Shown here: piece after piece, positions 1 to 64,000 of the stretch
Layout of the letters: the number at the start of each line of letters is the position of its first letter
Position numbering within the stretch: the first letter of the stretch is position 1
Assembly (NCBI GenBank): GCA_963813815.1
Contig: CAWFAD010000005.1
Span: forward strand, 32,001 to 96,000
DNA: 64,000 nucleotides
Direction: 5' to 3'
Origin: an uncultured bacterium
GTDB taxonomy: Bacteria > Krumholzibacteriota > Krumholzibacteriia > Krumholzibacteriales > Krumholzibacteriaceae
The notes under the pieces: model-generated
Database searches by the model: none
Seen by the model: only the letters and a program-made list of their open reading frames with translations
What the model was told of the DNA's origin: nothing
Program-made: the position numbers and the translations under genes

Positions 1-191
1 GGCCCGCGGCGCGCGAGATGCGCGCCCGCGTCGCCTCCTGCTCGCGGAACTGCTGGATGACCGGCACGGCCGTCCCCGCCATGCGCCGCCGGATCTGGAT
101 ACCGGCGCTCTGGGTGGCGAGGGCCAAGCTCCGGCTCTGGACGGGCCGAAACGCCGTCTGCCGCGAAGCGAACCCGGCGGGCGATTCATGA
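1..191 (+). CDS. C-terminal fragment of a probable radical SAM/SPASM-type protein (polysaccharide-locus type), truncated by window edge
   Basis: Frame 3 reads ...EMRARVASCSRNCWMTGTAVPAMRRRIWIPALWV...GDS*; the CxxxCWM pattern resembles a SPASM C-terminus; the stop overlaps the next ATG (ATGA 188-191). Confidence 0.55.
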   Translation, partial: PAAREMRARVASCSRNCWMTGTAVPAMRRRIWIPALWVARAKLRLWTGRNAVCREANPAGDS

Positions 192-1309
192 ACATCGCGA
201 TACTCGGGATCAAGGGAGTGCCGGGGCATCACGGCGTCGAGGTCGTCGTCGATTCGCTCATCCCCCATCTCGTCTCTCTCGGACACCGCCTCACGGTGTA
301 CGGATACGCGAGCTACGCGAAGGATTCGGACGATTACGCGGGGGCCCGCGTGCGGACCGTTCGCGGCATCGATTCGAAGAACCTCGAAATGATCTCCCAC
401 ATGTGGCTCGCCTCGCTCGCGGCCCGCCGCGAGCGATACGACGTCGTTCACATTCACAGCACCGACCCGTGTCTCCTCGCCTGGCTTCCCGGCCCGCGAC
501 TGGGGCTCGTCGCCACGTCCCACGGCCAGGCGTACATCCGCAAGAAATGGAGCCGCGCGGCGCGCGTCATGTCGAAAGCCGCCGAGCGCCTCTACATCCG
601 GATCCCCGACGCCGTGACGTGCGTGTCGCGCCCCCTCTGCGATCTCTATCGCGAGCGGTACCGCCGCGAGGTGCTGTACATACCGAACGGGATCACATTC
701 CACGAGCCGCCCGACGAATCCTCGCTGGCCTCGTGGAATCTCCCGCCGCGCGGTTATCTCTTCGCCTCGGCGGGACGCATCGAGCGCACGAAGGGGCTCA
801 GCACGCTCATCGAAGCCTACCGGCTCTCCGGCACGACCCTCCCTCTCGTCATTGCCGGCGGCGGGAGCGCCACCGACACTCGCTATTTCGAGGAGCTCAA
901 GGCGGCGAAACCCGACGGCGTACGCTTCGTCGGGTTTCTCACCGGAGAGGCGTACCACGCCCTCTACGCCCACGCGCGGGCGTTCATATTTCCCTCCGAA
1001 TACGAGGCGATGTCGATGGCCCTGCTCGAGGGCCTCTCTTTCGGCGTCCCGACCATCTACAGCGACATTCCCGAGAACGAAGCGGTCGCGCGTGGCATCG
1101 GATACGCCTTCGCCGTTTCGAACGCCGCCTCCCTCGCCGAGCGGATCTCCCACGTGATCGATAACGACGCCGAGGCCCGCTCGCTCGCGGCGGCGGCGCG
1201 CGAGACCGTCCGCCGCAACCACGACTGGTCCGCCATCGCCCGGCGATACGACAAGGTGTATCGCTCGGTCGCGGAGGGTCGGACCGCGCGCCCGATCGTT
1301 TCCCGCTGA
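188..1309 (+). CDS. Glycosyltransferase family 4 (GT-B)
   Basis: N-terminal MNIAILGIKGVP..HHGVE, GRIERTKG, and PSEYEAMSMALLEGLSFG (ExxxxxxxE motif). Confidence 0.9.
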   Translation: MNIAILGIKGVPGHHGVEVVVDSLIPHLVSLGHRLTVYGYASYAKDSDDYAGARVRTVRGIDSKNLEMISHMWLASLAARRERYDVVHIHSTDPCLLAWLPGPRLGLVATSHGQAYIRKKWSRAARVMSKAAERLYIRIPDAVTCVSRPLCDLYRERYRREVLYIPNGITFHEPPDESSLASWNLPPRGYLFASAGRIERTKGLSTLIEAYRLSGTTLPLVIAGGGSATDTRYFEELKAAKPDGVRFVGFLTGEAYHALYAHARAFIFPSEYEAMSMALLEGLSFGVPTIYSDIPENEAVARGIGYAFAVSNAASLAERISHVIDNDAEARSLAAAARETVRRNHDWSAIARRYDKVYRSVAEGRTARPIVSR

Positions 1310-1347
1310 TCGTCGATGAATTGCGCGCGAGGAGAAGCGGCGGCCGC

Positions 1348-1881
1348 CTAGCGCTTGAAGATCAGAATCTCGCTCAATGGGCGGCGGGATTTTTCCGGGG
1401 GGTTTTCATCCGGATAGCCGAGCGTGATGAGGGCCGGCACGTCGTAGGCGGCCGGGATGCCGAGAACCTTTCGAACGGCCTTCTTGTCGAACCACCCGAT
1501 CCAGCAGGTGCCGAGCCCGAGCTCCGTCGCTCGAAGCACGAAATGCTCCCCCGCTATGCCCGCGTCGAGCACGTGATAATCGATCCCCTTGATGCGCCCG
1601 CCGAGTCGATTCGTGACGACACCGAGCTTCATGGCGATCGCGATGATCACCGGAGCGCCGGCCGCGAATTTGTTCGGGACGATCCCGCCGAGACATTCAT
1701 CGGCGACCCTTCCGGCGAGCCCTCCCTCGGCGACATAGAACCGCCAGCCCTGCGTGTTCGACGCGGTCGGGGCGTAGCGGGCGGCATCCACGCATGATTC
1801 GACGAGCTCCCGCGGCACCGGATCGCTCCGGTACCTGCGAACGCTGCGCCGAGCCTCAACGAGTCGGGTAAATGATTCCAT
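1348..1881 (-). CDS. Nitroreductase family protein
   Basis: RRSVRRY, APTASNTQGW, LGLGTCWIG, LGYP; start set at MESFTR. Confidence 0.9.
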   Translation of the reverse strand: MESFTRLVEARRSVRRYRSDPVPRELVESCVDAARYAPTASNTQGWRFYVAEGGLAGRVADECLGGIVPNKFAAGAPVIIAIAMKLGVVTNRLGGRIKGIDYHVLDAGIAGEHFVLRATELGLGTCWIGWFDKKAVRKVLGIPAAYDVPALITLGYPDENPPEKSRRPLSEILIFKR

Positions 1882-1894
1882 ATTTCTTTCTTGC

Positions 1895-1923
1895 AGTATG
1901 TTAGAACGTTTATCTAATGTCAC
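1895..1923 (-). promoter_or_regulatory. Putative sigma70 promoter of the nitroreductase with a palindromic operator in its spacer
   Basis: Minus strand GTGACA-17nt-CATACT; the spacer is TTAGATAAACGTTCTAA (TTAGA/TCTAA arms). Confidence 0.45.
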
Positions 1924-3332
1924 TTCGAGGCGTCGAAGGCCCTCTTGCGCGCATCGAAGGCGTCCTTGCCGGCCAGCAGGGCCGCGGCCACCGGAAGCCT
2001 GCGGGAGGCGATTCGGCACATCTCGTCCGCGATCTCTCGAATCTCCCACTGCGCCGCCCCGTCGCATCGCAGGCGGGAAAAATGGTAGAGCTCGCGGAGG
2101 TTGCAGGCGAAGAGAACGCGCCGCCGGTGCGCGTTCGTGAGGACGTAGAGCGCGGCCATGCCGAGAGCCCTATGGTGCAGGCGATAGAATTTTTCGGCCG
2201 CCTTCGTCCCCGCGCGAAGCATCCCCGCCGCGCCCGCCGCCCTTACCCTCGACGGCGCGGATACGCCGAGCGAGATATCGTAATCCTGCGGCAAGAGCGC
2301 GGCCATGCGGTGCCGCTTGAGCTGAGCGTAGCACGAAGCCGACACGACGAGATCGAAGATGAGCTCGACGCATTCGAACTCGCGCCAGACGGCGTCATGG
2401 GGCCCGAGACGGCGCATGGTCGTTCGTATGACGCACGCGATCGACCGGGCCGGGAGGCGCCCCGCCGCGCTCTCCGCCTCCGCCATCGACAAGCCGCCGG
2501 CCGAATAGAGAAGACACGCCGCAAGCTTTCTCTCGGCGCCGGGGGTCATCGACGCGAGCGCGACCCGCCCGGCCTCGGCGCGCCGGACGCCGCGGCGGCG
2601 CCTCGCGATCGCGGCGATCTCGCGCCGCGCATCGGGCATTTCCCGGCAATGCTCCGTGGGCGCCGGATAGCGGATGAGCGAGGGAACGATCGGCTTCGAC
2701 ACCCGGAAGAGCCCGCGCGACAGGGTGCGAAGCTCCGCGAGAGGGTGCGCCGCGAGCCGCATGATCACGTACTCGAGCTCTCGCGCGTTCACCGTCATGC
2801 CGAGCTGCGTCGAGGTCGCGAGCGGCATGAGGTAGCGCGCGTCCTCTTTCGCGGCGCCCTCCTCGACTCCGGCGGAGGCGATCCGCCGGTACGTCTCTTC
2901 GTACCGCTCGTGGAGCCCCCGGACGACGGAGCGAAACTCCCGCGCGAGCCCCGCCGCGCGTATCTCGGGGGGCAGAACGAGATCGCGCCCGAGGCGGATG
3001 TATCGCTGCGATTTTTCGGTGAAGGAAGCGAGACGAAAACGCTCGATCTCTTCGACGGCGAGACGCGAGATCCCCGTGACGTCGAAGTTGAGAACGGCGT
3101 GCTCGGCGACGGAGGCGTGGCCGAGCCCGAAGACGATGCGCTCGTTCGAGCGCCGGGCCTTGGCCACGTCGCGCATCGCCTCGGCCCGCAGCGCGCCGAC
3201 GGGGCGCGCGTCGCGGCTGATGCGGGCGTAGGAGGCGGAAAGCACCTCCGGAGTCACGCCCTCCCCCTCGCGTCGCCGCGCGCGGTCGAGGATCGAGGAG
3301 TCGACGTTGTAACCGGCGAGAACCACCTTCAT
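1920..3332 (-). CDS. thyX: FAD-dependent thymidylate synthase, two-domain (tandem ThyX) form
   Basis: GHASVAEHA, RFRLASFTEKSQRY, EDARYLMP, NAREL; the second half has QLKRHR and NLRELYHFSRLR..AQWEIR; start MKVVLAGY. Confidence 0.85.
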   Translation of the reverse strand: MKVVLAGYNVDSSILDRARRREGEGVTPEVLSASYARISRDARPVGALRAEAMRDVAKARRSNERIVFGLGHASVAEHAVLNFDVTGISRLAVEEIERFRLASFTEKSQRYIRLGRDLVLPPEIRAAGLAREFRSVVRGLHERYEETYRRIASAGVEEGAAKEDARYLMPLATSTQLGMTVNARELEYVIMRLAAHPLAELRTLSRGLFRVSKPIVPSLIRYPAPTEHCREMPDARREIAAIARRRRGVRRAEAGRVALASMTPGAERKLAACLLYSAGGLSMAEAESAAGRLPARSIACVIRTTMRRLGPHDAVWREFECVELIFDLVVSASCYAQLKRHRMAALLPQDYDISLGVSAPSRVRAAGAAGMLRAGTKAAEKFYRLHHRALGMAALYVLTNAHRRRVLFACNLRELYHFSRLRCDGAAQWEIREIADEMCRIASRRLPVAAALLAGKDAFDARKRAFDASK

Positions 3333-3345
3333 GGCCGGCCCCCGA

Positions 3346-6300
3346 TCAAAAACTGAAGAGCACGCTCCCGAACCATTTCCATTGCTTCCCCTCGTAGACC
3401 GTCGTGAACTCGTACGGTTTCGTATACACGATCTCGTCGATCCCATAGGCGCCCTCGAGCTCGAGCGCGATGGGGTAGCTGTGAAAGGTGAATCCCTTGA
3501 GCCGCAGCTCGAACCCCGCGTCGCGCTTCAGACGATCCACGTCGAAGGCGTCTCCGACCCACGCGTCCCCCGCCTCGAAAAAGGCGCCCGCGTAGAGCGA
3601 ACCGAGATAGAGGGGCGACACCTGCCGGTCGATGCCGCGCCAGACGGGGAATCGGTAGGTGAGGCGCGCCATGGCGATCCTCTCTCCTCCGAGACTGTAG
3701 TAGGTGTACCCGCGGAGCCCCTCGGCGCTCCCGGCATAAAGATAAAAGAAATCGTCAATCCGGTCGCTGCTTTCGAGGGCGGCGCCCCGCAGGCGCAGCG
3801 ACAGCGCATGACGCCAGAAGGGGAGCGGCAAGTGCTCCTCGTACTGCATCTGAAAACGCCAGAAGTCGTTCGTATCGTAGCTCGGCATGAAGCCGTACTC
3901 GAACCCCGCCTCCAGCTTGTCCCACGCCCGCGTAATCTCGAGGTCGACGCTTCGCCCGCCGCGGGGATTGATGTCCGCGTCCACCTCGCGCCGTATCCCC
4001 CGGTAATGGTAGAGAAGCGACGCCTCGTCCGCTTTAAAGTAGTTCCATCCCCCTTCCCCCTTGAACTCGCGCTGATCGAGAAGCGCCCAGAGCTCGATAT
4101 TGACACCGTACTCCCCGTGGTTGTACTGGAGCACGGCCTCGTTCCGGGCAAAAGGCGTCGTCGGTCTGAACTCCAGCCCGCAGGTGAAATACGCGTCCCA
4201 GAGATCGTAGCGGATGTCGAAATCGACCGCCGATTCGACGCCGGGATCGATCTCGGGGTCGAGCTCGATATTGTCGCGGTAGCTGTAGTATTTCCGGATC
4301 CGGTAGAGCTCGAACCCGAAGGTCGGCTTGAACTGCCGGGTGGCGATCGACAGGTTGAAATCGAAATCGCCGTTCGTCCCGTACGTGAAGCCGCCGAACA
4401 CCGTCTGCCGGTCGAGAAGGTCTCCCGAATCGACGAACGCGCCCGCGCGGAACACCCCGTCGTAGATCATGACGCGCGGATAGACGAAAAGCCTCGTGAA
4501 GGTGATTCCGAAAGGCGTGGAATCGGCCGCGGTGCGACCGTCTGCCCCCTCCGGGGTCGAGGCGATCGCGAGACGCGCGCTCATGAGCGCCTCCGCTTCG
4601 TCCCCGGGAACCGCTCCCGCCGCCCCCGAGCGCCAGTCGGCGAGCCGGAATATCTGGAATCCCGCCTCCCCGTATCCGGAATAGACGAGACCCTTCCCGC
4701 AGGGCGCGGGGCCGAAGGCGCCTCCGACGACGTTCGTCACCATGAGATCGGTCGAATCCGCCGCCCCGCGGAAATAGACGTTGAAAATGCCCGTCCGATC
4801 GCTCGCGTAGAAAAATCCGTCGCCGCCGACGTTCCACCGCGGATCGCGCTCGTCGGCCGCCCCCGCCACGAGCGGCGACTCCGCGCCGGTCGCGGGGTCG
4901 ACGAGAACGATGTCGCGGCTCGAGCCGTCGAAACGCGCCGCGAGGATGCCCCCCTCTCCCCACGAGAGGGACGAGTACTCTCTCCCGTGCGCCGCCGGCG
5001 TGAGGAGCCGGTGTGCGCCCGTCGCCGCGGCGACCACGGCAATGCGGTGCGATCCCGTTTCGGTGACGACACAGGCTATGCTCGCGCCGTCGGGCGACCA
5101 GGCAGGATACGAGGCGCGAAGCCCCCTCGTGAGCCTGCGCTCCTTCCCGGAGGCGACGTCGAGGACGAAGAGATCGCTCCGCAGGTAGCCGCGCTCGTTC
5201 TTCCGGGTGGTTCTCGGAAAACAGATCCGAGCGCCCTCGGGGCTCACATCCGCGCGCGCGCCGGCGTCGGCGACGACCGTTTTCTCCGCGCCGTCGGCTC
5301 CCCGCCGAACGATATCGAGGCTCATGTAGTCGCGGCCCCTGTTCGAAAGATACCAAACGCCCCCGTCCGGATCGACCGCGGGAAACAGGTTGAGAAATCC
5401 CTTTCCCGCGATCCGCTCCCCGGCCGTCTCCCGCGAGCGCACCCGCGCGGCGGCGGGATCGTAAACCGCTCGAAGATCCTCCAGCCAGAGGCGGTAGAGC
5501 TCCTTCGCTCCGACACCGAGCGCCTTCTCGCACGCACCGCCGATACCCCACGTTCGCGTGCCGGAATACGCCGTCGCCAGCGCGCAGAGCTTCTCCGGGC
5601 CGAAACGCTCCGCCATGAAGCGGACGAGCGAATACCCCTGATTATAGACGAGCTCGGACCGGCGGCTGTCCTTGCCGAAGACCCCCATCTCGTCGAGCGT
5701 GAGCAATCCGCCCGAGAGATACGCCGAGCGCAGCAGCATATCCCGGTGCGAGTCCCAAAAATCGTGACGCGCCTTGCCGCATTGATACTGGGCCATGCCC
5801 TCGGCGAGCCAGTTCGGCGCCGTCTCGCCCGGGATCGGAACGGATACCATGAGGTTCGGATACCCCGTGAGAACGTCCGGCCGCTTTTCCTTTTCGAAAT
5901 CGATCGTCTGGAAATAACCCGAGGGCAGCCAGATGGGAAACTTCATCGTCTTTTGCAGCGAAACGAGGTGCGTGAACTCGTGGGCGACGACGTTCTCGAT
6001 CCACGCCGCCGAACCGCGGAACCAGAAGTCGTAGGGAGCCACGCTGATGTCGACCCGGTTGAGATAGTAATAGGTGGTGCCCTGCGCGTCATCCTCGAGA
6101 TCGGAGATGTTGATAAAGATCCGGGGGTCCGGCTCGTATCCGTAGAGCGCGGTGATGGGGCCGTATATCGATTCGGCGATTTCCGCCACGCGCGCCGCAT
6201 GCCATTCGAGGCCGGGATGATACTGAACGCTGAAATGCTCCGTTTGAATCGTCAGCCAGCGAATCTCGGAGTGGTTCCAGGCGAGCGTTCGCGCGGGAGC

Positions 6301-6363
6301 GAGCTGCGCCGCGATCATAACGGCCCCGAGCAATCCGACGCGTACCGAATGCTTCAAACCCAT
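3346..6363 (-). CDS. Secreted/outer-membrane protein: zincin-like domain + TolB/PD40-like beta-propeller + Omp85-like C-terminal barrel
   Basis: Signal peptide; HEFTH..WLAEG; repeats YPAWSPDG, DVSPEG, DPRWN; LRGY near the C-terminus; ends ..VLFSF (terminal Phe). Confidence 0.7.
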   Translation of the reverse strand: MGLKHSVRVGLLGAVMIAAQLAPARTLAWNHSEIRWLTIQTEHFSVQYHPGLEWHAARVAEIAESIYGPITALYGYEPDPRIFINISDLEDDAQGTTYYYLNRVDISVAPYDFWFRGSAAWIENVVAHEFTHLVSLQKTMKFPIWLPSGYFQTIDFEKEKRPDVLTGYPNLMVSVPIPGETAPNWLAEGMAQYQCGKARHDFWDSHRDMLLRSAYLSGGLLTLDEMGVFGKDSRRSELVYNQGYSLVRFMAERFGPEKLCALATAYSGTRTWGIGGACEKALGVGAKELYRLWLEDLRAVYDPAAARVRSRETAGERIAGKGFLNLFPAVDPDGGVWYLSNRGRDYMSLDIVRRGADGAEKTVVADAGARADVSPEGARICFPRTTRKNERGYLRSDLFVLDVASGKERRLTRGLRASYPAWSPDGASIACVVTETGSHRIAVVAAATGAHRLLTPAAHGREYSSLSWGEGGILAARFDGSSRDIVLVDPATGAESPLVAGAADERDPRWNVGGDGFFYASDRTGIFNVYFRGAADSTDLMVTNVVGGAFGPAPCGKGLVYSGYGEAGFQIFRLADWRSGAAGAVPGDEAEALMSARLAIASTPEGADGRTAADSTPFGITFTRLFVYPRVMIYDGVFRAGAFVDSGDLLDRQTVFGGFTYGTNGDFDFNLSIATRQFKPTFGFELYRIRKYYSYRDNIELDPEIDPGVESAVDFDIRYDLWDAYFTCGLEFRPTTPFARNEAVLQYNHGEYGVNIELWALLDQREFKGEGGWNYFKADEASLLYHYRGIRREVDADINPRGGRSVDLEITRAWDKLEAGFEYGFMPSYDTNDFWRFQMQYEEHLPLPFWRHALSLRLRGAALESSDRIDDFFYLYAGSAEGLRGYTYYSLGGERIAMARLTYRFPVWRGIDRQVSPLYLGSLYAGAFFEAGDAWVGDAFDVDRLKRDAGFELRLKGFTFHSYPIALELEGAYGIDEIVYTKPYEFTTVYEGKQWKWFGSVLFSF

Positions 6364-6533
6364 TCTCTCAACCTCGCCCCGAGCTCTTGTGCAGGGGTGA
6401 CGCCCGCCCGCAGGCATCCCGGATGGAAAGCGGCGCACTTCCGACGCGAGAAATATAGCTCATCGCCATCCGCTCTTCCGCCATTATTTTGATCGCCCCC
6501 CCCCGGGGACGCGCGCGCCCCGCCCCCGCTCTC

Positions 6534-7637
6534 TCACCGATCCGTCCGGCGGTAGGCGAACCGCGCCCGGCAGGTGCCCTCGCTCGAAACCATGCACGGC
6601 CCGAAGGGATCCTTCGGCGTGCAGGAGCGGCCGAAGAGGCCGCATTCCTCGGGCTCGATCTCTCCGAGCATGACGCGATGGCATTGGCAGCCCGGACGGA
6701 CGTCGACCGCCTCGCCCTCCGTCGAAAGGCCGAGAGAGCGGACGGCGTCGAGATGCCCGTACTCCTCCCGCAGCGCGAGACCGGACGCCGGAATGACGCC
6801 GATGCCCCGCCACGTCGCGTCCGCAGGGGCGAAACAGCGGTCGATCGTCCCGCGCGCCCTCGGGTTCCCCTCGTCGCGAACCGCCCGCCGGTACTCGTTC
6901 AACACCTCCGGCCTCCCGCCTTCGGCTATCCGCGCGAGGAGCGCGTGCACCCCCCGCAGGATATCCACGGGCTCGAAACCGGCGATGACCGACGGAACGC
7001 CGAACTCCTCATCGAGAAAGCGGTAGCCGCTGCGTCCTATGATGACGCTCACGTGGCCCGGAAGGACGAACCCGTCGATCCTCCCCGGCCCGCGCGCGAG
7101 AAGGAAGCGCAGCGCCGGAGGAATCACGCGAAGGGACGGAATGATGAAGAAATTCCGAGGAGGATCCGCCGCCAGCGCCGCGGCGATCGGCGCCGCGGTC
7201 GTCTCGAAGCCGACGGCCATGAGCACGACGGACGCGCCGGGACGCTCGCGCGCAATCGCGATCGCGTCGGACGGCGAATAAACGACCCGGACGTCGGCTC
7301 CCTCGGCGCGCGCCCGCTCGAGGGAGCCCTCCGTCGCCGGAACGCGCATCATGTCGCCGAAGGTCGCGAGAACGGTGTTCTCGCGGCGCGCCGCAGCCAT
7401 CGCGCGATCGACGTCGCGCGCCGGACACACGCAGACGGGGCAACCCGGTCCCGCGATGAGGCGCACGCCGCCGGGCAGGAGCGAGCGGATGCCGGCGCGC
7501 GCGATGGCGTGCTCGTGCGTGCCGCACACGTGCATGAGGGTGATCGCGCGGTCGACACGGAGCGCCCCTATGGCGCGGGCGATCGCGGCCACCGCCTCCG
7601 GGGAGCTCCATCCGTCGATCGCGCGCGGATCGATCAC
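6534..7637 (-). CDS. hypD: Hydrogenase maturation protein HypD
   Basis: HVCGTHE, GPGCPVC, GFETT, PGHVS, GPCMVSSEGTC. Confidence 0.95.
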   Translation of the reverse strand: MIDPRAIDGWSSPEAVAAIARAIGALRVDRAITLMHVCGTHEHAIARAGIRSLLPGGVRLIAGPGCPVCVCPARDVDRAMAAARRENTVLATFGDMMRVPATEGSLERARAEGADVRVVYSPSDAIAIARERPGASVVLMAVGFETTAAPIAAALAADPPRNFFIIPSLRVIPPALRFLLARGPGRIDGFVLPGHVSVIIGRSGYRFLDEEFGVPSVIAGFEPVDILRGVHALLARIAEGGRPEVLNEYRRAVRDEGNPRARGTIDRCFAPADATWRGIGVIPASGLALREEYGHLDAVRSLGLSTEGEAVDVRPGCQCHRVMLGEIEPEECGLFGRSCTPKDPFGPCMVSSEGTCRARFAYRRTDR

Positions 7638-7870
7638 GCCGGGCCTTCCCCCCTCCCGGCCTCGTAGACCCGCCGGATGAGATCGAGCGTCTCGAGCGCC
7701 TCGCGCTCGTCGATGCGCTCGATGGCGTAGCCGGCGTGGATGAGGACGTAATCGCCGATCGCCACGTTATCGATCAAATCGAGGCGGATGCGTTTCCGCA
7801 CCGAGCTGCTCGCCGCGACGGCGTCGTTGCCGTCGCGCTCGACGATCAGCATGGGAATTCCGAGACACAT
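7634..7870 (-). CDS. hypC: Hydrogenase chaperone HypC
   Basis: Starts MCLGIP; GDYVLIHAGYAI. Confidence 0.95.
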   Translation of the reverse strand: MCLGIPMLIVERDGNDAVAASSSVRKRIRLDLIDNVAIGDYVLIHAGYAIERIDEREALETLDLIRRVYEAGRGEGPA

Positions 7871-8532
7871 CAGCGTCCCCCCGCCGAGGCGGCGAATCGC
7901 TCGACCCAGGCCTCGAATCGATCGAGCCCCTCTCCGGTCACGCACGAAAGCTCGACGATGTCGAGACGCGGCTGTATTTCGAGCGCCTCGCGCCGCGCCT
8001 TCGCGACGTCGAACGAAACGTGGGGCAGCAGGTCGATCTTGTTCAGCACGAGAAGCTGCGCCTCGTGAAACATGAGGGGATACTTCTTCGGTTTGTCGTC
8101 CCCCTCCGAAACGCTCAGCAGCATCACGCGGGCGTCCTCCCCGAGATCGAACTCCGCCGGACAGACGAGGTTCCCCACGTTCTCGATGAGCAAAAGATCG
8201 ATCGCGTCGAGATCGAATCGGTGGAGCGCCGAGTGCACCATCGCCGCGTCGAGATGGCACACGCCGCCCGTCTGTATCTGGTACACCGGAACGCCGAGGG
8301 CCGCGACGCGCTCGGCGTCGGCGGTTCCTTGAATGTCCCCCTCGATGACGCCCACGGCCCGATGCTTCGCGAGCAGGGGGATGGCGCGGACGAGGAGCGA
8401 CGTTTTGCCGGCCCCCGGAGCGCTCATGAGATTGAGCGTCGCGACGCCGTGGGAACGCAGATGCTCTCGGTTCTCCGCCGCGATCACCCGGTTCCGGTCC
8501 CGCAGATCCTCTCCGATCCGTATTTCGTGCAT
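7870..8532 (-). CDS. hypB: Hydrogenase nickel-insertion GTPase HypB
   Basis: SAPGAGKT, IEGD, CHLDA, ENVGNLVCPA, NKIDL; start MHEIRIG. Confidence 0.95.
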   Translation of the reverse strand: MHEIRIGEDLRDRNRVIAAENREHLRSHGVATLNLMSAPGAGKTSLLVRAIPLLAKHRAVGVIEGDIQGTADAERVAALGVPVYQIQTGGVCHLDAAMVHSALHRFDLDAIDLLLIENVGNLVCPAEFDLGEDARVMLLSVSEGDDKPKKYPLMFHEAQLLVLNKIDLLPHVSFDVAKARREALEIQPRLDIVELSCVTGEGLDRFEAWVERFAASAGGR

Positions 8533-8543
8533 CGCCCCTTCCT

Positions 8544-8915
8544 CTATTCCTTCGCGCTCTCGTCCCCCGGCTCGTCGTCCGTCAGGATGTAGTCGACTTC
8601 CATTTCCCGTCCGCCGAGAATATCGATCTCGGTCGAGCCGCACCTCTCGCAGGCGAAAACGAAATTTGCCGGCCGCGCCTCCGCCGCGCACCCCCGGCAC
8701 CGGACGCGGAGCGGAACGCTCTCGCATTCGAGACGACCGCCCTGGGCGACGGTGCCCGGCGCGAGCGCCTCGAAGGCGAAGCTCAGCGCGTCGATATTGA
8801 CCCCGGCCATCTCGCCGATGCGCAGATGCACGACGCGGACGCGCTCGCCGCCCGCCTCGCGAGCCGCGCGCCCGACGATGGCGAGCAGATTTCCCATGAG
8901 AGCGGTTTCATGCAT
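8544..8915 (-). CDS. hypA: Hydrogenase nickel chaperone HypA
   Basis: Starts MHE; two CxxC (CRGC, CERC); GREM. Confidence 0.93.
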   Translation of the reverse strand: MHETALMGNLLAIVGRAAREAGGERVRVVHLRIGEMAGVNIDALSFAFEALAPGTVAQGGRLECESVPLRVRCRGCAAEARPANFVFACERCGSTEIDILGGREMEVDYILTDDEPGDESAKE

Positions 8916-9414
8916 TCGGCCGCTTCCGTTCGCCGAGCCCGCGCGATACGCGCGTCGAGGCACGCCCCAAAACCTCCCCCGCGATCTCCTCGACGAGTCC
9001 CGGCAGCGCCCCGGCGACGGCCTCCGTGCACTCTTCGCCGAGCGTCAGCGCGTCGGCCACCTGCACGGCGTACACCTTCACCTCGGCCGGCATCGCCAGT
9101 CCGAGCCGGCGCCCGAGCGCGAGCGCGGTCACGAGATCGATGTCGTGGAGGGAGGCGAGCCTCGCGGTGATGCGGAGATCGTCGGGCTCGAGGCGGAAGA
9201 CGGTTCCCGGATCCTCTCCCTCGAGCTGGATCGAGTCGATGATAAAAGCGCGGTCGTACCCGCGCAGCAGCTCGACGAGATCGAGCCCCGCGCTCGCCGA
9301 TTCGCGGCAATCGGCGGCGCCGTCGACCCGGCCGGCGAGCGCCCGGACGGCGTACACGCCGACGCCGTCGTCCCGGAGAATGGTGTTGCCGAGACCGAGA
9401 ATGAGCGTTTTCAC
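8908..9414 (-). CDS. Hydrogenase maturation endopeptidase (HycI/HybD family)
   Basis: LGLGNTILRDDGVG, IIDS, SLHD; immediately downstream of the large subunit. Confidence 0.9.
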   Translation of the reverse strand: MKTLILGLGNTILRDDGVGVYAVRALAGRVDGAADCRESASAGLDLVELLRGYDRAFIIDSIQLEGEDPGTVFRLEPDDLRITARLASLHDIDLVTALALGRRLGLAMPAEVKVYAVQVADALTLGEECTEAVAGALPGLVEEIAGEVLGRASTRVSRGLGERKRPNA

Positions 9415-9442
9415 GATCGCCCCCCCTGCCGCCGCGCTCCTC

Positions 9443-10906
9443 TCACGACCGAGAGATCGTGCGGAGCGTCTCGCCGGCGCTGTTTTTCAATTCGACAACG
9501 AGAGGCATCTGACCGGGGAGGCTGTGCGTCGCGCAGCTGAAACAGGGATCGAAGATGCGGAACGCCATCTCGACCGTGTTGAGAAGCCCTTCGGTGACCG
9601 CGCCGCCGGCGCCGATGAACTTCTGGGCGGCCTTCTTGACCGCCATCGAGATCGGCGCGTTGTTGTTCGTCGTGCCGACGATGAGGTTCGCCTTCGTGAC
9701 GATGCCCCGTTCGTCGGTGACGAAGTGGTGCGTGAGCGTCCCGCGCGGCGCTTCGACGATGCCCACTCCCTCGGACGGCGTCGCCGACGGGATGACGCGG
9801 ACGTTCGGATCCAGTATCTCCGGATCGGCGACGAGCTCGGCGAGACGTTCCGCCGCGTAGACAAGCTCGATGAGCCGCGCCCAGTGGTGGGCCATGAGCT
9901 TGTGCACGGGCTTGCCGCCGAAGGTCGCGTACATCCTCTCGTACGCCTCCTGCGCCTTCGGGGTCGCCATGCCGACCGAGGCGTTCAGCCGCGCGAGCGG
10001 CGCCGCCTGATAGATCGAGGTGCCCTTCCCTTCCTTGAAGCCCTGCCAACCGAGCTTCTTGAGGTACGGGAACTTGAGATACGAGTACGGCTCGACGTGC
10101 TCGGCGACGTGCTCGAGGTACTCCGATTCGCGGTACCGGTCGATCTCCGCGCCCTCCGGATCGACGACGCGGACCGTCCCGTCGTAGAGCGTGACGCGGT
10201 TGCGGTCGTCGACGAGCCCCATGTAGTTCGTTACGAGCTCGAAGCCGTCGCCGAGGATGAGATCGAGGTAGGCCTTGTTCTTAAGCACGATGTCGTCGAA
10301 AAGCTTGAGACCAAGCTCGCCGAAGGAAACCAGCCCCGGAACGAAACCCTTGATCGTTTCGAGATCCGCCGGCGCGAGCGCCCGCGAGACCCCGCCCGGA
10401 AGGTTCCAGACCGGATGCGTCGCCCGCCCGCCGACCATCTGCTGGATGAGCTGCGTGATCTCGCGCTGGCGGATCACCTCTCGCCCGAGATCGAGGCCCA
10501 CCTTGCCGATGAGGCCGAGGATGTTGCGCTCGGCCGGGGGAGCGCCCGGCCCGACGACGAAATCGGGCGCCGCGAGCGCGTAGAAATGCGCCGTGTGGCT
10601 GTGCATGAAGTGCGCCATGTAGTACAGCTCGCGCAGCTTCGCGGCCACCGCCGGAATCTTCACCTTGTATACTGCATCTACGGCCTTACCCGAGGCCATG
10701 TGGTGTGCGGCCGGTCAAACCCCGCAGATGCGCGTGACGACCCTCGGTATCTCCTCGACGGGCAGACCTTCGACGAACTTTTCGAATCCCCTCAGCTCGG
10801 GGATCTGGAGGTACGCGTTCTCAACCGCGCCCTCGTCGTTCACGAAGATCATGATCTTCCCGTGCCCTTCGAGGCGAGTGATCGGGTCGATCGCGATGCG
10901 CTTCAT
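9443..10906 (-). CDS. mvhA: Group 3c [NiFe] hydrogenase large subunit MvhA, 487 aa if the in-frame TGA at codon 64 (10715-10717) is read through, probably as Sec
   Basis: MKRIAIDPITRLEGHG..RGFE..TRICGV[TGA]PAAHHMASGKA continues in frame into ORF 9443..10699; EAPRG; C-terminal DPCFSCATH plus a cleavable extension. Confidence 0.9.
10680..10699 (-). promoter_or_regulatory. Candidate bacterial SECIS hairpin inside mvhA
   Basis: mRNA AUGGCCU-CGGGUA-AGGCCGU: 7-bp stem starting 16 nt after the UGA, with G at loop position 2. Confidence 0.6.
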
Positions 10907-11856
10907 ATCCTCTTCCTCCTCGGTATCGATGACGCGAGGCTGAACCGGTGGAGCGTCGTGAGCGGCGCCACCACCGTGTCGAGCGTCGCATTGATCTCGT
11001 TTTCCTCCTTGCCGTCGATGACGGACGCGAGCGCGCTCAGCATCTTGAGCCCCTGATCCGTCACGCCGTCGAGCGGCCCGTAGCAGCCCCGGCAGGGCAC
11101 CCCCGACTTGATGCAGCGCGAGCCGCACCCCGAACGCGTCGCCGGACCGAGGCAGAGGTACCCCTGCTCGAGAAAGCACGTTTCGGGATCGGGGAGCTTC
11201 TCGTGCGTGCGGTAGATCCGCGTGATCTTTTTTTCGCTCTTTATGCGCGCGCATTCGTCGCAGAGGGCGCGTTCGCCGGCGCCGATCACGCTCCCCTTCC
11301 GAGGCAGCATGTCGTCTGCGATGAGCCCGATCGCCGAATAGATCTGGAGGGAGGCGGGCGGACAGCCGGGGATCGTGTAATCGACCTCGACCACCTGCGA
11401 GAGCGTCTTGACGGTATTGTAGAAGCGCGGCAGCTCGAGCTCGAGCCCGTCCTGCACGGTCCGTTCCTCCGGCAACACTCCGCCCGGGTTGTCGGTCGAT
11501 TCCGATTCGATATAAACGCGGCGCAACGTCTCGTCGCGCGTGAACATGTTCGAGAGCCCCGGGATGCCCCCGACGTGGGCGCAGGCGCCGAGAGCGATCA
11601 TCATTTTCCCCTTCCGGCGGAGGAGCTTCGCGATCTCCTCGTTTTCCGAATTGCGGATGGCGCCGCTGAAGAACACCGCGTCGAGAAAACCGTCGGGCAT
11701 GGCGCGCACGTCGTCGTACTTGAAATCCATCGCGATCGGCCAGAAGAGGATGTCGGCCGCCCCCGCGATCTCGAGAATCTTTTCGTGCGTGTCGAGAATC
11801 GCGACGTCGCATCCCCCGCACGCCGCTCCCCAATATATGCCGATCTTGAGCTTCAT
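10903..11856 (-). CDS. mvhG: Hydrogenase small subunit MvhG
   Basis: ACGGCD, GACA..GGIPG, PGCPP, CDEC, CFLEQGYLCLGPATRSGC..C..PCRGC. Confidence 0.92.
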   Translation of the reverse strand: MKLKIGIYWGAACGGCDVAILDTHEKILEIAGAADILFWPIAMDFKYDDVRAMPDGFLDAVFFSGAIRNSENEEIAKLLRRKGKMMIALGACAHVGGIPGLSNMFTRDETLRRVYIESESTDNPGGVLPEERTVQDGLELELPRFYNTVKTLSQVVEVDYTIPGCPPASLQIYSAIGLIADDMLPRKGSVIGAGERALCDECARIKSEKKITRIYRTHEKLPDPETCFLEQGYLCLGPATRSGCGSRCIKSGVPCRGCYGPLDGVTDQGLKMLSALASVIDGKEENEINATLDTVVAPLTTLHRFSLASSIPRRKRI

Positions 11857-11860
11857 CTCG

Positions 11861-12337
11861 TCATACTCCGGTTTCTTGCGCCGCCGCGCCTTCGCCGTGC
11901 AGGACGTCCCGCTTCATGCTTTCGAGCACCGACTCCTTGAGAGCGAGCGGGCCGAGGGCGCGGATCTGCTCGGTGAACTCGTCGACGACGCGTCCGAAGC
12001 GATCCCCCTCCGATGCGGAGATCCACTCGAGACGCACCCTCTCGGGCTCGATGCCGTACTCGGGAAGGACGCGTCTGAGGAGGAGATACCGCCGCAGCGC
12101 CTTGTAATTTCCCTCCAGATAATGGCAATCCCCCGGGTGGCATCCGCCGATGAGCACCCCGTCGGCTCCCTCCGCGAGCGCCGTCAGGATGAACACGGGA
12201 TCCACGCGACCGCTGCACATGACGCGTATCGACCGGACGTTCGGGCTGTACTTCACGCGCGCGGTCCCTGCCAGATCGGCGCCCGTATAGGTGCACCAGT
12301 TGCAGAGGAACCCCACGATTCTCGGTTCAAACGCCAT
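11861..12337 (-). CDS. mvhD: [2Fe-2S] subunit MvhD
   Basis: FLCNWC..GAD, MCSGRVDP, GCHPGDCHY, WISASEG. Confidence 0.95.
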   Translation of the reverse strand: MAFEPRIVGFLCNWCTYTGADLAGTARVKYSPNVRSIRVMCSGRVDPVFILTALAEGADGVLIGGCHPGDCHYLEGNYKALRRYLLLRRVLPEYGIEPERVRLEWISASEGDRFGRVVDEFTEQIRALGPLALKESVLESMKRDVLHGEGAAAQETGV

Positions 12338-12362
12338 AGTTCGTTCCCTCTCGACTTCGCCC

Positions 12363-14381
12363 TCAGGTCACCGACAGCAGACCCTCGATCTCGGCGAGTA
12401 TCTGCTCGTTGCCGAAATGCTTGGCCTTGATCGCGTTGCTCGGGCACGCCGCCACGCACGTGCCGCATCCCTTGCAGAGCGCCTCGTTGATAACGCTGAC
12501 CTTCTTCTCCTCGTCGAACCTGATCGCGAGATACGGGCAGAGATTGTTGCAGATGCGGCAGCCCGAGCAGCGCTCCTCGTCGATCTCGGCCGTCGCAGCC
12601 TCGATCTCGATCTGCCCGCGCATGATCATGGAGAGCACGGCGCTCGAGGCCGCTGACGCCTGCGCGACCGTGTCGGGGATGTCCTTCGGCGACTGGCACG
12701 CGCCGGCGATGAAAACGCCGTCCGTCGCCGTCGACACCGGCCCGAGCTTCGGATGCTTTTCGATGATGAAGCCGTCCTTGCCGACGCTCACGCTGCATTT
12801 CTTCGCGAGCTCGGGAAGCCCCGCGGGCGCCTCGAGACCCGTGCAGAGAATCACCATGTCGACGGGAATGCGCCGCACGACGCCGACGAGCGTATCCTCG
12901 ACGCGCACGACGAGTTTGCCCTTTTCCCCCTCGTGTATCGGCAGGTCGGTGATCTCGCCGACCTTTCCGCGGATGAAACGGACGTCCTCGCCGAGCAGGC
13001 GGTCGTAAAACTCCTCGTACCCTTTGCCGAAGCACCGCAGGTCGATGTAGAAATTGTAGACCTCAGCCTCGGTCTTTTCCTTGATGAGGTGCGCGAACTT
13101 GAGCGCGTACATGCAGCAGACGCGCGAGCAGTACTCGTGCGCGTCCTTGTCGCGGCTTCCGATGCAATGGATGATGCCGATCGCCTTCGGCGTCGAGCCG
13201 TCGGCGAGAACGATCTTTCCGTCCGTGGAACCCGCGGCGCAGTTCATCATCTCGAACTCGATCGCCGTCACGACGTTCGGCAGGACGCCGTAACGGTAGC
13301 GCTTCATGGCCGCCGGATCGTAGGTCCGGAGCCCCGCGGCGATGATGATGTTGCCGACCTCGAACTCGTGAACGCGATCCTCCATGTCGTACCGGATCGC
13401 CTTGCGCTCGCAGATCTTCTCGCAGACGCGGCACTTTCCTTCCTGAAAGTAGCGGCACGAATCGCGGTCGATGACGGGCACCGCCGGAACCGCTTGCATG
13501 AACGGCATGTAGATGGCCGGCGCCGGATTCTGCTTGCCGCTCGATTTCTTGGCCCCGCGCGTGCCGATCGTGAGCTTGCGGTGGATGTTCGTCTCGTCCT
13601 CCGGGATGCGGCAGCCGGGGCAGCGTTCCCAGCACATGCCGCAGCCGTTGCAGAGCTCCCGGTCCACGTAGCGGGCCTTCTCGCGAATCTTCACCTTGAA
13701 GCTGCCGACGAATCCGCTCACTTCTTCGATCTCGGAGTAGGTGAGCAGCTTGATGTTCGCGTGCTGGCCGACCTGAACCATTCTCGGCGTCAGGATGCAC
13801 GCCGCGCAGTCGAGCGTCGGAAAGGTTTTGTCGAACTTCGCCATGTGTCCGCCGATCGAGGGCTCTCGTTCGACGAGCACGACCTCCTTGCCGGCGTCGG
13901 CGAGATCGAGGGCCGCCTGTATCCCCGCGATCCCCCCGCCGATGACGAGCGTGCGCGGGTTGATGGGCACGACGCGCTTCTCGAGCGGCTCCTGCCACGT
14001 GGACCGCCGGGCCGCCGCCGCGAGAAGGGCCTTCGCCTTCTCGGTGGCCGTTTTCCCGTCGATATGAACCCAGGAGCACTGCTCGCGGATGTTCGCCATC
14101 GTGAAGAGGTACGGGTTGACGCCCGATCGCTCGCATACCTTTCGGAACGTGTTCTCGTGCATGAGGGGCGAGCAAGAGGCTACGACGACGCGATCGACGA
14201 GCCCCTCCCGGATGTCCTTTTCGATCATGGCCTGACCGGGATCGGAGCACATGAACTTGTAATCGCGCACGATCTCCACGTTCGGAAGGGTTTTCGCATG
14301 TTCGACCACGGCGTCGACGTCGATTTTGCCGGCGATGTTCGTGCCGCAGTGACAGACGTATACTCCTATCCGTTCAGCCAT
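12363..14381 (-). CDS. hdrA: Heterodisulfide reductase subunit A (flavoprotein)
   Basis: CHCGTNI, NIREQCSWVH, GGGIAG, KTFPTLDC, CSRVCC, C-terminal ferredoxin motifs CSGCRIC and CKGCGTC..CP. Confidence 0.95.
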   Translation of the reverse strand: MAERIGVYVCHCGTNIAGKIDVDAVVEHAKTLPNVEIVRDYKFMCSDPGQAMIEKDIREGLVDRVVVASCSPLMHENTFRKVCERSGVNPYLFTMANIREQCSWVHIDGKTATEKAKALLAAAARRSTWQEPLEKRVVPINPRTLVIGGGIAGIQAALDLADAGKEVVLVEREPSIGGHMAKFDKTFPTLDCAACILTPRMVQVGQHANIKLLTYSEIEEVSGFVGSFKVKIREKARYVDRELCNGCGMCWERCPGCRIPEDETNIHRKLTIGTRGAKKSSGKQNPAPAIYMPFMQAVPAVPVIDRDSCRYFQEGKCRVCEKICERKAIRYDMEDRVHEFEVGNIIIAAGLRTYDPAAMKRYRYGVLPNVVTAIEFEMMNCAAGSTDGKIVLADGSTPKAIGIIHCIGSRDKDAHEYCSRVCCMYALKFAHLIKEKTEAEVYNFYIDLRCFGKGYEEFYDRLLGEDVRFIRGKVGEITDLPIHEGEKGKLVVRVEDTLVGVVRRIPVDMVILCTGLEAPAGLPELAKKCSVSVGKDGFIIEKHPKLGPVSTATDGVFIAGACQSPKDIPDTVAQASAASSAVLSMIMRGQIEIEAATAEIDEERCSGCRICNNLCPYLAIRFDEEKKVSVINEALCKGCGTCVAACPSNAIKAKHFGNEQILAEIEGLLSVT

Positions 14382-14382
14382 G

Positions 14383-15258
14383 TCATGCTCCCTGGAATAT
14401 TTCCTTGATCGGTTTCGTGAGCTTCACCGCGAGACGGTTGAGTCCGAGCTTCTCGGGCGGCAAGCCCAGCGCCACGCCGATGAGCTGGGTGAAGTAGAGA
14501 ATCGGAAGATTGAATTTCGTCTTGAACAGGGCGTTCACCTTTCCCTGGTACACGTCGAGATTCATCTGACAGAGCGGGCACGTCGTGACGAGGCAGTGCG
14601 CCCCCCTGCGCTCGGCGTCGAGGAGCAGGTTCCTGCAGAGCCGCATGGCGAGCTCCTCCTGCGTCCCCATGAGGGATGCGCCGCAGCAGGCGGTTTTCAT
14701 CCGGTAATCGACGTTTTCCGCCCCGAGCTTCTCGATGAGCTTGTTCATCTTGACCGGATCGTCCGGATCGTCGAAATCAGTCTCGGGACGGACGATCTGG
14801 CATCCGTAGTACGGCGCCACCTTGAGCCCCGTGAGCTTCTTCACGACGAGCGAGCCGATCGTGTCGCAACCGACGTCGCTGCACACCACGTCGAGCAGGT
14901 GGCGGACCCGCACGTTGCCGCTGTAGCTGAGGCCTCCCGCCTCGAGCGCCTGGCCGATCTTCTTGCGCAGATCCGGATATTCGGCGAAATACCGGTTCGT
15001 CTTGTTGAGAACGGTGTAGCAGGCGCTGCACGGCGTCACCACGTCGCGGTGATGCTGCTCGGCGAGCGCGAGGTTGCGCGCCGAGATCGCGAAGCTCATG
15101 AGCTCCTTCACCGACATGTAGGCGGTCGCGCCGCAGCAGTTCCAATCCTCGAGCTCCTCGAGCTCGAGCCCGAGCGCCGGCGCGATCGCGTCGATCGAGT
15201 CCCGATAGATGTTGGCGGTCGCGCGGACGGAGCAGCCGGGATAGTACGTGTATTTCAT
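14383..15258 (-). CDS. hdrB: Heterodisulfide reductase subunit B
   Basis: YYPGC, CCG (x2), PCSAC, YYGCQ, CPLCQMNLD (CCG domains). Confidence 0.95.
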   Translation of the reverse strand: MKYTYYPGCSVRATANIYRDSIDAIAPALGLELEELEDWNCCGATAYMSVKELMSFAISARNLALAEQHHRDVVTPCSACYTVLNKTNRYFAEYPDLRKKIGQALEAGGLSYSGNVRVRHLLDVVCSDVGCDTIGSLVVKKLTGLKVAPYYGCQIVRPETDFDDPDDPVKMNKLIEKLGAENVDYRMKTACCGASLMGTQEELAMRLCRNLLLDAERRGAHCLVTTCPLCQMNLDVYQGKVNALFKTKFNLPILYFTQLIGVALGLPPEKLGLNRLAVKLTKPIKEIFQGA

Positions 15259-15834
15259 CTAGATCTCCCCGAGCTCGTCGACCCTCTTGAGTATCTTTCG
15301 CAACTGCTGAATGTTCTTGATGCGATGCGGCAGGAGCGGGAGACGCCCGTTCGAGAAGAGTCGCCAGCCCTGCGGAACGAACTTGAACGCATGATGCGGT
15401 TCGGCTTCGAGAATATACCGCGCCATGAGCTCCGTCTCGTGGTTGCGGCCGTACTTGTTGACCATGCGCGCGAAGTTACGCGAAAGCACGACCGCTTTCT
15501 TCCCCTTGGTCTTGCCTTCGGCGACGGCCAGGCGCTTGAGGGCGTACATGACGTCGGTGATCTTTATGTTCTTCGGACACCGCACCGAGCAGGTGTAGCA
15601 GGACGAGCAGTACCATATCGTGTTCGAACGGAGGACCTCGTCGCGGAAGCCCGCCCGGATGAGGGAAAAGATCTTGCGCGGGCCGTGGTCCATGACGTAG
15701 CTCAGCGGGCAGGAGCTGCTGCACGTTCCGCACTGGATGCATTTCTTGATTTCGTGCCCTCCGGGGAGGGAGTAGATCTCGGTCAGAAAATCATGATCGA
15801 GCTTGTATTCGGCCACGATGTCCCTGTCGAGCAT
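15259..15834 (-). CDS. hdrC: Heterodisulfide reductase subunit C
   Basis: CIQCGTCSSSCP and CSSCYTCSVRCP. Confidence 0.93.
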   Translation of the reverse strand: MLDRDIVAEYKLDHDFLTEIYSLPGGHEIKKCIQCGTCSSSCPLSYVMDHGPRKIFSLIRAGFRDEVLRSNTIWYCSSCYTCSVRCPKNIKITDVMYALKRLAVAEGKTKGKKAVVLSRNFARMVNKYGRNHETELMARYILEAEPHHAFKFVPQGWRLFSNGRLPLLPHRIKNIQQLRKILKRVDELGEI

Positions 15835-15916
15835 TGCGACTCCTACGTTACGGGCGGGAAGGTGTCACGTATCCTGCAGCATCGAATCCTTGCCGTGGTT
15901 GGGCCATGAGCGCCTC

Positions 15917-15944
15917 ATAATACAGACATTTCTTGATTCGTCAA
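15917..15944 (-). promoter_or_regulatory. Putative sigma70 promoter of the hdr-mvh-hyp operon
   Basis: Minus strand TTGACG-16nt-TATTAT in an AT-rich intergenic region. Confidence 0.5.
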
Positions 15945-16204
15945 CGATAATTCAAAAGTCGCCCTTTGGCGAAAATGGGGTTCCCGGGCGCCCTTCATCA
16001 TTATAATTACGCTATACCGCAAAATCAACGACAAAATGCGAAGCGGAGCCCAAATCGCCTACCCCGCCCTTTTCTCGGGCGCATCGACGCCTCGGCGGCC
16101 GCTATTTTTTCATTCCCACGCGCCGTCCCCCCTGCCTTATATTGTTTCTGATACCGCTCATCCTTGAGGGCACATCGAACCGCTCAAAGAAGGGAATAAC
16201 GCAC

Positions 16205-17347
16205 ATGTCGAAAATGCCCCTCCTCGCCGCTCTTCTCGCCGCCTTTCTGTCGCTCGCGGGCTGCGGGACCGAGAAGTCGATCGCCCTCTATAACGATGGA
16301 ATCGACGCGGCCGCCCGCGAGGATTACGAGGAGGCCGCGCGGCTTTTCGCGCTCGCCGTCGAGCGCCGCGCCGACGATCCGCAGGCGCGCTACAACCTCG
16401 GCCTCGCCCTCATCGAGCTCGACCGCTTCGCGGAGGCCGAGACGCACCTCAGGGAGGCCGCCGCGCTCGATCCAATGGACCCCGAAGCGCAGGAGCTGCT
16501 CGGCACGAGCCTCGAGAAGCAGGGCAAGCTCCCCGAGGCCAAGGCGGCCTACCGGGCTTCCCTCAACATCAAACCGACTCACGTGCCCGCGTTGCTGGGG
16601 CTCGCGGCAATCGCTCTCGCGGAGAACCAGAACCGCGCCGCGCAGGATTACGCGACCGAGGCATCCGATCTCGACCCGAACAATCTCGAGGCGAACGTTC
16701 TGCTCTCGGAGGCATATTTCCGAAACGGCGAGTACAGCTCGGCCTACGGACAGATCCTCACGGCGAAGCGCCTCAAGCCGACCGACGAGACCGTTCAATT
16801 CCTCTTCGGGAAAATAGCCTACAGCCGGCGCATGTACGAGGATGCGCTCGACGCCCTCGCCGGCGCCCGCTCGCTCGGGCTCGCGAGCGACGAGCTCTTC
16901 CTCTACCTCGGGCTCACGAATCTCGCGCTCGGATCCCTCGGCGACGCGGAGCGCGATTTTCGGCTCTCGATCTACAAGAACGACGCGAACCCCCGCGCGT
17001 GGAGAGGGCTCGGAGAGACCTACATGGTCATGAAGAAATGGGCCGATGCGAACGACGCGATCGGGCGGGCCACCGGGCTCGATCCGGACGACGACCAGCT
17101 GGCGCTCGACCGAGCGCTCATCGCCATGAACACGGGAGATCTCGATCGCGCGGCGGCCGATCTCGAAGCGGTGATCGCGAAACCCGGCGCGCCGCAGACG
17201 ACGGGCTACTACTTGGGCCATGCCTATCTGAGACTGAGACGCGACGCCGATGCGAGAGCCGCCTTCGAGCGTTTCATAGCGATCTATGAGGGCGGAGGCG
17301 CTCTCCTCGACGAGGCGCGCGCGATCGTGGATCGTCTATCGCCCTGA
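16205..17347 (+). CDS. TPR-repeat lipoprotein
   Basis: Lipobox LAGC after a hydrophobic signal; repeated TPR patterns (ARYNLG..P, AWRGLG..P). Confidence 0.8.
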   Translation: MSKMPLLAALLAAFLSLAGCGTEKSIALYNDGIDAAAREDYEEAARLFALAVERRADDPQARYNLGLALIELDRFAEAETHLREAAALDPMDPEAQELLGTSLEKQGKLPEAKAAYRASLNIKPTHVPALLGLAAIALAENQNRAAQDYATEASDLDPNNLEANVLLSEAYFRNGEYSSAYGQILTAKRLKPTDETVQFLFGKIAYSRRMYEDALDALAGARSLGLASDELFLYLGLTNLALGSLGDAERDFRLSIYKNDANPRAWRGLGETYMVMKKWADANDAIGRATGLDPDDDQLALDRALIAMNTGDLDRAAADLEAVIAKPGAPQTTGYYLGHAYLRLRRDADARAAFERFIAIYEGGGALLDEARAIVDRLSP

Positions 17348-18250
17348 GCCGGCCGGCTCCCTCCCCGAAGACGGCGCCGCGCCGAATCGCAGGACGATAG
17401 CGATTCCCGCGAGCGCCACCGCGCCTCCCGCAACGGCCGTCCAACCCGGCGCCTCTGCGAGAACGAGCAACGCGAGAACGCTCGCCCCCACGGGTTCCCC
17501 GAGCGACGCGATCGCGACGACCGTCGCATCGAGATGCCGAAGCGCCCAGTTGAAAAGCGAATGTCCGATCGCCTGGCAGACGAGCGCCATGAGAAAGGCG
17601 TAGAGATACGTTCGCGGCTCCCAGCCGGCGAGCGAATCGCCCGAAACGGCCGCTCCCGCCACGAGCAGGACCGCCGCGATCGAGTAGACGGGAAAAACGT
17701 AGGCCGCGATCGACAGCTTGCGTCGCAGCGAGCTTCCCACGAGAAAATAGCCGGCGACGGCGATTGCGCCCCCGATCGCGAGAACGTCGCCTCCGGAGCG
17801 GGCGCTTCCCGGCGCGAGGTCCCCGCCGCCAATGACCGCTCCTCCCGCCAGCGCGAGCGCGAGACCCGCCCAGAACGCCGCAGGGACGCGCTTGCGCGAA
17901 ATCACCGCCGCGTAGAGGCCGACCCACAGGGGGCTCGTCGAAACGAGCACGACGCTGCTCGCGATTCCGGTTCGCGAGAGCGACGAGATCCACAGAATGA
18001 AGTGGAGCGCGAGAAAGCCGCCGGCGAGCGCGAGCGCCCCCCACTCCCCTCGCGAGAGGCCCCGTAGTTCCCGCCGCGTCGCCGCCGATCCGAGCGCCGG
18101 CGCGGCCACGAGAAGCGCCGAGAACACCATGCGCAGCGCCGCCACGACGGAGGGCGGCGCATCGGCGAGCCGCGCGAAGATCGCGCCGAACGAGAGCGCG
18201 ACGATCCCCGCTCCGAGAATGGAATGACACGTTGCGCGACCCGGGCTCAT
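17336..18250 (-). CDS. DMT/EamA family transporter
   Basis: About 10 hydrophobic helices; LHFILWISSL, GHSLFNWAL, LGEPVGA. Confidence 0.88.
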   Translation of the reverse strand: MSPGRATCHSILGAGIVALSFGAIFARLADAPPSVVAALRMVFSALLVAAPALGSAATRRELRGLSRGEWGALALAGGFLALHFILWISSLSRTGIASSVVLVSTSPLWVGLYAAVISRKRVPAAFWAGLALALAGGAVIGGGDLAPGSARSGGDVLAIGGAIAVAGYFLVGSSLRRKLSIAAYVFPVYSIAAVLLVAGAAVSGDSLAGWEPRTYLYAFLMALVCQAIGHSLFNWALRHLDATVVAIASLGEPVGASVLALLVLAEAPGWTAVAGGAVALAGIAIVLRFGAAPSSGREPAGSGR

Positions 18251-18386
18251 CGATCCTCCGCCGCGGCCCGCCGCTCCGCATCGAGTGGAAGAAGCGTCCG
18301 CGCCTTTTCTCTCAAGCACCGAATCATATTGAACGGGGACGGCTATTCAAGTAGATTCTGCCATCATCCGCGCTGGAGCGGCCGCC

Positions 18387-19169
18387 ATGAATGATAAGAC
18401 CGAAGAACGATCGCGCGACAGAGTCCTCGGGGAAGAATGGCTCGACTGGCACGGGAGCGCCGAGCCTTCCGTTATCCGCGAAGGGAAACGGACCTTTCTC
18501 TTGCTTTCGCTCGTCGTGCTCGCCGTTTTCCTTCTCGCCGCCGCTCTCTTCTGGTACCTCGTCCTTCCCCGCTTCGAGCAGTACGGTCGCGGGGCCGCCG
18601 CCGCCTTCACGGTGGTCGCGGCGTCCGGGGCCGCGTTCCTTCTCTTCTGGTACGGCCTCCTCATCGGATCCGTTCTCTCGCGCCGGCTCTATCTCGCCCT
18701 CTGCATGAGCCGCGGCCGCAGGCTTCTCTTCATGCTCTTTCCGTTCGTCGCGCGGCTCGCCTCGTCCCTCGGCATCTCGCGCGACCGCATCGGCCACTCC
18801 TTCATAGAAGTGAGCAACCGGCTCACCGCGGCATCCGGGGGAAGCGGCGTCGTGCTCGCGCTCATCCCCCGCTGTCTCCGCCCGGAGCTCAAGCGGGAGC
18901 TTCGGGAAATCTGCTCGGCCCATCCGGACGTCGTGCTCCACACGGCTCCCGGCGGCACCGAAGCGCGCGCCTACATCCGCGAGCTGCATCCGCGGGCGAT
19001 CGTCGCGGTCGCCTGCGAGCGCGATCTCATGGGAGGAATCCATGACGTCGCTCCGCACATCCCGGTCATCGGCGTTCCGAACTCGCGTCCGGCCGGCCCC
19101 TGCAAGGAGACGGTCATCGACATCGACGCCTTTCGCGAAGCGCTGCGGTTCTTCGGCGGGCCTTCGTGA
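18387..19169 (+). CDS. DUF116-like membrane protein
   Basis: Two N-terminal TM helices; PRCL, GGTEAR, AVACERDL, GPCKET. Confidence 0.75.
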   Translation: MNDKTEERSRDRVLGEEWLDWHGSAEPSVIREGKRTFLLLSLVVLAVFLLAAALFWYLVLPRFEQYGRGAAAAFTVVAASGAAFLLFWYGLLIGSVLSRRLYLALCMSRGRRLLFMLFPFVARLASSLGISRDRIGHSFIEVSNRLTAASGGSGVVLALIPRCLRPELKRELREICSAHPDVVLHTAPGGTEARAYIRELHPRAIVAVACERDLMGGIHDVAPHIPVIGVPNSRPAGPCKETVIDIDAFREALRFFGGPS

Positions 19170-19193
19170 AACCGGGGGCGGCGGACGGCAGGT

Positions 19194-19577
19194 TCAGATG
19201 GATTGAACGTTGTTTCGGGCGAGGAGCTCCGCGATCTTCTCGAGCAGCGTCCCCGTATTGAAGGGCTTCTCCATCCAGATGTCGGGGCTTATCGACGCCT
19301 CGTCTCCCTGTCCCCAACGGCTATGCGCCGTGAGCATGATCACGGGGACCCCGCTCAGTCCCTCGGCGCGGCGTATCCCGCGGCACACCTCCGCTCCGTC
19401 GAGCACCGGAAGCGTGAGATCCAGTATGACGAGATCGGGACGTTGCGCGAGCGCCGTCTCGAGACCCTCTTTTCCGTCGTGCGCGCTGATGGTTTCGTAT
19501 CCCGCGCGTTTCAGGATGAACTCCAGAATCTTCACGAGATGAACCTCGTCGTCGATTATGAGAATCCTCGGGGCCAT
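19194..19577 (-). CDS. Single-domain response regulator (receiver)
   Basis: ILIIDDE, DLVILDLTLP..DG, MLTA, KPF. Confidence 0.88.
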   Translation of the reverse strand: MAPRILIIDDEVHLVKILEFILKRAGYETISAHDGKEGLETALAQRPDLVILDLTLPVLDGAEVCRGIRRAEGLSGVPVIMLTAHSRWGQGDEASISPDIWMEKPFNTGTLLEKIAELLARNNVQSI

Positions 19578-19797
19578 TCTATCGCCCGTCCTCCGATGTC
19601 GAGATCGCGTTCGAGCGTCCTTGGTTCGATGGAGCCGCCTCAGGTTTCCCTTGAAAGATGCATGCCAGAACAAGTTCTATCCACTCGACATCCGCGCGGG
19701 GGATGTGATATAATAACAGCATTGGAAGCAATTCGTTGCTTGAAGCGTTTATAAATCGGCATTAAGTAGCTAGTATAACATCATGGGAGGAAATAAG

Positions 19798-20193
19798 ATG
19801 CGCAAGGCTACTTACGCTGTTTCGATTTTCACCGTCGCGGCCATGCTTCTTTTTGCGACAACCGCCGCATTTGCGGCGCCCGCCGCGGTGAAAAAGAGCG
19901 TCCAGAAGCTCGAGAACGGCAACTACCTCATCAAGCTCGTCGTCACGGCGGAGAGAGGCGAGCTGTACGCCTTCGAGCTCAAGGATCCGCAGAGCGCCAT
20001 CATCGACGTCTACGCGCCGAAGAGCTGGTGCATGCTCACCGACGGCGCCGCGCTCCTCTCGCGCACGGAGTCGGCTCCGATCGACGCCAAGAGAGGCCTC
20101 GAGTTCATCATCCACGCGACGAGCCCCGACGCGCAGTTCGTCTGGACGTTCTTCGACCGCGTGAAGCAGATCGGCGCTCCCGAAGTTCTCTAG
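19798..20193 (+). CDS. Hypothetical secreted protein
   Basis: GGAGG RBS, signal peptide ending AFA, genome-typical codon use. Confidence 0.7.
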   Translation: MRKATYAVSIFTVAAMLLFATTAAFAAPAAVKKSVQKLENGNYLIKLVVTAERGELYAFELKDPQSAIIDVYAPKSWCMLTDGAALLSRTESAPIDAKRGLEFIIHATSPDAQFVWTFFDRVKQIGAPEVL

Positions 20194-20284
20194 GCTTCGC
20201 GCCACGGCATTGACATCACCCGGGGCGATCCTCTCACACGTGAGGATGGATCTCCTCGGGTGATTCTTTTTGCGGGGGACCATT

Positions 20285-21757
20285 TCAATCCATGCTGTAT
20301 TGGCCGACATCGACGTCGCGCACCGGATTGTCGAGTATGCCGACGATGCGGCGCAGGGGCTTCTTGGTGAGGGGGTCCAGCTCTCCGAGATCGATCACGA
20401 TCTCGTCGCCGACCGCTTCGCCGGATGGGCTCGTCAAGAGTCGAACGCGCGCGATCTCCTTGCCCGGCGCGCCGAATTCGACCACGACGGCGGTCTCGCC
20501 GGTCGAGAGCTTCAGCACGCTCCCGATCGGAATGTTCCCGAGCATGCGCAGGAATACGTTGAAGAAATCCCGGTGGAACTCGGTCCCGCTCCCCTTCGCC
20601 ATCAGCTTGATGGCCTCGTACGGATTGAGCTGCCGGCGGTACGGGCGTCTCGTCGTGAGCGCGTCGTAGGTATCGGCGATGCGGACGATCTCGCTTCCCT
20701 TGTGCGCCGTGAATCCGGGCTTCGGTTTGGGATAGCCCACGTAGTCGTGCCGCATATGATGCTCGTAGGCGACGCGCCGGCAGAGAAGGTCGAATCCCTC
20801 CTCCCTCAATATGCGCTCGCCGTCGACGGGATGCCGCTTCATTGCCTGCCATTCGCTCGGCGTCAGGCGCCCCGTTTTCCGGATAATCTCGAGCGGCACG
20901 TAAAGCTTTCCGATGTCGTGCATGAGCGCCGCATGCGCGATACCGTCGATGAAACCCTCGGAGAACCCGAGCGCGCTCGATATCGCCGCCGCTATGACGG
21001 CCACGTTGATCGAATGCGTGAAGGTGTAGTCGTCGAACTCTCTCAGCGAGTTGAGGAGCAGGATGGTCGCCGTGTCGCGCCCCTCCCGCTCGATGACGCC
21101 CATGATCGCCTCGCCGGCATTCGCCCCGTCCTTCGACTGGAGCTTTTCGAGCCGCTGGAGAATGCCGTGAACGACCTTCCCCATGGCCCCGCCGCCCGCT
21201 CCGCCCGCCGCTCCATCGCGCTCTTCGTTCAGCACGAGGTCGCGTCCGGCCGGAACGAGAGAGCGCTCGGGCGCGATGTCCGCCGCCGCAGACCGGTTCC
21301 GCACGCGGATGCTGCGAACCTGCGCGCCGAGCGTCGCGAAATCGGCCCCGGCGACGCCGCAAGGAGGCGCCGCGAGCAGCCGCGCGAAGCACGCGAGCTC
21401 TTCGGACGTCGTTTCCCGCTGAAACTCGATCTCGCCGATAGCGTGCCTCGTGAGCGACTCGCGCAGGAGAAGAGCGGCCTGATCGTGCGTCTCCCGCAGG
21501 TCGACCACGAAATTGAGGCAATGAAGGGATTTTCCCGAAAAGAAAAGCTGCACGGATTTGCGGCGCTCGAGAAGCACGCCGAGATGCAGGTGGGCCTGCT
21601 TGAGCGCTTTTTTCACGGACGGATGCCCGGCCGGAAACAGGCGCGACTGCAGAACGAGCTGCGCGAGGGAACTGATCGACTCGCGTAGCTGCTGAAACTC
21701 GAGCGGCAATGCCTCCAATACTGCCTGCATCGACCCTCTCTTGCGCGGACGATTCAA
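20285..21757 (-). CDS. HD-GYP domain phosphohydrolase
   Basis: YTFTHS, HDIGK, HPVDG, EHH..GYP, IADTYDALTTRRPY. Confidence 0.88.
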   Translation of the reverse strand: MNRPRKRGSMQAVLEALPLEFQQLRESISSLAQLVLQSRLFPAGHPSVKKALKQAHLHLGVLLERRKSVQLFFSGKSLHCLNFVVDLRETHDQAALLLRESLTRHAIGEIEFQRETTSEELACFARLLAAPPCGVAGADFATLGAQVRSIRVRNRSAAADIAPERSLVPAGRDLVLNEERDGAAGGAGGGAMGKVVHGILQRLEKLQSKDGANAGEAIMGVIEREGRDTATILLLNSLREFDDYTFTHSINVAVIAAAISSALGFSEGFIDGIAHAALMHDIGKLYVPLEIIRKTGRLTPSEWQAMKRHPVDGERILREEGFDLLCRRVAYEHHMRHDYVGYPKPKPGFTAHKGSEIVRIADTYDALTTRRPYRRQLNPYEAIKLMAKGSGTEFHRDFFNVFLRMLGNIPIGSVLKLSTGETAVVVEFGAPGKEIARVRLLTSPSGEAVGDEIVIDLGELDPLTKKPLRRIVGILDNPVRDVDVGQYSMD

Positions 21758-21844
21758 TCAGTAAACGGAATAACCCGTTGCCATTAAATGCAAATATCAT
21801 ACCTATAGGACGGCCCCCGGCCCCTTGTCGTCCACGAAACGACG

Positions 21845-23926
21845 TTGATTCCGGGGAAGCGCCGCCGTAAGATGTCCGTCATGACGACCTCGTCGCGCAA
21901 AATCACGAGTATGCTCCGCGGCTCGGGCCCGGCAATCGCCCTGCTCGCTTTCCTTCTCTCCTCTTGCGCGTTGCATCCAGAACGGAGGCAAGTCGTTGAG
22001 GAAGCAGATTTTATCGAGCAGATACCGCAGGCGGAGCGAGTCGATCTCGCCGAGCGCATAGCGGCGCTCTCCGGGGAAATCGAGCTCGATTTCAAAAACG
22101 CCGAGCTCCATCGCCGCCTCGCGGTTCTTTATCGGCTGCAAGGTACCCCCCGCAGCCGTCTTCTCTCCTTGGAGGAAATCGACCGGGCGATCATGCTCGA
22201 TCCGGGGAACGCAGTCTACCGGGTCGAAAAGGGCCTCACCCTCGCCGCCCGCCGATTCGCGGGCGAAGCGGAAGCGGCCTTCCTCGAAGCGACGCGGCTC
22301 GATCCGCGATGCTCGGCGGCGTGGTTCCAGCTCGGCCGCCTCGAGCGCGACGAGTACCTCGCCACGATGTGCTATCCGGATCATCTCGCGAAGGCGATCG
22401 AGCATTTCGGCAAGGCCCTGCAGCGCAACCGCAAGGATGAGGAAACGCTTCTCAATCTGGCGTTCCTCCATTCGCTCCGTCAGATGCACCGGACGGGCTT
22501 GCAGCACGCCACCCGCGCCGCCGCATACCATCCGCGGAGCGCCCGCGCACGTCTGCTCGCCGGGATGCTCCTCACGAAGCTCATGCGATTCGGAGCGGCC
22601 GACTCATCGTTCGCGAGCGCCTTTCTCCTCATGAGCGAGGAAGAGCGCAAGCCGTACGAGAACATCGCTCCGCTCCTTTCGGACGAGGAGCGCGAGCTCT
22701 ACCTTTCGTCCCTCCCGGCGAAGCGCGAGGACTGGAACCGCCGATTCTGGGCCGAAGCGGATCCGACGCCGGCGACCGAGGCCAACGAGCGGCTGCTCGA
22801 GCACTACAGCCGCGTCGTCATCGCCGACTGGGCGCTGTCGAACGAGCGGATGGATCTCGTCGGGTCGCAATCCGACCGCGGCGCCGCGCTCATCCGCTTC
22901 GGGGTGCCCGACCGGAAGTACCACGATCTCGGCTCGGGCACGTCCGGCGCATGGGTCGTTTGGGGCTATAACCTGCCCGGCGGCGCCATGCTCCTGTATT
23001 TCAACGACGAGTTTCTGAACGGCGACTACCATTTCCCCATCAGCGACTATTACGGCGCCGTTTCGCGCCGGATGCTCGAGACGGCCCCCCAGCGGTACGA
23101 ATATCCGATCGCCTACGCCGCGTTTCCGATCGGCGTCGAGATGGCGGAGCTCCGCGGCTCGGATGAGCGGACGCGCATAGAGTTTTCGCTGGCGATCCCC
23201 GATTCGACGAGGACGGGCGGCGGGAGATGGAACCTCTTTCTCACGCTCTTCGACTCCGAGTGGAACCGCTTCTCGCGCGACCGCTTGACGTTTCGCTCCG
23301 ACAGTCTCGTGCGGATCGAAAAACCGGGCGGCGCTTACTTCGTTTACTCCGCCGCGATCGAGACGCTGCCGCGCGAGCTCGGCGGCACCTGCGTTCTCGA
23401 GCTCGTCGACGACGCGAGCCGAAAGAAGGCCGTGCGCCGCTATCCGCTCGCGCTGCGCTCCCTGCACGGCCGTTCCCTCAAGATCTCGGACATCAAGTTC
23501 ACGATGCCCGCGGGGGGCGCCTGCGGGAGCGTCGTCGACCCGCTGTCCCTCTATTTTCGGAAGGACTCCCTCTGCCTCTCCTACGAAGTGTACAACCTCG
23601 AGCCCGGCGCGGACGGAATGTCTCGCTATCGCATCACGTACGCCATCCAGAAGCCCGGCCCGGAAGAGGGCGACTCTCGGGCGAGCCCGCGGCGCACGCT
23701 ATCCTACATGTGGCGCGGAATACGCGGGGGAAAGGATGACGAGAAACCATACGTGAAGAGCAGCTTCGAGCAGCGCACGAACGCCACCGTCGTCGTCGAC
23801 CGTCTTCGCATCGACCTCGGCTCGCTCGATCCGGGAGCCTATCTCCTCGTTTTGCTCGTCGAGGATCTCGAAACGGGGCAGTCGGCCGGCGGGAGCAGGA
23901 GATTCACCATCAGCGACTCAAGCTGA
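21845..23926 (+). CDS. TPR + GWxTD-like domain lipoprotein
   Basis: Lipobox-like LSSC; TPRs; FWAEADPTPAT..NERL.EHYSR..GSQSDRG...RFGVPD; start uncertain. Confidence 0.7.
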   Translation: MIPGKRRRKMSVMTTSSRKITSMLRGSGPAIALLAFLLSSCALHPERRQVVEEADFIEQIPQAERVDLAERIAALSGEIELDFKNAELHRRLAVLYRLQGTPRSRLLSLEEIDRAIMLDPGNAVYRVEKGLTLAARRFAGEAEAAFLEATRLDPRCSAAWFQLGRLERDEYLATMCYPDHLAKAIEHFGKALQRNRKDEETLLNLAFLHSLRQMHRTGLQHATRAAAYHPRSARARLLAGMLLTKLMRFGAADSSFASAFLLMSEEERKPYENIAPLLSDEERELYLSSLPAKREDWNRRFWAEADPTPATEANERLLEHYSRVVIADWALSNERMDLVGSQSDRGAALIRFGVPDRKYHDLGSGTSGAWVVWGYNLPGGAMLLYFNDEFLNGDYHFPISDYYGAVSRRMLETAPQRYEYPIAYAAFPIGVEMAELRGSDERTRIEFSLAIPDSTRTGGGRWNLFLTLFDSEWNRFSRDRLTFRSDSLVRIEKPGGAYFVYSAAIETLPRELGGTCVLELVDDASRKKAVRRYPLALRSLHGRSLKISDIKFTMPAGGACGSVVDPLSLYFRKDSLCLSYEVYNLEPGADGMSRYRITYAIQKPGPEEGDSRASPRRTLSYMWRGIRGGKDDEKPYVKSSFEQRTNATVVVDRLRIDLGSLDPGAYLLVLLVEDLETGQSAGGSRRFTISDSS

Positions 23927-24326
23927 ACGGAACGCGCACGAAGGGAATCGGCTTTCCGCTGTCGGAGTCGGTCGACGCCTCTTCCTCTTCGCCCGGATCA
24001 ATCATCATGTACACCAGGTAGCCGACGGCAGCCGCCACGATGGCGACCATGACGACTTCCTTGTAGATCCCCGGTCCCTCTTCTTCCTCGAGCTCGACGT
24101 CGAACGTTTCCACGCTGTCCTGGCCCGAGGCGGAGAAGAGCGCCGGGGCTCCGCCCAGAGCCTCATCCGCTCCGGAGACGAGCTCGAGCCGCGGGGCGCT
24201 GCCCGCGGCCGGCCCGAGGATCCCGCTCGAGTCGAACACGCTCTCGCTCCGCGAGGGCGAGGTCCACAGCAGCGACCAGGCGAGCATCGAGACGAGGGCG
24301 ACCGGCGTACCTATTCTCTTTCGCAT
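23910..24326 (-). CDS. Hypothetical protein (signal peptide plus one TM helix, acidic)
   Basis: N-terminal hydrophobic segment and a VVMVAIVAAAVGYLVYMMI helix; follows the nitroreductase. Confidence 0.6.
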   Translation of the reverse strand: MRKRIGTPVALVSMLAWSLLWTSPSRSESVFDSSGILGPAAGSAPRLELVSGADEALGGAPALFSASGQDSVETFDVELEEEEGPGIYKEVVMVAIVAAAVGYLVYMMIDPGEEEEASTDSDSGKPIPFVRVPFSLSR

Positions 24327-24332
24327 GCTCCA

Positions 24333-24875
24333 TCACTTCCACAAATCGGTTTCGGTTTTGTCCCAGCGGTCGTACCTGAGAATATCCTCGAGCGCCTTGC
24401 GCGGCCGCACGACGCGTTCGCCGGAGGGATACCCTATCGGCGTGAGGGCGACGATCTTTTGGTCGTCGGGAACGCCGAGAACGGCGCGCACCTCTTCCTC
24501 GAGAAAGGCGCCGATCCAGCACGTGCCGAGCCCCTCGGCCGAGGCCGCGAGCATGAGATGCTCAAAGGCTATGCCGATGTCGACCGGCAGGCTGTTCCAG
24601 TACCCGCCCATCTTCTGATACGCCATATCTTCGCGCCCGCACGCGGCGACGACGACCGGCGCCTCGGCGATGAAGCTCTGGCCCTTGCACGCCGGAACGA
24701 GCCGCAGCTTCGTCTCGCGATCCGTCACGACGACAAAGGTCCACGGCTGCCCGTTCTTTCCCGAGGGCGCGAGTCGGGCCGCATCGAGAACGCGGCGCAG
24801 CTTGTCCGGCTCAACGGGATCGGACCGGTAAGCGCGCACGCTCGTCCGAAGTGTGATTGCGTCATAGATGTCCAT
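24333..24875 (-). CDS. Nitroreductase family protein
   Basis: RTSVRAY, APSGKNGQPW, GLGTCWIG, PIGYP. Confidence 0.9.
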   Translation of the reverse strand: MDIYDAITLRTSVRAYRSDPVEPDKLRRVLDAARLAPSGKNGQPWTFVVVTDRETKLRLVPACKGQSFIAEAPVVVAACGREDMAYQKMGGYWNSLPVDIGIAFEHLMLAASAEGLGTCWIGAFLEEEVRAVLGVPDDQKIVALTPIGYPSGERVVRPRKALEDILRYDRWDKTETDLWK

Positions 24876-25086
24876 CGAGCCTCCTCGGTTCCACCCGCTC
24901 GCATGTAAATATAGTATGCCGGGCGTCGAAATTCCACGATAACCCTTCCGCCGGGCGCGGGTTCGGCGCGCGTTCTTGCATTCTCCCCCCCGCCGACCGT
25001 ATACTGAAACCGGAGGGCGGCGGCAGCGCGCGTCCCCCGGGGACATCGATCGCCGAGGCGCCGCCTTCCGGCGCGAGGAATTCTTT

Positions 25087-25737
25087 ATGCATGCCGACGA
25101 AAACGGTCCGTTCCCGAAGCGGCGGCGCAGCAACCGCCAGTGGGCGCTCATCGTGTTGTGCGCGCTTCTGTTCCATGCGGCGCTTCTCCTTTTCTTCAGG
25201 CCGCAGTACCTCACGTTCCTGCGCCGGGATATCCCTGAGGGCCAAGAGGAATGGGGCCGATTCCCGTACCTCGACAACCCGTTTCAGGTCATTCCCACGA
25301 TGCCGGCGAACCCCTCCTCTCCCCTTCATCCCTCGATTCCCCTCGACCCCCGCGAAACGGGGGACGAGGAGCCCGCGGATTTCGTCATCGGAGAGCCGCA
25401 GAGCGATATGCCTCCGCTGCAGCGCCCGGCGGGAGGCGCCGGCGCCGCCGGCCGCCCCGCCGCGCGCGCGACGACCGTGCAGCCGAAGCCGCTCTACATC
25501 CCGTGGCCCACCTATCCGAGGGGAGTGAAGGAAACTCAGGGAAGCGTCGAGCTGCTCGTTCTCGTGAACGAGCGGGGGGAAGTCGAGGAAGTCACCGTCG
25601 CCAAGAGCCTCCCCGAGCGCGAGCTCAACCGGATCGCCGTCGATGCGGCCCGCAGGATCCGCTTCATTCCCGGAATGGAGCGCGGGGTGCGAGCCTCCAT
25701 GTGGGTCCGCCTCTCCATCGGCTTTCAACCCCGGTAG
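25087..25737 (+). CDS. TonB family protein
   Basis: N-terminal TM with His (LFHAALL), Pro-rich linker, PTYP..QGSV..VNERGEV..RFIPG. Confidence 0.8.
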   Translation: MHADENGPFPKRRRSNRQWALIVLCALLFHAALLLFFRPQYLTFLRRDIPEGQEEWGRFPYLDNPFQVIPTMPANPSSPLHPSIPLDPRETGDEEPADFVIGEPQSDMPPLQRPAGGAGAAGRPAARATTVQPKPLYIPWPTYPRGVKETQGSVELLVLVNERGEVEEVTVAKSLPERELNRIAVDAARRIRFIPGMERGVRASMWVRLSIGFQPR

Positions 25738-25798
25738 AGCCGGTTCCGGCTCCGCCGCGAAGCGCCGTCGCCCCGCTTGCGCGGGCGAGCAGGGCTCC

Positions 25799-26572
25799 TC
25801 ACCACACTTCGCGGCGCGCGTAGACGTCGAAGACGCGGATCGAATAATCGGCGAACTCCCCGATCACCTCGGGATATCCGTCGCTGTTCATGTCCGCCAC
25901 GGCTATCCGATCCCCGAACGGCTTGTCCCATTCGACCTCGACGTTGAGAAAGCGAGAGTCGAGGATAATGCCGCTGTTGAGTATGATCTCGAGCTGCGGG
26001 TCCTTGTCGACGTTCTCGATCAGGATCTCGCCGGCGGTGAAGCTCCGCGAGCTCACCCATTGCCTGCTCTTCGTAAGGCCGTCGTAAATCTGAAGGCGGC
26101 CATCGGCGAGGAAGACGAGCTCGAGCTGGGGATCGGAATCCACGTTCGCGACGTCGATCGCGTCGATGCTCTGATAGCGATCCTCGAGGTTCTCCCAGAG
26201 ATTGACGTAGCTCTCCATGCTGTAGGTGAGCAACCGGCCGCTCGTCGTCGCGACGACGAACTCCATCGTTCCGTCCGCCTCGAGGTCGCAGAAAAAGAAC
26301 CTGCGCACTTTAGCGCTAAGGTTCGTGACCTCCCATTCGAGCTTCCACCCGCGCTCGGTGGCGCGCAGCAGATGCAGCTTTCCGTAGGTATCGGCGTACA
26401 TGACGCCCCACGCGTCCACGGTATCGAGCGCCACGACCTGCACGAGCGGGAATCGGCAACAGAGCCGCTCCACGCCGCGAAAATCGACGGCCGTCTCCTC
26501 CGCGCCGGCCGCGCAGGAGACGAGCGCGCCCGCTCCCGCGAGAATCGAAACAACGAGGGTTCGGAACAACAT
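25799..26572 (-). CDS. Secreted FG-GAP/VCBS-like repeat protein
   Basis: Repeats DLEADG..E, NVDSDPQLE, NVDKDPQLE, DMNSDGYPE. Confidence 0.7.
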   Translation of the reverse strand: MLFRTLVVSILAGAGALVSCAAGAEETAVDFRGVERLCCRFPLVQVVALDTVDAWGVMYADTYGKLHLLRATERGWKLEWEVTNLSAKVRRFFFCDLEADGTMEFVVATTSGRLLTYSMESYVNLWENLEDRYQSIDAIDVANVDSDPQLELVFLADGRLQIYDGLTKSRQWVSSRSFTAGEILIENVDKDPQLEIILNSGIILDSRFLNVEVEWDKPFGDRIAVADMNSDGYPEVIGEFADYSIRVFDVYARREVW

Positions 26573-26585
26573 CCCCCTGCTCCTT

Positions 26586-28307
26586 TCACCGTGTGCCGCT
26601 ATCGACGATATCGACGCCCGCGGCGGCGCCCCCGCCCCGGGGATCGCTCACGCCGCACGGACAGGCGCCGCCCATGTGTATCGCCTGCACGTCCCCGATC
26701 GAATCGGATCGCTCATCGATGGAGTGCCCCCGGTCCTCGAGGCGGCGGCGAAGGCGCTCCGTGAGAATTCCGGGCTCGAACCGGATGGCGTCCGGAAGCC
26801 ATTGGTGATGAAAACGGGGCGCCGCCACCGCCTCCTCGAGGGTCATCCCGAAATCCACGATATCGACGATGACCTGCGCGACGGTCGTGATGATGGTCGA
26901 TCCCCCGGGCGTTCCGAGAACGAGCACGGGCTTCCCCTCGCGCAGCACGATCGTCGGCGCCATGGAGCTCAGCATTCTCTTCCCCGGCTCGATCGCGTTC
27001 GCCTCGCCTCCGACGAGCCCGTAGAGATTCGGCGCACCCGCCTTGACCGAGAAATCGTCCATCTCGTTGTTGAGAAGAAAGCCCGCTCCCTCCACCATGA
27101 ACCGCGAGCCGTAGCTGTCGTTCAGGGTGACGGTCGTCGCGACGGCGTTTCCTCGTTTGTCGACGACGCTGTAGTGCGTCGTTTCGCGCTTTTCCCGGCC
27201 GGCCGCATCCGCCCCCGCGACGCTCGACGAACTCGACGCCCGCGGCGCAATCGTCCGGGCGAGCTCCCCGGCGTAGTCCTTCGAGGTGAGAAGCGCGCTC
27301 ATGTCCTCCACGAAGTCGGGATCGCCGAGATAACGGGCGCGGTCGGCGAACCCGCGCCGCTCCGCCTCGACCGTGACATGTATCGCCTCCTCCGAGAAGG
27401 CGTTCATGGCCCCGAGGTCGAATCGCTCGAGCACATTGAGGATCTCGATGAGAATCGCGCCCCCCGAGCTCGGCGGCGGCGCGGAGATGATTTCGAAACC
27501 GCGGTAGTCCCCCCGCACCGGCGCTCGCTCCGCGGTCGCATAGGCGGCGAGATCTTCCTTCGAGATGATTCCTCCGCCGTCGCGCGTCCCCGCGACGATG
27601 AGATCGGCGATCGGCCCGTCGTAAAACCCACGCGGGCCGTCGCGCGCGATGATTTCGAGCGTTCCCGCGAGCTCCGGCTGGACGAGCGTGTCGCCCGGCG
27701 CGAGCGCCGACCCGTCGGGCCTCCTGAATCGCCGCAGCCCCGGATAGCGTTCGATATACGGCTCGAGCCGCTCGAGGGACGCCGCGAGCCGCGCGCTCAC
27801 GGGGAAGCCGCCGCGCGCGAGCGCGACGGCGGGCGCGAGGAGATCCGCCCATGGCAGCGTGCCGTGCAGCTCGTGAGCGCGATGCAGACCCGACACCGAG
27901 CCCGGCACGCCCGCGGCCAGCGCCCCGAGGAGGCTCAGATTCTCGATGATCTCCCCCCGCTCGTCGAGATACATGTCCCGGCGCGCGGCGAGCGGCGCCC
28001 TCTCGCGAAAATCGAGAAAGGTCGTTCGACCCGACCCGAGCCGCACGAGCATGAATCCCCCGCCCCCGATGTTCCCCGCCTGCGGATAGGTTACCGCGAG
28101 CGCGAAACCGACCGCCACGGCGGCGTCCACCGCGTTTCCGCCTCTCTCGAGGATCCCCGCTCCGACGGCGGAGGCGATCGGACACGCGCTCGCCACGATC
28201 CCTCCGCGCGCGCAGACCTCTGCGGCGCGGGCCGCCGGCGCGAAGGCGAGCGCGAGCGCGAGGGACAGGGCGACACGGACCGCGATTGACGCTGATAACC
28301 GGAACAC
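26586..28307 (-). CDS. ggt: Gamma-glutamyltransferase
   Basis: GGNAVDAA, GNIGGGGF, DFRERAP, ETTHYS autocleavage Thr, NNEMDDF, SSMAPT, GTPGG; GTG start inferred. Confidence 0.93.
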   Translation of the reverse strand: MFRLSASIAVRVALSLALALAFAPAARAAEVCARGGIVASACPIASAVGAGILERGGNAVDAAVAVGFALAVTYPQAGNIGGGGFMLVRLGSGRTTFLDFRERAPLAARRDMYLDERGEIIENLSLLGALAAGVPGSVSGLHRAHELHGTLPWADLLAPAVALARGGFPVSARLAASLERLEPYIERYPGLRRFRRPDGSALAPGDTLVQPELAGTLEIIARDGPRGFYDGPIADLIVAGTRDGGGIISKEDLAAYATAERAPVRGDYRGFEIISAPPPSSGGAILIEILNVLERFDLGAMNAFSEEAIHVTVEAERRGFADRARYLGDPDFVEDMSALLTSKDYAGELARTIAPRASSSSSVAGADAAGREKRETTHYSVVDKRGNAVATTVTLNDSYGSRFMVEGAGFLLNNEMDDFSVKAGAPNLYGLVGGEANAIEPGKRMLSSMAPTIVLREGKPVLVLGTPGGSTIITTVAQVIVDIVDFGMTLEEAVAAPRFHHQWLPDAIRFEPGILTERLRRRLEDRGHSIDERSDSIGDVQAIHMGGACPCGVSDPRGGGAAAGVDIVDSGTR

Positions 28308-28426
28308 TCTTGAACCCTTTGCGGTTAGGCCGCGGGTCAGTAAAACAGGGGATGGATACTGAACAATTCTACCAGCGCCGCGCTCCCCTGTAAATCCTGA
28401 AATGCGAGCCCCCGTTCGATTCCCCC

Positions 28427-28455
28427 TTGACCGCCCCCCGCGTTTCATCTAAAAT
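28427..28455 (+). promoter_or_regulatory. Putative sigma70 promoter
   Basis: TTGACC-17nt-TAAAAT upstream of the transglutaminase-like gene. Confidence 0.5.
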
Positions 28456-28530
28456 CCCCAGTCGCAGCCCCCGACAAAGCGCCAGAGCGAACATCAACGT
28501 GGTATAATCATGGAAACGGCGGTAAACAAC

Positions 28531-30117
28531 ATGAGAAAGCTCGTCCTCGCCCTCATCGCGATTGCGCTCCTCCCCTCGCTCGGCCTCGCGGCGCCGGGGG
28601 ACGTCGAAAAGAAAATCCCCCTCCCCCTCCACCACCCGACCGGGATCGCATGGGACGGGACGTGCATCTGGGTCGCGGATCGAAAAGCCGACAGATTCTA
28701 CCGGCTCGATCCCGCGACCGGCGCGGTCCGGGACTCGATCGAATCCCCCGGCTATTTCCCCTCGGGCCTCGCCTGGGACGGAAAGCTCCTCTGGAGCACC
28801 GATCCGGCGGAGCAGAAGATCTACGCCACGGACACGGCCTCGGGACGAACGGTCGCGACCCTCGACGCCCCCTCCTCCGGAGTCACGGGCATCGCCGCGG
28901 AAGGGGCCTATCTCTGGATCTGCGACAACGCGGACGATCGCATCTCGAAAATCGATCCCGGCGACGGAACGACGATCCACTCGTTCCGCGCTCCGTCGGG
29001 CGATCCGCGCGGCCTCGTCTTCGGCGGCGGCTATCTGTGGTGCTCCGATCGAATCAAGGATCAGATCTACATGATCGATCCCCGCAACGGCCACGTCGTC
29101 CTCATCATGGACGCGCCCGGCAAGTACGCCTGGGGCCTCGCCTGGAGCGACGGCCGTTTGCTCTGCGCCGACTATCAAGACGACGCCGTCTACGCCCTCG
29201 TCGTCAGGGACGGCGATCTTTACCGGACGTACGACGCCCGGCGCGCCTCGATCGATTTCACGACTGAAATTTCGATCTCGGGGGAAGGATCGGTCGCGTC
29301 CCTCGATCTTTTTTACGCGGTTCCGCCGGAGCGGCCGAACCAAAAGCTCCTCTCGCCCATCGAGTACACGAGCGTCCCGACGGCCATCGAGAAGGACCGA
29401 TGGGGGCAGGAGGTCGCCGTGTTCCGCTTCACCGGCCTCGCGCCGTCGCGGACGACGGAGATCGGCATGCGCCTGCGTCTCGAAACGTCGGCGATCCGCT
29501 ATTTCATCTACCCCGACAAGGTCGGCGCGGAGATCCCGGCGGAGATCAAGAAGCGCTATCTCGCCGACGACATGAAGTACGACGTCGGCAACCCGTACAT
29601 CCGACGGATCGTCGATGAGACCGTCGGCGCGGAAAAGAATATGTACTGGAAGGCGCGGCTCCTCTATCAGTACGTCATCGACCATATGGAATACCTCCTC
29701 GCCGGCGGCTGGAACACCGCGCCGACCGTTCTCAAGCGGGGCAACGGCTCCTGCTCCGAGTATACCTTCAGCTACATCGCGCTCTGCCGCGCCGCCGGCA
29801 TTCCGGCGCGCTACGTCGGATCGCTCGTCGTTCGCGGCGATGACGCGAGCTACGACGATGTGTTTCACCGCTGGTGCGAGATTTATCTCCCCGGCTACGG
29901 CTGGGTGCCCGTCGACGCCAACGCGGGAGACCGGGAATCCCCCGCGGATCAGGCGGCGGCCTTCGGCGGCATCGCGAACCGCTTTCTCGTCACGACCGAG
30001 GGAGGCGGGTCCTCCGAGTACCTCGATTGGAACTACAACGCTCAAGCCAGATGGGAGACCGTCGGTAAATGTCGCGTCCGGATCGAGAGCATTGCCGAAT
30101 GGGAACCGCTGCCATGA
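28531..30117 (+). CDS. Secreted beta-propeller + transglutaminase-like domain protein
   Basis: Signal peptide; repeats P.G.AWDG..W..D; triad motifs GSCSEY, FHRWCE, GWVPVD. Confidence 0.85.
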   Translation: MRKLVLALIAIALLPSLGLAAPGDVEKKIPLPLHHPTGIAWDGTCIWVADRKADRFYRLDPATGAVRDSIESPGYFPSGLAWDGKLLWSTDPAEQKIYATDTASGRTVATLDAPSSGVTGIAAEGAYLWICDNADDRISKIDPGDGTTIHSFRAPSGDPRGLVFGGGYLWCSDRIKDQIYMIDPRNGHVVLIMDAPGKYAWGLAWSDGRLLCADYQDDAVYALVVRDGDLYRTYDARRASIDFTTEISISGEGSVASLDLFYAVPPERPNQKLLSPIEYTSVPTAIEKDRWGQEVAVFRFTGLAPSRTTEIGMRLRLETSAIRYFIYPDKVGAEIPAEIKKRYLADDMKYDVGNPYIRRIVDETVGAEKNMYWKARLLYQYVIDHMEYLLAGGWNTAPTVLKRGNGSCSEYTFSYIALCRAAGIPARYVGSLVVRGDDASYDDVFHRWCEIYLPGYGWVPVDANAGDRESPADQAAAFGGIANRFLVTTEGGGSSEYLDWNYNAQARWETVGKCRVRIESIAEWEPLP

Positions 30118-30170
30118 CGGCGATCTGACTCGTCCGGCGGCATCGCGACTCTGGAAGGAGGTTGGTTCCG

Positions 30171-31550
30171 ATGAGCATCCGGCAACGGGTGCGCGATTAC
30201 GCCACGGATAAGATCGTCTCCGAGATCATGTCCCACGTCGCGACCGCATCCCCCCGCGACATCGTCCGCATGATACGCCTCGCCGAGAAGCTCACGAAAG
30301 ACGAAGAATACCGCACACGCACGGCCGAGCTCCGGCGCCTCTTCGAGGAGGGGCATCCCTCGGCGCTGCTCGCCCGGGACGTCATGGCGCGGCTCTCCCC
30401 GCGCGTTCGAGAGCGGCTCATCCGCAACCTCTTCATCAACGCGCTCCTCACCGGCATCAATACGCGCAAAGGGATACTCCGCGAGGAGGGATGGCAACCG
30501 CCCCAGTTTCTCGTGATCAGCCCGACGATGCGCTGCAATCTCAAATGCCCCGGCTGCTACGCGGGCGAGTACGATCAGGACCGGGGGCTGCCCGTCGAGC
30601 TCATCGACCGGGTGCTCGAGGAATGCAAGGACCTCGGCATGTACTTCAATACGATGAGCGGCGGGGAGGTGCTCACCCGGAGGGACATCTTCGAGCTCTG
30701 GCGCAAGCATTCGGACATGTACTTCCAGATCTACACGAACGGCACCCTGATCGACGAGCGCATGGCCGACGAGCTCGCCGAGCTCGGCAACGTGGCGCCG
30801 ATGGTCAGCCTCGAGGGGTTCGAGGAGGAGACGGACGCGCGCCGCGGCAAGGGCACCTTCGCCCGGGTCATGAGGGCGTTCGACCTCATGCGGGAGCGCG
30901 GCATGGTCTTCGGCGCCTCGCTCACCGAGACGCGGAACAACATCGAGGCGATCGGCAGCAACGAGTTCGTCGATCTCTGCATAGAAAAAGGGTGCATGGT
31001 GCTCTGGTACTTCCAGTACATTCCGATCGGGCGCTGTCCGTCTCTCGATCTCATGCCCGCGGCCTCGCAGCGCGACTGGCTCCGCCACCGCGTGAGGGAG
31101 CTTCGCGACTCGCGTCCGATCTTCATCGGCGACTTCTGGAACGACGGGCCGTACGTGCACGGATGCATCGCCGGCGGCAGGGAGTATCTCCACATCAACG
31201 CGAAGGGGGACGTCGAGCCCTGCGTCTTTTGCCACTTCGCCGTCGACAACATCAAGAATGTCTCGCTCCGCGAGGCCATCAACTCGCCGTTCATGCGGAG
31301 AATTCGCTCGTTCCAGCCCTACCGCGAGAACCTGCTCACCCCGTGCATGCTCATCGACGCCCCCGAGGTGCTCCGGGCGGTCGTGACGGAGTTCGAAGCG
31401 CGCCCCACCTGCGAGGGGGCCGGGGAGCTCATCACGAATTTCGCGAAGGATATCGACCGGTACGCCGCGGAATATCGCGCGTACGCCGACGCCGCATGGA
31501 AATCGGAATGGAACGGATCCGCGGCGCCGGAGCGCGCCGCGTCGAGCTAG
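30171..31550 (+). CDS. Radical SAM protein with C-terminal SPASM/twitch-like region
   Basis: CNLKCPGC, SGGE, TNGTLI, GCIAGG..GDVEPCVF. Confidence 0.88.
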   Translation: MSIRQRVRDYATDKIVSEIMSHVATASPRDIVRMIRLAEKLTKDEEYRTRTAELRRLFEEGHPSALLARDVMARLSPRVRERLIRNLFINALLTGINTRKGILREEGWQPPQFLVISPTMRCNLKCPGCYAGEYDQDRGLPVELIDRVLEECKDLGMYFNTMSGGEVLTRRDIFELWRKHSDMYFQIYTNGTLIDERMADELAELGNVAPMVSLEGFEEETDARRGKGTFARVMRAFDLMRERGMVFGASLTETRNNIEAIGSNEFVDLCIEKGCMVLWYFQYIPIGRCPSLDLMPAASQRDWLRHRVRELRDSRPIFIGDFWNDGPYVHGCIAGGREYLHINAKGDVEPCVFCHFAVDNIKNVSLREAINSPFMRRIRSFQPYRENLLTPCMLIDAPEVLRAVVTEFEARPTCEGAGELITNFAKDIDRYAAEYRAYADAAWKSEWNGSAAPERAASS

Positions 31551-31556
31551 CGGGCG

Positions 31557-33011
31557 TCATCCCTTGACGCACACGAGCGGCCGCAGCCGCGCGACGCGGC
31601 GGCTCACGAGCGCCCCCTCCATGATCCCGACCACGCGCTCCACGTCCTTGTAGGCTCCGGGGGCCTCCTCCGCGGCGCCCGGTTTGCTGTGGACGCGCAC
31701 GACGATGCCGCACCGGCCGAGCTCGGCTATGACGTTCTCGCCCCGGTACTCCCGAAGGGCCTGCTTGCGCGACGCCCGGCGTCCCGCTCCGTGAATCGAG
31801 CTCCCGAACGTCTCCTCCATCCCCCGCTCCGTTCCGACGAGAACGAACGAGCTCGTGCCCATCGTCCCGCCGACGAGCACGGGCTGCCCGACGCCGCGAT
31901 AGCGCTCCGGCATTCCGGCGCGTCCCGCCGCGAACGCGCGCGTGGCGCCTTTGCGGTGAACGAGGAGCTCCCTCTCGACGCCATCGACGGAGTGCTTCTC
32001 GAGCTTGAGATTGTTGTGCCCCACCTCGTAGAGCGTCCGCATGCGGCTGTCCCCGAGCGAAAACAGGTCGCGGAACACGCCGCGGACGAGACCGGCGATC
32101 GCCTGCCGGTTCGCGAAGGCGCAGTTGATGCCGGCCCGAACGGCGGAGATGTACCGCCGCCCCTCCGGGCTCGCGATGGGCGCCGCGGCGAGGTCTTCCT
32201 CGGGAAGCTCGATCCGGTACTTCGCGCTCGCGCGCCGAAGCACCGATTGATAGTCCGTTCCGATCTGGTGCCCGAGGGCGCGGCTTCCCGTATGGATGCT
32301 CACGGCGACGGAGCCCTCGGAGAGCCCGAAAGCGGCGGCTGCGCCGGCGTCATACACCGCGTCGACGAACTGCACCTCGAGATAATGATTCCCCGATCCG
32401 AGCGTCCCGAGCTGTTTGAGCTCCCGCTCCTTCGCGAGCACGCTCACGCACGACGGATCGGCCCCCTCCGCCCTTCCTCCATCCTCGATGAACTCGAGGT
32501 CGTCCGCGACCCCGTACCCCCGCTCGAGCGCGAAGGACGCGCCCCGCTCGAGCACCTCGTCGATCTCCTCCATCGTGAGCTTGAGGGATCCCGTCGAACC
32601 GATGCCCGCCGGAATACGCCGAAAGAGCTCGTCGGCCAGCTCGACCTTGCGCCCTTCGACATCCTCGCGGGAAAGGTCCAGGATCATCGTCCTGACCCCG
32701 CAGTTGATGTCGAATCCAACCCCCGCGATCGCCACGACTCCCGTCGCCGGATCGAACGCTCCGACCCCTCCGATCGGAAAACCGTATCCGGGGTGAATGT
32801 CGGCCATGGCGAGCGAGGAGCCGACGATCCCCGGCAGGCAGGCGACGTTGCGCACCTGCAGCAGCGCGTCCCACTCCTTGCTCGAGCTCTCGCCGAGCAG
32901 GAGATCGATCGACTCCCGGTCGGCGTAGATGCGGCCCGGGACGTTCATATTTCCCGTTCTCGGAATCTCCCAGAGGTAATCGTGAACTTTTCGCAGCTCG
33001 ACGCGCGCCAT
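31557..33011 (-). CDS. rtcB: RNA ligase RtcB (archaeal/eukaryote-like subtype)
   Basis: MADIHPGYGFPIGG, GFDINCG, GTLGSGNHYLE, HTGSR, HN, HRKGATR, HGAGR, EEAPGAYK. Confidence 0.95.
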   Translation of the reverse strand: MARVELRKVHDYLWEIPRTGNMNVPGRIYADRESIDLLLGESSSKEWDALLQVRNVACLPGIVGSSLAMADIHPGYGFPIGGVGAFDPATGVVAIAGVGFDINCGVRTMILDLSREDVEGRKVELADELFRRIPAGIGSTGSLKLTMEEIDEVLERGASFALERGYGVADDLEFIEDGGRAEGADPSCVSVLAKERELKQLGTLGSGNHYLEVQFVDAVYDAGAAAAFGLSEGSVAVSIHTGSRALGHQIGTDYQSVLRRASAKYRIELPEEDLAAAPIASPEGRRYISAVRAGINCAFANRQAIAGLVRGVFRDLFSLGDSRMRTLYEVGHNNLKLEKHSVDGVERELLVHRKGATRAFAAGRAGMPERYRGVGQPVLVGGTMGTSSFVLVGTERGMEETFGSSIHGAGRRASRKQALREYRGENVIAELGRCGIVVRVHSKPGAAEEAPGAYKDVERVVGIMEGALVSRRVARLRPLVCVKG

Positions 33012-33029
33012 GTCCGCGTACCTCCTTGA

Positions 33030-33467
33030 TCAGAGATCGACGACGCACTGCGCCGTCCAGAACCCGTCCTCTTCCCGGCGCACGAAGGCTCCGCAGTACG
33101 TGGCAGCCTTCACCTCGATGCGCAGCGCCGCGCGCGCCTCGGAGACGGGAACGCCTGCCGCCGTGGCGGCGATCGTCCAGCATCCCCGCCGCTCGACGAG
33201 CTCGTCGACCGCGACCGCCACGATCACGAGATCGCCGATATCGGCCTCGGCGACGAGAGCGTTCAGAAACTCGATCAGGAGCCCCGTGAGGTCCGGGGCG
33301 CGCCTGCGCAGCGGCACCGAGACCGACGGCCGGAGCGCGGCGCGGTCGGCGACGAGCTCGAGCATAGCCGCCGCCGTCTCCTCGAAGGCCTCGGCGGCCG
33401 TCGCCCCCCAGCCGCGTATGCCCATATCGGCCGTGTGATCGATCGTCTCGTGGCCGCGAGTCGGCAT
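33030..33467 (-). CDS. Archease
   Basis: DHTADMG, LNAL, EVKAATY, C-terminal VDL; adjacent to rtcB. Confidence 0.9.
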   Translation of the reverse strand: MPTRGHETIDHTADMGIRGWGATAAEAFEETAAAMLELVADRAALRPSVSVPLRRRAPDLTGLLIEFLNALVAEADIGDLVIVAVAVDELVERRGCWTIAATAAGVPVSEARAALRIEVKAATYCGAFVRREEDGFWTAQCVVDL

Positions 33468-33510
33468 TCGCGCCCTCCTCGCGCTCCCCGCCGCATCGCG
33501 GCGCGGTGCG

Positions 33511-34602
33511 CTACAACGGCTTGAAGATGAAGTGAACGACGTCTCCGTCCTGAATCTCGTAGTCGTGCCCCTCGGTTCTGAGGAGGCCGTGATGATGAAC
33601 GGCGGCGCGGGAGCCGTGCTCGACGAGGTGCGCGAAGCTCATGACCTCGGCCCGGATGAATCCCCGCTCCATGTCGCCATGGATCTTGCCCGCGGCGAGC
33701 GGAGCGGGCGTTCCCCGCGGAATCGACCACGCCTGCAGCTTTTCGTGCGCCGTCGTGTAGTACCGGATGAGACCGAGCCGCTCGTGGCACCTCTCGATGA
33801 ATCGGCTCTTCGCCAGTCCGTCGACGCCGAGCTCGCCCTGGAACGCGAGCCGCTCTTCCGCCGGCAGCGAATCGAGCTCCTCCTCGATTCGGGCGGAAAA
33901 GACAAAGACGCCTCTTTCGCCGAGCGCCTCCGTCACGCGGCGGCACGCGGCCCCGGCCCCCGAAGGATCCTCGTACCCCGTGTTGAGAACGACGAGGCGC
34001 GGCTTCGAGGTCAGAAGCGCGAGCTCGTCGAAGAGCGCTCGCACGGGGGCGCTCACCGATTCGGCCTCGACGCGCTCCCCGCGCGAGAGCGTCGCCCGCA
34101 CCGACTCGAGATAACGCAGATCGTGCCGCTCCTCCTCCTTGAGGGCTTTGGCCTTCGTCCGCTCCTTCTCTATCCAGCGATCGACCCGCTCGACGTCCGA
34201 GAGAAAGAGCTCCGTGTCGACGATCTCGAGATCGAGCAGCGGATCGACGGTCCCATACACGTGGCTCACGTTTCCGTCCGTGAAGCAGCGGAGCACGTGC
34301 GCGAGCACGCTCGCCTCCCGCACGTGGTGCAGAAACTTGTTGCCGAGCCCCTCGCCCCGGCTCGCGCCTTTCACGAGCCCCGCGATGTCGATGAAGGTGA
34401 CGGTCGCAGGAATGACCTCTTTCGGCATGAGGACGGCCGCCAGCCGCGCGAGACGATCGTCGGGCACGGGCACCGTTCCGTGGTTTCGCTCGATCGTGCA
34501 GAAAGGATAGTTCGACGCCTCGGCGCCCGCATGGCAGAGCGCGTTGAGCAGCGTCGATTTACCGACGTTCGGCAGTCCGATGATGCCGACGGTGAGTCCC
34601 AT
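33511..34602 (-). CDS. ychF: Ribosome-binding ATPase YchF
   Basis: GLPNVGKST, NYPFCTI, DIAGLVKGAS.GEGLGNKFL, GFIRAEV. Confidence 0.95.
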   Translation of the reverse strand: MGLTVGIIGLPNVGKSTLLNALCHAGAEASNYPFCTIERNHGTVPVPDDRLARLAAVLMPKEVIPATVTFIDIAGLVKGASRGEGLGNKFLHHVREASVLAHVLRCFTDGNVSHVYGTVDPLLDLEIVDTELFLSDVERVDRWIEKERTKAKALKEEERHDLRYLESVRATLSRGERVEAESVSAPVRALFDELALLTSKPRLVVLNTGYEDPSGAGAACRRVTEALGERGVFVFSARIEEELDSLPAEERLAFQGELGVDGLAKSRFIERCHERLGLIRYYTTAHEKLQAWSIPRGTPAPLAAGKIHGDMERGFIRAEVMSFAHLVEHGSRAAVHHHGLLRTEGHDYEIQDGDVVHFIFKPL

Positions 34603-34652
34603 GGAACATCCCTTTCCGCGCGCCCGCGCGGCCCCGGGTCCCGGACACAATC

Positions 34653-34681
34653 ATGGTAGGGCAACGCGGCGGCCCTGTCAA
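34653..34681 (-). promoter_or_regulatory. Putative sigma70 promoter for ychF-archease-rtcB
   Basis: Minus strand TTGACA-17nt-TACCAT. Confidence 0.6.
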
Positions 34682-34686
34682 AACGC

Positions 34687-34720
34687 AAAAAAATCTCCGG
34701 CCCCGTCCGGGGCCGGAGAT
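34687..34720 (-). terminator. Intrinsic terminator after the YHS protein gene
   Basis: 12-bp perfect stem ATCTCCGGCCCC/GGGGCCGGAGAT, 4-nt loop, followed by a T-run on the minus strand. Confidence 0.85.
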
Positions 34721-34783
34721 GACGTTCGAATCGCCACGGAAGCGTTTCCGCGCCCGCGCAACCGGGCGCGGCGCGCTCCGCCG

Positions 34784-35563
34784 TTACTTCTTCGCCGGCT
34801 TGTCTTTCGCGTGGGGGCACTCTCCGGCTTCGATCGCCTTCCGGCAACCCTCCTCGCCCTTGGCCGCTTCCTTGCAGCCGAGAGAACCGCTCTTCGCGTC
34901 TCCGCATTTCTCGTAGGCCGCCCCGCGCGCCTTGCCGAGATACTTCTTCGGATCGGCCTTGAACTTCTTCATGCAGCTCTCGCAGCAGAAATAGTAGGTC
35001 TTCCCGTCGCGCTCGAGCTTGGCCCCTGCTTCCTTGCGGAGAAACACCTTGCCGGTCACGGGGCACATGTCGTGAACGTAGGCGCCCGGATCCTTGTCGA
35101 AGGCGGCCTTGTTCTCACCGTTTTCGAAGTAGAGCGGCATCCCCTCGAAGGTGGAGCTGTGCTTCATATCCTTCTGGCGCATGACCTTCCCGCCGACGTA
35201 ATCGTAGTTCATCTCGTATTCGCCGGGGCTCGCGAGATATTTGTCCCGGCACGCCTCCGAGCAGAAATATATCCGGCGGTTGTTGTGCGAGGTCGCGACG
35301 GCCTTGTCCTTGCTGACGGTCATGCCGCACACGGCGTCGACGTCCATGCCCGCGGCCACGGCCTTCGGATCCTTATCGAAATAGGCGCGGCAGCCCGGGC
35401 TGCAGAAATGGTACATGACGCCCTCGTACTCGGCGTCGAGCCCCTCCGCCCCGTCCGCGAGGTAGCCGCACACCGAGCAGGCGACCTTGTCCTCTCCGGC
35501 CGTCACGACGACCGCCGAGAGCAGCACGGCCGCCATGATCGCGAATAACGTCATATTCTTCAT
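34784..35563 (-). CDS. Secreted protein with four YHS/TRASH-like metal-binding repeats
   Basis: [26 protein letters not shown], degenerate DYVGG..YFEN, CPVTG..YFCCESC. Confidence 0.8.
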
Positions 35564-35612
35564 CGCCGACCTCTTTCTCCGTTCAATCGATGTCATCGAT
35601 CGCCGCGCCGTT

Positions 35613-37589
35613 CTATCGTATGAAGAGCGGGGCGAACACGAGCGCGACGACCGCCATGAGCTTGATGAGAATGTTCATGCTCGGGCCGGAGGTGTCCTTG
35701 AACGGGTCCCCGACCGTGTCGCCGACGACCGCGGCGGCGTGAACCGGCGTTCCCTTGCCGCCGAGGTTTCCGGCCTCGATCCATTTCTTGCTGTTGTCCC
35801 ACGTGCCGCCAACGTTCGCCATGAAGATGCCGAGCAGCACGCCCGTCACCGTCGCGCCGGCGAGAAATCCGCCGAGGGCCTCGGGGCCGAGGACGAATCC
35901 GATCACGAGCGGCATTATGACGGCGAGAATGCCGGGCAGAATCATTTCGCGGAGCGCGTTCTTCGTCACGATGTCGATGCAGCGCCCCGTATCGGGCTCC
36001 GCCGTACCCTCCATGAGCCCTTTGATCTCGCGGAACTGCCGCCTGATCTCGATGACCATCTTGTTCGCGGCCTTGCCCACCCCCTTCATGGTGAAGGAGG
36101 CGATCACGAACGGCATCGTCCCTCCGAGGAAGAGCCCGATGACCGTTTTCGCCGAAGAGAGGCTGATCGTCTCAATCCCAACCGACTGCTGGTACGCGCT
36201 GAAGAGACCGAGCGCCGTGAGCGCCGCCGAACCGATCGCGAATCCCTTGCCGATCGCCGCCGTGGTGTTGCCGAGCGAATCGAGCCGGTCCGTGATCGCG
36301 CGAATTTCCTTGCCGAGGTGCGACATCTCGGCGATGCCGCCGGCGTTGTCCGCGATGGGTCCGTAGGAATCGGTCGACATGATCACGCCGATCGTCGAGA
36401 GCATGCCGACCGCGGAAATCGCGATGCCGTAGAGGCCGCTCGCCTCGAAGGCGATGAAGATGGCCGCGCAAAGCGTGATCATCGGCAACACGATGCTCTC
36501 GAATCCGACGGCCAGCCCCGTGATGATCGTGGTGGCGGGGCCCGTTTCGCTCGCGTGCGCGACCGTTTGCACCGGCGGGCCGGAGGTGAAGTACTCGCTC
36601 TCCGCGCCGATGAGGACGCCGCCGATGATGCCGGCGAGCGCGGCGTAGAAGGGACCGAGCTCTCCGACGATCGCCCGCGTCAGGAAGAAGGCGCCGGCGA
36701 TGAACACCGCCCCCGCGACGTAGGTGGCGTACCGGAGAGCGGAAGCGGGGTTGAGCCTTTTCAGAATGTCGATCGAGAAGATGCCGAGGAAGGATCCGAT
36801 GAGGCCCATGCCGATGAGCGCGAGCGGCAGGGACATCCAGCGCACCGGGTCGAGCATCGTGGCGCCGAGCGCCATCGTGGCGACGACGCTTCCGACGTAG
36901 CTTTCGAAGAGGTCCGCGCCCATGCCCGCCGTATCGCCCACGTTGTCGCCCACGTTGTCCGCGATGACGCCGGGGTTTCGCGGATCGTCCTCGGGGATGC
37001 CCGCCTCCACCTTGCCGACGAGGTCCGCGCCGACGTCGGCGCTCTTCGTATAGATGCCGCCTCCCACGCGGGCGAAGAGCGCGATCGAGCTCGCCCCCAT
37101 GGCGAATCCGTTGATGATGACCGGATTCTTCGTGAAGACGAAGAAAAAGCCGAGCCCGACGACGCCGAGCGCGGCGACGCTGAGCCCCATCACCGAGCCG
37201 CCCCGGAACGCGATGAGCAGGGCGCGGGCGACGCCGCCGTCGATGGCTCCCTGCGCCGTGCGCGCGTTGCTCCTCGTCGCGGCCTCCATGCCGAGGAGCC
37301 CGGCGCCCATCGAGCATACCGCCCCGCCGAGGAAGGCGACCGCCGTCCAGATACCCAGCAGCAGCGCGAGCGCGGCGAACACGACGACGATGAATCCCGC
37401 TATGATCGAGTACTCGCGTTTCAGAAACACGAAAGCGCCGTGGTGCACCCGGTCGCTGATCGACCTCATGAGCTCGTTGCCGGCCGGCTTCCTCATGATG
37501 GAAAAATACGTGAGCACGGCGACGGCCATCCCGACGACGCCGAGCCACGGGATCGCGTTCGTCAATCGCTCGAGCACATCAATCTGCAT
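35613..37589 (-). CDS. hppA: Membrane-bound pyrophosphatase, K+-dependent type (possibly Na+-translocating)
   Basis: [39 protein letters not shown] (Ala at the K+-dependence position), [14 protein letters not shown]. Confidence 0.95.
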
Positions 37590-37640
37590 GGACTCTTCCC
37601 TCCTCTGGGTGCGGGCGCGGGGCGACCCGCGCCCCTTGTT

Positions 37641-38840
37641 TCACCGGATAACGCCGAGGCCTCGGCCGACCTTCGTGAAGGCGTCGATCGCCCGGTCGAG
37701 GTGAGCGCGCGTGTGGGCCGCCGAGATCTGCACGCGGATGCGCGCGGCTCCCTTCGGCACGACCGGATAGAAGAAACCGATTACGTAGATGCCCTCTTCG
37801 AGCATCCGCCCCGCCATGTCCTGCGCGAGCTTCGCGTCCCCGAGCATGACGGGCACGATCGGATGCTCGCTCGGCACGATGTTGAATCCCGCCGCGGTCA
37901 TCTTCGAGCGGAAGTAGGCGGTGTTCTCGCGCAGCCGGGCGCGGAGCTCGTCCGTCTTCGAAAGGAGCTCGAGCGCCTTGATCGAGGCCGCAACGAGCGC
38001 CGGGGCGAGCGTGTTCGAGAAGAGGTACGGGCGCGAGCGCTGCCGCAGGAGGTCGATGATCTCCTGCCGTCCCGTCGTGAAGCCGCCCGACGCCCCGCCG
38101 AGCGCCTTGCCGAGAGTCGAGGTGATGACGTCGACGCGGCCGAGAGCGCCGCAATGCTCGACGGCTCCCCTTCCCGTCGGACCGAAGAACCCCGTCGCGT
38201 GGGAATCGTCTACCATGACGAGCGCGCCGTATTGATCGGCGATGTCGCAAATCTCGTCGACCTTGGCGACGATGCCGTCCATCGAGAAAACGCCGTCGGT
38301 GGCGATCATGATGCGCTTGGCGCCCGCGGCCTTGGCCTCGTCGAGCCTCGCGCGCAAATCGTTCATGTCGTTGTTATTGTAGCGGTAGCGCTTCGCCTTG
38401 CAGAGCCTGACCCCGTCGATGATCGAGGCGTGGTTCAGGGCGTCGCTCACGACGGCGTCGTCCTCGCCGAGCAGCACCTCGAAGAGCCCGCCGTTCGCGT
38501 CGAAGCATGACGAATAGAGGATGGCGTCCTCCGTTTTGAAGAAGCCGGCGATCGTCTTCTCGAGCTTCTTGTGAATGTCCTGCGTCCCGCAGATGAATCG
38601 AACGGAGGAGAGCCCGAAGCCGTGGGTCCTCATCGCGGCGCACGCGGCGTCGATGAGCTCGCGGTTGTTCGCGAGGCCGAGATAGTTGTTGGCGCAGAAA
38701 TTGAGCACGTCCTGCCCCGTCTGCACCTTGATTTCGGGACGCTGCTCGGTGACGATCACGCGCTCGACCTTGTACAGGCCGGCGTCCTTGATCTCCGCGA
38801 GGGTGGTCTTGAGCTCGTTCTGGATCGTCGACTGGTACAT
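37641..38840 (-). CDS. kbl: 2-amino-3-ketobutyrate CoA ligase
   Basis: [45 protein letters not shown]. Confidence 0.95.
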
Positions 38841-38886
38841 GCGCTTCTCCCCTTCGCGCGGCGCCGCCACTCGCGGCGCACGCTCC

Positions 38887-39852
38887 TCAGAGTTTGCCCG
38901 CCTGCTGTCTCTTTCGCAGAGCCGATAGCATGTCCGCCGCCATGCGCGGCAGATCGAAATCGGGGCTCCAGTTCCATTCTTCCCGCGCCGATCGGTCGTC
39001 CATCCAGTTCGGCCACGAATCAGCGATCGCCTGGCGCATCTTATCCACCTGATAATCGATGGCGAAGCCGGGGACGTGCTTGCGGATCTCCGCGGCCAGC
39101 ACCTCGGGGGTGAAATGCATCGCCGTCACGTTGAACGAATTTCTGTGGCGCAGCTTCGCCGGGTCGGCCTCCATGACCATGATCGCCGCCTTGATGGCGT
39201 CGGGCATGTACATCATGTCGAGCGACGTGTCCGATCTCAAAACGCACGTGTAACGGCCCTTCCGTATGGCCTCGTAGAATATCTCGACGGCGTAATCGGT
39301 CGTACCCCCGCCCGGAGGCGTCACGTTCGAGATGATGCCGGGAAAGCGGACGCCGCGCGTGTCGACCCCGTGGCGAGTGAAATAGTAGTCGCAGAGAAGC
39401 TCCCCCGCCACCTTCGTCACGCCGTACATACTCGTCGGCCGCTGGATCGTTTCCTGCGGAGTGTTGTCGAGCGGGGTCGTGGGGCCGAACGCGCCGATCG
39501 AGCTCGGGAAAAAGACGCTGCACCGGCTCTTGCGCGCCGACTCGAGCACGTGAAACAACCCGTCCATGTTGATGCGCCACGCCTTGTGCGGCTCCCCCTC
39601 CGCTATCGCCGACAGCACCGCCGCGAGATGGTACACGATGTCGATGCGGTGCCTCGAGAGCGCCGCCTCGATCTCCTCGGGCTTCATGACGTCGAGCCGC
39701 TCGAAAGCGACGTTCGCCCCGAAGACCCTGTTTTCCTGCACGTCCGTCGCGACGACGTTGTCGTAGCCGTAGCGTTCGCAGAGCGCCGTGGTGAGCTCGG
39801 AACCGATCTGTCCGAGGGCGCCGGTGACGAGAACTCTCCTGGTGGTCTTCAT
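38887..39852 (-). CDS. tdh: L-threonine 3-dehydrogenase (SDR/epimerase type)
   Basis: [41 protein letters not shown]; upstream of kbl. Confidence 0.85.
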
Positions 39853-39991
39853 ACGCTCCCTGCTTCGCGCCGAAGGTTGTGCCCGGAACATGACTCTCCA
39901 CGGCGTCCCTCCTCCGCGAGGAGGGCCCGAACGCGGTGGCCGTACGGTAGCACCGCCCCGGCGCGGCGGTCAAACGAGATTTTCCCGGAGG

Positions 39992-42094
39992 CTAGCGCTT
40001 TCCTTTCCTCTCGATGGCGCGGAGCGCCTCGGCCGTTTCGGCGAGCATCGCCTCCGCCCCCACGCGCGAGCCCACGGCGTTCATCATCCAGAGATCGGGA
40101 AGGAGATTGCCATACGTCGCCATCCGCTCGAACTCCGGTCCGATCCGCCCCGCCCCCTCGATCTTTCTCTCGATCTGCACGGACATGAGGTGTCCCATCG
40201 GATAGTCCGGCAGATAGAGGGAGGATTCGATCATGTGCGAGTAGACGGCGAGCAGCATGACGTCCTTCTTCTTGAAGACCGGGGCGTAGTAGCGGTTCCA
40301 GACGTCCTTCGCGATGCCGATAACGGCCTCGCGAAGCTCGGCGGGCGTCGCCTGCGGGTGATCGTACATCCAGTGCCACACCGCCATGTCCACGAGGGAG
40401 ACGCCGGCGATCTCGTACGCCCCCCAGAAATCGTTCAGCATCCGCATCGCCGCGGTCGTCTCGTCGGAGTCGACCGGCAGGTCGAGCAGCTCGAGGTCAC
40501 GCGCCTGAAAGACGAAGGCGAAGGCCTCGGTGAACGCCGTGTTCGGCACTCCCTGCAGCATCGTGTGATCGACGTCGTTCAGCGAGAGGACCTGCTCGAC
40601 GTTGTGGCCGAGCTCGTGAACGGCGATGTTGAACCCCTTGTAGTCCATCCCGTCCGGGCGCACCCTCGTCCGAAGGCGCGCCACGGCGCCCTTCATCTCG
40701 GCGCCCGAGGCGTGCCCCGAGCCTCGGGCCGGATCGACCGCGATGTGGCGGGCGAGGTACTCGGCCCGATCCCGCTCGAATCCGAGCTTCACGAGGATGT
40801 TCGGGATGTCGCGCTCGAAGGCTTCGGGATTCGGATACTTCGCCGCGACGATCTTGTCGAGCTCCGCCTCGTTCCGGGGGCTCGCCGGCCGAAAGCCGCT
40901 GTACCAGATGTCGTACGGCTCGAGCGCGCGTCCGAGCTTGCGCTCGATGAGGCGGGCGACCTTCGGCACGAGCGGCGACGCGCATACCTGCTCGAACATC
41001 TCCCGGACGCGCTCCTCGGGAATCTCGCGCTCCTCGTCGAACTTGCGCGCGATGTGCGTCGGCGCCGTCGGCGAGTAGGGATCGATGAGACGCGCCGCCG
41101 CGAAGGTCGACAGCAGCGTGGCGTAGCGCGTGTCCGGCTCGCGGTCGTTCGAGGGAGACGCCGCCGGCTCGACGTCGGCGTCCTTCACCGCCGCCGGCGC
41201 GACTTCGTTCGTGTACGGGTTCCAGTCGACGGCGGGGTTATTGATCACGATCTCCGGGATCGTCTGCGTGATGATGCGTTCCATGACCTTCACGATCATG
41301 CGTTGCTTCGCGGGACCGTCCGCCGCGTCGCGGTAGCTCGTCTTGAGCTCGTCGCGGACATTCCAATGCATCAGGAGGCACATCCCGGGCGGAAAAAGGC
41401 GCTTCCCCGAATCATCGAGCAGATGGTGCATCCAGATGTTGTAGCTCGCGATGTACGCCTCCGCGTCGGCGGTGATCTTGGCGACCTCGAGGCTCACGCG
41501 CGACGGCACGCGCGCCGAGAAACGCTCGGCGAGGCGGGCCTCCGCCCATTCCCTCCTGCTCCAGCTGTTCCCCCGCTCGAGCCGCTCCTCGAGCGTCGTA
41601 AGCGGAAAATTGAGCAGCGCAACGAAAGCGATCTTGTTCGCGAAAAAATCGTCGTTGACGTGCGCCTCCGGTTCGTATCCGGCGAACGTCTCGTCGATGG
41701 GAAGTATCGGGCCGAGATCGAGCTCGGCCTGCCACTTGAGCGCCGTCCTGATCTCGTGCATGTGGCCATCGAGCTTGTCGAGGACGCGCTCGAAGCGATT
41801 AAAAACCACGTCGCGCGTCGCCTCGTCCCCCGCGAAGCTCTCGCGCACGAACGCCTCGAACGAGGCCTCGTCCCCATCCTCCGCGCGCCAGAACGAGGCG
41901 ACCTGCTCCATGCCGCGGCGCGCGCCCTCGCGCGCAACCTCGCCGTATTTGGCGACGAGCTCGGGTTCGAGCTTCGCGATCGACCCGTTCATCCACAACG
42001 GCCGCTCCGCCTGCCCCCGCGCCGGCGTAATGCCGGACGAGCAGAAGGCGACCAGTGCGACGGCCAGACAGGCGAAAAGCTTCATCTCGTTCAT
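39992..42094 (-). CDS. Secreted gluzincin-like (M3/M32-like) metallopeptidase homolog
   Basis: Signal peptide; AVHELGH followed about 25 aa later by FTEAFA. Confidence 0.65.
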   Translation of the reverse strand: MNEMKLFACLAVALVAFCSSGITPARGQAERPLWMNGSIAKLEPELVAKYGEVAREGARRGMEQVASFWRAEDGDEASFEAFVRESFAGDEATRDVVFNRFERVLDKLDGHMHEIRTALKWQAELDLGPILPIDETFAGYEPEAHVNDDFFANKIAFVALLNFPLTTLEERLERGNSWSRREWAEARLAERFSARVPSRVSLEVAKITADAEAYIASYNIWMHHLLDDSGKRLFPPGMCLLMHWNVRDELKTSYRDAADGPAKQRMIVKVMERIITQTIPEIVINNPAVDWNPYTNEVAPAAVKDADVEPAASPSNDREPDTRYATLLSTFAAARLIDPYSPTAPTHIARKFDEEREIPEERVREMFEQVCASPLVPKVARLIERKLGRALEPYDIWYSGFRPASPRNEAELDKIVAAKYPNPEAFERDIPNILVKLGFERDRAEYLARHIAVDPARGSGHASGAEMKGAVARLRTRVRPDGMDYKGFNIAVHELGHNVEQVLSLNDVDHTMLQGVPNTAFTEAFAFVFQARDLELLDLPVDSDETTAAMRMLNDFWGAYEIAGVSLVDMAVWHWMYDHPQATPAELREAVIGIAKDVWNRYYAPVFKKKDVMLLAVYSHMIESSLYLPDYPMGHLMSVQIERKIEGAGRIGPEFERMATYGNLLPDLWMMNAVGSRVGAEAMLAETAEALRAIERKGKR

Positions 42095-42340
42095 CAGCAG
42101 CTCCTTTTTGAACCATTTCTCGAAGGCGGATGGCCACTGGACTATTTCTGTTACAAATAAATACGTTAGCCGGCTGAGTCAATCAGAAAATCATTCTTTG
42201 CTTCCGGGCCGGGCGCCCGGTTTCGCTTTTGGGGCCTCTTGAACTGAACGATAATTATTGTAATTTGGAACCATTTAGAATATAATAATCTTTACTAAAT
42301 ACAAGCTTACTTTGAGAATCCCCTTTAAAGGAGAGGAACT

Positions 42341-42901
42341 ATGAAAACATTGCGGACATCGGCGCTCATTGCCTCCATATGCGCTCTTTTGGCGCTCCCG
42401 GCTGTCGTGCACGCGATCGGTAACGGAACCGCCCGGCTTGCCAATGTGACGCCGCTCTCCGGAGGCTGCGTCATGGGCCCGACGGGCCAGTACGTTCAGG
42501 CGTGGGACGTGGAACCGGGCCAGGCCTACGCCGTCACGCTCTCCAACGTGACGGAATGCGCGAACGGCGGCACCGCTCCGACGCTCAACGTCAGGGTGAA
42601 CGGCACGACGGGCAACATGGATTTCGTCGCCGTCTACGTTTCGCCGGGCGTGTACACGTTCGACTGCACGTTGCCGGGAAACGCCGCCTGCACGTATCCG
42701 ATTCTCTACTGCACGGTGCCTGGCAAGGCCAGCACCGGGCTCTTCGCCATCAGGAACGACGGCGGGAGCTTCCAGGCGCACTTGCGCCCCTCTTCGTTCG
42801 ACGAGGGATGCGCCAGCCCGATGCCGATCCTCGGCCCCGATTGCACAATGGTCGGAACCGAAGAATCGACGTGGAGCGCGATAAAGGAGATCTTCCGCTA
42901 G
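42341..42901 (+). CDS. Secreted Cys-containing hypothetical protein with C-terminal TW-x-x-IK tail
   Basis: Strong RBS (GGAGAGGA), signal peptide ending VHA, ends EESTWSAIKEIFR. Confidence 0.8.
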   Translation: MKTLRTSALIASICALLALPAVVHAIGNGTARLANVTPLSGGCVMGPTGQYVQAWDVEPGQAYAVTLSNVTECANGGTAPTLNVRVNGTTGNMDFVAVYVSPGVYTFDCTLPGNAACTYPILYCTVPGKASTGLFAIRNDGGSFQAHLRPSSFDEGCASPMPILGPDCTMVGTEESTWSAIKEIFR

Positions 42902-42966
42902 GACAAGCGATCGATTCGCCCTATCGCGGGCTGCGGAGAATCGGCCTCCCCGCCAAGCAACTCGAC

Positions 42967-43374
42967 TCAGCGGTTGGTCAGATAGGGGACTCCGTGCGCC
43001 AGCGCCCATAGCGCGACGGAGGCCGCCAACAATTTGATCACATACGCGCGCCAGTGCTTGAGGGTGGCCGGTTCACAATTCGAGGTGAGCCCGTTCAGCC
43101 GAGTAATATCGAGGTAACGAACCAAGATAAGCCCCGCGACGATCGCCCAAAAAACGACATCGATATAAGAGAACGCCTTTCTCTGAAAGATGAACGCCGC
43201 AAGCATGAGCATCGCCATGGTGCCCGCTATGAGCCAAAGAATGCGCACGATGAGACCGAGGCAACCCATTGGCGCGGGCTCTGGCACAATTTGCTGGGAT
43301 TGATCCTGATTCGACACGGCCACCTCCCAAGAGACGTCCGTTTCCGAACGCCGCCGTGAAACGCATCGCAACAA
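42967..43374 (-). CDS. Small membrane protein (3 TM); true start probably further downstream
   Basis: Hydrophobic helices; GGAGG precedes GTG near 43317. Confidence 0.6.
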   Translation of the reverse strand: MLRCVSRRRSETDVSWEVAVSNQDQSQQIVPEPAPMGCLGLIVRILWLIAGTMAMLMLAAFIFQRKAFSYIDVVFWAIVAGLILVRYLDITRLNGLTSNCEPATLKHWRAYVIKLLAASVALWALAHGVPYLTNR

Positions 43375-43538
43375 AGCGTTCCATAGCTCTCTGGGATGGC
43401 GGCCCGACCATCCGTGTGTCCTGCGGTGGCCCGAGACTGACCACTACACCCTTGCGACGCGGGCAGCAACGCTCCCGCCGCACTCAACATAGCAGGAATC
43501 GGCTCAACATCCAACAGTCTTTTCGAATATCAAAGAAT

Positions 43539-43615
43539 TGGCGTCCCCAACGGGATTTGAACCCGTGTTGCCGCCGTGAAAGGGCGGTGTCCTATCCGGG
43601 CTAGACGATGGGGAC
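43539..43615 (-). tRNA. tRNA-Glu (TTC)
   Basis: GTCCCCATCGTCTAG..CCGCC-CTTTCAC-GGCGG..GGTTCAAATCC..TGGGGACGCCA cloverleaf with encoded CCA. Confidence 0.97.
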
Positions 43616-43632
43616 GCTCATAGAGACACAGC

Positions 43633-43661
43633 AATTTATCGAACAAAACCCCGCTCGTCAA
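43633..43661 (-). promoter_or_regulatory. Putative sigma70 promoter of tRNA-Glu
   Basis: Minus strand TTGACG-17nt-TAAATT, overlapping the lexA stop. Confidence 0.5.
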
Positions 43662-44314
43662 CGGGAAAAGGCGCTCCGGCGCCCTGGAAAGCGCCGAATG
43701 ACCCCGACGACGGCGCCGATGACGGCCGCGCGGTCGCCCCTCTCCCCCGAGAGCTCGATCGGCTCGTAGGCGGGATTCGCGGGCTCGAGAACGACGCGGG
43801 TCCCCTTCCGCGCGAAGCGTTTGACGGTCGTTTCGCCGTCGACGATCGCGACGACGAGGCTCCCCGGCTCGCATGAGGAGGTCTTCCGCACGACCACGAG
43901 ATCGCCGGGAACGATGTGCTCGCCGGTCATGCTCTCCCCCTTCACCTCGAGGATGAAATCCCCCCGACCCGCGAAGAGCCGCTCGTCGAGAAGCAGGGAG
44001 CCCTCTCCTTCCTCGCAGGGAGCCTCGGGCTTCCCCGCCGCCACGCGTCCCGCGAGAGGATAGGCCCTCACGGAGGCTCCCCCGCTCCCGGCCGGCGCGT
44101 CCTCGCACACGATCTCGATTGCGCGTGAGATCCCGCGCGTCCTCCTGATGCACCCCTTCCGCTCGAGGGCCCGAAGGTGATCGACCACTCCCCGATTCGA
44201 GCGCAGACCGAAAGCCGTTCGAATCTCCCGTATCGTCGGCGGATAGCCGTGGCGCCGCGCGTATTCCCGCAGGAACGAAAGCACGCGCTGTTGCCGCGCC
44301 GTGAGCCCGGTCAT
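43658..44314 (-). CDS. lexA: SOS repressor LexA
   Basis: LTARQ..GYPPTIREI..HLRALERKG HTH; VAAG cleavage site; GESM (Ser); TVKR (Lys). Confidence 0.93.
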   Translation of the reverse strand: MTGLTARQQRVLSFLREYARRHGYPPTIREIRTAFGLRSNRGVVDHLRALERKGCIRRTRGISRAIEIVCEDAPAGSGGASVRAYPLAGRVAAGKPEAPCEEGEGSLLLDERLFAGRGDFILEVKGESMTGEHIVPGDLVVVRKTSSCEPGSLVVAIVDGETTVKRFARKGTRVVLEPANPAYEPIELSGERGDRAAVIGAVVGVIRRFPGRRSAFSR

Positions 44315-47139
44315 CGCTTTCCCGTCTCCTTTCCCGGCCGCCCGCCGGTCGATCCCCCCGGATCGTCCGTCCCGGCGTCGAAGAGCGATATCTGACGCTC
44401 CGATGCGCGGCGCCTTTCCCTGCGCGCGCTCGTCCGGGCCGCCGGCGGCGCCACGCCCGGCTCGACGGCGCCATGGTAGAACTCGCCGCACAGAGTCCTC
44501 AGCCGATCCCGCCCGAAACCGCTGTCGTCGAAGATGCCGTTCTCGACGAGCTCGAGCGCCGAGCGCTCGGACACGCGCCCTTTCATCCGCTCGAGAAAGT
44601 CGCCGAGCGAAGCGAAATCGCCCTTCCAAATCCGCTCCTCTACGATCGCCTCCCACTCTCCCTTGTCGAGCGCGACGACGGTCTGGAGCGGAGCGCGGAT
44701 GACGCCGTCCTCGTAGGAGAACGACATCGCGTCGGCGTTGATCCCGAAAGGCACGACCGCCGTGCCCTTCGATCGAACGTACTTGAGGTATCGCTGCATC
44801 CGCTCCTTCACGTCCACGTTGCTGTTGAGGAGCGCGGTGAAATACCTCTCGAAGGCATGGGCCTTGAGGTACGCCGTCCGGTAGCTCACCGAGGCCTGCG
44901 CGCAGCTGAGGGCCTTGCTGTGCGTGAAGGGGATCGCATAAAGCAGAAAGTCGAAGATGCGCTCGGCGTCCTCCTCGTTCGTGCCCGCGTCCATCGCGCT
45001 CCGTATGTAGGCGAGCCGGGCCGCCTGGAGCTCGCCGGAGTCGCGATCCCGCAGCGCCCGCTCGACGGCGACGGCCTCCGCGCCGCGCAGCCCCGCCGTC
45101 TCTTCGAGAATCTCGCGCACCTGCTCCCGGTAGAGAAGGACGCCGCGCGTAAGCGCGAGGATCCCCGCCAGCGACGGATGCGGAAGATTCACCTTGCCCT
45201 TTTTCTCCGCGTTATCGCGGTACTTTTCCCACAGCCTGCCCTCCATGGGCCCCGGCCGGTAGAGCGAAATGACGTTGACGAGCTCGTTGAAAGAGGACGG
45301 CTTGATATCCCTCAGGTGATCCTGAATGCCCCGGCTCTCGAGCAGGTAGACCCCTTCCGTTTCGCCCGTCGAAAGGAGGGCGTACACGTGAGGATCGTCG
45401 AGGGAGGGCGGCATCCAACGCCCCACTTCCCCGGCGCCGGCCACGGCGAGCTCCTCTCCCGGCTGCGAGCGGGAGAGCTCGATCGTCTCGACGATCGCCG
45501 AGAGAAAATGCGAATGTTGAATGCCGAGAAGCCAGCCGCCACACGATTCGATCGCGGCCGCGCCGAGCTCGATGAACCGGTCGCCCGCCGGACCAGCGAC
45601 GAATGACGCGAACCCCTCCATCTCGCGGGGCAGGATCACGATCCGGGAGCTGTCGAGGGTGGAATGAAAGAGCCTCCCCTGCAGCGCGAAAGCCGCATGC
45701 AGCACCTCTCTCGCGAGCGGCTCGGCGGTATAGAGCCGCTGGGCGTCGGGAGAGGCCGCGAGAAGCGAGGCGAGGCTTCGGTGCCTGCGATCGAACGCGC
45801 GGACCGAGGCGAGCTCGTTGCGGAGGTCGACGGGGACCTTGAGAACCTCCGCGGTCTCCTTCACGATCGTCGCGAGCGACATCTCCTCCCGCTTGGCCTG
45901 GTACGTCGGCGCGTAACCCGGCAGGAGCGAGGCGACGAGCCCGACGAGCTCCTCCTTTTTCGCTTCCGAAGTGATCAGCTCCACGGGGGGCGGCACGCCG
46001 CGTCCCGAGAGGGAAAACGACTCGAAAAAAAGATCGTGATCGGCCGGATTGAGCGGTATGACCTCGATGCAGTGCGCGACGAGGCTCTCGAGGAGCGGAC
46101 TCCCCATGAGCTCGATCCGGATGCCCCGCTCCGCGGCGAGGGAGGAAAGCCCGCGCAGAAAGATCAGAAATCCCGCGATCCCCTCATCCCCCGCGCTCCG
46201 GAGCTCGCGCTCCATGAGCCGGGCGAGATGGGCCCGCTCGTCGTGAGGCCGATTGTGAAACGCGAGCTTGAAGCGGCGGCGGCACCGGTCGGCGAGCGCC
46301 TCGGACGCATTGGGAACGCTCGAAAAGGCGATCCGCCCACCGCGAGGCAGATCGACGGCGCAGCGGGCGGCGATCTCCCCCGATCGCTCGAAGACCTCCG
46401 CGCCGCCCATGAAGAGCGGGGCGAGCTCGCGTTCCCGTTTCAGGTGGTACTCTTCCGTTTGCGGCTCCTTCCCCTCCTCCTTTTCCCCCTTCGTGCCGAT
46501 GCGCCTCGCGATGCGGTAATGCTCCGCGTCCTCCTTGAGCGCGTACCGGTCGTTGTTCGTCACGACGGCGTCGACGTGCGCCTTGCCGGCGATGACGACG
46601 AGCTGCTCGGCAACGAGCGGCTCCTGGCCCGCGTTATGGTTCATGAGCTCGACGAAAACGTTCTCCCGTCCGCAGATCTCCGAGAGCCTCACGATGACGT
46701 CGCGCGCGCGGCCGAGCGTCCCGTGCAGCACCGCCTGCGCCGCCTCTCCGCGAATGCACCCGCTCAGCACGATGAGACCCTCGCGATGCGCCGCGAGATC
46801 GTCCGCCGTGACGAACCCCCCCCGATCGCGCGTGGCGTGGAGCGACACGAGCGAACACAGATTGCGGTAGCCGATGTTGCTCTCCGCGAGCACGGTCAGG
46901 TGGTAGAGCCCGAGCGCCCCCGTCAGGGACGCGTGCCGGAGCTCCGCGCCGAACACCGGCTTGATCCCGGCCCGCCTCGCGAGCTCGTCGAACTCATAAT
47001 GTCCGTGGGTGGAGCAGTGGTCGGTGACGGCGATGGCGCCGAATCCGAGGTAAGATGCGCGCGAGACCATATCGGAGAGCGTGAGCAGACTCTCCGAATC
47101 GCTGTACACGCTGTGAACATGGAGCGGAACGTACGCCAC
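44311..47139 (-). CDS. DnaE (Pol III alpha)-like protein, PHP plus degenerate polymerase domain; predicted polymerase-inactive
   Basis: HVHSVYS, AVTDH, GAE, SGC, TEGVYLLES, SLYRPGP, FTHSKA..YRTAYLKAH; catalytic PDxDxDF replaced by PPVELIT; GTG start with GGAGG RBS. Confidence 0.85.
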   Translation of the reverse strand: MAYVPLHVHSVYSDSESLLTLSDMVSRASYLGFGAIAVTDHCSTHGHYEFDELARRAGIKPVFGAELRHASLTGALGLYHLTVLAESNIGYRNLCSLVSLHATRDRGGFVTADDLAAHREGLIVLSGCIRGEAAQAVLHGTLGRARDVIVRLSEICGRENVFVELMNHNAGQEPLVAEQLVVIAGKAHVDAVVTNNDRYALKEDAEHYRIARRIGTKGEKEEGKEPQTEEYHLKRERELAPLFMGGAEVFERSGEIAARCAVDLPRGGRIAFSSVPNASEALADRCRRRFKLAFHNRPHDERAHLARLMERELRSAGDEGIAGFLIFLRGLSSLAAERGIRIELMGSPLLESLVAHCIEVIPLNPADHDLFFESFSLSGRGVPPPVELITSEAKKEELVGLVASLLPGYAPTYQAKREEMSLATIVKETAEVLKVPVDLRNELASVRAFDRRHRSLASLLAASPDAQRLYTAEPLAREVLHAAFALQGRLFHSTLDSSRIVILPREMEGFASFVAGPAGDRFIELGAAAIESCGGWLLGIQHSHFLSAIVETIELSRSQPGEELAVAGAGEVGRWMPPSLDDPHVYALLSTGETEGVYLLESRGIQDHLRDIKPSSFNELVNVISLYRPGPMEGRLWEKYRDNAEKKGKVNLPHPSLAGILALTRGVLLYREQVREILEETAGLRGAEAVAVERALRDRDSGELQAARLAYIRSAMDAGTNEEDAERIFDFLLYAIPFTHSKALSCAQASVSYRTAYLKAHAFERYFTALLNSNVDVKERMQRYLKYVRSKGTAVVPFGINADAMSFSYEDGVIRAPLQTVVALDKGEWEAIVEERIWKGDFASLGDFLERMKGRVSERSALELVENGIFDDSGFGRDRLRTLCGEFYHGAVEPGVAPPAARTSARRERRRASERQISLFDAGTDDPGGSTGGRPGKETGKR

Positions 47140-47168
47140 CGTAAAACCTCCCGCTGGAGCGCGCGGCC

Positions 47169-47197
47169 ATACTACTAAACATTTGTACACATTGCAA
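47169..47197 (-). promoter_or_regulatory. Sigma70 promoter of the dnaE-like/lexA operon with a candidate SOS box (47177-47188)
   Basis: Minus strand TTGCAA-17nt-TAGTAT; the spacer contains GTAC-AAAT-GTTT, resembling GAAC-N4-GTTC LexA boxes. Confidence 0.6.
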
Positions 47198-47345
47198 TCG
47201 AATCCCGGCCGCCCGGCGCGCGGTCCGCGCCCTCCGGATGAAACCATTACTCTTTGAATCCGCGGGGGCGATGGGCTACACTCCGGCCCATCGCGCTCCG
47301 TTGAACCGGACAGGGAAACCGCCGAGAGAGGGAGGCTCGCCGCTC

Positions 47346-48140
47346 ATGCGAACGTTGCAATCGAAGCTGTACGAAATGCTCGAGCTCTCCACCGGCTCGC
47401 GGGCCGGACGGCTCGCGAACGCGATGCTCGTCGTGCTCATCATCGCCAACGTCGTCGCCGTGACCCTGCACACGGTGCACCCGTACGCGGCGCGGTACGC
47501 GCGGGAATTTCGCCTCTTCGAGCTCGTTTCCGTGATCGTTTTTTCGATCGAATACATCCTCCGGATGTGGGTCTGCACGCGGGACAAGAAATACGGAAAA
47601 CCCCTCACCGGCCGGATCAAGTACTTCTTCTCCCCCCTCGCGCTCATCGATCTCGCGGCCGTGCTCCCCTTCTACCTGCCGATGCTCATACCCATCGATC
47701 TCATCTTCATGCGCGCGCTCCGCATCATGCGCCTCCTGCGCCTGCTCAAGCTCGGGCGCTACTCGGAATCGATCCGCACGATGGGCGCGGTGATGAACGC
47801 AAAAAGGGAGGAGCTCGGGGTGGCGCTCGCGATGTCTCTCATACTCCTCCTCATCGCCTCGACCCTCATGTACTTCATCGAAGGAGGGGCGCAACCGGAC
47901 GTCTTTTCGAGCATTCCGGCGGCCATGTGGTGGGGTGTCGTCACCATGACGACCGTGGGTTACGGAGACGCTTTTCCCATCACTCCGGCTGGGAAGATTC
48001 TGAGCGGGATCATCGCCGTTCTCGGCATCGGACTCTTCATTCTCCCGGCGAGCATCATCGCCGGGGGATACGGCGAGCAGATTCGCGAGAGGCGCGGCGC
48101 CCAGCGCGCGTGTCCCCACTGCGGAAAGCCGCTCCCCTGA
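47346..48140 (+). CDS. Voltage-gated K+ channel (ion transporter)
   Basis: S4-like RALRIMRLLRLLKLGRY, filter TTVGYGD, C-terminal CPHCG. Confidence 0.92.
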   Translation: MRTLQSKLYEMLELSTGSRAGRLANAMLVVLIIANVVAVTLHTVHPYAARYAREFRLFELVSVIVFSIEYILRMWVCTRDKKYGKPLTGRIKYFFSPLALIDLAAVLPFYLPMLIPIDLIFMRALRIMRLLRLLKLGRYSESIRTMGAVMNAKREELGVALAMSLILLLIASTLMYFIEGGAQPDVFSSIPAAMWWGVVTMTTVGYGDAFPITPAGKILSGIIAVLGIGLFILPASIIAGGYGEQIRERRGAQRACPHCGKPLP

Positions 48141-48162
48141 CGAGCGAAGATGAAGAGCTCCG

Positions 48163-48693
48163 TTATTGCGCGGCGCCGTCGTCGACGGCGGCGAGAGCGC
48201 ACGAGGATGCGTCGTCCTTGTTGAACGTCAGGGTGTAATGGCGCGCCGTTCCGGGAGCGACCGGGATGTTCTCGAGATCGATCGCTTTTGGCTCCCCGGC
48301 CTTGTCGTACATCCGGATGTATATATCGCACTCCGCGCCGGCCACGGCGACGATCGTGAGCCGGTATTCACCCGTCTCGGGGCCCATTATTTCGAGGATC
48401 CTATTCTCCATTCGCCCGTCGCCCTCGGGGTCCTCGATGGCCTCTTCGAAGTATGCCGAGCGCGGAATTTCTCCCAACGGCTTCTCCCATGCCGGATCGA
48501 GGCCCGTCCGCCGGCCGAGAGCGTCCGTGAGATAGAACTCGCAGTCCATCCCGGAAACGATCGCGATGCCCGACATGTCCTTCTCTCGATCCGAGGCGCG
48601 CTCCGACCGGGCCGAGCCCCGACAGCCGAAAAGGATAATTCCGATCGCGCAGCAGCCCAGCGTCACGACCGAATGCCTCATGACCATCGCCAC
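48163..48693 (-). CDS. Hypothetical lipoprotein
   Basis: LFGC lipobox; TDALGRRTG beta-rich domain. Confidence 0.55.
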   Translation of the reverse strand: MAMVMRHSVVTLGCCAIGIILFGCRGSARSERASDREKDMSGIAIVSGMDCEFYLTDALGRRTGLDPAWEKPLGEIPRSAYFEEAIEDPEGDGRMENRILEIMGPETGEYRLTIVAVAGAECDIYIRMYDKAGEPKAIDLENIPVAPGTARHYTLTFNKDDASSCALAAVDDGAAQ

Positions 48694-48722
48694 CTATCCG
48701 CCGGGGCCGGCGTCGATCTTGT

Positions 48723-48751
48723 TTGAAATTCCTTGACCGATGCGCTACCAT
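48723..48751 (+). promoter_or_regulatory. Putative sigma70 promoter for the rsbU-like operon
   Basis: TTGAAA-17nt-TACCAT. Confidence 0.5.
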
Positions 48752-48824
48752 GCATGCCATGGCGCCGCGGGCCACCGCCGCGCTGCGGCTCATTTCGAAA
48801 CATCGCATACAGGGGGGTTCGGTC

Positions 48825-50126
48825 ATGGCCGATCCCGGTCGGGGCAACGAGCTCGAGCGAATAGCGAAGGAGAACGAACGCCTTCACAGCGCGATCGAGG
48901 AGCTCTCGATCCTGAACGACATCGCCGTCGCAACAGGCTCCACATCCTCCCTCGATCGCATCATCGAGCTCATCGTCCGCAAGTGCATCAAGCACCTCAG
49001 GGTCGAGCAGGCCCTCATCACCCTCCTCGACACGAAGCAGAACGGCCAGCAGTTCCGCACGATGATCCGGAGCGCCGATAGCTCGCACGAGATCCGCCCG
49101 TACCGCCTCGACGCCGAGATCGCCGGCTGGATGCTCAAGAACCGTACGACGCTCATCGTGAACGACCTCGCGAGCGACGAGCGGTTCCAGATGAGGAACG
49201 CCGACGACTACCACGCGCGCTCCGTGCTGAGCGCCCCGCTGCTCCTCAAGGGCCGCATCATCGGGCTTCTCAACCTCTTCAACAAGCGCACGGGGGATTT
49301 CTCGGAGACCGACGCGCGACTCCTCGGAATCATCGCCGCCCAATCGGCGCAGATCATCGAAAACGCCCGCCTCGCCGCCGAGGAGCAGGCCCTGCAGCTC
49401 ATGCAGGAGGAGATGCGGCTCGCGTGCAAGATTCAAACGGATCTTCTCCCCAAGGAACCGCCCCTCGTCCCCGGATACGACATCGCGGGCACGAGCATTC
49501 CGGCGAAGATGGTCGGCGGCGATTACTTCGACTTCATCAAAATCGACGATCGCTCGATCGCCCTCTGTCTCGGGGACGTCTCGGGCAAGGGCATGCCCGC
49601 GGCGCTCCTCATGGCGAATCTCCAAGCGACGCTGCGCGCCCAAACCGCCGTCTGCACCGGTCCGAAGGAATGTCTCGAGCGCTCGAACGCCCTTCTCTAC
49701 CGTAGCACCGACGCGGACAAGTTCGCTACGCTCTTTTACGGGATCCTCGACACGGAGGCCCACCGCCTCACGTACGCGAACGCCGGGCACAACTACCCGA
49801 TGCTGCTCAAGGTCGGGTGCGATCCGGAGCTCCTCGAAACGAGCGGCCTCGTTCTCGGCTGCCTCGAGGACTTCCGGTACAGCGAGGGGGCGATCGATCT
49901 CGCGAAGGGCGATCTCCTCCTCATCTATTCCGACGGCATCACCGAGTCGTTCAACGTGAACGAGGAGGAGTACGGCGAGGAGAAGCTCTCGGGACTGCTC
50001 CGCGAGCAATGCGGCAAACGGGCTTCCGAGATCATCGAAACGATCGTCGCCTCGGTGCGCGCGCACGCCGCCGCCGCCCCTCAGTCCGACGACATAACGC
50101 TGCTCGTCATCAGGCGGGAGTGCTGA
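48825..50126 (+). CDS. GAF + PP2C (SpoIIE/RsbU-like) phosphatase
   Basis: GAF region (APL..GLLNLFNK..FSETD); VGGDYFD, GDVSGKG, NAGH, YSDGITE, DDITL. Confidence 0.92.
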   Translation: MADPGRGNELERIAKENERLHSAIEELSILNDIAVATGSTSSLDRIIELIVRKCIKHLRVEQALITLLDTKQNGQQFRTMIRSADSSHEIRPYRLDAEIAGWMLKNRTTLIVNDLASDERFQMRNADDYHARSVLSAPLLLKGRIIGLLNLFNKRTGDFSETDARLLGIIAAQSAQIIENARLAAEEQALQLMQEEMRLACKIQTDLLPKEPPLVPGYDIAGTSIPAKMVGGDYFDFIKIDDRSIALCLGDVSGKGMPAALLMANLQATLRAQTAVCTGPKECLERSNALLYRSTDADKFATLFYGILDTEAHRLTYANAGHNYPMLLKVGCDPELLETSGLVLGCLEDFRYSEGAIDLAKGDLLLIYSDGITESFNVNEEEYGEEKLSGLLREQCGKRASEIIETIVASVRAHAAAAPQSDDITLLVIRREC

Positions 50127-50144
50127 AACGAGGCGCGTCACGGC

Positions 50145-50558
50145 ATGAAGACATCGTTGCGGAGAAGCATTTCGGCGGTCGATGACCTCTTCGCCTTCAT
50201 CGACCGCTTCGCCGCGACGCACGCTCTCGACGAGGAGGTTCTCTTCGCGATCCGCCTCTCCGCGGAAGAGCTTTTTACGAATCTCATCCGCCACAATGCC
50301 GGGGGCGGCCCCGCCATCGACGTCAGTCTCGACCGGGAGGAGAACCGGCTCGTCATTCGATTCATCGATTTCGACGTCGATCCCGTCGCCATCGATCACG
50401 ACCGGCCGCTCGGATTGGACCTGCCGCTCTCCGAACGAACGCCGGGGGGGCTCGGCATTCATCTCGTGAAGAACATGGTCGACCGTCTGACGTACGAATA
50501 TGACCACCGGACGTTTCGCGTCACCGCGATCAAGAATCTGGAGGACGTGCATGTTTGA
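50145..50558 (+). CDS. RsbW-like anti-sigma/ATP-binding kinase
   Basis: EELFTNLIRH, GGLGIHLVKNMVD. Confidence 0.85.
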   Translation: MKTSLRRSISAVDDLFAFIDRFAATHALDEEVLFAIRLSAEELFTNLIRHNAGGGPAIDVSLDREENRLVIRFIDFDVDPVAIDHDRPLGLDLPLSERTPGGLGIHLVKNMVDRLTYEYDHRTFRVTAIKNLEDVHV

Positions 50559-50835
50559 GGCCACTCGCGGCAATTCGGGCGTGCTTCGCTTCGTGGGGCG
50601 CCTCGACGCCTCTCAGGCCGGCAGGGCCCGGGCGGAGCTCGACGGGATATCGGAATCGTGCATGATCGATTGCGCGGCGCTCGAATACATCTCGAGCGCA
50701 GGCCTCGGCGCGTTGCTCGCAACGCAGAAACGCCTGAGCGACGCGGGGCACACCCTGACGCTCGCTCATCTCAACACGCACATACGGGATATATTCCGCA
50801 TCGCGGGGTTCGACGCCGTCTTTCCCATCGAATAG
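50551..50835 (+). CDS. STAS-domain anti-anti-sigma factor (RsbV-like)
   Basis: GRLDA, LEYISSAGLG (phospho-Ser), IFRIAGFD. Confidence 0.9.
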   Translation: MFEATRGNSGVLRFVGRLDASQAGRARAELDGISESCMIDCAALEYISSAGLGALLATQKRLSDAGHTLTLAHLNTHIRDIFRIAGFDAVFPIE

Positions 50836-50910
50836 GCTCATCTGCGCGGCGCGCGCGAGCGAGCGCCGGGCGGGTTTATTTTCGAAAGCTCTCAATCAGC
50901 GGCATATTTT

Positions 50911-50940
50911 CGCCAACTATCGCGCGGCCTGCTGGTAGTT
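50911..50940 (+). promoter_or_regulatory. ECF-type promoter upstream of the ECF sigma (autoregulatory)
   Basis: CGCCAAC-N17-GTAGTT; identical elements and spacing at 52262-52291. Confidence 0.7.
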
Positions 50941-50980
50941 CATGCGAACGGGGCAGCGTATGTGGAAGGCGGCCTCACCC

Positions 50981-51478
50981 ATGGATCGGGAAACCTTCGA
51001 GGAGGCGGTCCACCGGTACAGCAAGGCCATCTTCAACGCGGCATACCGGATCGTGAACGATTACGAGGATGCAATGGATATCACGCAGACGACATTCGTA
51101 AAAGCGTACGAGCGGCTGAACCGCTACGACCCCTCGCACCATATCTTCAGCTGGCTCTATAAAATCGCCGTTCACGAATCGATCAATTTCGCGCAGCGCA
51201 AACGCCGCATGGTGCCGCTCGAGAATGATCTCGACCCCGCTCCCGATGCGTCCGACGAGGCCTGCATCCAGAACGAAACGAGCGAGCGGATCCAGCGCGC
51301 GCTCATGACCATCCCCCTCGATTACCGGACGATCATCGTGCTGCGCCATTTTCACGATCTCTCCTACGCGGAGATCGCGGCCATTCTCGACGTTCCGGAA
51401 AAAACGGTCAAATCGAGGCTTTTCACCGGGCGGCGGCTCCTCAGGGATTCGCTTCTCAAAGCGGGGTATGCGCCATGA
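50981..51478 (+). CDS. ECF RNA polymerase sigma factor
   Basis: DAMDITQ..FVKA, SWLYKIA, LSYAEIAAIL..TVKSRLF. Confidence 0.93.
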   Translation: MDRETFEEAVHRYSKAIFNAAYRIVNDYEDAMDITQTTFVKAYERLNRYDPSHHIFSWLYKIAVHESINFAQRKRRMVPLENDLDPAPDASDEACIQNETSERIQRALMTIPLDYRTIIVLRHFHDLSYAEIAAILDVPEKTVKSRLFTGRRLLRDSLLKAGYAP

Positions 51479-52242
51479 ACGAAAAACGCTGGCTGGAACT
51501 CATGAACGGAGAGCTCGACGGCGCCAACACGCCGGAGGAGAGCTCGGCGCTTCGCGCCCACCTCGCCTCGAGCGAAGAAGCGCGGCGGCGATTCGACGAG
51601 CTCGGCCGAATGGCCCGGATGTTCGCGGACGCCGGCGAGGTGAAGCCGCCGGCCGCCATGGAATCGAGGATCATCGACGCGATCGCGGCGCGCGACGACG
51701 CCGCCGGACGCGACCGCGGTTTTCTCCTCGATTTCCTGGCTCCGCGCCGGAAGATCGCCTACTCGTTCGCCGCGGGCATCGCGGTCGGCGCCCTCATATT
51801 CGTCATCATCTACCATGCGCTCGGCGGCGGCAATCAGCTCGACGTGAGAGATCTCTACGGCTCGCTCGCGGAGCGCGAGCGGGCCGGCGCCGTCCTCGAC
51901 GCGCGATCCGTGGAGATCGCCGCGCCGGGCTGCACCGGCTCCGCGGCGGTCCAGTACCGCGACGAGGCCGTCATCGTGGGCGTCACGATCGACGCCGACG
52001 CCGGCGTCGAGATCGGAATCGCCGCCATCACGAAGCTTTCCCTGCGGAGCTTTCAGGCGCCGGCGTGCGGCGACTACACGCTGCGCGGCTCCGGGAAGGG
52101 CATCTCCGTCGGCCTCGGCGGCCGGTGCGAGTTCGTCGCAGTGTTCGGCGACACGCGCCGCGAGCGCCCGCCCGTGCGCGTCAGCGTCACGAGCGGGGAA
52201 CGCGTTCTGTTCGAGCGGACGATCGAGCCCGCGCGGGAATGA
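51475..52242 (+). CDS. Transmembrane anti-sigma factor (degenerate zf-HC2-like N-terminus)
   Basis: ATGA overlap with the sigma; ELDGANTPEE..HLASSEEAR (HxxxCxxC Cys lost); single TM; extracytoplasmic beta domain. Confidence 0.75.
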   Translation: MNEKRWLELMNGELDGANTPEESSALRAHLASSEEARRRFDELGRMARMFADAGEVKPPAAMESRIIDAIAARDDAAGRDRGFLLDFLAPRRKIAYSFAAGIAVGALIFVIIYHALGGGNQLDVRDLYGSLAERERAGAVLDARSVEIAAPGCTGSAAVQYRDEAVIVGVTIDADAGVEIGIAAITKLSLRSFQAPACGDYTLRGSGKGISVGLGGRCEFVAVFGDTRRERPPVRVSVTSGERVLFERTIEPARE

Positions 52243-52261
52243 GAGCGGCTCCTCATTTTCC

Positions 52262-52291
52262 CGCCAACCTTTCGCCCGCCGGTTTGTAGTT
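52262..52291 (+). promoter_or_regulatory. Second copy of the ECF-type promoter
   Basis: CGCCAAC-N17-GTAGTT upstream of the repeat protein gene. Confidence 0.7.
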
Positions 52292-52363
52292 GGGATGAAA
52301 GAGGGACACTCAACAGCATGATTCGCATTCGATCACGGATTGTTTTCCGAGAGGAGGTTCGAG

Positions 52364-54511
52364 ATGGCAAGGGGAAGATTCTTGCTCGGCGGAATCGTGA
52401 TTATCGCCGTTGCCGCGATCGCGTATTTCGCCCTCGTCTACCAGCCCCCGTCGAAGGATGACACGACGGGCGCAATCGGAACGGCGGGCAAGTACCGCTC
52501 CGAGCAGATCAACGAGCAGGACGTGGTGCTCGCGGACGCGGATTACGCCGCATCCCCTGAGTACCGGATGACCGCGGAAGAGGCGGCCGCAATCTTCGAG
52601 CGGGCCACCCCCGCGCTCCGGACGGAGCTCGCGCAGCGCGCACCCCAGTTCGAGCGGGCCGAGCTTTTCGCCAAGATGACGCCCGCGGAGCAGCTCGCGC
52701 TGTGGAAATCGATCCCGGCGCAGGCGCGCGTCGATCTCTACGCCCGCCTCGGACGCCCGGCGCAAGCGGATGTCGCTGAGCGCTGCGGATTCGCCGTCGA
52801 CGAGTACAACCGGGCCGCGGCGACGACGGAAGCGCGCGCCATAATGCTCGCGCGGATGCCCGAAGTCGAATGCGCGCGCCTCTTCGCCGAGGCGTCCGTT
52901 CAGGAGAAGGCGTCGTTCGTCGCCCTCGCGCCGGCGGAGCGTCAGGTGAAGTGTCTCGAACGCCTCGACTTCGAGAAGAAGGCCCGCATGCTCGAGCGCG
53001 CGACGCCCGAAGAGTTCGCGGCGATCCTCAAGAGCTGCGCCCCGGCGGAGCGGGCGGTCATCTTTTACCGCTCCACCCCCGTGGAGAAGGCGCAGGCCTT
53101 TCAGAGCGTGCCGGTCGAGGAGCGGATGAGATTCCTCCAGAGGCTCCCCTCGGCGGAGCTCGCCAAGATGTTCGCCTACGCGACGCCGCAGGAGCGCGCG
53201 GAGTGCTTCGACAAGCTCGGCGCCCGCGATCGCGACGTCTGCCTCGCCAAGATGAGCATCACGGCGGAGGCGTGGACCAAGCTCCCCGTGCACGAGCGGA
53301 GCCGCTTCATGATGGAGCGCCTCGCCGCCGAGGAGCACGGCAGGCTCGCGTCGGCGGCCATGGACCGGACGGCCGCCATGTTCGAGCGCGCCGGGTTCGC
53401 GCAGCAGGCCAAGGCCCTCGATCTCGCCTCGCTCGAGGAGCGGGCGAATTTCACGGCGCGGATCGCCCCTGATCAGGCGGCCAAGGTCGTCGCGAGATCG
53501 GTCGATCCGGTGGCCGATTTCTTCGGCCGCGCTCCGGAGGCGGAGCTCAGCGCTCTCATGAAAAACGTTTCGGCGCAGGAAAAGGCGACTTCCTACTTCG
53601 GCAAGGCGACCCCGCAGGAGCAGGTCGCCATGTTCGAGCGCCTGCCGCAGCGCGATCAGGATGCGTTCCTCGCCCGCGCCAAGGCGACCATGCAGGAGAT
53701 CAAGGCGCTCCCGCTCAAGGAGCGCGCCGATCTCATAGCGCGGCACGCCGCCGTTCAGGAGAAGGCCTCGTGCGTCGATCTCGCCCCCGCGCGCGAGCGC
53801 GCATGCCTCGCCCAGCGCCTCGATATGGCGGCTCGGCGCGATCTCGCCGGCCGGATGTCGCTCGCCCAGCAGGCCGAGTTCGTCGCCCGGGCGTCCGAGA
53901 TCAACCAGGCCTTTATGGCTCAGCGCGCGACGATGGAACAGCGCGCCGAGATCTATGCTCATGCGTCGCAGCCCGAGAAGGAAGCCCTCCTCGCGCGCGC
54001 GCCCGTCGCCGTGTATGCCGCGCTCCTCAAGAACGCCGCCGTCGCCGAGCGGGCCGATCTCTTCAAGCTCTGCAAGAACGACCTGCGCGTCGAGCTCTTC
54101 GCGCGCCGCACGCCCGAGATGCAGCGCGTCTTCTTCGAGCGCACCGGCGTTCGGCCCGACGTGTACGAGCGCGAATCCGCGCCCGCGAAAGCCGAGATGC
54201 TCGCACGGGCGAGCGAGGCCGAGATGGCCGCGATGGTGGATCTCGCGACCGCGCAGGAAAAGGCCGCTCTCTTCGCTGATCTCCCCCACGCCGAGCGCGC
54301 GAATTTCATGCAGGCCGCGCCGGTCGAAGCGAAGGCGATCATGATGGACGGCGCCACGTTCAAGGAAATCGCCTCCATGATCGGCCGCGTCGCGCCGGAT
54401 GAAGCGGCGGGCGTTTTCGAGCGCGCGTGGGCGACACTCGATCGCTCGACACCTATGATGGATCGTTCGTCGTCGCCGGCGCAGGAGCGTACGTCGGCGA
54501 TAAAGGAATAG
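52364..54511 (+). CDS. Membrane-anchored alpha-helical protein with about 12-aa tandem repeats
   Basis: GAGGAGG RBS; N-terminal TM; repeats such as ATPEEFAAILKS/CAPAERAVIFYR/STPVEKAQAFQS/VPVEERMRFLQR. Confidence 0.85.
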   Translation: MARGRFLLGGIVIIAVAAIAYFALVYQPPSKDDTTGAIGTAGKYRSEQINEQDVVLADADYAASPEYRMTAEEAAAIFERATPALRTELAQRAPQFERAELFAKMTPAEQLALWKSIPAQARVDLYARLGRPAQADVAERCGFAVDEYNRAAATTEARAIMLARMPEVECARLFAEASVQEKASFVALAPAERQVKCLERLDFEKKARMLERATPEEFAAILKSCAPAERAVIFYRSTPVEKAQAFQSVPVEERMRFLQRLPSAELAKMFAYATPQERAECFDKLGARDRDVCLAKMSITAEAWTKLPVHERSRFMMERLAAEEHGRLASAAMDRTAAMFERAGFAQQAKALDLASLEERANFTARIAPDQAAKVVARSVDPVADFFGRAPEAELSALMKNVSAQEKATSYFGKATPQEQVAMFERLPQRDQDAFLARAKATMQEIKALPLKERADLIARHAAVQEKASCVDLAPARERACLAQRLDMAARRDLAGRMSLAQQAEFVARASEINQAFMAQRATMEQRAEIYAHASQPEKEALLARAPVAVYAALLKNAAVAERADLFKLCKNDLRVELFARRTPEMQRVFFERTGVRPDVYERESAPAKAEMLARASEAEMAAMVDLATAQEKAALFADLPHAERANFMQAAPVEAKAIMMDGATFKEIASMIGRVAPDEAAGVFERAWATLDRSTPMMDRSSSPAQERTSAIKE

Positions 54512-54538
54512 TCCCGGCTTGAGCGGGACTCTCGCCGG

Positions 54539-54574
54539 GTCCGCGGGGGATGGAAGATCTCCACCCCCGCGGAC
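54539..54574 (+). terminator. Strong GC hairpin after the repeat protein gene (terminator or mRNA stabiliser)
   Basis: GTCCGCGGGGG(A)TGGA / TCCACCCCCGCGGAC; only a weak U-tail. Confidence 0.6.
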
Positions 54575-54611
54575 GCCTTATTGAGACGCGGCTTTATAAT
54601 AGCCTTATAAC

Positions 54612-57601
54612 ATGCTGGTATTACATATGTTAAAACATCGCGCGCGTCCGTCGACCTGCGGCTTCGCGATTCTTCTTTTTCTCTGCGCCTTTCCGCTGCG
54701 CGGAATGGCGGCGGAGCACGACGTCGTCTACAAAACGATCGAGACCGAGGATCTCAGGCTCGCCTACTACGATTCGAGCCACTACTATATCCTGCCGCAT
54801 CTCGCCCGCTGCTTCGAGAACTCGTTCGCGTTCCACAAGCGGCTCTTCCGCTACCGCCCGAGCGGCAAGGTGACGATCTCGTTCCAGGATTTCGACGATT
54901 ACGGGTACGCGGGGACGACGACCATACCCTTCAACTACATCACCCTCGGCATCGAGCCGTTCGAATACGTGTACGACACCTGTCCGACGAACGAGCGCAT
55001 GAACTGGGTGACGAACCACGAGCTCGTCCACGTCGTCGCGTCCGATCAGGCGACGCGCGGCGACCGGTTCTACCGGAAGTTCTTTCTCGGAAAGGTGCCT
55101 CCGACGGACGAGGATCCCGTCTCCATATTCTACAGCTTTCTCACCAACCCCCGCCGTTACGCGCCGCGCTGGTACCACGAGGGCATCGCCGTGTTCCTCG
55201 AAACCTGGATGGCCGGCGGCATCGGACGCGTCCTCACGGGTTGGGACGAAATGGTGTTCCGCACGATGGTCCGCGACGGAAGCTTCTTCTATGAGCCCGT
55301 CGGCCTGCAATCCGAGGGCACGGCGATCGATTTCCAGATCGGGCAGGTCGCCTATCTCTACGGCACCCGCTTCGACTCCTATCTCGCCTGCCGCCACGGG
55401 CCCGAGAAGCTCATCGATTGGGTCCGGCGCGAGGACGGAAGCTGCCGCTACTACGCCTCGCAGTTCAAGAAAATATACGGCGTGCCGCTCGACGAGGAAT
55501 GGAAACGCTGGATAGAGTTCGAGCGCCGGTGGCAAGGCGAGAACCTCGATTCGATACGCGCGTATCCGGTCACGCCGGCGCGCGTTCTCTGCGACCGGCC
55601 GCTCGGCTCCGTATCGCGAGGCTTTTTCGACTCGGCGACCCGCACGCTCTACGCGGCCGTCAACTATCCGGGGGAGTTCTCGCACATCGCGGCGATCGAC
55701 GTGGATCGCCGCGCGATACGCAAGCTCTGCGAAATCTCGACCCCCGCTCTCTACTACGTGTGCTCGCTCGCCTACGACGACTCCTCGCGCACGCTCTTCT
55801 TCACCACCGACAACAGCCGCACCTTCCGGGATCTCAACGCGTACGACCTCGACACCGGCGAGACGAAACGCCTCTTCAAGAACTGCCGCACGGGAGACCT
55901 CGCCCTGAACCGCGCCGATCGCTCGCTCTGGGGCGTGCAGCACCACAACGGCTTCTCGTCGCTCGTCCGCTTCGAGCCGCCGTACGGAAACGGCCGCGAG
56001 GTTCTCCGGCTCGCCTACGGCAAGGATATCCTCGACATCGATATCTCTCCCGACGGGAGATATCTCTCCGGCACGCTCGCCGAGATCAACGGCGATCAGC
56101 GCCTCATTCGCATGGAAACGGCGAAGCTCCTCGAGTGGGACAGCTCCTACGAGGTCCTCTGGGAATTCGAAAACAACCCCGCGCAAAACTTCGTCTTTTC
56201 CCCGGACGGCAGGTATCTGTTCGGGACTTCCTACCAGACCGGCGTTTCGAACGTTTTTCGGTTCGATTGCGAAACCAAGGACATGGAATGCGTGAGCAAC
56301 GTCGAGACGGGGCTCTTTCGCCCTCTTCCGATACGGGGGGATTCCATCATCGCCATGAGCTACACCGGAAGCGGCTTCGTCCCGGTCATGATTCCGGATG
56401 AGCCGATCGAGGACGTCGCTCCGGTGCGGTACCTCGGGCAGGCCGTCGTCGAGACCCACCCGATCGTCGCGGAATGGAAGCTCGGATCGCCGCTTTCCGT
56501 CAATCTCGATTCCATCGCCGCGGGGCCGCGCCGGTGGAGCGCCCTTCGCAGCACGCGATTCGCGTCCCTCATTCCGATCGCCGAGGGATACAAGACCTCC
56601 GCCGCCTTCGGCCTGCGGGCGGATTTCATGGATCCTCTCTGGCACAACGGATTCGACGTTTCCGCCACCTATTCGCCCGCCGAGGCTCTTCCAGACGATG
56701 AGCGCTTTCACGCGAAGCTCAAGTATCAGAACTGGCGCTGGACGATTTCGGGGTCGTACAACAGGGCCGATTTTTACGATTTCTTCGGCCCCACCCGAAC
56801 GAGCCGCAAGGGATACTCCCTGAGCGCGCAGTACAAGGGGTATCCGGTCTCCGACGGGCCGAGGTCGCTGCAGTATACGCTCGGCGTCTCGGGCTTCTGG
56901 GGTCTCGAGCGGATGCCGCTCTACCAGAACGTGCCGACGACCTACGACCAGTTCTATACGCAATCGGCGGGGCTCAGCTACCGGAAGCTCCGCGGCACGA
57001 TCGGATCCGTCGAAGCCGAAAAAGGGGTTCTCTGGAGCCTCGGCGCCGGAATACGTCCGTCCGCACCGTGAACTACCCGAGCGTTCATGCGACGCTCGAC
57101 CTCGGAGCGCTCCTGCCCATGGATCATTCATCGGTGTGGCTCCGCCTGGCGGGCGGCCATTCATTCGGCGACGCGAGGAACCCTTTGCCAACTTCTACTT
57201 CGGCGGATTCGGAAACAACTATATCGACCACGCCGCGTCGGTCAACCGCTACCGCGAGTACTACAGCTTTCCCGGGCGTCGAGCTCAACGCGATCGGCGG
57301 CACAAATTTCGGCAGGGCGCTCCTCGAATGGACGATCCCGCCCGCGCGGTTCAAGCGGATCGGGGTTCCCTCCCTCTACGCGAACTGGGCGCGGCTCGCG
57401 CTCTTCGCCTCGGGGATCGCCACGGATATGGAAAGCGACGAGCACCGCAGAACGCTCGGCAACGCCGGCGCGCAGGTCAACGTGAAGCTCGTTCTGTTTT
57501 CTTCCCTTGAATCGACCTTATCGCTGGGGTACGCTCGCGCCTTCGAAGAAGGCGCCGAGACGAGCGATGAGCTCATGATATCTCTCAAGATTTTGAGGTA
57601 G
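54612..57601 (+). pseudogene. Zincin-like + beta-propeller + C-terminal barrel OM protein, interrupted by three 1-nt frameshifts (pseudogene or sequence error)
   Basis: NHELVH..WYHEG; ISPDG/FSPDG repeats; coding sequence passes through ORFs 54612..57071, 57068..57601 and 57136..57510 (PFANFYFGGFGNNYIDH). Confidence 0.7.
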
Positions 57602-57653
57602 GGCCGGCATCGGGCCCGCGGCGGAGGCCCGACCGGCGATTCGACCCGGCACG

Positions 57654-58673
57654 GTGACGATGATCCTCGCGTTCTCACGATACGTGGCGAGCGTTCTGCC
57701 CGTCGTAGCGTTTCTCGCCGCTCTCGTGCTGCTCGACAGCTTCAAATTGGTGCGATTCCGCTCCGTGGCAATCGCCGTCGCCGTCGGTTTCGCCGCCGCC
57801 GCCGCGAGCTTTTTCGCCGGATCCCTCTCGGCGGGGAACGGAGCGATATCGATCGACGTCCGCGCCCGCTATCTGGCTCCTCCGATCGAGGAGCTCCTCA
57901 AGATCGTCTATCTCGGCTGGCTCATGCGAACGAAGCGGATCGGCTTCATGGTCGACGCGGCCATTTACGGTTTCGCGATCGGCGCGGGATTCGCCATCGT
58001 CGAGAACGTCTATTTTCTGCATACGCTCTCATCCCCGAACGCCCTCCTCTGGATCATCCGCGGTTTCGGCACCGCCGTCATGCACGGCGGGACGACGGCT
58101 CTCGCCGGCGTCATCGCCGTGAGTCTCCTCGAGCGAAGCGCGGCGCGCGGAATCGCGGCGCTCCTCCCGGGCTTCGTTCTCGCGACGCTCATCCATTCGG
58201 CCTACAACCACTTTTTTCTCTCGCCGGCCCTCTCGGCGCTCGCCATCATCGTCGCGCTTCCGCTCTGTATGATCGCAGCCTTTCGCGAGAGCGAGCGGGA
58301 ACTGCGGAGATGGCTCGGCATCGGCTTCGATTCAGACCAGCAGCTCCTCGAGATGATCGCGACGGGACGGATCGCCGAAACGCGCCTCGGCCATTATCTG
58401 CTCTCTCTCAAATCGCGATTCCCCGGCGAGGCTGTGGCCGACATGCTCTGCATCGTTCGCCTCCACGTGGAGCTCGCACTCAAGGCGAAGGGGATTCTGC
58501 TCATGCGGCAGGCCGGCTTCGACGTGAAGCCCGACCCCGGCGTGCGCGAGACCTTCGAGGAGCTGCGATATCTCGAGCGCAGCATCGGGAAAACGGGGCT
58601 CCTCGCCCTCGACCCCATCCTTCACTGGTCGACGCGCGACCTCTGGCAGCTCTACATGCTCAAAAAGCGATAG
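57654..58673 (+). CDS. PrsW-family intramembrane glutamic protease
   Basis: PPIEELLK, GFAIVEN, AVMH, IHSAYN in a multi-TM protein. Confidence 0.85.
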   Translation: MTMILAFSRYVASVLPVVAFLAALVLLDSFKLVRFRSVAIAVAVGFAAAAASFFAGSLSAGNGAISIDVRARYLAPPIEELLKIVYLGWLMRTKRIGFMVDAAIYGFAIGAGFAIVENVYFLHTLSSPNALLWIIRGFGTAVMHGGTTALAGVIAVSLLERSAARGIAALLPGFVLATLIHSAYNHFFLSPALSALAIIVALPLCMIAAFRESERELRRWLGIGFDSDQQLLEMIATGRIAETRLGHYLLSLKSRFPGEAVADMLCIVRLHVELALKAKGILLMRQAGFDVKPDPGVRETFEELRYLERSIGKTGLLALDPILHWSTRDLWQLYMLKKR

Positions 58674-58736
58674 GCAAGCCTTGCGGATATATCCGGCCCA
58701 CGATCGACGTCAAGAGCCCATGCAGCGATAAAAAAA

Positions 58737-58809
58737 TGAGCCGCCCGAGGTTCGAACTCGGTACCCCCTGCTTAAAAGGCAGGTGCTCTACCACTTGAGC
58801 TAGCGGCCC
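58737..58809 (-). tRNA. tRNA-Lys (TTT), CCA not encoded
   Basis: GGGCCGCTAGCTCAAGTGGTAGAGCA-CCTGC-CTTTTAA-GCAGG..GTTCGAA..GCGGCTCA followed by a T-run. Confidence 0.95.
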
Positions 58810-58887
58810 ATCACGTTCATCAAATTTTGCTCTGCGCCCTGCTCCCGGCATCTCCTCCGTCGCCCCGGATCGTCTGTGCGGGAATCG

Positions 58888-60189
58888 CTATTTTCGGACG
58901 GTCGAAAAGTTTGTGGACCTGAGGATCGTCTCGTCGCGGGCGGGCCCCGTCGACACGAAGGTGATGGGAACACCGAGCCCTTCCTCGAGCCGTTCGACGT
59001 AGCGCCGCGCGGCCTCGGGAAGCTCGTCCATCTTGCGGGCGTCGGAGAGATGGTTGTCCCACCCCGGAAGCTCCTCGTAGACCGGCTCGCAGCGCGCGAG
59101 ATCGCCCGAGTTCTGCGGAAAGGCCGCGATCTCCCTGCCGTCGAGACGGTATCGCGTGCATATCTTCACCTTCGAAAAGCCCGAGAGAACGTCGAGCTTC
59201 GTGAGCGCGATCTCGTCGTACCCGTTGAGGGCTACGGAATATTTTCCCGCCACGAGATCGAACCAGCCGCAGCGGCGGGGCCGGCCCGTCGTCGTGCCGT
59301 ATTCCCCTCCCTGCTCGCGGAGGGCGTCTCCGTCGCGGCCGCCGATCTCGGTCGGCATCGGCCCGTTCCCGACCCGGGTGATGTACGCCTTGAAGATGCC
59401 GATGATGCGGGTGATGTCGCGGGGATGAAGCCCCGTGCCGGCCATCGCTCCGCCGATCGCGCAGGAGCTCGACGTCACGAACGGGTAGGTTCCGTGGTCG
59501 ATGTCGAGCAGCGTTCCCTGCGCGCCTTCGAGCAGGATGCGCTTCCCCTGCTCGCGCATCTCGTGCACCGCCGCCTGCGTATCGATGATGAAGGGCTCGA
59601 TGACCTCCTTGATCCCCACGAAATCGCCGGCGATCGACTCGGCCGAGAGCGTCGGCGCGTTGTAGGCGGCGAAGACGCGGTTGTTCCAGTCGACGGTGCG
59701 CTGGATGATCTCGAAGAGATCTCCCTTGTCGAGGAGAAACACTCCCATGCGGAGCCCGTTTCGCATGTACTTGTCCGAGTACGCAGGCCCGATGCCCATA
59801 CCCGTGCTACCGATGCTCGCGCCCTTCCGGTCCGTTTCGAGAACGTTGTCCATGAGCTTGTGGACCGGCGTCACGATGTTCGCCGCCGAGCTGATGAAGA
59901 GGCGTTCCGTCACGTCGATACTGCGAGAGCTGAGCTCGCTGTATTCGGTGAGGAAGGCGAACGGATCGATCACCATGCCGTTCGCGAGAATGCCGATGAC
60001 ATGCGGGTAGAGTAGGCCCGAGGGGATGAGGTGGAACGCGAACTTGCCGAGCTCCGTCACGACCGTGTGCCCCGCGTTCGCCCCGCCCTGAAAGCGCACG
60101 ACGACGTCGTGGCCGCCCATGAGGAAATCGACGACCTTCGCCTTGCCCTCGTCTCCCCACTGACCACCGATGATGACCGTTGCGCTCAT
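58888..60189 (-). CDS. purA: Adenylosuccinate synthetase
   Basis: QWGDEGK, GGANAGHT, EGAQG..DIDHGTYPFVTSS, GTTTGRPRRCGW, TKLDVL. Confidence 0.97.
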   Translation of the reverse strand: MSATVIIGGQWGDEGKAKVVDFLMGGHDVVVRFQGGANAGHTVVTELGKFAFHLIPSGLLYPHVIGILANGMVIDPFAFLTEYSELSSRSIDVTERLFISSAANIVTPVHKLMDNVLETDRKGASIGSTGMGIGPAYSDKYMRNGLRMGVFLLDKGDLFEIIQRTVDWNNRVFAAYNAPTLSAESIAGDFVGIKEVIEPFIIDTQAAVHEMREQGKRILLEGAQGTLLDIDHGTYPFVTSSSCAIGGAMAGTGLHPRDITRIIGIFKAYITRVGNGPMPTEIGGRDGDALREQGGEYGTTTGRPRRCGWFDLVAGKYSVALNGYDEIALTKLDVLSGFSKVKICTRYRLDGREIAAFPQNSGDLARCEPVYEELPGWDNHLSDARKMDELPEAARRYVERLEEGLGVPITFVSTGPARDETILRSTNFSTVRK

Positions 60190-60227
60190 TCGCCTGAAAT
60201 TCCTCTCTCCCGCGAAAGACCGCGAGG

Positions 60228-60256
60228 AGTGTATGGCATGGCCGCCGCACTGGCAA
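60228..60256 (-). promoter_or_regulatory. Putative sigma70 promoter of purA
   Basis: Minus strand TTGCCA-17nt-TACACT. Confidence 0.5.
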
Positions 60257-60274
60257 TCGATTTCTCGGACAAAC

Positions 60275-60298
60275 AAAAACCGCCTCTCATCGAGGCGG
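60275..60298 (-). terminator. Intrinsic terminator after the small CxxCH protein gene
   Basis: CCGCCTC-gatga-GAGGCGG followed by TTTTT on the minus strand. Confidence 0.75.
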
Positions 60299-60332
60299 CC
60301 GAGCGTGCGAGGACCCCGCTTTTACGCGGCGG

Positions 60333-60740
60333 TCAGTCCTCGAAGAGCGATTTCAGGATGCCCCAGGTCGTCTGGTCCAATCCCGCGACCGGCATGCTGA
60401 ACGCATCGCCGGGATTGCTCCGCTGGACGGCTATCTCGGGTATGCCGTCGCCGTTATCGTCTCCGAGCTCGAGACCGTTTTTGAACCCGTCCCTGTCGCT
60501 GTCCTTCGCGGCGAGAGTGGCGTTCCACTTATATGCGTTGCTCTTGAAATCGACGCCGAAGCCGTTGAGATCCTCGCCCGACACCGTCTGGGACGGCGCG
60601 TGGCAGTTGGCGCATTCATACGTGCTGTAGTTGGGGAGCTTTTTCATGTAGTCCTCGCTCCCGACGAGGGCGCCTGCCGCCGCCAAGGCGACTGCGCACA
60701 GCACGCACGTTACCGAGGAAACCTTTCGCCGTGGACGCAC
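60333..60740 (-). CDS. Small secreted mono-heme c (CxxCH) protein with DxDxDG motifs and a C-terminal TWG-x-LK tail
   Basis: GGAGGT RBS + GTG; signal peptide; CANCH; DSDRDG, DDNGDG; ends DQTTWGILKSLFED. Confidence 0.75.
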   Translation of the reverse strand: MRPRRKVSSVTCVLCAVALAAAGALVGSEDYMKKLPNYSTYECANCHAPSQTVSGEDLNGFGVDFKSNAYKWNATLAAKDSDRDGFKNGLELGDDNGDGIPEIAVQRSNPGDAFSMPVAGLDQTTWGILKSLFED

Positions 60741-60764
60741 CCTTACCTCCTGTACCTCTATTTT

Positions 60765-60793
60765 ATTATATTCTCGCCGATTATCGCTGTCAA
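60765..60793 (-). promoter_or_regulatory. Perfect-consensus sigma70 promoter
   Basis: Minus strand TTGACA-17nt-TATAAT, 24 nt upstream of the CxxCH gene start. Confidence 0.8.
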
Positions 60794-60819
60794 GCATTCA
60801 TGGGGGCGAGTGGCGGGGC

Positions 60820-61959
60820 CTACCGAAGGGGCCGGAAAAGAGGCTCCGCCTCGTCATATTCTCTCATGCGCTTTTCCGCGCCCGGGAGATCGGCCTCTAT
60901 CCCCGCCGCGCGCAGGCTCTCGCCGAGAGCGCCGACGAGGCGGATCAGGGTCGACGCGCCGTGCAGCCCGAGAAAGCCCGTGCGGATGATCGAGCCACGA
61001 AGCTTCCCCTGCCCGCCCGCCGCGATGAATCCCCTCCGGGCGAGCGAGCCGAGGATGGTCTCGCTCGAAATCCCCCCGGGGAGCCTCAGCGCTTGCACGG
61101 CGGATGACGGAGAGTCGGGGAACGAAGCCAACCCGAGCGCCCCGCACGCCGAGAGAAACGCTCTCGACGAGCGCTCGTGGCGGGAGCGCACGGCGTCGAA
61201 TCCGAGACGCCGCATCTCCGACAGGGTGCGATGAGCGATCTGCATCGTCTGCACGGCCGGTGTGAACGGCGTCGCGCTCTTCCCCGCTCCCGAGCCGTAC
61301 CGCTCGAGATCGAAATAGTAGAGCCCCCGCCGCGAAGCCCCCGCCCTCGCGCGCGCCCCCATCGCGACGAAGCTCACCCCCGCCGGCGCGGCGAGCGCCT
61401 TTTGCGAAGCGCCGACGACAACGTCGATCCCCCACTCGTCCATCGGCATCTCTTCGGCGATGAAGGAGGACACGGCATCGACGATGACGACCGGGCGGTC
61501 CTCGCCGAGTAGCCGAGCCAGCTCGCGGAGCGGAAAGAGGAGCCCCGTCGACGATTCGACGTGAGTCAGGGCGAGATACCGGGGCCGCTCGCTCCGCACG
61601 CGATCCACGACGGCCTCGACGTCCACCGACGATCCCTCCGACAGGCGCATCGTCGACACGTCGCAATCGTACGCCGCGGCGATCTCCGCCCAGCGGTCGC
61701 CGAACTTGCCGCAGGAGACGACGAGGAGCCTCGCGCCGGGGGCCGTGGCGTTCGCGACGGCGGCCTCCATGGCCCCCGTGCCGGAAGCGGCGATGAAATG
61801 GACGGGATGGCTCGTGCCGAGCGCCTCGCGGACCATGCCCGCCGATTCTTCGACAATGATTTCGAACTCGAGAGATCGGTGATGGAGCTGCGCGATCGAG
61901 GACGACGCGTCCCCGGGGACATCCACCGGCCCGGGGCTCACGAGGATTGGGCGGTCCAC
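60820..61959 (-). CDS. Class V PLP aminotransferase (serine-pyruvate/alanine-glyoxylate type)
   Basis: PGP, HHRS, SGTGAME, HVESSTG, VDAVSS, SQKAL (PLP Lys), TPFTP. Confidence 0.88.
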   Translation of the reverse strand: MDRPILVSPGPVDVPGDASSSIAQLHHRSLEFEIIVEESAGMVREALGTSHPVHFIAASGTGAMEAAVANATAPGARLLVVSCGKFGDRWAEIAAAYDCDVSTMRLSEGSSVDVEAVVDRVRSERPRYLALTHVESSTGLLFPLRELARLLGEDRPVVIVDAVSSFIAEEMPMDEWGIDVVVGASQKALAAPAGVSFVAMGARARAGASRRGLYYFDLERYGSGAGKSATPFTPAVQTMQIAHRTLSEMRRLGFDAVRSRHERSSRAFLSACGALGLASFPDSPSSAVQALRLPGGISSETILGSLARRGFIAAGGQGKLRGSIIRTGFLGLHGASTLIRLVGALGESLRAAGIEADLPGAEKRMREYDEAEPLFRPLR

Positions 61960-61975
61960 CGTCGGCGCCTCCTCC

Positions 61976-62551
61976 CTACACGCGCTCCTCGATCCACTTC
62001 CAGATCTCCTTGGCCCCCTCGCCGGTCTTGGCCGAGAAGAACACGACGGGGGCGCCCCCCGCGACCCGCTCGAGCTCCCGGAGGGAGCTGGCTCGCTCCG
62101 AACGAGAGATCTTGTCGGCCTTCGTGAGCGCCACGCAGACCGGACGCCCCGCGCGCGCGAGAAGCTCCAGCGTGGCGACGTCCTCCTTCGACGGAGGGTG
62201 CCTCGAATCGACGAGCTGCACCACGCCCCGGAGCGCGCTCCGGCGGTTGATGTACCCGTCGATGACCTCCCGCCACTTCTCCCGAAGCTCCACGGATACG
62301 CGGGCGAAGCCGTAGCCGGGAAGATCGACGAGGTAGAACCTGTCGTTCACAGCGAAGAAATTCACCGATCGAGTCTTGCCGGGGTCCTTGCTGATGCGCG
62401 CGATGTTCTTCCGGCCGAGAAGCGTGTTGAGGAGCGACGACTTGCCGACGTTCGACCGTCCCGAAACGGCGACCTCGGCCCACGGGGAGCGCGGGAAGCG
62501 GGCCGGATCGAGCGTCTTGCACGCGATATGGAGCTTGAGGATTTTCACCAT
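61976..62551 (-). CDS. engB: Ribosome biogenesis GTPase YihA/EngB
   Basis: GRSNVGKSS, PGKT, DLPGYG, TKADK, FSA. Confidence 0.95.
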   Translation of the reverse strand: MVKILKLHIACKTLDPARFPRSPWAEVAVSGRSNVGKSSLLNTLLGRKNIARISKDPGKTRSVNFFAVNDRFYLVDLPGYGFARVSVELREKWREVIDGYINRRSALRGVVQLVDSRHPPSKEDVATLELLARAGRPVCVALTKADKISRSERASSLRELERVAGGAPVVFFSAKTGEGAKEIWKWIEERV

Positions 62552-62566
62552 CGTGAGGCGCTCGCC

Positions 62567-64000
62567 TCAGTTCGCCGGCTTGCGCTGCTGGCTTCCGAAA
62601 ATGCCGCCGATCTGCCGGCGATGCTCGATTCCCCAGTCGAGCTTTTTCGCGAGAGCCGTCTCGAGGACTTCGTCCATCGTCTCGACGACCTGAATCTTCA
62701 GGTTCTTCCGGACCTCGTCGGGAAGCTCCTTGATGTTCTTCTCGTTCCCCTTAGGGAGGAGCAGCTTCTTGACGCCCGCCCGAAGCGCGGCGACCGACTT
62801 TTCGTTGATGCCGCCGACCGGAAGCACCTTGCCCCGGAGGGTGACCTCCCCCGTCATCGCCACGTCGCGCCGAACGGGGATGTCGAAGAACGCCGACACG
62901 AGAGCGCTCGCGATGGCGACGCCGGCGCTCGGCCCGTCCTTCGGAATGGCCCCCTCGGGGACGTGAACGTGCACGTCCACCGACGAGAAGAAATCGTTCT
63001 CGAGCGGCAGCAGCCGAGCCTTGTTCCGGGCGAAGCTGAGCGCGATCTTCGCCGATTCCTGCATGACCTCGCCGAGCTGGCCCGTGAGGATGAGGTCCCC
63101 CTTGCCCGGCATGAGCGTCACCTCGATATTGAGAATCTCCCCGCCGACCTCCGTCCACGCGAGACCCGTCGCCACTCCCACCGACTCGACGGCGTCGATC
63201 TCGCTGTCGGAGAACTTCGGCACCCCGAGATAGCTCTCGAGATTGGCCTTGGTGACGCGGATATCGCCGGCCGCCGTCGACGCGGCGAGCTTCCGCGCGA
63301 CCTTGCGGCAGATGCTCGCGAGCTCCCGCTCGAGGTTGCGAACCCCCGCCTCGCGCGTGTAGCGCTGGACGACGTCCTTCATCGTCGCGTTCGAGATGCG
63401 CAGCTGCCCCGGCTTGATGCCGTGCTGCTTCATCTGTTTCGGCAGGAGAAATTTCTGCGCGATGGCGAGCTTCTCGTGGAGAAGATACCCCGGCAGGCGA
63501 ATGACCTCCATGCGGTCCTGCAGCGCGGGCGGGATCGTGTACATGACGTTCGCCGTCGTTATGAAGAGGACCTCGCTCAGGTCGAACTCGACCTCGAGGA
63601 AGTGATCGCTGAAGTGTTTGTTCTGGTCGGGATCGAGCACCTCGAGCAGCGCCGAGGCGGGATCGCCGCGGAAATCGGTGCCGAGCTTGTCGATCTCGTC
63701 GAGAAGGAACACGGGGTTCTTGCTCCCGCCCTTGCGCATCATCTGGATGATGCGGCCGGGAAGGGACCCGATGTAGGTTCGCCGGTGGCCGCGAATCTCC
63801 GCCTCGTCGCGGATGCCGCCGAGGGACACGCGAACGAAGCTCCGGCCGAGCGCGTCGGCGATCGAGCGCCCGAGGGAGGTCTTCCCCACACCCGGCGGCC
63901 CCACGAAGCAGAGGATCGGACCCTTGAGGCTGCCGACGAGCTTCACGACGGCGAGGAACTCGACGATGCGCTCCTTCACCTTCGCGAGCCCGTAATGGTC
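62567..64000 (-). CDS. lon: Lon protease, 5' part outside the window
   Basis: [33 protein letters not shown] (Ser), GGINEK (Lys). Confidence 0.97.

Follow-up and report, generated by a model that had tools for sequence, protein, structure and literature searches.

An in-frame UGA at the second cysteine position of the N-terminal metal-binding motif in an Mvh-type hydrogenase large subunit of Krumholzibacteriota, a probable site of selenocysteine insertion

The hydrogenase locus and its operon

The window analysed here, a stretch of 64,000 nucleotides from an uncultured bacterium of the phylum Krumholzibacteriota, carries a gene for a [NiFe(Se)] hydrogenase large subunit, mvhA, among the features listed in Table 1. 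On the minus strand, translation starts with an ATG at position 10906 and ends with a TGA stop codon at 9443-9445, and the single frame between them, which reads ...VVTRICGV-TGA-PAAHHMASGKAVDAVYK..., is interrupted by one in-frame TGA, at codon 64. As an earlier note on this DNA had observed, this TGA stands at the second Cys of the L1 motif of the large subunit. In alignments, codon 64 pairs with the second Cys of RICGIC in the best solved relatives, 7t2r_D (E=9.6e-113) and the MvhA chain 5odc_F (E=3.7e-109), and the offset to 3uqy_L (query 2-117 corresponding to chain 17-132) makes it the equivalent of Cys79 in Escherichia coli Hyd-1. The 423 codons that follow the TGA are open and conserved at 73-92% identity among relatives.

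With 124.8 bits, where 25.8 are required, the encoded protein is a member of PF00374, the family of Ni-dependent hydrogenase large subunits. Its best NCBIfam match is VhuA (NF041785), whose score of 395.5 bits lies under the equivalog cut-off of 800, and the protein is thus Mvh-like and not an equivalog of archaeal VhuA. Both metal-binding motifs are present, RICGV-U-PAAH at the N-terminus, in which U replaces the second Cys, and DPCFSCATH at the C-terminus. The latter has plain Cys at both ligand positions (C455 and C458), is free of stop codons and is followed by a 26-residue extension, in agreement with the earlier description of a plain-Cys C-terminus with a tail. The gene accordingly lacks the canonical [NiFeSe] arrangement, with Sec at the first Cys of DPCxxC, and has the putative Sec codon at the second Cys of CxxC, as in N-terminal CXXU-type [NiFeSe] enzymes.

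The stop codon of mvhG overlaps the start codon of mvhA (ATGA), and mvhA, mvhG, mvhD and hdrABC form an operon in the order hdrCBA-mvhDGA. Downstream of mvhA, the genes for a HycI-type protease, a HypB-like protein and HypC are intact, as had been claimed. MvhA appears to be Group 3c-like, an assignment based on its best matches among solved structures and NCBIfam models, and on the operon.

Table 1. Features of the hydrogenase locus, in window coordinates
Feature	Position	Strand	Evidence or remarks
mvhA, [NiFe(Se)] hydrogenase large subunit	9443..10906	-	487 codons including U64; PF00374, NCBIfam, solved relatives
In-frame UGA, codon 64 of mvhA	10715..10717	-	Second Cys position of RxCGxC
Spacer between UGA and hairpin, 15 nt	10700..10714	-	Encodes P-A-A-H-H; codon-position entropies
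SECIS-like hairpin AUGGCCU-CGGGUA-AGGCCGU	10680..10699	-	Folding, pairing across relatives, RNAalifold
mvhG, hydrogenase small subunit	10903..11856	-	PF01058, 76.6 bits
mvhD (FlpD/MvhD family)	11861..12337	-	PF02662, 185.4 bits, match at G000:C5:43951-44319 (window 11951-12319); no in-frame stop
hdrA-like flavoprotein with 4Fe-4S domains, 672 aa	12363..14381	-	Fer4, Pyr_redox_2 and FAD-binding families; no in-frame stop
hdrB-like, two CCG domains	14383..15258	-	PF02754, 101.2 bits, 2 stretches
hdrC-like, 4Fe-4S dicluster	15259..15834	-	PF13183, 47.9 bits
Hydrogenase maturation endopeptidase, HycI family	8908..9414	-	PF01750, 44.9 bits
hypB-like GTPase	7870-8727	-	PF02492, 80.6 bits
hypC	about 7634-7870	-	PF01455, 83.4 bits, residues 131-194 of the 7634-8260 ORF

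Codon 64 and the downstream hairpin among relatives

In a comparison of 30 related loci, codon 64 was TGA in 19 and TGC or TGT in 9, while a motif search for the region found nothing in the other 2. A phylum-wide search of 208 genomes identified 21 with an ortholog (73-100% identity) bearing one TGA, whose position was confirmed for 19, and 36 with an uninterrupted ortholog (51-77% identity) that spans codon 64. An Acidobacteriota genome (63% identity) has a TGA at this codon too, as do 84 of 120 matching metagenome stretches, the other 36 being chance matches; the pattern used for these stretches ended before the hairpin. The Cys-type relatives are continuous proteins of 486 residues. An alternation of TGA and Cys at this codon, for which the earlier note had suggested a check, is thereby borne out, and mvhA displays the pattern expected of a selenoprotein gene, an in-frame UGA aligned with Cys in homologs. 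On the tree, the Sec and Cys states are clustered, with 6 changes against 30.2 expected from shuffles, and none of 500 shuffles gave so low a number. Contigs from four public runs, two of which are RNA libraries, also span codon 64 with TGA, and none of the 40 differences listed (35 further ones exist) touches codon 64 or the hairpin; this is a comparison of contigs and not of raw reads, and bears on neither transcription nor rare variants. One relative (L037) retains the hairpin though its codon 64 is TGC, a combination that points to a recent loss of Sec. Another (L185), which has three TGAs, was rejected as a Sec case and looks like a local frame disruption.

The hairpin reported by the earlier note downstream of the UGA is present, with one correction to its position: the spacer itself has 15 nt, and the stem starts at the 16th. 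Its conserved core comprises a 6-bp stem (10693-10698 with 10681-10686) and a 6-nt loop (10687-10692) that begins 23 nt past the UGA, and the local energy is -10.0 kcal/mol. In passages of PMC13582414, the bacterial SECIS consensus is given as a G at position 1 or 2 of the apical loop; the mvhA hairpin has a stem of 6-7 bp, the loop CGGGUA with G at position 2, and a start 15-16 nt after the UGA. A single-sequence fold of 76 nt was no better than chance when compared with shuffles (z = 0.07), and the significance of the hairpin therefore comes only from comparison with other sequences. At the gathering threshold, Rfam returned no SECIS-type or other family at the mvhA locus; its matches elsewhere in the window are two tRNAs and an nhaA-I riboswitch.

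Among 94 distinct TGA-type sequences, third-position entropies at the hairpin codons +7, +8, +10 and +11 are 0.17, 0.15, 0.00 and 0.23 bits, against 1.76, 1.69, 1.00 and 1.49 bits in Cys-type genes (10 sequences) and 1.5-1.9 bits in the codons that flank the hairpin in the TGA-type set. With its synonymous sites almost frozen, and frozen only in TGA-type genes, the hairpin is, by this comparative measure, under RNA-level selection in these genes. The six inner pairs can form in 92-94 of the 94 sequences, and 90.4% of the cells pair, compared with 0.6-46.5% when the partner strand is slid. RNAalifold predicts this hairpin and no other structure, giving no support to a conserved lower stem. The stem is nearly invariant and the six core pairs contain no compensatory change among the 94 sequences, so that the structure rests on conservation and not on covariation; the outermost pair shows 4 double changes but is unpaired in 58 of the 94.

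In the spacer, codons +1 to +5 keep the residues P, A/G, A, H and H, with third-position entropies of 1.51, 1.49, 1.69, 0.99 and 0.94 bits. Since residues are kept while synonymous sites vary in a stretch that lies between the UGA and the next ATG, this stretch is translated in frame. The earlier note had also read a run of A/T-ending codons as a sign of RNA constraint. This applies to the GGT in the hairpin loop (T in 82 of 94), but only in part to GTA-GAT-GCA-GTA on the 3' side of the hairpin, which is kept within the genus and varies across the wider TGA-type set (1.45, 0.99, 1.92 and 1.93 bits at third positions). Only two residues co-vary with the Sec/Cys state, S72 and P418. At position 72, whose UCG codon lies within the hairpin, all 113 Sec-type rows (100%) but just 18% of the 33 Cys-type rows have Ser, an association explained by the RNA constraint, whereas that of P418 is probably phylogenetic.

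Selenocysteine machinery and the decoding of the UGA

All four components that had been suggested for a search, selA, selB, selD and selC, were found in the genome, which is 90.8% complete. The tRNA-Sec (71.3 bits) has a UCA anticodon, an 8-bp acceptor stem and a 5-bp T stem, discriminator G and a long variable arm. Matches to selA and selB reach 506 and 353 bits, the latter being the only SelB-class match above cut-off, and selD (367 bits) has an in-frame UGA of its own, in CAG-U-AAK. As selA is present in 200 of the 208 genomes of the phylum, its presence does not separate TGA-type from Cys-type genomes.

The best explanation, to which we assign a probability of roughly 85%, is SelB- and SECIS-dependent insertion of selenocysteine into a Group 3c Mvh hydrogenase, at the ligand between Ni and Fe, the enzyme being encoded by the hdrCBA-mvhDGA operon. 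The Sec machinery, the alternation of TGA and Cys, the conservation of the hairpin and the independent assemblies all favor this reading, which the earlier note had put forward. During translation of mvhA, SelB carrying Sec-tRNA(Sec) would bind the 6-bp/6-nt hairpin 15-16 nt past the UGA, and Sec, rather than another residue, would be delivered at codon 64, yielding a full-length large subunit of 487 residues with the motif RICGVU. Once metals had been inserted with the help of the Hyp proteins, the adjacent protease would cut off the C-terminal extension of 26 residues. In the mature enzyme, Se64 is expected to stand where a cysteine thiolate otherwise forms the bridge between Ni and Fe, and the three Cys ligands C61, C455 and C458 would be unchanged; a bridging role for Sec in the N-terminal CXXU motif is likewise predicted in passages of PMC13582414. 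Encoded in one operon with its partners, the enzyme would act as the H2-oxidizing module of an MvhAGD-HdrABC-type complex, through which electrons from H2 presumably enter flavin-based electron bifurcation.

The same hairpin and SelB could also serve a different amino acid. If a tRNA(ReC)-like tRNA-Cys were to decode the UGA, the product would be an ordinary all-Cys [NiFe] enzyme, and according to the parts of PMC13582414 that deal with decoding, SECIS-dependent UGA can be read as Cys by tRNA(ReC)-like tRNAs whose anticodon is UCA or GCA, a possibility that the same source describes as an inherent limit of in-silico Sec calls. Two odd ARAGORN calls might seem to offer such a molecule: contig 13 has a supposed 'tRNA-Cys(gca)' of 85 nt, and contig 5 a tRNA that could not be assigned. 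Both have mismatched stems, Rfam has no family that either one matches even at E <= 1, and the call on contig 13 sits inside long open frames; they were read as false positives. The sole tRNA with a UCA anticodon scores as tRNA-Sec and bears discriminator G, no second SelB-class match exceeds the cut-off, and the organism retains selA and a Sec-containing selD. In the 90.8%-complete genome, no further tRNA was found that is non-canonical, has a UCA or GCA anticodon and could work with SelB; recoding to Cys, the alternative named in the earlier note, thus has no suitable tRNA here, although one could lie in the missing part. We regard decoding as Cys as very unlikely. Readthrough by a near-cognate standard tRNA such as that for Trp or Arg, in which no Sec system takes part and the hairpin is merely stimulatory, is extremely improbable: stop-codon readthrough can be stimulated by downstream RNA structure, but Trp and Arg are unable to ligate Ni or Fe at this site, in all other cases a Cys, and a complete Sec system is kept by the organism.

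Alternatively, the TGA might be a true stop, separating a 63-residue N-terminal peptide from a 418-residue protein that starts at Met70, much as VhuA and VhuU are separate in Methanococcus. Divided large subunits are known, residues 437-463 of MvhA are matched by the NCBIfam VhuU model, and public gene calls agree with such a division: 97 of the best 120 protein clusters are devoid of the N-terminus with its metal-binding motif, and 95 of these 97 are 418-residue proteins starting with MASG, at the first ATG past the TGA. A split of this kind would nevertheless deprive the enzyme of one metal ligand out of four, and PAAHH would not be translated, although its codons are conserved as protein with varying synonymous sites; moreover, the frozen synonymous sites overlie the hairpin and the Cys-type relatives are uninterrupted. 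Termination at this codon is consequently judged highly unlikely. The remaining possibility, that the TGA arose as an error of assembly or sequencing or that a recent nonsense mutation has made mvhA a pseudogene, would draw on nothing more than a bare stop codon in one assembly, and it is refuted by the occurrence of the same TGA in 19 separately assembled genomes, the Acidobacteriota genome, the 84 metagenome contigs and the contigs of the four public runs, as well as by the open and conserved downstream codons and the intact operon and maturation genes.

Relation to known [NiFeSe] hydrogenases and implications

Canonical [NiFeSe] hydrogenases include Hys of Desulfovibrio and Desulfomicrobium (e.g., PDB 1cc1 and 2wpn) and Vhu/Fru of Methanococcus. 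They share with MvhA the family PF00374 (E about 1e-35) and the principle of recoding UGA as Sec, but their Sec occupies the first Cys position of the C-terminal motif (DPUxxC) and is a terminal ligand of Ni, whereas MvhA has DPCFSC there and its predicted Sec near the N-terminus. Three other genomes of the phylum encode paralogs that do have the canonical motif, as DPU-LSC. The methanogen MvhAGD-HdrABC complex (5odc) has the gene set hdrC, hdrB, hdrA, mvhD, mvhG and mvhA in common with the present operon, whose host, in contrast, is a bacterium; both the 5odc MvhA and the large subunit of NiFe-HydABCSL (7t2r) have Cys where the present MvhA has U64.

The N-terminal placement has precedents. 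Baltazar et al. (2011), as cited in a passage of PMC13582414, found N-terminal CxxU in one sequence of Group 3 and two of Group 1, and earlier N-terminal CXXU sequences are termed 'purported examples' in a passage of PMC8020662. In these sequences, as in MvhA, Sec stands at the second Cys position of the CxxC near the N-terminus, a predicted Ni-Fe bridge. Compared with the single Group 3 sequence of that study, the MvhA variant fills a whole genus and extends to more of an uncultured phylum, to the Acidobacteriota genome and to the 84 metagenome contigs. A recent survey (PMC13582414, Front Microbiol 2026), which left out Groups 1-3, describes N-terminal CXXU in 27 Group 4 sequences. Its CXXU, UXXC and UXXU enzymes resemble MvhA in the CXXU placement and in being mis-annotated as truncated genes, and the evidence is of the same kind, namely Sec genes, a SECIS-like hairpin whose loop has G as its first or second nucleotide, and Cys-type relatives. 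The Group 4 enzymes, however, are membrane-bound and energy-converting, while MvhA is soluble and Mvh-type (Group 3c-like), encoded in the hdrCBA-mvhDGA operon. The 'distinct type' of Se-hydrogenase suggested by the earlier note is therefore real, but it is not new, N-terminal CxxU having been reported in 2011 and in passages of PMC13582414.

A literature search combining Krumholzibacteriota with selenocysteine found no publication, and one combining selenocysteine, 'group 3c' and NiFeSe gave nothing relevant among the matches listed. Passages of a paper on D. autotrophicum mention a Sec-containing MvhA2 without giving the position, and the passages searched of a paper on S. fumaroxidans contain no mention of a Sec-containing MvhA. 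A 2026 selenoproteome review enters MvhA with the UxxC motif only.

The effect of Sec at the equivalent ligand position (by alignment offset) has been examined in engineered E. coli Hyd-1 C79U, which, according to passages of PMC8020662, retained 13% of native H2-oxidation activity, lost it at 10% O2 and had a lower KM for H2 than the native enzyme. That variant is an artificial, UAG-programmed change in an O2-tolerant Group 1 hydrogenase and not a natural, co-evolved enzyme, and no benefit of Se at the bridging site is established. Public annotation systematically truncates genes of the mvhA type, with the consequence that surveys of hydrogenase diversity and of selenoproteomes under-count them. 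Judged from genomes and metagenomes, the bridging-Sec placement, noted before, proves to be common among uncultured bacteria of soil and sediment, and the gene is usually mis-annotated as truncated. To our knowledge, no natural bridging-Sec hydrogenase of this type has been characterized, and we know the role of selenium in hydrogenases only from Sec as a terminal Ni ligand and from one engineered, poorly active bridging variant.

More speculatively, bridging Se may be no rare exception but the prevailing natural form in a large Mvh-type branch from uncultured bacteria that live in soil, sediment and fresh water (Krumholzibacteriota, Acidobacteriota and others) and may be kept because Se tunes the enzyme, a proposal that we put forward only tentatively and consider doubtful at present. 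If it were true, such tuning might, for example, give electron-bifurcating Hdr-Mvh complexes a higher affinity for H2 at very low H2, and these enzymes would have a [NiFeSe] active site of a second class, distinct in function and never sampled by structural or electrochemical work. A natural, strongly conserved enzyme with predicted bridging Sec, found in many uncultured lineages, would be the right object for asking how Se at the bridge affects H2 affinity, catalytic bias, the response to O2 and maturation.

A UGA codon in the N-terminal motif of mvhA

The mvhA gene, which encodes the large subunit of an Mvh-type (Group 3c-like) [NiFe] hydrogenase, is the final structural gene of the minus-strand operon hdrC-hdrB-hdrA-mvhD-mvhG-mvhA and reads in a single frame as MKRIAIDPITRLEGHGK...VVTRICGV-TGA-PAAHHMASGKAVDAVYK...DPCFSCATH followed by 26 residues. 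The product matches PF00374 (Ni-dependent hydrogenases; 124.8 bits), and its best NCBIfam match is VhuA (395.5 bits, under the equivalog cut-off of 800). Its closest solved relatives are the large subunit of NiFe-HydABCSL (7t2r_D, E = 9.6e-113) and MvhA (5odc_F, E = 3.7e-109), and in both alignments codon 64 coincides with the second Cys of RICGIC. An earlier note had placed the TGA at the second Cys of RxCGxC and had described a plain-Cys C-terminal motif with an extension, as well as neighboring protease and hyp genes; all of this was borne out, with genes for a HycI-type protease, a HypB-like GTPase and HypC lying 3' of mvhA. The genome has three PF00374 matches, and of these mvhA alone contains an internal stop.

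Features of the operon region and other parts of the window
Feature	Position	Strand	Remarks
hdrC	15259-15834	-	operon
hdrB	14383-15258	-	operon
hdrA	12363-14381	-	operon
mvhD	11861-12337	-	operon; no in-frame stops found
mvhG	10903-11856	-	operon; stop overlaps mvhA start (ATGA)
mvhA	ATG 10906 to stop 9443-9445	-	487 codons, one frame
In-frame TGA	10715-10717	-	codon 64 of mvhA, read from sequence
Hairpin AUGGCCU-CGGGUA-AGGCCGU	10680-10699	-	begins fifteen nucleotides after UGA; local energy -10.0 kcal/mol
HycI-type protease	8908-9414	-	after mvhA; then HypB-like GTPase and hypC
Three successive long ORFs	1917-7667	+	479, 1053 and 392 aa; opposite strand, directly downstream of hyp genes; no Pfam matches at E <= 1e-5
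nhaA-I riboswitch-class RNA	43394-43451	-	49.5 bits (gathering score 37); adjoins tRNA-Glu

The genome belongs to a selenocysteine (Sec) user. All of selA, selB, selD and selC, for which the earlier note had proposed a search, are present: selA (506 bits), selB (353 bits, the sole SelB-class match above cut-off), selD (367 bits; contig C10, 174414-175340) and a tRNA-Sec (71.3 bits) with a UCA anticodon, an 8-bp acceptor stem, a 5-bp T stem, a long variable arm and discriminator G. The selD gene has its own in-frame UGA in MASCAG-U-AAK and is itself a selenoprotein gene; a stem is predicted immediately 3' of that UGA (MASCAG-TGA-AAKLSP). A genome search for Sec-type formate dehydrogenase (TIGR01553) gave no match. 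Across the phylum, selA was detected in 200 of 208 genomes, including 125 of the 125 high-quality ones, and Sec use seems to characterize Krumholzibacteriota as a whole; the literature search found no publication pairing the phylum with selenocysteine.

Distribution of the UGA codon

When the read-through protein was searched against 41 related genomes, codon 64 could be read in most of the 30 loci returned: TGA in 19 and TGC or TGT in 9, with the motif search giving no result in two, one of which lacks the N-terminus. TGA and Cys codons, whose alternation among homologs the earlier note had proposed to check, do alternate at this codon. In the phylum-wide survey, 21 of 208 genomes carry orthologs with one TGA (73-100% identity; position verified in 19 of the 21), 36 carry orthologs spanning codon 64 without a stop (51-77% identity), two have fragments short of codon 64, and in 11 the only matches are more distant paralogs. 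Beyond the phylum, the same TGA is present in an Acidobacteriota genome (63% identity), and a Myxococcales genome has TGT.

A metagenome scan with the pattern C-G-x-TGA-P-x-A-H-H, which ends before the hairpin, matched at least 120 stretches. Among the 120 matches listed, 84 are MvhA genes, so that at least 84 such genes carry the TGA; the other 36 were discarded as chance pattern matches. By subtype, the 84 comprise 44 AS-C-KA, 38 AS-G-KA and two others, residue 73, nine residues after Sec, being Cys rather than Gly in the first of these (MAS-C-KA; loop codon UGU or UGC). Codon 64 is also covered by contigs from four public runs, of which two are RNA libraries, and none of the 40 differences listed (35 more exist) falls on the codon or the hairpin; being contigs, they cannot establish that the gene is transcribed or that variants are absent. 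Recurrence of the same TGA in related genomes, Acidobacteriota, metagenomes and public-run contigs excludes an assembly error or a private nonsense mutation.

With the 418-residue part 3' of the TGA as query, the N-terminal RxCGxC motif was missing in 97 of the best 120 of 8000 public protein clusters, and 95 of these 97 start with MASG, at the first ATG after the TGA; the other 23 are full-length with Cys. This N-terminal truncation of gene calls is a systematic error of public annotation. Several of the short clusters bear the source name 'F420-non-reducing hydrogenase large subunit'.

State changes were counted on a FastTree tree of 113 Sec-type and 33 Cys-type rows (146 in all), in which database proteins were assigned to either state by their truncation. 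The tree needs six changes, at least three of them forced by well-supported branches, compared with a mean of 30.2 for shuffled states (0 of 500 shuffles as low as six). The clade of the window's mvhA holds 96 Sec-type and four scattered Cys-type rows, its sister clade 23 Cys-type rows, and Sec-type groups at greater distance (64-66% identity, together with locus L061) branch outside. Since the tree is unrooted and quick, gains and losses of Sec are indistinguishable on it.

Within the phylum, Sec is found in either motif: in three other genomes (L182-L184), a paralogous Group 3-like large subunit, 41-42% identical to MvhA, has the canonical C-terminal motif DP-TGA-LSCATH with a Cys-only N-terminal RICGIC. 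In one of these (G023), it stands alongside a Cys-type MvhA ortholog. Another large-subunit gene (L185, contig C9 of G061; 38% identity), with three TGAs within 18 codons, was rejected as a Sec candidate: the sequence between the TGAs is unlike hydrogenase, and the locus resembles a local frame disruption.

Conservation of the SECIS-like hairpin

Taken alone, the hairpin is unremarkable for a G+C-rich gene, because the single-sequence 76-nt fold is no better than shuffles (z = 0.07). Support for the hairpin comes from the comparison of sequences, not from folding energy. Between 94 distinct TGA-type and 10 distinct Cys-type sequences compared codon by codon, third-position entropies at Ala+7, Ser+8, Lys+10 and Ala+11 (counted downstream from the TGA) are 0.17, 0.15, 0.00 and 0.23 bits in the former versus 1.76, 1.69, 1.00 and 1.49 bits in the latter, while flanking four-fold sites of the TGA-type set reach 1.5-1.9 bits. 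As the search pattern excluded the hairpin codons, it did not impose this contrast.

In the alignment of TGA-type sequences, each of the six inner pairs is present in 92-94 of the 94 sequences, the overall share of paired cells is 90.4% (0.6-46.5% with slid partners), and RNAalifold returns exactly the 6-bp hairpin and nothing else. Pair 35-52 is either U-G or U-A (47:45); in 58 of 94 sequences the outermost pair does not form. No compensatory changes were found in the six-pair core of the 94 sequences; the case for the hairpin is therefore one of conservation, not covariation. The loop variants are CGGGUA, CGUGUA and CGUGCA; position 2 is G in every one of them, as in the bacterial SECIS consensus (PMC13582414). 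The UCG codon of Ser72 spans the end of the stem and the start of the loop, and this residue is Ser in 113 of 113 Sec-type rows versus 18% of the 33 Cys-type rows.

Individual loci depart from this scheme. One metagenomic TGA-type gene (L070) has a different 5-bp stem in the same place, one register off, with loop CGUGAA, and another (L162, MASTKAL...) departs from the common hairpin sequence. A Cys-type ortholog (L037, TGC) keeps the full hairpin sequence intact, which suggests a recent Sec-to-Cys change with a SECIS not yet decayed.

Decoding of the UGA and relation to known hydrogenases

The best reading, with a probability of roughly 0.85, is that SelB/SECIS-dependent decoding places selenocysteine as the ligand that bridges Ni and Fe in an Mvh-type hydrogenase. 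The five codons that separate the UGA from the next ATG (+1 to +5; P, A/G, A, H, H) argue against a split gene in which the UGA is a true stop and translation restarts at Met70: the encoded residues are conserved, yet third positions are variable (1.51, 1.49, 1.69, 0.99 and 0.94 bits), the mark of translation in the mvhA frame. The UGA might instead be read as Cys: PMC13582414 warns that tRNA(ReC)-like tRNAs are able to insert Cys at UGAs of this kind. Against such recoding, a whole-genome ARAGORN run gave 48 tRNAs whose lone UCA anticodon belongs to tRNA-Sec, and there is the single SelB-class match. Two odd ARAGORN calls were treated as false positives (mismatched stems, no Rfam family at E <= 1), the one on contig 13 additionally sitting inside long open frames. 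No second recoding tRNA was found in this genome, which is 90.8% complete, so its absence is not proven.

Selenocysteine at codon 64 would differ in placement from the MvhA/VhuA/VhuU selenoproteins, which the accessible part of a 2026 prokaryotic selenoproteome review lists only with a C-terminal UxxC motif (PMC13188914). PMC13582414 describes N-terminal Sec in 47 Group 4 sequences; in 27 of these the motif is CXXU, as read here in an Mvh-type enzyme. It also credits Baltazar et al. 2011 with N-terminal CXXU in two Group 1 and one Group 3 sequences, whose Sec was predicted to bridge Ni and Fe. The earlier proposal of a distinct type of Se-hydrogenase with a bridging Sec is supported, but the type is not new: the kind has been noted in silico since 2011, and no natural enzyme of it is characterized in the accessible parts of the literature searched. 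A search combining 'group 3c', selenocysteine and NiFeSe gave nothing relevant among the matches listed, and the D. autotrophicum genome paper reports a Sec-containing MvhA2, its accessible part not stating the Sec position (PMC2702500). What is added here is scale, with the codon-64 TGA being the rule in the genus and recurring in other phyla and subtypes, together with a nearly invariant SECIS core and the routine truncation of such genes in public annotation. By alignment offset (query 2-117 = chain 17-132), codon 64 is equivalent to Cys79 of E. coli Hyd-1; the engineered C79U enzyme had 13% of native activity and a lower KM for H2, and lost activity at 10% O2, in a study that terms natural bridging-Sec examples 'purported' (PMC8020662).

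Follow-up and report, generated by a model that had tools for sequence, protein, structure and literature searches.

In the genome of an uncultured bacterium of the order Krumholzibacteriales, a gene of DnaE type lies directly before lexA, and its product has an altered polymerase site; the question raised by this locus is what such a protein does if it no longer polymerizes. We addressed this question in the window, that is, the whole 64,000-nucleotide stretch of DNA analysed, and in the genomes of related bacteria.

Organization of the locus

The locus is made up of the following features.
44311..47139, minus strand: coding sequence of the DnaE paralog, predicted to be polymerase-dead; 942 aa, GTG start, TGA stop
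47147..47152, minus strand: ribosome-binding site GGGAGG, 7 nt 5' of the GTG start
43658..44314, minus strand: lexA, 218 aa; cleavage site (Ala-Gly) and the equivalents of Ser and Lys retained
43649..43666, minus strand: hairpin resembling a terminator where lexA ends, weakly supported because the scan count was not above that of shuffles
43539..43615, minus strand: tRNA-Glu(ttc), which forms a conserved border downstream of the module
43661..43633: promoter-like site before tRNA-Glu(ttc)

The operon here comprises two genes, the DnaE paralog first and a lexA paralog second, which meet in an ATGA (44314..44311) where the TGA stop (44313..44311) overlaps the lexA ATG (44314..44312), with AAGGAG upstream. 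An initial annotation had described both this overlap and an uninterrupted 942-aa frame of DnaE architecture, and ORF reading together with the Pfam domains agreed on each. The longest frame, 44311..47247 on the minus strand, would give 978 aa counted from the first ATG; the form that starts at the GTG at 47139, preceded by GGGAGG, was preferred because the promoter-like element described below falls within the longer ATG frame, and this 942-aa form is identical (100%) to P0004 on record. The ORFs tabulated downstream were rejected, as they represent a translated tRNA-Glu gene and unrelated genes.

A replicase fold with a replaced polymerase site

The following parts of the protein were located.
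45595..46290, minus strand: degenerate palm region (Pfam PF07733 and alignments)
46084..46113, minus strand: ELMGSPLLES in the palm, in place of GPGRGSxAGS
45970..45990, minus strand: PPVELIT in the palm, in place of PDxDxDF
45499..45540, minus strand: GGWLLGIQHSHFLS, a family-specific conserved motif in place of GLxKxDxLGL (K553 to L, D555 to G)
44992..45405, minus strand: fingers domain (SLYRPGP, LLYREQV), where conservation within the protein is highest
44503..44763, minus strand: (HhH)2 or beta-binding domain (Pfam)

Pfam recognized PHP, DNA_pol3_alpha (39 bits only), finger and HHH_6 domains, and the predicted structure (pLDDT 83.7, pTM 0.79) matched solved Pol III alpha chains with TM scores of 0.71-0.77 across approximately 930 columns (Foldseek E 1e-49 to 1e-44). 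In this model the whole alpha fold, namely PHP, palm, thumb, fingers and HhH, is retained, and the PHP-palm-thumb-fingers-(HhH)2 architecture and fold place the protein, by homology only, in the C-family DNA polymerase superfamily. The Pfam search returned no OB match (PF01336) in the paralog, whereas the DnaE1 of genome G012 has one, and the protein ends 22 residues past its clamp motif QISLF; with both the OB and the tau-binding domains missing it therefore has no tau-binding region, as the initial annotation had held.

The palm is where the protein departs from this fold. PF07733 gave 39 bits, compared with 337 bits for the canonical DnaE1 of G012. The replacement of the three polymerase motifs had been pointed out from the sequence, and all three were found at the places described. 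In phmmer and 41-sequence profile alignments to E. coli alpha, by which residue equivalences were assigned, the catalytic Asp residues became Pro (D401), Glu (D403) and Gly (D555), just as predicted for D401/D555 and D403, so that no intact Asp was aligned at these three positions. Further changes were R362 to G, G363 to S, S364 to P, R390 to S, D405 to I, K553 to L and R709 to E, with the equivalent of R710 retained. We take R362, G363, S364, R390, K553 and R709 of E. coli alpha to be dNTP contacts; the GRGS loop and most of the positions aligned to these presumed contacts are thus lost. Alignment with the canonical DnaE1 of the same lineage gave the same substitutions, and these recurred in all aligned orthologs, as the initial annotation would have them, most positions being shared by 41/41 family members. 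The replaced motifs are conserved above the protein average; GGWLLGIQHSHFLS, for example, has a mean top-residue share of 0.82 versus 0.63 for the whole protein. These results demonstrated that the substitutions are not due to chance, and, judged from the alignments, the palm has lost polymerase chemistry.

It might be argued that the protein still polymerizes through unconventional residues, such as the kept Glu, E387 in P0004 numbering, or a new QHSH motif, given that the D403 position is acidic (Glu or Asp) in all aligned orthologs and that the remodelled cleft is conserved. However, E. coli alpha needs all three Asp residues, and here D401 and D555 are Pro and Gly, the equivalents of the GS loop, R390, K553 and R709 are gone, and the palm reaches 12% of the Pfam score of its canonical counterpart; we regard continued polymerase activity as very improbable.

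The PHP site

Two features concern the PHP site.
46636..47124, minus strand: PHP domain with the non-canonical ligands H, H, E, H, E, H, C, N, R
46543..46560, minus strand: PHP motif TNNDRY

The partly kept PHP ligands and the TNNDRY motif had been recognized before; the comparison with the canonical HHDHEH[C/H]DH adds that the site as a whole is non-canonical, and the ligand set does not correspond to that of an active proofreader. Nevertheless, a conserved function could reside in this domain, the protein being a 3'-5' exonuclease or phosphoesterase tethered to the clamp, with a polymerase part that only holds the DNA. Five canonical ligands are kept (E66, H80 and C128 in 41/41 members, and H7 and H9, the HxH pair, in at least 90%), H47 and H69 are further His residues invariant in the order-level family, and dN/dS of the PHP domain is 0.12-0.31. 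A precedent also exists in bacterial PolX1, likewise a polymerase with a PHP domain, for which PMC12926913 describes a dead polymerase site in a subset and an active PHP exonuclease; in PolX1, however, the PHP site is the better conserved of the two sites, and in the DnaE paralog the PHP site is also off the canonical motif. Position 8 is Asn in 41/41 members and position 9 Arg in 40/41, instead of Asp and His, while position 3 is Glu in just 22/41 and position 4 is His in 31/41, and in PMC12926913 any departure from HHDHEH[C/H]DH is counted as inactive. Moreover, the more divergent y-, z- and w-type relatives described below have lost most PHP ligands, and PHP activity is therefore not the common function of the clade. 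Thus, we consider an enzymatic PHP role rather unlikely.

Orthologs, selection and origin of the family

An ortholog was present in 27/27 other genomes of the order and, in a wider sample, in 47 of 50 genomes. Whole-gene dN/dS was 0.11-0.24 (8 pairs with dS below 0.8), and per domain it was 0.05-0.31, palm included, with 0.05-0.14 for the (HhH)2 domain in 5/7 pairs; in genus g7 it was 0.17 (3 pairs with dS below 0.9). The dN of the paralog was approximately 2.6 times that of DnaE1 in the one genome pair compared; the pair involving G007 was left out because its DnaE1 had been read in a wrong frame. These ratios indicated that purifying selection maintains the DnaE paralog across its order, and the neutral decay that the initial annotation had allowed for was contradicted. 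A decaying pseudogene or an assembly artefact might account for the very divergent palm, for the split frames in the relatives G006 and G010, and for a data set in which all genomes are metagenome bins. Against this, frames are intact (900-945 aa) in most of the 27 order genomes, dN/dS is as given above, the family-specific motifs are conserved, and the gene lies in conserved synteny on a 113,931-base contig; selection and conservation already contradict this explanation, and we hold it to be extremely improbable.

More divergent relatives, types y, z and w, were found in other families of the class at the same site, with the order tRNA-Lys, gene, lexA, tRNA-Glu. The D401 equivalent is absent and a clamp motif is present in all of them. 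Common synteny, the His-to-Arg change at PHP position 9 and the loss of D401 unite these types with the close (x-type) orthologs in one clade, which received SH-aLRT support of 98 and 85 in the trees and adjoined DnaE1, apart from four DnaE2 sequences. Among the best 150 of 43,621 representative matches, the motifs were missing only in 12 family members and one y-type protein. In a language-model comparison, viral DnaE clusters came nearest to the paralog; a phage origin was rejected, as identity in tblastn against phage records did not exceed 27.7%, which brings them no nearer than DnaE1 of cellular origin.

LexA and the candidate operator

The lexA product scored 199.6 bits, above the TIGR00498 equivalog cut-off of 110.95, and in the alignment the E. 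coli LexA residues A84-G85, S119 and K156 are matched by its GRVAAG, GESM and VKRF. It is a paralog distinct from the LexA of the lexA / Y-family / dnaE2 cassettes of this genome (see below), with 42-43% identity. The predicted lexA synteny of orthologs held for the deeper relatives, with lexA directly after the gene in 5/5 y-type and 12 of 16 informative w/z-type loci, but only in part for the close orthologs (6 of the 23 informative loci). Since the link is general in the former and patchy in the latter, it looks ancestral and repeatedly lost. No LexA of the same type was found elsewhere in five x-type genomes without adjacent lexA (62-84% complete), and no full LexA in G021, the one g7 genome checked.

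Upstream of the gene, two overlapping elements were found.
47169..47197, minus strand: promoter-like element, TTGCAA, 17 nt, TAGTAT
47191..47175, minus strand: TGTGTACAAATGTTTAG, a LexA-box-like pseudo-palindrome of the AC-N4-GT type in the spacer

The promoter-like element was missed by the consensus scan because it matches at 8/12 positions and the threshold was 9. The same register, a -35 element, a 17-nt spacer with the palindrome and a -10 element, recurs in G018, G029, G126, G117, G085, G048 and L095; in lexA-bearing loci the 17-nt spacer is taken up by such an AC-N4-GT palindrome. With a box consensus derived from the very loci on which it was scored, the best match was 9-12 of 12 in the 5 lexA-bearing x-type loci, whereas 14 of the 15 loci lacking lexA reached 6-9 of 12; G003 and G015 lack lexA yet have a good box. 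The recA gene of this genome has no such box, and the genome scan for the palindrome returned fewer matches than a control pattern and hence no excess. One match fell in rRNA; another was a double site at C6:65574, which is conserved and lies beside a CoA-transferase gene and unannotated ORFs. Neither the genome palindrome scan nor recA revealed a LexA regulon beyond the operon; thus, the regulon may consist of this operon alone. We assumed the "SOS" label for the operon from the nature of LexA.

The pairing with lexA could also mean that the protein acts as a sensor or co-regulator with LexA, for example by binding stalled primer termini or clamps and modulating how LexA is cleaved or binds DNA. 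Co-production of the two proteins is suggested by the overlap of stop and start, their pairing is ancient and occurs widely within the class, and the linked LexA is a distinct paralog. However, lexA is gone from 17/23 informative x-type loci in which the gene is retained, and neighbourhood by itself is weak evidence of binding, which makes a LexA partner quite unlikely.

Comparison with known polymerases and the mutasome

DnaE1, known from E. coli, Thermus and Mycobacterium structures, shares the full-length fold with the paralog and provides its best NCBIfam and PDB sequence matches; it also coexists with the paralog in relatives. It has three catalytic Asp residues, a GS loop and the OB and tau-binding C-terminal domains; in the paralog the former are all replaced and the latter are absent. 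Every NCBIfam cut-off for DnaE-type models lies above the score of the paralog (TIGR00594, 423.1 vs. 434.35; PRK05673, 413 vs. 1002; PRK05672 for DnaE2, 233 vs. 939 bits). The expectation that a canonical dnaE exists elsewhere was borne out in relatives but not here, where no canonical dnaE1 was found in the 90.8%-complete assembly.

Resemblance to DnaE2/ImuC lies in being a second DnaE-type protein tied to lexA, with a non-canonical PHP site and no tau-binding domain. However, DnaE2 is catalytically active, and the paralog appears polymerase-dead; PDFDIDF and GRGS are both intact in the DnaE2 copies of this genome. DnaE2 cassettes have the order lexA, Y-family gene, dnaE2, whereas here a dnaE-like gene is followed by lexA between two tRNA genes, with no imuB or Y-family gene adjacent, and the paralog neither reaches the PRK05672 cut-off nor groups with DnaE2 in the trees. 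The reported absence of imuA and imuB holds within the window, but two lexA / Y-family / dnaE2 cassettes are present elsewhere in the genome, on contigs other than that of the window, Y-family matches being confined to contigs C1, C2 and C6, with none on C5, the contig of the window.

These cassettes raise the possibility that the paralog belongs to the DnaE2 mutasome as an accessory subunit, serving as the adaptor through which DnaE2 or a Y-family partner reaches the clamp. The paralog and the cassettes are each paired with a LexA paralog, and ImuB offers a precedent for a dead polymerase as adaptor, being described in PMC12926913, PMC3919608 and PMC3765255 as a polymerase fold without catalytic carboxylates, with a clamp-binding motif and under LexA control. 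ImuB is the working analogy for the paralog, but the folds are unrelated (Y family vs. C family), and ImuB carries an ImuB-C domain and works together with DnaE2, whereas the paralog has only C-family domains and occurs without DnaE2 in g7. All five g7 genomes (5/5) lack a DnaE2-type match and retain the gene under selection, the cassette Y-family protein already carries the clamp motif QIDLF, and the gene never adjoins a cassette in the loci seen; a mutasome subunit is thus improbable. Because g7 keeps the gene under selection without a DnaE2-type match, and G021 without a full LexA, the role cannot depend wholly on SOS or the mutasome.

Inactivated B-family polymerases are similar in being conserved paralogs with disrupted active sites; for archaeal PolB3-like proteins and the C-terminal half of Pol epsilon, structural roles are proposed (PMC2527604 and PMC2669801). 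They belong to another polymerase family and domain of life, and have no LexA or clamp-motif context.

A proposed clamp and DNA occupant

The clamp motif lies in the C-terminal tail.
44380..44394, minus strand: QISLF, clamp-binding-type motif in the disordered C-terminal tail

The motif was confirmed as initially annotated. Q916, S918 and F920 are nearly invariant in the family, and tail residues 892-942 have pLDDT below 50 in the predicted structure. In the alignment QISLF falls on GQxSLF / GQxFLGF of DnaE1 from the same lineage, where DnaE1 has its internal beta-binding motif; going by the presence of the motif, the putative clamp-binding site follows the beta-binding domain as it does in DnaE1. 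The four types carry QISLF, QLVFPF/QLELGF, QLVLF and QLELPF. The DnaN gene was located at L079:1492-2598 on the minus strand.

Loss of the catalytic residues, a kept clamp motif, conservation across the class and the operon shared with LexA together point to a role in the damage response that is not enzymatic, and the function of the paralog is probably non-catalytic occupancy of the clamp and DNA under LexA control. The spacer palindrome may be the operator of the operon's LexA, in which case the gene pair would be autoregulated and induced by DNA damage. The C-terminal tail would bind the beta clamp and the fingers and HhH surfaces would bind DNA, and clamps or primer termini would thereby be occupied without extension. 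In this way the protein may act as a brake or gatekeeper on polymerase access during damage, much as the dead Y-family ImuB serves as a clamp-bound scaffold, except that here the scaffold would be derived from the replicase itself. If the "brake" were constitutive it would come at a high cost, and this speaks for a scaffold or protective role over plain competition. The palm and PHP pockets, remodelled and yet strongly conserved, may indicate a ligand or partner outside the brake or gatekeeper model. We therefore favour, with reasonable though not high confidence, a non-catalytic descendant of the replicase, a pseudo-Pol III alpha that serves as a LexA-controlled occupant of clamp and DNA during damage.

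Two broad surveys of the C family distinguish only PolC, DnaE1, DnaE2 and DnaE3, name no polymerase-dead group and treat the polymerase site as better conserved. As a more tentative proposal, one that we would not yet lean towards, the clade may be a fifth, non-catalytic C-family lineage, paired in one operon with a dedicated LexA paralog since the class ancestor; upon damage the protein would be loaded through its C-terminal motif onto beta clamps at primer ends, hold them without synthesis and so act as an access checkpoint or hand-off factor derived from the replicase. As all carriers are uncultured, tests are confined to heterologous hosts. Dead polymerase paralogs have been described for the Y family (ImuB) as well as for the B and X families, and the C family holds every bacterial replicase. 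If the proposal is correct, a selected, LexA-wired dead alpha with a clamp motif would be a new player in clamp access during damage, and would provide a natural "separation-of-function" alpha subunit for the non-catalytic roles of the replicase.

Gene Start and Operon Surroundings

The minus-strand frame at 44311..47247 has 978 open codons counted from its first ATG. The GTG at 47139, which the initial annotation had used as the start, lies 7 nt past GGGAGG (47152..47147) and gives a protein of 942 aa, the same as P0004 of the public collection. Because a promoter-like element falls inside the longer frame, we took 942 aa as the product. The proposed overlap between the stop of this gene and the lexA ATG was borne out as ATGA, and the Ala-Gly site, Ser, and Lys of the downstream LexA align with E. 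coli LexA. The features of the locus are as follows.

47346 (start), opposite strand: ion-channel gene, upstream of the dead DnaE gene
47197..47169, minus strand: promoter-like element TTGCAA-17 nt-TAGTAT, within the longer ATG frame
44311..47139, minus strand: dead DnaE paralog
Directly downstream of the dead DnaE gene, minus strand: lexA (TIGR00498, 199.6 bits)
43539..43615, minus strand: tRNA-Glu, after lexA

Several other elements were observed in the window. Upstream of the ion-channel gene are genes for a GAF-SpoIIE (PP2C-type) phosphatase (48723-50126) and an ECF-type sigma factor (50942-51478). A promoter-like TTGACG-17-TAAATT (43633-43661, minus strand) directly precedes tRNA-Glu and overlaps the lexA end and a hairpin. 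An AT-rich intergenic stretch with TACTAAATACAAGCTTACTT (42200-42340) lies ahead of a plus-strand ORF (42341..42901, 186 aa), and long ORFs of 790 and 700 aa overlap on both strands at 39788-42160; none of these ORFs has a Pfam match.

Loss of the Polymerase Site within a Retained Fold

Residue equivalences to E. coli alpha were determined by phmmer against solved chains and with a profile of 41 family members. In E. coli alpha numbering, the GS loop carries R362 to G, G363 to S, and S364 to P; R390 is S; the PDxDxDF motif carries D401 to P, D403 to E, and D405 to I; K553 is L and D555 is G; and R709 is E, with R710 retained. The same substitutions emerged when the protein was aligned with canonical DnaE1 from related genomes, confirming the initial reading that the polymerase motifs are altered, with P, E, and G in place of D401, D403, and D555. 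Pfam recognized PHP, DNA_pol3_alpha (very weakly), fingers, and HHH_6 domains; the palm scored 39 bits versus 337 in the DnaE1 of a related genome (G012), whereas the other domains were far less eroded in the same comparison (PHP 114 versus 182, fingers 113 versus 227, HhH 44 versus 88). The nearest NCBIfam models were those of DnaE1, yet the protein fell below every curated cut-off (TIGR00594, 423.1 versus 434.35; PRK05673, 413 versus 1002; the error-prone PRK05672, 233 versus 939). The PHP site reads H, H, E, H, E, H, C, N, R, compared with the canonical HHDHEH[C/H]DH, its HxH being H7 and H9. Among the 41 members, positions 5-7 never vary and position 8 is Asn throughout; Arg stands at position 9 in 40, His at position 4 in 31, and Glu at position 3 in 22.

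The AlphaFold2 model (pLDDT 83.7, pTM 0.79) contains the palm strands, and Foldseek aligned approximately 930 columns to the Thermus, E. coli, and M. tuberculosis alpha subunits (TM 0.71-0.77); the alpha fold is thus predicted to be intact. No OB fold was matched by Pfam in the protein, which stops before the OB/tau region as first described, and QISLF is present at 916-920, inside a tail (892-942) that is disordered in the model. Judged by its residues, the protein is unable to polymerise by known chemistry, and it lacks the tau-binding and OB parts; the fingers and HhH surfaces are kept, and a near-consensus clamp-type motif is carried on the flexible tail. The cognate clamp gene, dnaN, lies at G000:C16:67267-68361.

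Four C-family groups and inactivated PHP domains have been described (Timinskas et al., PMC3919608; PMC12926913), the latter source being a 2026 survey of 3070 complete genomes, in which exonuclease sites were generally less conserved than the polymerase site. Neither account describes a polymerase-dead C-family group, and a minor one might be listed in the supplements; literature searches for a DnaE described as inactive, non-catalytic, or a pseudo-enzyme gave no closer case. The analogues belong to other polymerase families, namely ImuB and PolX1, the latter combining an inactive polymerase site with a working PHP domain (both as treated in PMC12926913), and the inactivated B-family polymerases reported in PMC2527604 and PMC2669801.

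Conservation of the Dead DnaE and the Missing dnaE1

The close relatives of the protein belong to Candidatus Krumholzibacteriota. With the protein as query, orthologs were found in all 27 other genomes of the same order (36-73% identity), and a wider draw recovered one in 47 of 50 order genomes, the three without being 61-81% complete. The family is set apart by a bit-score cliff (at least 739 versus 333 for canonical DnaE1), which recurred, from 637 to 566, in a search of 1.84 billion representatives that gave 43,621 hits. Pairwise dN/dS (NG86) was 0.11-0.24 in the eight pairs with dS < 0.8; by domain it was 0.12-0.31 for PHP, 0.10-0.24 for palm-thumb, 0.08-0.16 for fingers, 0.05-0.24 for HhH, and 0.36-0.64 for the tail. 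In G008-G002, the single pair in which both genes are complete, dN and omega were 0.099 and 0.11 for DnaE1, and 0.262 and 0.19 for the dead DnaE. The mean top-residue share was 0.82 in GGWxxGxQHSHFLSA and 0.72 in the ELMGSxLLES region, against 0.63 in the whole protein. The gene is not a relic and the replacement motifs are themselves conserved; the orthologs share the substitutions and show no neutral decay. Two orthologs were read in two frames or across two contigs (L037 on G006:C321; G010, C85 and C11), for which frameshifting, pseudogene formation, or a break in the assembly could account.

The check for a canonical dnaE elsewhere turned up neither a canonical dnaE1 nor PolC on any of the 16 contigs of G000, the genome of the window (90.8% complete). 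Because DnaE1 or a large piece of one is present in at least 12 of 15 congeneric genomes, the absence is probably an assembly gap; the relatives' DnaE1 proteins score approximately 1270-1360 bits.

A Class-Wide Module and Its Link to lexA

The order-level orthologs (type x) lie between tRNA-Lys(ttt), where that gene exists, and tRNA-Glu(ttc). More divergent DnaE-like genes occupy the same site in other families of the class: type y in family f5 (G029, G126, G189, G038, G117), type z in f6 (G030), and type w in f9 (G048, G098). Three genomes sampled from families f4, f7, and f8 yielded nothing beyond DnaE1 and DnaE2-like genes. The D401 equivalent is absent and His to Arg at PHP position 9 is common to all four types; D555 is lost in x and y and retained in z and w, and the GS loop is retained in y only. 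Following the HhH domain, every type carries a motif of the clamp-binding kind (Q[ILF]S[LF]F, QLVFPF/QLELGF, QLVLF, QLELPF). In trees from quick searches, in which z is a long branch, the four types formed one group that adjoined the sampled DnaE1 sequences without nesting among them and was separate from DnaE2 (SH-aLRT 98 under LG+G4 and 85 under LG+C20, the clade not being starred in the better model). For a common origin of the four types, the shared synteny is a stronger argument than the trees.

Among 28 x-type loci, lexA lies directly downstream in 6 (G000, G001, G004, G002, G006, G018), tRNA-Glu does so in 17, and 5 break off before this can be judged. lexA is present in all 5 informative y loci, and the 19 w/z-type loci of the species collection, including the G048 and G098 contigs, comprise 12 with lexA, 4 directly followed by tRNA-Glu, and 3 uninformative. 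The presumed conserved link therefore held in y and in w/z (12 of 16 informative) and not in 17 of 23 informative x loci. From these counts, the pairing looks ancestral, with repeated loss of lexA.

G000 has three lexA genes, the other two of which head lexA / Y-family / dnaE2 cassettes on contigs C1 and C6; the claim that an imuA/imuB-type cassette is missing thus holds within the window and not genome-wide. In G018, G048, and G030, one lexA adjoins the dead DnaE and another is found no more than approximately 3 kb from a DnaE2-type match; a second lexA is likewise present in G126 and G029. Five genus members whose site lacks lexA (62-84% complete) yielded only the cassette-type LexA (42-43% identity). 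On these comparisons, the LexA linked to the dead DnaE is a distinct paralog.

The two cassettes lie outside the window at contig ends (G000 C1:134-5228 and C6:96641-101718) and are 81-84% identical in DNA. A cassette dnaE2 copy retains PDFDIDF, and the Y-family protein has Asn at the first Asp position (HVNTDDFY). The C6 copy is spread over several reading frames, through either frameshifting or an assembly error.

Candidate Operator

At lexA-bearing loci, an AC-N4-GT-type palindrome sits in the 17-nt spacer that separates a -35-like from a -10-like hexamer; in G018 the palindrome is perfect.

Promoter-like elements with a spacer palindrome (locus or genome: -35; spacer; -10)
G000: TTGCAA; TGTGTACAAATGTTTAG; TAGTAT
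G018: TTGATA; ACTAAACATATGTTTAG; TATCAT
G029: TTGACT; ACTAAACATTTGCATCC; TACTAT
G126: TTGACT; ACTAAACATGCGCAGCG; TACTAT
G048: TTGCCA; TATATACATATGTATGT; TATCTT
L095: TTGCGG; TGCATACGTTTGTATGC; TATTGA

Its shape resembles two of the LexA boxes given in PMC3091678, those of B. subtilis (CGAACN4GTTCG) and cyanobacteria (RGTACNNNDGTWCB). Against CTAAAC-N4-GTTTAG, five x loci with lexA matched 9-12 of 12 positions, and those without lexA matched 6-9 in 14 of 15 and 11 in G003, a comparison that is not independent since the consensus was derived from the same loci. The window promoter matched 8 of 12 and is absent from the consensus scan list; recA of G000 has no such box, and a genome-wide scan of G000 showed no enrichment. 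We regard the spacer palindrome as a candidate regulatory element of the operon. The cassette lexA promoters (G000:C1 ~5257, minus strand; C6 ~96554, plus strand; L051 of G012) carry a direct repeat, TTGAC-TTTCGGTTTTCTTTCGG-TAAACT. Because this repeat differs from the palindrome before the dead DnaE, each of the two LexA paralogs may recognize an operator of its own.

Outside the window, at G000:C6:65550-65595, a pair of neighbouring palindromes was also observed (GTAAAT-GGAA-GTTTAC and GTAAAC-TAAT-GTTTAC), next to a CoA-transferase gene and to ORFs that Pfam does not recognize; they are conserved in three species (orthologous sites G001:C25:229 and G004:C100:67022).

Proposed Role of the Dead DnaE

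The dead DnaE is under selection, and its gene precedes and overlaps that of a cleavable LexA. An exclusive role in SOS or the mutasome is opposed by genus g7, in which none of five genomes has a DnaE2-type match and G021 (97% complete, the sole g7 genome examined for LexA) has no full LexA, but which keeps the dead DnaE gene at dN/dS 0.17 (pairs with dS < 0.9); moreover, the cassette Y-family protein carries its own QIDLF motif. Because the remodelled palm and PHP pockets are conserved, a partner or ligand for the dead DnaE is suggested. We propose that expression of the dead DnaE is probably damage-inducible and that the protein probably binds the clamp and DNA, such that it would occupy clamps or primer ends without synthesizing DNA and serve as gatekeeper, brake, or scaffold.
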